Part shown: piece by piece, positions 1 through 7,410 of the stretch | Layout: each line of letters opens with the position of its first letter | Numbering within the stretch: the first letter of the stretch is position 1 | DNA from: Chlamydiota bacterium | GTDB taxonomy: Bacteria > Chlamydiota > Chlamydiia > Chlamydiales > SM23-39 | Reading direction: 5' to 3' | Assembly (NCBI GenBank): GCA_038534095.1 | Contig: JBCAXK010000059.1 | Coordinates: 1 to 7,410, forward strand | Length of the DNA: 7,410 nt | Notes under the pieces: generated by a model | What the model was told of the DNA's origin: nothing | Databases searched by the model: none | The model's input: only the letters and a program-made list of their open reading frames with translations | Translations under genes and position numbers: made by a program

Positions 1-10
1 TGAAATTCAT
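1..10 (-). CDS. Possible start (M-N-F...) of a divergent gene running off the left edge
   Basis: The minus strand reads AAGGAGGataaATGaatttca: a strong Shine-Dalgarno 4 nt before an ATG at 10-8. Only 3 codons are visible, so the ORF cannot be verified. Confidence 0.35.
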
Positions 11-42
11 TTATCCTCCTTGGGGTTTCCCAAGGAGGATAA
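11..42. repeat. Perfect 14-bp inverted repeat (hairpin) with a 4-nt loop, pairing AGGAGG with CCTCCT
   Basis: ttatcctccttggg (11-24) - gttt - cccaaggaggataa (29-42) are exact reverse complements. No U-tract follows on either strand. Confidence 0.9.
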
Positions 43-95
43 CAAAATCAATGAAAATTTTGATGCGTCAGTTCTGGTGATTGATCATGAAAGTA

Positions 96-124
96 TTGAC
101 AAATTTCTGAGAAAAAATCAAAAT
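96..124 (+). promoter_or_regulatory. Putative sigma70-type promoter of the dikinase-pepM-oxidoreductase operon
   Basis: Consensus -35 TTGACA at 96-101, 17-nt spacer, -10 CAAAAT at 119-124 (4/6 match). GAGG at 142-145 lies 6 nt before ATG 152. Confidence 0.55.
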
Positions 125-151
125 TAATTCCCTAAAATCCCGAGGCATGTG

Positions 152-2731
152 ATGCACTTTGATCATGATACAGCAAGTCAACCGCAAATCGTCGAAGTCT
201 TTCATGTGGAGGCAGAAAATAAGAGCAGTAGGAATCCCCATATGCAGGAGCAAAAACCTAATGTAAGCTACACCATTTCCGATCACGATCAGATAGGCAT
301 ATTTTTTCATGATACAAATGCAAAATTAACAAATACTTCCGTTGGTGGGAAGGCAGTTAATATGCAAAAGCTTGGCCAAATAGAAGGTCTTGCTGTTCCC
401 TCATGGTTTGTAATAGCCTCTCAAGTGTTCCAAGAATTTTTAACTGAAAACGGCCTCATGCAGATCATTCATGAACTCGATATGCTATGCCAGAATCCAC
501 AAGAAAACTCTAAATTAATACAATCGCTTGCGGATAAAATACGACTGTTAATAATAGAAAAACCATTAAAAAAAGACTTCTACCTCAAACTAAAAAATGC
601 TTACGGAAAACTGTCCCTATCTGCACTTACAACTCTTCCAAGTTTTGCAGTACGAAGTTCCGGAATCATCGAAGATAGTGCTACATCGTCTTGCGCGGGA
701 TTGTACGATACTCAGCTGCATCAAAAAGGCATCGATCATATTGCGGATGGAATAAAGTCAGTATGGGCATCTTCATTTAATCCTCGTGTTATCCAAGAGC
801 GCATCCGACTGGGATTAAAGCAAACGCAATGTGAAATGGGTGTAATCATTCAAGAACAAGTAAATGCACGTTCTTCCGGGGTTATTTCTACTCTTGTGCT
901 GAGCAACAATTATCCAGGCATCCAAATCAGCGGAAATTATGGAGTTGGGGAGAGTGTAGTAAGCGGAGAAGTATCTGTTGACGGGTGGGTACTGCACCCC
1001 CAAAAGGGGTATATTCTAGAAGAAATTAAGGGAAGCAAGGAGTCTTGTCACCAGCTCTCTTTGCAAGAAGGAGTAGAGAAAGTAGATCTACCTATCTCAA
1101 AAAGGGATGCTTTTGTGCTCAATCAAAGCGAGCTTTCAATCCTATTTGCTCAAGTTCAGACAATTAAAGATTCTTATAACTGTGATGTCGATATTGAATA
1201 TGCAGTGGATCAACGAGGAATTATTTTCATTCTGCAAGCTCGACCCCTTGTAAATGTGCAATTGGATGAAATTCGCGTTGTAGATGTGGAGGACATGAAT
1301 GAACTCAATACAATTGGTAAGGGGCATTTTTCCGTCGCAGGGGTCGCCACAGGGCGCTTAGTGTTCATAGAGTCTTTGGAAGCTCTTGAAACGGGAGAAA
1401 TCGTTCTTCAACCCCAGGATATTGCATTGGCATATATTACCACGAATGTATGGTCTCAATACCTTGGCCATATTAAGGGCTTGGTGACTCGAGAAGGATC
1501 TCCGGCTTCACATCCCATTCTACTAAGCCGTGAAAAACAAATCCCTTGTGTTATTGGAATTGCTGACGATTTTGAGCAATTGATTGCCTATTCAGGTCAA
1601 ATCGTCACAATAGATGGTTTTAACAAGTGTGTCTATGAAGGAGATGTCAAAACAAAATCAGCCAGTCAGGATGACCTGTTAAAGCAGTTCGAGCCTGTGT
1701 CTATACGACAATGGCCTGAACTTGCCGCCTCTCTTCCCCACTTATTGCATAATAAGATGGCGGTTGAATCTGAAGGTCTTTATTGGAGACGTACCCCAAC
1801 TTATCCAGTAGTGGGATTTCAAAGGGAACTGAACCTATTACGTTTTGACTTTGTTCCAATTTTACTCAAGAAACCTGATGTAAAGGTCTCATCTAATGTA
1901 ATCGATGATTATACTTGTTGCGAATTGGCTCCTTTTTCCGAATATGTCGCTTTGTTTGATGGATTCGATACAGACATGGCTTTGGCATTTAATCAAAGTC
2001 ACAAAAATTGCCTTGCAACCTTTCTAGATTGCTCCGCAAAAGCTACGAGAAGTAAGCAAGATTGGCAAGCATATATTGATGCGTATGCTCATTTGCGATC
2101 CTATATATGGCTTGGAGATGCTCTACGATCTTATGCTCAAAGAAAAGTTGAAGAGATTGGTATGGAAATACAGCTCCCTCTTTTCTACCTAGAAGAGTGC
2201 GCCAAAGAAATTCAAGCAACTCTTCCTGAACTCGATACACAAATGCACCAAGAGTTGCGTGCGCTTGCTATGCGATTTCAAAAGGAACCTATCTTTGAAG
2301 ACGTGACTATTTTAGAAAAACATGACCCGGAACTCTATCAATCTGTTGAAGAGCTTGGGAAAAAATATCGATTTGAACACAAGATCTCCTTAGATAAAGA
2401 GTTAGACCTAAATGTAGTTTACAAAAGACTGAAAAGGGAGGTTGAGGCTGTAATTCAGGGGAAATCTCTATCAACAAATAAAGCAACTGATCAAACTCGA
2501 ATCTTTCTCCCAGAAATGGATGAACTGAAAAAATGGCTATATGTGACGATTTGGAACCGTATTCTGCAGTCTGACTCTCATCATCTAGATGCTCGGGCTA
2601 AGGAAATCGTACGTCCTCAACTTTTAAAACTTGGCCAACTACTCACGGAAAAAGGCTCCATAAAGTCTGCTGAGCATATTTTCAATTATTCCATAGAGGA
2701 AATTGGAGGTTTCATAAGGGAGGTTCTATAA
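152..2731 (+). CDS. PEP/pyruvate-dikinase-family phosphotransferase (PPDK_N ATP-grasp + PEP-utilising mobile phospho-His domain + atypical C-terminal domain)
   Basis: ATP-grasp motifs VGGKAVNM, FAVRSS, ED...SCAGLYDT, GVIIQEQV, GVGESVVSG and DIEYA...ILQARP. Swivel motif GLVTREGSPASHPILLSREKQIPCV (His codon 1511-1513). The last ~360 aa lack PEP-synthase barrel motifs. The ORF track starts at GTG 149; ATG 152 is preferred from RBS spacing. Confidence 0.85.
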   Translation: MHFDHDTASQPQIVEVFHVEAENKSSRNPHMQEQKPNVSYTISDHDQIGIFFHDTNAKLTNTSVGGKAVNMQKLGQIEGLAVPSWFVIASQVFQEFLTENGLMQIIHELDMLCQNPQENSKLIQSLADKIRLLIIEKPLKKDFYLKLKNAYGKLSLSALTTLPSFAVRSSGIIEDSATSSCAGLYDTQLHQKGIDHIADGIKSVWASSFNPRVIQERIRLGLKQTQCEMGVIIQEQVNARSSGVISTLVLSNNYPGIQISGNYGVGESVVSGEVSVDGWVLHPQKGYILEEIKGSKESCHQLSLQEGVEKVDLPISKRDAFVLNQSELSILFAQVQTIKDSYNCDVDIEYAVDQRGIIFILQARPLVNVQLDEIRVVDVEDMNELNTIGKGHFSVAGVATGRLVFIESLEALETGEIVLQPQDIALAYITTNVWSQYLGHIKGLVTREGSPASHPILLSREKQIPCVIGIADDFEQLIAYSGQIVTIDGFNKCVYEGDVKTKSASQDDLLKQFEPVSIRQWPELAASLPHLLHNKMAVESEGLYWRRTPTYPVVGFQRELNLLRFDFVPILLKKPDVKVSSNVIDDYTCCELAPFSEYVALFDGFDTDMALAFNQSHKNCLATFLDCSAKATRSKQDWQAYIDAYAHLRSYIWLGDALRSYAQRKVEEIGMEIQLPLFYLEECAKEIQATLPELDTQMHQELRALAMRFQKEPIFEDVTILEKHDPELYQSVEELGKKYRFEHKISLDKELDLNVVYKRLKREVEAVIQGKSLSTNKATDQTRIFLPEMDELKKWLYVTIWNRILQSDSHHLDARAKEIVRPQLLKLGQLLTEKGSIKSAEHIFNYSIEEIGGFIREVL

Positions 2732-2733
2732 AA

Positions 2734-3624
2734 ATGAAGCGAAAAGCTCACGCGTTAAGGCAAGTTCTCTACTCGCCAAAAGTGGATTTTTCCCTTGAAG
2801 CTCACAATGGTATTTCTGCAAAAATTGTGGAGGAAGCAGGTTTTCCTGTGATTTGGGGGTCAGGGCTCACAATTTCATCTTCTCTGGGTCATCGCGATTG
2901 CAATGAGATCTCGTGGACCAATCTTTGCGATCAAGTTGAGTATATGATCGATGGGACTTCTATTCCTCTTCTTCTCGATGGCGATTCTGGATTTGGAAAT
3001 TTTAATAATGTGCGGCAGCTTGTTCGCAAGCTTTGCAAGTACAACGTAGGGGGTGTATGTTTAGAGGACAAGCTCTTCCCCAAAACGAATTCTTTTCTTC
3101 CCTATCATCAGACGCTTGCTCCAATTGATGAGTTTGTAGGCAAGATCAAAGCAGCTAAAGATACGCAGACAGATGAGGCCTTTTGTGTTGTAGCGCGTAT
3201 AGAAGCGTTCATTGCGGGTCTAGGCCTAGATGAGGCCATAGAGCGCGCTTATGCATACAAAGAAGCAGGTGCAGATGCTCTTATGATTCACTCAAAACAA
3301 AGTTCCCTGGTAGAAATTAAGCAGTTCTGTGAAGTATGGGATGGCTCTATTCCCATAGTGATCGCTCCAACAACCTATGCACCATCCAATCCAGAGGTCT
3401 ATAAGCAGCTAAATGTTTCCCTTGTCATCTGGTCGAATCAGCTTCTGCGCGTTTCAATCAAGGCGATGCGGGGCTTTGCAAAATCCCTTTTTGAAACACA
3501 AACGACTCATGCTATCCATTCTGAAATGGCTTCACTCCAAGATATTTTTAACCTTGTAGAGCAAGAGGAGCTAGAACGAGCGGAAGAGAAGTATGATCCT
3601 TGCAAACCAAGTCAAATATCGTAA
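2734..3624 (+). CDS. pepM: Phosphoenolpyruvate mutase (PEP phosphomutase)
   Basis: EDKLFPKTNS at 3064-3093 matches the PepM EDKxxxxxNS signature. Also EAHNGISA, WGSGL, RDCNE, DGDSGFG, ARIEA and IHSK; 296-aa stand-alone length. GGAGG RBS at 2719-2723 inside the upstream gene, 2-nt gap. Confidence 0.93.
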   Translation: MKRKAHALRQVLYSPKVDFSLEAHNGISAKIVEEAGFPVIWGSGLTISSSLGHRDCNEISWTNLCDQVEYMIDGTSIPLLLDGDSGFGNFNNVRQLVRKLCKYNVGGVCLEDKLFPKTNSFLPYHQTLAPIDEFVGKIKAAKDTQTDEAFCVVARIEAFIAGLGLDEAIERAYAYKEAGADALMIHSKQSSLVEIKQFCEVWDGSIPIVIAPTTYAPSNPEVYKQLNVSLVIWSNQLLRVSIKAMRGFAKSLFETQTTHAIHSEMASLQDIFNLVEQEELERAEEKYDPCKPSQIS

Positions 3625-4960
3625 CCTTGTTCTCATTGGATGCGGTCCCCACTATCGCAAAAGATACCATTCAGTACTTGAAGTTGAAAATACCAGTATT
3701 TCTCTACTTATCGACCTTCAAGACCAAGAAGAAACCATTTTAAGCTTTTTTCGGGATAAAAAGGTAAAACCTGATAAAACCTTATTCCTTGACGAGAGAT
3801 TTCGAAACTTTCTTTCTCCCGACTTGCTCGATTATTTAATACCGAAGATAGACCTAGGGCAAGTTGATGCCGTGTTACTCTGCACCGAACCAAAGGTGCG
3901 TAAATCATACGCATTGTGGGCACTGAGGCATAAATTTTCCCTTTTTATGGATAAACCTCCCTGTGCCTTTCCATCTCTCGAACAAAAGGACACTCTGTTA
4001 TACGATTATGAAGAGATTGTCCTCGCCGCAGAAAAAGCTGAAGTGAATGTAGTCGTATCATGCGAAAGAAGAGGTCATTTAGGATATTTATGGTTAATGG
4101 ACTACTTGCTCCAATTCATCCAAGAAGAGGCAGTTCCCATTACCTCTATAAATATCCATTTTGCTGGTGGCAATTGGGTGACTCCTGTAGAATATCTTCA
4201 CCAAGAACAGCATCCCTTCAAGTATGGATATGGGCTTTTACTCCACTCAGGGTATCATTACGTTGATCTACTCTCATCATTTATTTGTCTGAATCAATCA
4301 GAAGCCATAGATTACGACTTGAAAACCCTTTCTACAACCCCGCAAGATTTACTATCAGGTATTAACAGTGAAAGCATGTGCCGCTTATCCACTGCAAGTG
4401 CTTTTCAAAAGGATCTAAGTGCACTTGGTGAAGTAAGTGTTTTTCTCATTGGCCAAGCCAAAATTCGAGAGCGGTTGCTCACAAGCTTTTCACTGCAGCT
4501 TGAAAATACCTCTGTCTCTAAACGAACCTGCGATACCCCTTCTCAAGAAGCCAAGTGGAGAATGAGACAGGAATATGTCGTTATTCATTTGGGGCATCTT
4601 GCTTCAATTCATATTAGTTGCATTCCATTCAAGAAACTCGATCCAAATAGCTACCCCATTGAGGATTTCAACATTGTGATTATGCATAGTCCTCTTTTAA
4701 CGAATCGACAGCCCATTATCACGATGACAAGAGAAGATATTCCTACTTTTCCACACAATCTAAAAAATACAGGTTCTCTCAATCAATATGCCAGAGAATG
4801 GCAGTTAAGGGAATTTTTAAACGGAAGAAACGGGAACTCATTGCTAACATCGCACAGAAACACTATACAATTACTGGATATGATTTATTCTGAGATCCAC
4901 AGGCAACAAACTCCTACCCCCACTGAAAAAGCGCCACTATGCAACCCTCATTTGACATAA
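3593..4960 (+). CDS. Divergent Gfo/Idh/MocA-like NAD(P)-dependent oxidoreductase
   Basis: N-terminal Rossmann strand LVLIGCGPH; DAVLLCTEP...ALWAL...LFMDKP parallels the family V.iaTP...Al...Vl.EKP motif; GLLLHSGYHYVDL parallels G.l.d.g.H.iD. Overlaps pepM by 32 nt. Confidence 0.7.
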   Translation: MILANQVKYRNLVLIGCGPHYRKRYHSVLEVENTSISLLIDLQDQEETILSFFRDKKVKPDKTLFLDERFRNFLSPDLLDYLIPKIDLGQVDAVLLCTEPKVRKSYALWALRHKFSLFMDKPPCAFPSLEQKDTLLYDYEEIVLAAEKAEVNVVVSCERRGHLGYLWLMDYLLQFIQEEAVPITSINIHFAGGNWVTPVEYLHQEQHPFKYGYGLLLHSGYHYVDLLSSFICLNQSEAIDYDLKTLSTTPQDLLSGINSESMCRLSTASAFQKDLSALGEVSVFLIGQAKIRERLLTSFSLQLENTSVSKRTCDTPSQEAKWRMRQEYVVIHLGHLASIHISCIPFKKLDPNSYPIEDFNIVIMHSPLLTNRQPIITMTREDIPTFPHNLKNTGSLNQYAREWQLREFLNGRNGNSLLTSHRNTIQLLDMIYSEIHRQQTPTPTEKAPLCNPHLT

Positions 4961-4966
4961 GGGCGC
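4926..4966 (-). terminator. Possible intrinsic terminator of the minus-strand operon
   Basis: The minus strand reads gcgcccttatgtcaa-atgaggg-ttgcatagtggcgc-TTTTT: an imperfect ~13-bp stem (one mismatch, one bulge, one G-U) followed by U5, starting 11 nt after the citrate-synthase-like stop. Confidence 0.4.
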
Positions 4967-4977
4967 AGAAATAGCTC

Positions 4978-6192
4978 CTAATCCTTTGTCATATCGCAAG
5001 GACGCGTAAGCGGATAACCGTCCTTTGAATGCTCCACATAATTTGCAATCCATCCGGTAATACGCCCCAAAGCCAACATACATGTGTTCATTTCTCGTGG
5101 CGCTCCGAAGAGTCTATAAAAGATGCAATTGAAAAGATCAGGATTCGGGGTTAGATTTCGTTTTTTGAAAAATTCATCATTGGACACACGTTCTATAAGC
5201 TTAATAGCAGCGTCTCTATACCTAGCTATCTCAGGGAAATCGAACGACTTATCAGTCAGTATTTGGTGCATTTTTTCTACCCTTGGATCCCAACAGTTTA
5301 GAATGCGGTTATATGTTCTTTGCCCAAATCCCATTAAAAGCGTCTTGCTTTCAATCTTTTTGTCGACGTAGGTATCCACATCCAAACCGCTTTCTAATAA
5401 CTCTTCATACATAGCCGAGACAAATTGACTAGCTCCTCCATGGATCATTCCATTGAAAGCTGCCATTCCTGAAGCTACAGCCGTATATATGCTACTGCGA
5501 GCGCTTGCTACGCTTCTGACTGTTGCTGCAGAGCAGTTTTGACCATGTTCAGCATGCAGAATCATAATCGTGTTTAGAATCTTACCTAATTTTTGTATGC
5601 GGTCCTGATTCTTGCCTGCATGCATCTGGTATAGAATTTTTTCAGAATATGAACAGTCATCTTGTGGTTCTACCCACTCATAAGATTGAGTTTTTGTGTA
5701 TCGATAAGAAACTGTAATTGCGACTTGGGCAATTAAAAACCCAGCTTTTTCCACAATGTCTTGGGGATCTTTTAAATACGCATTTTCAATGCCTCCCAGT
5801 CCAGTCACCACCATGCCCAACACATCCATAGGGTGAGTTTCCAAAGGAATGACGTCCATCAAGTCCTTTTGCTCTTTCAGGAGATGAAAATGATCGCGCA
5901 CGGCTTTTTTAAAATCTGCTTTTCTCCGGTCCTCTTCCCCAAAAATGATGAAATATGCAACATCCAAAAAATCAGATTCTAATAATGTTTCAACAGACTT
6001 TCCACGATAGTAGAGCTTGCCATCACTTTTATCTATTTTACATAAGGCGCTCTTACAAATGGCTGTGTGATACAGGCCGGGATCATAGATCATTAATTTA
6101 TTGACGGCCTCTTTCAAATGAAGAACAGTATATTCCCCTTCAGCACTTACAGAAAATAAATCATCTAAATCAACATCTTTGATTGCAGTCAT
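4978..6192 (-). CDS. Citrate synthase family protein (type II/GltA-like) with a non-canonical active site
   Basis: YDPGLYHTAICKS...IDKSDGKLYYRG, HPMDVL, ILHAEHGQNCS, HGGA, LMGFGQRTY...DPR, PNPDLF, GRITGWIA and C-terminal LTRP. AAGGA RBS upstream of ATG 6192. Confidence 0.88.
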   Translation of the reverse strand: MTAIKDVDLDDLFSVSAEGEYTVLHLKEAVNKLMIYDPGLYHTAICKSALCKIDKSDGKLYYRGKSVETLLESDFLDVAYFIIFGEEDRRKADFKKAVRDHFHLLKEQKDLMDVIPLETHPMDVLGMVVTGLGGIENAYLKDPQDIVEKAGFLIAQVAITVSYRYTKTQSYEWVEPQDDCSYSEKILYQMHAGKNQDRIQKLGKILNTIMILHAEHGQNCSAATVRSVASARSSIYTAVASGMAAFNGMIHGGASQFVSAMYEELLESGLDVDTYVDKKIESKTLLMGFGQRTYNRILNCWDPRVEKMHQILTDKSFDFPEIARYRDAAIKLIERVSNDEFFKKRNLTPNPDLFNCIFYRLFGAPREMNTCMLALGRITGWIANYVEHSKDGYPLTRPCDMTKD

Positions 6193-6210
6193 AAAATATC
6201 CTTTTACATG

Positions 6211-7077
6211 TTAATGCGTTACTAAGGTTTCATGTTTCTCAGAGAAATAATTCTCAAGATAACGATGAAATAGCGAGCGCATCTTGGCTGTGTGGGCACC
6301 AGGAAGTCCTGTGCCTACTTTTTTATCGTCTATCTGTACAAGGGGAACGGCATCTTTTACACTCGAACAGAGAAAGGCCTCATCACAAGCTTCGATCTCG
6401 TCTAGATGTAAAGCCCGAAACTCGACGGGGTAGTGCTCTTTAGCTAGCCTAAGCAATATAGTTCTTGTAACACCGTTTACTACTTGATCATCTTTAGCAG
6501 TAATCCATTTTCCGTCTTTAAGAAAAAAAAGATTACTCGTTGTAGCTTCTAAAAGTTCCTGAGAGGAATTAAGGTAAATTGCATCATCCGCTCGAGCCTT
6601 TTCCGCTTTTTTCATCGCTAAAACAGCATGCGTATAGTTTGTAGCTTTTACACAAGGGTAAGTACGGTCCGAATGGAAGGTAACTACGCGCATTCCTTCC
6701 TTATAATACCTCTCCGGATGGGGCTGAAATGGGTGAAATAGCATAACTAATTCTGAATGATTTGCGGGCAAAAGGAACTCTTTCCCACACAACCCACCTG
6801 TAATAAGGAAACGAATTCCCGCATCTATGGGTGGATTTTTATCGATGAGCTGAAGTGTTAACGCTTTGATCTCTCCTATATCCATAGGGAGAGCCAAGTC
6901 AATTTGCTGGGCAGACCATTTTAATCGATCGAGATGATCGTCCAGATGGAATGGTTTCCCTTGATATAATTGGACATAGTCGAACACTCCATATCCTCGG
7001 AGCAATCCAAGGTCAAAAGGACTGAAGACAGCCTCTTGTTCGTTTGCGAAAGCATTATTCAGAAAATGAAAGATCAT
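6211..7077 (-). CDS. Aminotransferase class IV (PLP fold type IV; D-amino-acid transaminase-like)
   Basis: DLGLLRGYGVFDY, HLDRL, GIRFLITGG, catalytic Lys in VKATNY, EATTSNLF, NGVTR and DEAFLCSS. 18-nt gap to the downstream gene. Confidence 0.9.
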   Translation of the reverse strand: MIFHFLNNAFANEQEAVFSPFDLGLLRGYGVFDYVQLYQGKPFHLDDHLDRLKWSAQQIDLALPMDIGEIKALTLQLIDKNPPIDAGIRFLITGGLCGKEFLLPANHSELVMLFHPFQPHPERYYKEGMRVVTFHSDRTYPCVKATNYTHAVLAMKKAEKARADDAIYLNSSQELLEATTSNLFFLKDGKWITAKDDQVVNGVTRTILLRLAKEHYPVEFRALHLDEIEACDEAFLCSSVKDAVPLVQIDDKKVGTGLPGAHTAKMRSLFHRYLENYFSEKHETLVTH

Positions 7078-7097
7078 TTTTTAACTTTTTCCAAATG

Positions 7098-7126
7098 ATT
7101 ACACCACACACTTTCCTTTTTTTCAA
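7098..7126 (-). promoter_or_regulatory. Putative sigma70-type promoter of the aminotransferase-citrate synthase operon
   Basis: Minus strand TTGAAA (7126-7121), 17-nt spacer, TGTAAT (7103-7098), with a TGn extended -10, 20 nt upstream of ATG 7077. Confidence 0.6.
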
Positions 7127-7189
7127 GAAATTTAAAATCACAATGTTGTATCCTGTTCAGAAACAGAGAAAAATGAGATATAAGAAGTC

Positions 7190-7410
7190 ATGCGCTTTAG
7201 CTTGGTGGTGTCTATTTTACTATCACTCCATTTGCATGCTTTTGCTTTGTCCCTATCTTCTTCAATCCAAAAGAGCCTTCCGCTTGAAGAGTACGTGGAA
7301 CTGCATCCGTTTCTGCATCTCTCATTTGAACAAGCTAACCAAGCGATTGGCTGTCAACCTTTATTCATTGATGTCTCTCAGCAATTGGTCAATGAAATTT
7401 TTTCCATTTT
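7190..7410 (+). CDS. 5' part of a hypothetical exported protein (runs off the right edge)
   Basis: Open frame from ATG 7190: MRFSLVVSILLSLHLHAFA|LSLSSSIQKSLPLEEYVELHPF... It has a basic N-terminus, hydrophobic core and AFA cleavage motif typical of a Sec/SPase I signal peptide, and no stop before the window end. Confidence 0.6.
   Translation, partial: MRFSLVVSILLSLHLHAFALSLSSSIQKSLPLEEYVELHPFLHLSFEQANQAIGCQPLFIDVSQQLVNEIFSI

Follow-up and report, generated by a model that had tools for sequence, protein, structure and literature searches.

A conserved chlamydial gene cluster for Ppd-independent phosphonate metabolism that probably uses a remodelled citrate-synthase-type enzyme in place of the usual decarboxylase

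Gene organization of the locus

The window analysed here (the whole stretch of 7,410 nucleotides) carries the genes and features listed in Table 1. Three of its genes, encoding DIK, PepM and GFO, are co-oriented. The DIK gene, for which GTG 149 and ATG 152 are candidate start codons, is separated from the PepM gene by 2 nt (2732-2733), and the PepM and GFO genes share 32 nt (3593-3624), an overlap also present in the related locus L010. This arrangement had been described in the original prediction, which placed the trio behind one promoter. A sigma-70-like candidate (TTGACA-17-CAAAAT) does lie 5' of the DIK gene, but 12 such sites were found across the window against 16.2 expected; because promoter-like sites are not enriched, a single promoter for the trio is only plausible.

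Table 1. Features identified in the window
Feature	Position	Strand	Evidence
Sigma-70-like promoter candidate, 5' of the DIK gene	96..124	+	10/12 matches
DIK, RPH-like ATP-dependent phosphotransferase, 860 aa	149..2731 (or from 152)	+	domain profiles, structure model
PepM, PEP mutase, 296 aa	2734..3624	+	TIGR02320 score, motif
GFO, divergent Gfo/Idh/MocA-fold NAD(P) oxidoreductase, 455 aa	3593..4960	+	homologues, profile, fold
CS-Q, citrate-synthase-fold acyl-CoA condensing enzyme, Gln variant, 404 aa	4978..6192	-	PF00285, alignment, tree
AT4, class IV (fold-type IV) aminotransferase, 288 aa	6211..7077	-	PF01063, co-conservation
5' end of a signal-peptide-like protein gene, cut at the contig end	7187..7410	+	match to L010

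PEP mutase and the search for known pulling enzymes

By family, the middle gene encodes a PEP mutase, which would be expected to interconvert PEP and phosphonopyruvate. It scored 337.4 bits against TIGR02320 (PEP_mutase), above the equivalog cut-off of 319.55, and fell below the cut-offs of the sibling families prpB (137 vs 354) and phosphonopyruvate hydrolase (195 vs 374), as well as that of CPEP mutase. Residues 111-120 (window positions 3064-3093) read EDKLFPKTNS and fit EDKX5NS, the motif that serves as the PepM discriminator. Family score and motif thus corroborate the PepM signature noted earlier in this gene.

No decarboxylase was found in the window, as originally stated, and a search of the whole genome (96.6% complete) for Ppd with TIGR03297 yielded 0 candidates. 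The one strong TPP enzyme of this genome is the catabolic acetolactate synthase AlsS (734 bits vs a cut-off of 510). The domain of DRE-TIM synthases (PF00682, HMGL-like) was found neither in the window nor in the genome (0 in both). The earlier statement that homologues of the known pulling enzymes are missing can therefore be extended to the whole genome for Ppd and DRE-TIM synthases, but it made too little use of the two convergent genes. These encode a predicted acyl-CoA-condensing enzyme of the citrate synthase (CS) fold and an aminotransferase, both co-conserved with the trio and candidate functional analogues of the pulling enzymes, so the view that the locus has no pulling step was not upheld. 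Our literature search found no link of a PF00285 citrate-synthase-family enzyme or of a dikinase-like enzyme to PepM. These results support the conclusion that the Ppd-independent composition, predicted to be undescribed, is not found described and that a CS-type enzyme has not yet been linked to phosphonate chemistry.

The kinase-like protein and the oxidoreductase

As judged from domain profiles and a structure model, DIK is a PEP-synthase-like ATP-grasp and swivel protein fused to a rifampin-phosphotransferase-like substrate domain. It comprises, in order, a PPDK_N ATP-grasp domain (residues 64-369), a phosphohistidine swivel domain (PEP-utilizers; 421-492) carrying GSPASHP at 450-456, and a helical substrate domain (~500-860); the PEP/pyruvate TIM barrel (PEP-utilizers_C, PF02896) was absent in Pfam and NCBIfam profile searches. 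Residues 57-532 align to PEP synthase structures, and every PEP synthase and RPH equivalog score was far under its cut-off (e.g. 213 bits vs 739.75 for PEP synthase TIGR01418 and 157.4 vs 999 for rifampin phosphotransferase NF041857). The model of the C-terminal domain (pLDDT 91.7) matched the rifampin-binding domain of RPH-Lm (residues 315-718) with a Z score of 13.2 over 304 residues (rmsd 5.5), compared with 6.6 for the next unrelated structure. This domain occurs in only 18 protein clusters among 5.77 billion.

GFO itself gave no Pfam or NCBIfam match at E<=0.01, PF01408 included; however, PF01408 occurs in many of the 70 homologues. The family profile matches the Gfo/Idh/MocA structures 3e18 (E 7.5e-6) and 1xea, the neighbours retrieved from the Atlas by structure search are GFO_IDH_MocA proteins, and the two-domain fold of the AF2 model (pLDDT 91.1) matches GFOR, DgpA and AFR (E 1e-16 to 1e-14; for GFOR 1ofg, Foldseek E 1.6e-16 and TM 0.54-0.61 by query). 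Members of this family share the motifs GxGxxG, E/D-K-P and, further downstream, GxHxxD. GFO contains GCGPHY (16-21), DKP (120-122), SCERR (156-160) and HSGYHYVD (218-225), in which His218 stands where DxGxH motifs normally begin with Asp, and its invariant columns include D120, K121, P122, R159, R160, G220, H222, D225 and R311. The third gene is thus a divergent Gfo/Idh/MocA oxidoreductase, as had been proposed.

GFO orthologues (35-41% identity) are also encoded directly 3' of a His-type CS gene in 12 loci of Photorhabdus, Cupriavidus and Chitinophaga, and no PepM gene is present within 9 kb of these loci. This pairing suggests a link of GFO with citrate-synthase chemistry and not with phosphonopyruvate itself.

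A citrate-synthase-fold enzyme with a modified active site

CS-Q matches PF00285 with 256.8 bits over positions 1-356 of 357 and the solved structure 7e8n with an E-value of 1.6e-54, and it lies under all 20 citrate synthase equivalog cut-offs (best, 243.2 vs 505 for NF004126). Its active site was compared by alignment with solved CS structures and 40 CS sequences. In citrate synthase (pig numbering), His274 and Asp375 enolise acetyl-CoA and His320 acts on the oxaloacetate carbonyl. CS-Q keeps HGGAS (251-255) and NPDLF (350-354), and its signature GFGQRTYNRILNCWDPR (residues 288-304; window 5281-5331) has Gln291 in place of the canonical GFGHR His and a 4-residue loop insertion before DPR. The catalytic His-His-Asp triad is therefore incomplete: CS-Q retains the first His (in HGGAS) and the Asp (in NPD) but has Gln291 at the position of the second His. 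A change from His to Gln could also merely weaken the enzyme.

The signature GFGQRTYNRIxxxxDPR was found in 9/9 CS rows from PepM clusters (with L003 and L011 being one locus), and the Gln-type signature also occurs in the CS of L013 and in 8/8 close metagenome relatives, whereas GFGHR without the insertion was found in 12/12 GFO-linked CSs lacking PepM and in 19/19 housekeeping CSs. In a tree built by a quick search method, which gave a warning of long branches, the 25 GFO-linked CSs group together (SH-aLRT 100), and nested within them is a single group made up of the 13 Gln-type rows (SH-aLRT 98). The signature of Gln plus loop insertion tracks the presence of PepM within the GFO-linked CS clade.

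CS-Q is 23-28% identical to the housekeeping CSs of chlamydial relatives and 32-38% identical to GFO-linked CSs of other phyla, and genome G034 carries both kinds, cluster and housekeeping. Judged by these sequences, the cluster CS is distinct from the chlamydial housekeeping enzyme. CS-Q is the only PF00285 gene product of its own genome in the profile search, and no aconitase (PF00330) was found in this genome or in the cluster; a function for CS-Q in the citric acid cycle was not apparent from the gene content.

Conservation of the cluster

In about nine chlamydial genomes, the genes for DIK, PepM, GFO, CS and AT4 are found together, with a DrrAB-like ABC-2 exporter alongside. All five are present in L010, L011, L012, L016 and L028, and part of the set in L009, L013, L015 and L039, where contigs end. 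The neighbourhood of the trio, whose conservation had been left to be checked, is therefore conserved among chlamydial loci and includes CS wherever the contig is long enough and AT4 in most cases. Among 400 genomes sampled from the phylum, 11 encode a PepM above the cut-off, and 7 of the 11 carry this gene set; in other chlamydial PepM clusters an Ldh_2 enzyme is present for a presumed reduction.

Genes for the ABC-2 transporter lie beside the core in L010-L013, L016 and L028, and the exporter ATPase of L012 has a DrrA1-3_C domain. In L010, AT4 is followed by a 332-aa protein, and the truncated gene at the contig end of the window corresponds to its residues 1-68. Contig C70 of the same genome (3743 b) encodes residues 113-332 of that protein, two ABC-2 permeases and an ATPase in the L010 order; the signal-peptide-like gene of the window continues on this contig.

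AT4 matches the full PF01063 profile (164.8 bits) and lies below the subfamily cut-offs for BCAT (163 vs 363), DAAT (142 vs 320 and 137 vs 277) and ADCL (128 vs 308). Contig C29 carries another class IV gene, with 33% identity to AT4, and AT4 is a dedicated paralogue. An aminotransferase of this kind could by itself trap phosphonopyruvate as phosphonoalanine.

A more distant version, L136 (42% CS identity), retains CS-Q, GFO, PepM and the ABC-2 transporter and has an ELFV-type amino acid dehydrogenase and an acyl-CoA synthetase replacing AT4 and DIK. This content suggests that the conserved functions are PepM, CS-Q, GFO, amination of a 2-oxo acid and export. The acyl-CoA synthetase subfamily (PRK08162-like) occurs in L015, L018, L023 and L136; in the genome studied here no close homologue was found (24-26% identity at best). 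The dedicated acyl-CoA synthetase carried by non-chlamydial versions hints that the nucleophile differs from acetyl-CoA.

Proposed pathway and alternative explanations

The cluster of this uncultured chlamydia probably uses a remodelled citrate-synthase-type enzyme in place of the usual decarboxylase. As for the full reading, namely that the window represents the central part of a conserved phosphonate biosynthetic cluster of environmental Chlamydiota that works without a decarboxylase and in which CS-Q supplies the pull within a five-step pathway, we see about an even chance that it is correct. PepM would convert PEP to phosphonopyruvate, the phosphonate isostere of oxaloacetate, and CS-Q would then condense phosphonopyruvate with acetyl-CoA or another acyl-CoA to a 2-phosphonomethylmalate-type acid. 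We infer this substrate of CS-Q from co-occurrence and one active-site signature: the His/Asp pair for acetyl-CoA enolisation is retained, and Gln replaces the His that polarises the oxaloacetate carbonyl. Because thioester hydrolysis is irreversible, this step may provide the pull needed by PepM. GFO and AT4 may turn an intermediate into an amino-phosphonate, with GFO generating or processing an oxo group and AT4 aminating a 2-oxo acid. DIK may phosphorylate an intermediate or the product (ATP to AMP + Pi via phosphohistidine) for activation or self-protection, and the DrrAB-like ABC-2 transporter may export the compound. The only alcohol of 2-phosphonomethylmalate is tertiary, on which a dehydrogenase or an aminotransferase cannot act directly; since an aconitase-type isomerase is also missing, the GFO and AT4 steps do not simply derive from this acid.

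It is conceivable, though unlikely, that AT4 is the pulling enzyme and forms (D- or L-) phosphonoalanine in the manner of PnaA/PalB, with CS-Q, GFO and DIK building a second moiety or tailoring the product. AT4 is a dedicated paralogue co-conserved with the cluster, the amino acid dehydrogenase swapped in at L136 is of a type acting on 2-oxo acids such as phosphonopyruvate, and transamination of phosphonopyruvate is given as an accepted pulling step in the part of PMC8942020 available to us. However, this explanation does not account for the exact tracking of PepM by the His-to-Gln change and loop insertion, nor for the retention of CS in an organism without aconitase, and L013 (G018) yielded no AT4, only an AvtA-like class I enzyme 6.5 kb away.

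The original prediction gave as an example the reduction of phosphonopyruvate by GFO with phosphorylation by DIK. Such a route, to phosphonolactate (the function of VlpB in a different fold), now appears improbable. The GFO gene overlaps the PepM gene and always accompanies it in this cluster type, the invariant R159, R160 and R311 suit an anionic substrate, and in the valinophos pathway phosphorylation of a carboxylate or hydroxyl follows phosphonolactate. On the other hand, orthologous GFOs follow His-type CSs in the 12 loci described above, the other chlamydial PepM clusters use Ldh_2 for the presumed reduction, and consumption of the keto group by GFO would leave no electrophile for CS-Q. 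Even less credible, to the point of being very improbable, is that no phosphonate is made and that 'PepM' is a lyase of the isocitrate-lyase/PEP-mutase superfamily that, together with CS, serves a route resembling the methylcitrate cycle, on the model of prpB-prpC-prpE. Non-chlamydial versions do combine an acyl-CoA synthetase, CS and a PEP-mutase-superfamily gene, which resembles the content of prp operons, but the TIGR02320 and prpB scores, the PepM-specific motif and the absence of PrpD and aconitase argue against it.

Returning to CS-Q as the pulling enzyme, the reading in its most extended form is more tentative, with a probability somewhat short of even for all its parts jointly: a CS fold acting as a 'phosphono-citrate synthase' through the His-to-Gln change and the loop, a convergent pull, a new product class, and the roles of the kinase and of a carboxylate counterpart. 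If true, one substitution of His by Gln, together with a lengthened loop, would represent an independent, convergent solution to the PepM equilibrium problem, and obligate intracellular chlamydiae would be the source of a new class of phosphonate natural products. The RPH-like kinase would serve activation or self-protection by phosphorylating either the phosphonate product or an intermediate, and the carboxylate counterpart would come from the ancestral acyl-CoA synthetase/CS/Gfo module of Photorhabdus, Cupriavidus and Chitinophaga.

Comparison with known systems

CS-Q resembles type II citrate synthase (GltA; 7e8n, 4tvm) in fold and length and also keeps the HGGAS His, the PNxD Asp and the DPR/LGR/xRP arginines, but has Gln in place of the GFGHR His and 4 inserted residues before DPR. 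DIK has ATP-grasp and phosphohistidine swivel domains in common with RPH-Lm (5hv1, 5fbt) and PEP synthase, and the same chemistry (ATP to AMP + Pi, the beta-phosphate passing via His) would be expected. The rifampin-binding domain of RPH-Lm can be superposed with the helical substrate domain of DIK. The domain order of DIK (ATP-grasp, swivel, substrate domain) is nevertheless that of PEP synthase, whereas RPH has the order ATP-grasp, substrate domain, swivel, and DIK lacks the PEP/pyruvate TIM barrel of PEP synthase.

The reaction proposed for CS-Q is that of FrbC, PsfB (Psf2) and HvrC in the FR-900098, Pseudomonas fosfomycin and pantaphos pathways, which condense acetyl-CoA with phosphonopyruvate to 2-phosphonomethylmalate and likewise exert an irreversible pull on PepM in Ppd-free clusters. 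These enzymes are DRE-TIM (PF00682) proteins, whereas the fold of CS-Q, that of Si-citrate synthase (PF00285), is unrelated to theirs. Nor are the enzymes that act next in those pathways present here (aconitase/IDH-like FrbA/B, diiron PsfC and the HvrD/E-type dehydratase). In the available portions of PMC12871164 and PMC8942020, the known 2-phosphonomethylmalate synthases are all homocitrate-synthase-like. Dharamshi et al. 2022 (PMC9666466) noted a 'phosphonate BGC' in two Ca. Sororchlamydiaceae MAGs, which belongs to the same cluster family, MAG S1_42 being locus L028 of this study. In the available portion of that paper only PepM is identified, the companion enzymes are not analysed, and a fosfomycin-like product is suggested.

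Gene organization of the window

The window comprises all of contig C59 (7.4 kb); the genome it belongs to measures 1.6 Mb and is 96.6% complete. The relatives carry the labels Parachlamydiales or Chlamydiae MAGs. The three co-oriented genes for DIK (a 'dikinase', RPH-like kinase), PepM (PEP mutase) and GFO (a Gfo/Idh/MocA protein) lie where the original prediction had placed them, and both the 2-nt gap between the first two genes and the 32-nt overlap between the second and third were seen in the ORF layout. The identification of the middle gene as a PEP mutase likewise held, on both its score and its signature motif. The single promoter proposed for the operon is plausible at most: a promoter-like site occupies positions 96–124, but the window shows no enrichment for sites of this kind. 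An Rfam scan of the window detected no RNA family. The gene cut at the right end continues on contig C70, which also carries the ABC-2 transporter (exporter) genes of this genome. Because the convergent pair, encoding CS-Q (a citrate-synthase-fold protein, Gln variant) and AT4 (a class IV aminotransferase), and this exporter belong to the cluster, the cluster reaches beyond the limits originally set for it.

Genes identified in the window and their assignments
Gene	Position	Orientation	Assignment
1 (DIK)	149/152–2731	+	PPDK_N and phosphohistidine swivel domain (Pfam/NCBIfam); PEP-utilizers_C absent
2 (PepM)	2734–3624	+	PEP mutase, score 337.4 (equivalog cut-off 319.55); EDKLFPKTNS
3 (GFO)	3593–4960	+	No Pfam/NCBIfam match; Gfo/Idh/MocA by homologues, profile and AF2 model
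4 (CS-Q)	4978–6192	convergent	Citrate_synt, 256.8 bits; below every citrate synthase equivalog cut-off
5 (AT4)	6211–7077	convergent	Class IV aminotransferase
Gene start	7187		Truncated by contig end

Distribution of the cluster

In a tblastn comparison of the five window proteins with 88 loci, the complete five-gene set was found in five loci from chlamydial MAGs (L010, L011, L012, L016 and L028), and partial sets were found in L009, L013, L015 and L039, at whose contig ends the set stops. PepM above the cut-off was present in 11 of the 400 genomes sampled from the phylum; the gene set of the window occurs in seven of them, and the remaining four contain other pepM clusters. In L010–L013, L016 and L028 the core is bordered by an ABC-2 transporter, made up of an ATPase and a pair of ABC2_membrane_6 permeases; the ATPase of L012 carries a DrrA1-3_C domain.

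Genes for a GT92/GT2-like glycosyltransferase and for a DprE1/ALO-like FAD oxidase lie between or beside the core genes in several cluster versions (L012:10273–12596, L016:10264–12652, L028:12109–14315 and L138:372–989), and those organisms may glycosylate the product or link it to a sugar. Neither gene is present in the window's own cluster, and only a weak GT92-like match was found, on contig C47. In a related MAG, an Otubain-like protein (Peptidase_C65, a deubiquitinase domain of eukaryotic type, such as is seen in intracellular bacteria) is encoded about 1.3 kb upstream of the cluster (L010:2970–4274).

A second kind of chlamydial pepM cluster was found in L123, L126, L128 and L125 (genomes G042, G144, G023 and G383). 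The first three encode PepM, an Ldh_2-type dehydrogenase and a SAM_HAT_N protein, with a PhyH dioxygenase in L123 and L126, an ABC-2 transporter in L123 (only six ORFs were scanned in L126), and a B12-radical SAM enzyme and a split RPH-like kinase homologue in L128. L125 encodes a cytidylyltransferase-PepM fusion, a radical SAM enzyme, PhyH and an ABC-2 transporter.

Absence of known pulling enzymes

The earlier statement that the operon lacks a decarboxylase or known alternative was confirmed at the level of the window's own genome: the whole-genome search for ppd (TIGR03297) yielded no candidates, and the profile of the DRE-TIM enzymes of the FrbC type (PF00682) gave no match. The TPP_enzyme_C matches, which might have indicated Ppd elsewhere in the genome, were AlsS and weak ones in other TPP enzymes. 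AlsS, a catabolic acetolactate synthase, is the sole strong TPP enzyme of this genome (G000:C25:13562–15319, equivalent to L210:232–1989; 734 bits against a cut-off of 510). A VlpB-type 2-Hacid_dh was also considered and appears unlikely, the one PF02826 match above cut-off being weak (31 bits, C10) and located away from the cluster.

CS-Q, the candidate pulling enzyme

CS-Q is encoded by the sole PF00285 gene of the genome, in which no aconitase was found, and there is thus no citric acid cycle for it to serve. It shares only 23–28% identity with the housekeeping citrate synthases (CSs) of related chlamydiae, and genome G034 carries both a housekeeping and a cluster CS; a housekeeping function was rejected on these grounds. 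Identity is 32–38% to the CSs encoded directly upstream of GFO orthologues in Photorhabdus, Cupriavidus and Chitinophaga. In a 61-row tree, obtained by a quick search only and subject to a long-branch warning, the 25 GFO-linked CSs formed one group (SH-aLRT 100), within which the 13 PepM-linked rows formed another (SH-aLRT 98).

In alignments, every PepM-linked CS contains GFGQRTYNRIxxxxDPR, whereas GFGHR(I/V)YK-xDPR is kept in 12 GFO-linked CSs without PepM and in 19 housekeeping enzymes. In pig numbering the changed His is H320, which polarises the oxaloacetate carbonyl. In CS-Q both the HGGAS His and the PNPD Asp are retained; they are the counterparts of pig H274 and D375, the pair enolising acetyl-CoA. 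PepM is encoded in the same locus in 10 of 16 distinct Gln-type loci; in the other six, the contig (1.4–8.9 kb) ends first, and AT4, GFO or DIK is present. Phosphonopyruvate is isosteric with oxaloacetate, of which it is the phosphonate form, and these sequences are therefore most simply read as a switch of the CS-Q keto-acid substrate to phosphonopyruvate; CS-Q would then be the enzyme pulling the PepM reaction.

The PepM-free relatives in L017–L027 and L029, from Photorhabdus, Cupriavidus and Chitinophaga, form a common cluster in which a His-type CS gene is followed directly by GFO (e.g. L023:6141–13130, L018:4633–16045 and L027:4561–11523). It also encodes an MFS exporter and one or both of two further proteins, a PRK08162-like acyl-CoA synthetase and a 490-aa nucleotidyltransferase-like protein; an acetolactate-synthase-like TPP enzyme is frequently present as well. 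This cluster probably makes a carboxylate counterpart of the chlamydial product.

DIK, GFO and AT4

Residues 57–532 of DIK align with PEP synthase structures. The last 360 residues have no family match; just 18 protein clusters among 5.77 billion contain them, and these share a single architecture. The AF2 model of this part is helical (pLDDT 91.7) and can be superposed on the domain that binds rifampin in rifampin phosphotransferase (Z 13.2, 304 residues aligned, rmsd 5.5; next unrelated match, Z 6.6), and the swivel His lies within GSPASHP. DIK is thus predicted to be a small-molecule phosphotransferase of the RPH/PEP-synthase kind, although its domain order differs. A PEP synthase supplying PepM was rejected because the C-terminal domain is RPH-like and helical, with no TIM barrel. 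The split homologue in L128, a pepM cluster of another type, ties the role of DIK to phosphonates.

Although it has no family match of its own, gene 3 is a Gfo/Idh/MocA protein: PF01408 is detected in many of 70 homologues, the family profile matches Gfo/Idh/MocA structures, and the AF2 model (pLDDT 91.1) matches GFOR, DgpA and AFR (E 1e-16 to 1e-14). These top matches are generic sugar-oxidising enzymes with 11–15% identity and were uninformative as to substrate. GFO contains several Arg residues that never vary and, in SCERR, a Cys that is almost invariant, as would fit anionic substrates. Distant members (27–32% identity; L030–L088 and L005–L007, with GFO at approximately 9001–10400 in most) occur in CPR bacteria, Chloroflexota, Bacillota, Actinomycetota and other chlamydiae, and NUDIX-GFO fusions are present in the Atlas. 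Neighbours in this wider family include NUDIX proteins, AAA_17 kinases, Ldh_1(-NT5C), HAD and histidine phosphatases, radical SAM enzymes and AMP-binding proteins, which suggests phosphorylated or nucleotide-like substrates for the distant members; this hint is not transferable to the GFO clade of the window. Motifs bearing on the D- or L-specificity of AT4 gave an ambiguous picture.

Proposed pathway and alternatives

The proposed order of reactions would be PepM, CS-Q, GFO and AT4, with DIK and the exporter serving tailoring, protection and export. We give this scheme as a whole an even chance of being correct, and its later steps rate lower. 2-Phosphonomethylmalate (2-Pmm) offers neither an oxidisable alcohol nor a keto group, and no aconitase is encoded in the genome, so the GFO and AT4 steps would not proceed directly from 2-Pmm. 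One acyl-CoA synthetase subfamily accompanies CS-GFO in L015, L018, L023 and L136; the ancestral module may therefore use a special acyl-CoA, the side chain of which provides the alcohol for GFO. No close homologue of this synthetase was found in the window's genome.

The distant cluster L136 encodes CS-Q, GFO, PepM and ABC-2; AT4 and DIK are replaced there by an ELFV-type amino acid dehydrogenase and the acyl-CoA synthetase. Given this replacement, amination would most likely act on a 2-oxo acid. That the aminotransferase AT4 itself provides the pull appears unlikely. We regard as more doubtful still the scheme originally proposed, reduction of phosphonopyruvate by the Gfo/Idh/MocA enzyme followed by phosphorylation by the dikinase-like protein. 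A non-phosphonate, methylcitrate-like route is highly improbable beside a PepM above its equivalog cut-off. Condensation by CS-Q remains the preferred explanation.

Significance and comparison with known systems

Phosphonates include antibiotics and herbicides, and in phosphonate genome mining pepM clusters are grouped according to which enzyme drives the unfavourable PepM reaction forward. The present one is a phosphonate cluster in which the early branch-point enzyme probably belongs to a new family. It would be among the earliest secondary-metabolite chemistry to be concretely proposed for Chlamydiota, and in DIK it contributes a relative, with shuffled domains, of a kinase that inactivates an antibiotic. 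The His-to-Gln signature offers a simple sequence marker for more such clusters; mutating it would cleanly test how an enzyme of central metabolism comes to accept a phosphonate in place of a carboxylate substrate.

In the accessible part of one source, a phosphonate BGC is described in two chlamydial MAGs that include L028, with a fosfomycin-like product guessed and the enzymes not analysed (PMC9666466). In the literature searched, no paper was found that ties PF00285 or a dikinase-like enzyme to pepM, although larger supplementary tables might list such neighbourhoods; entries for PF00285, PF01326, PF01408 or Chlamydi are absent from the one available supplementary file of PMC8942020 (11,800 characters). 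As described in the available part of that source, current mining rules seek Ppd, HMGL-like, 2-Hacid_dh and Aminotran_1_2 (PMC8942020). A citrate-synthase-fold puller would escape these rules and, if confirmed, would reveal a hidden branch. In the accessible parts of two reports, the 2-Pmm synthases described are homocitrate-synthase-like only (PMC8942020, PMC12871164). The chemical logic proposed for CS-Q would be like that of FrbC, PsfB and HvrC, whereas its fold is unrelated to theirs.
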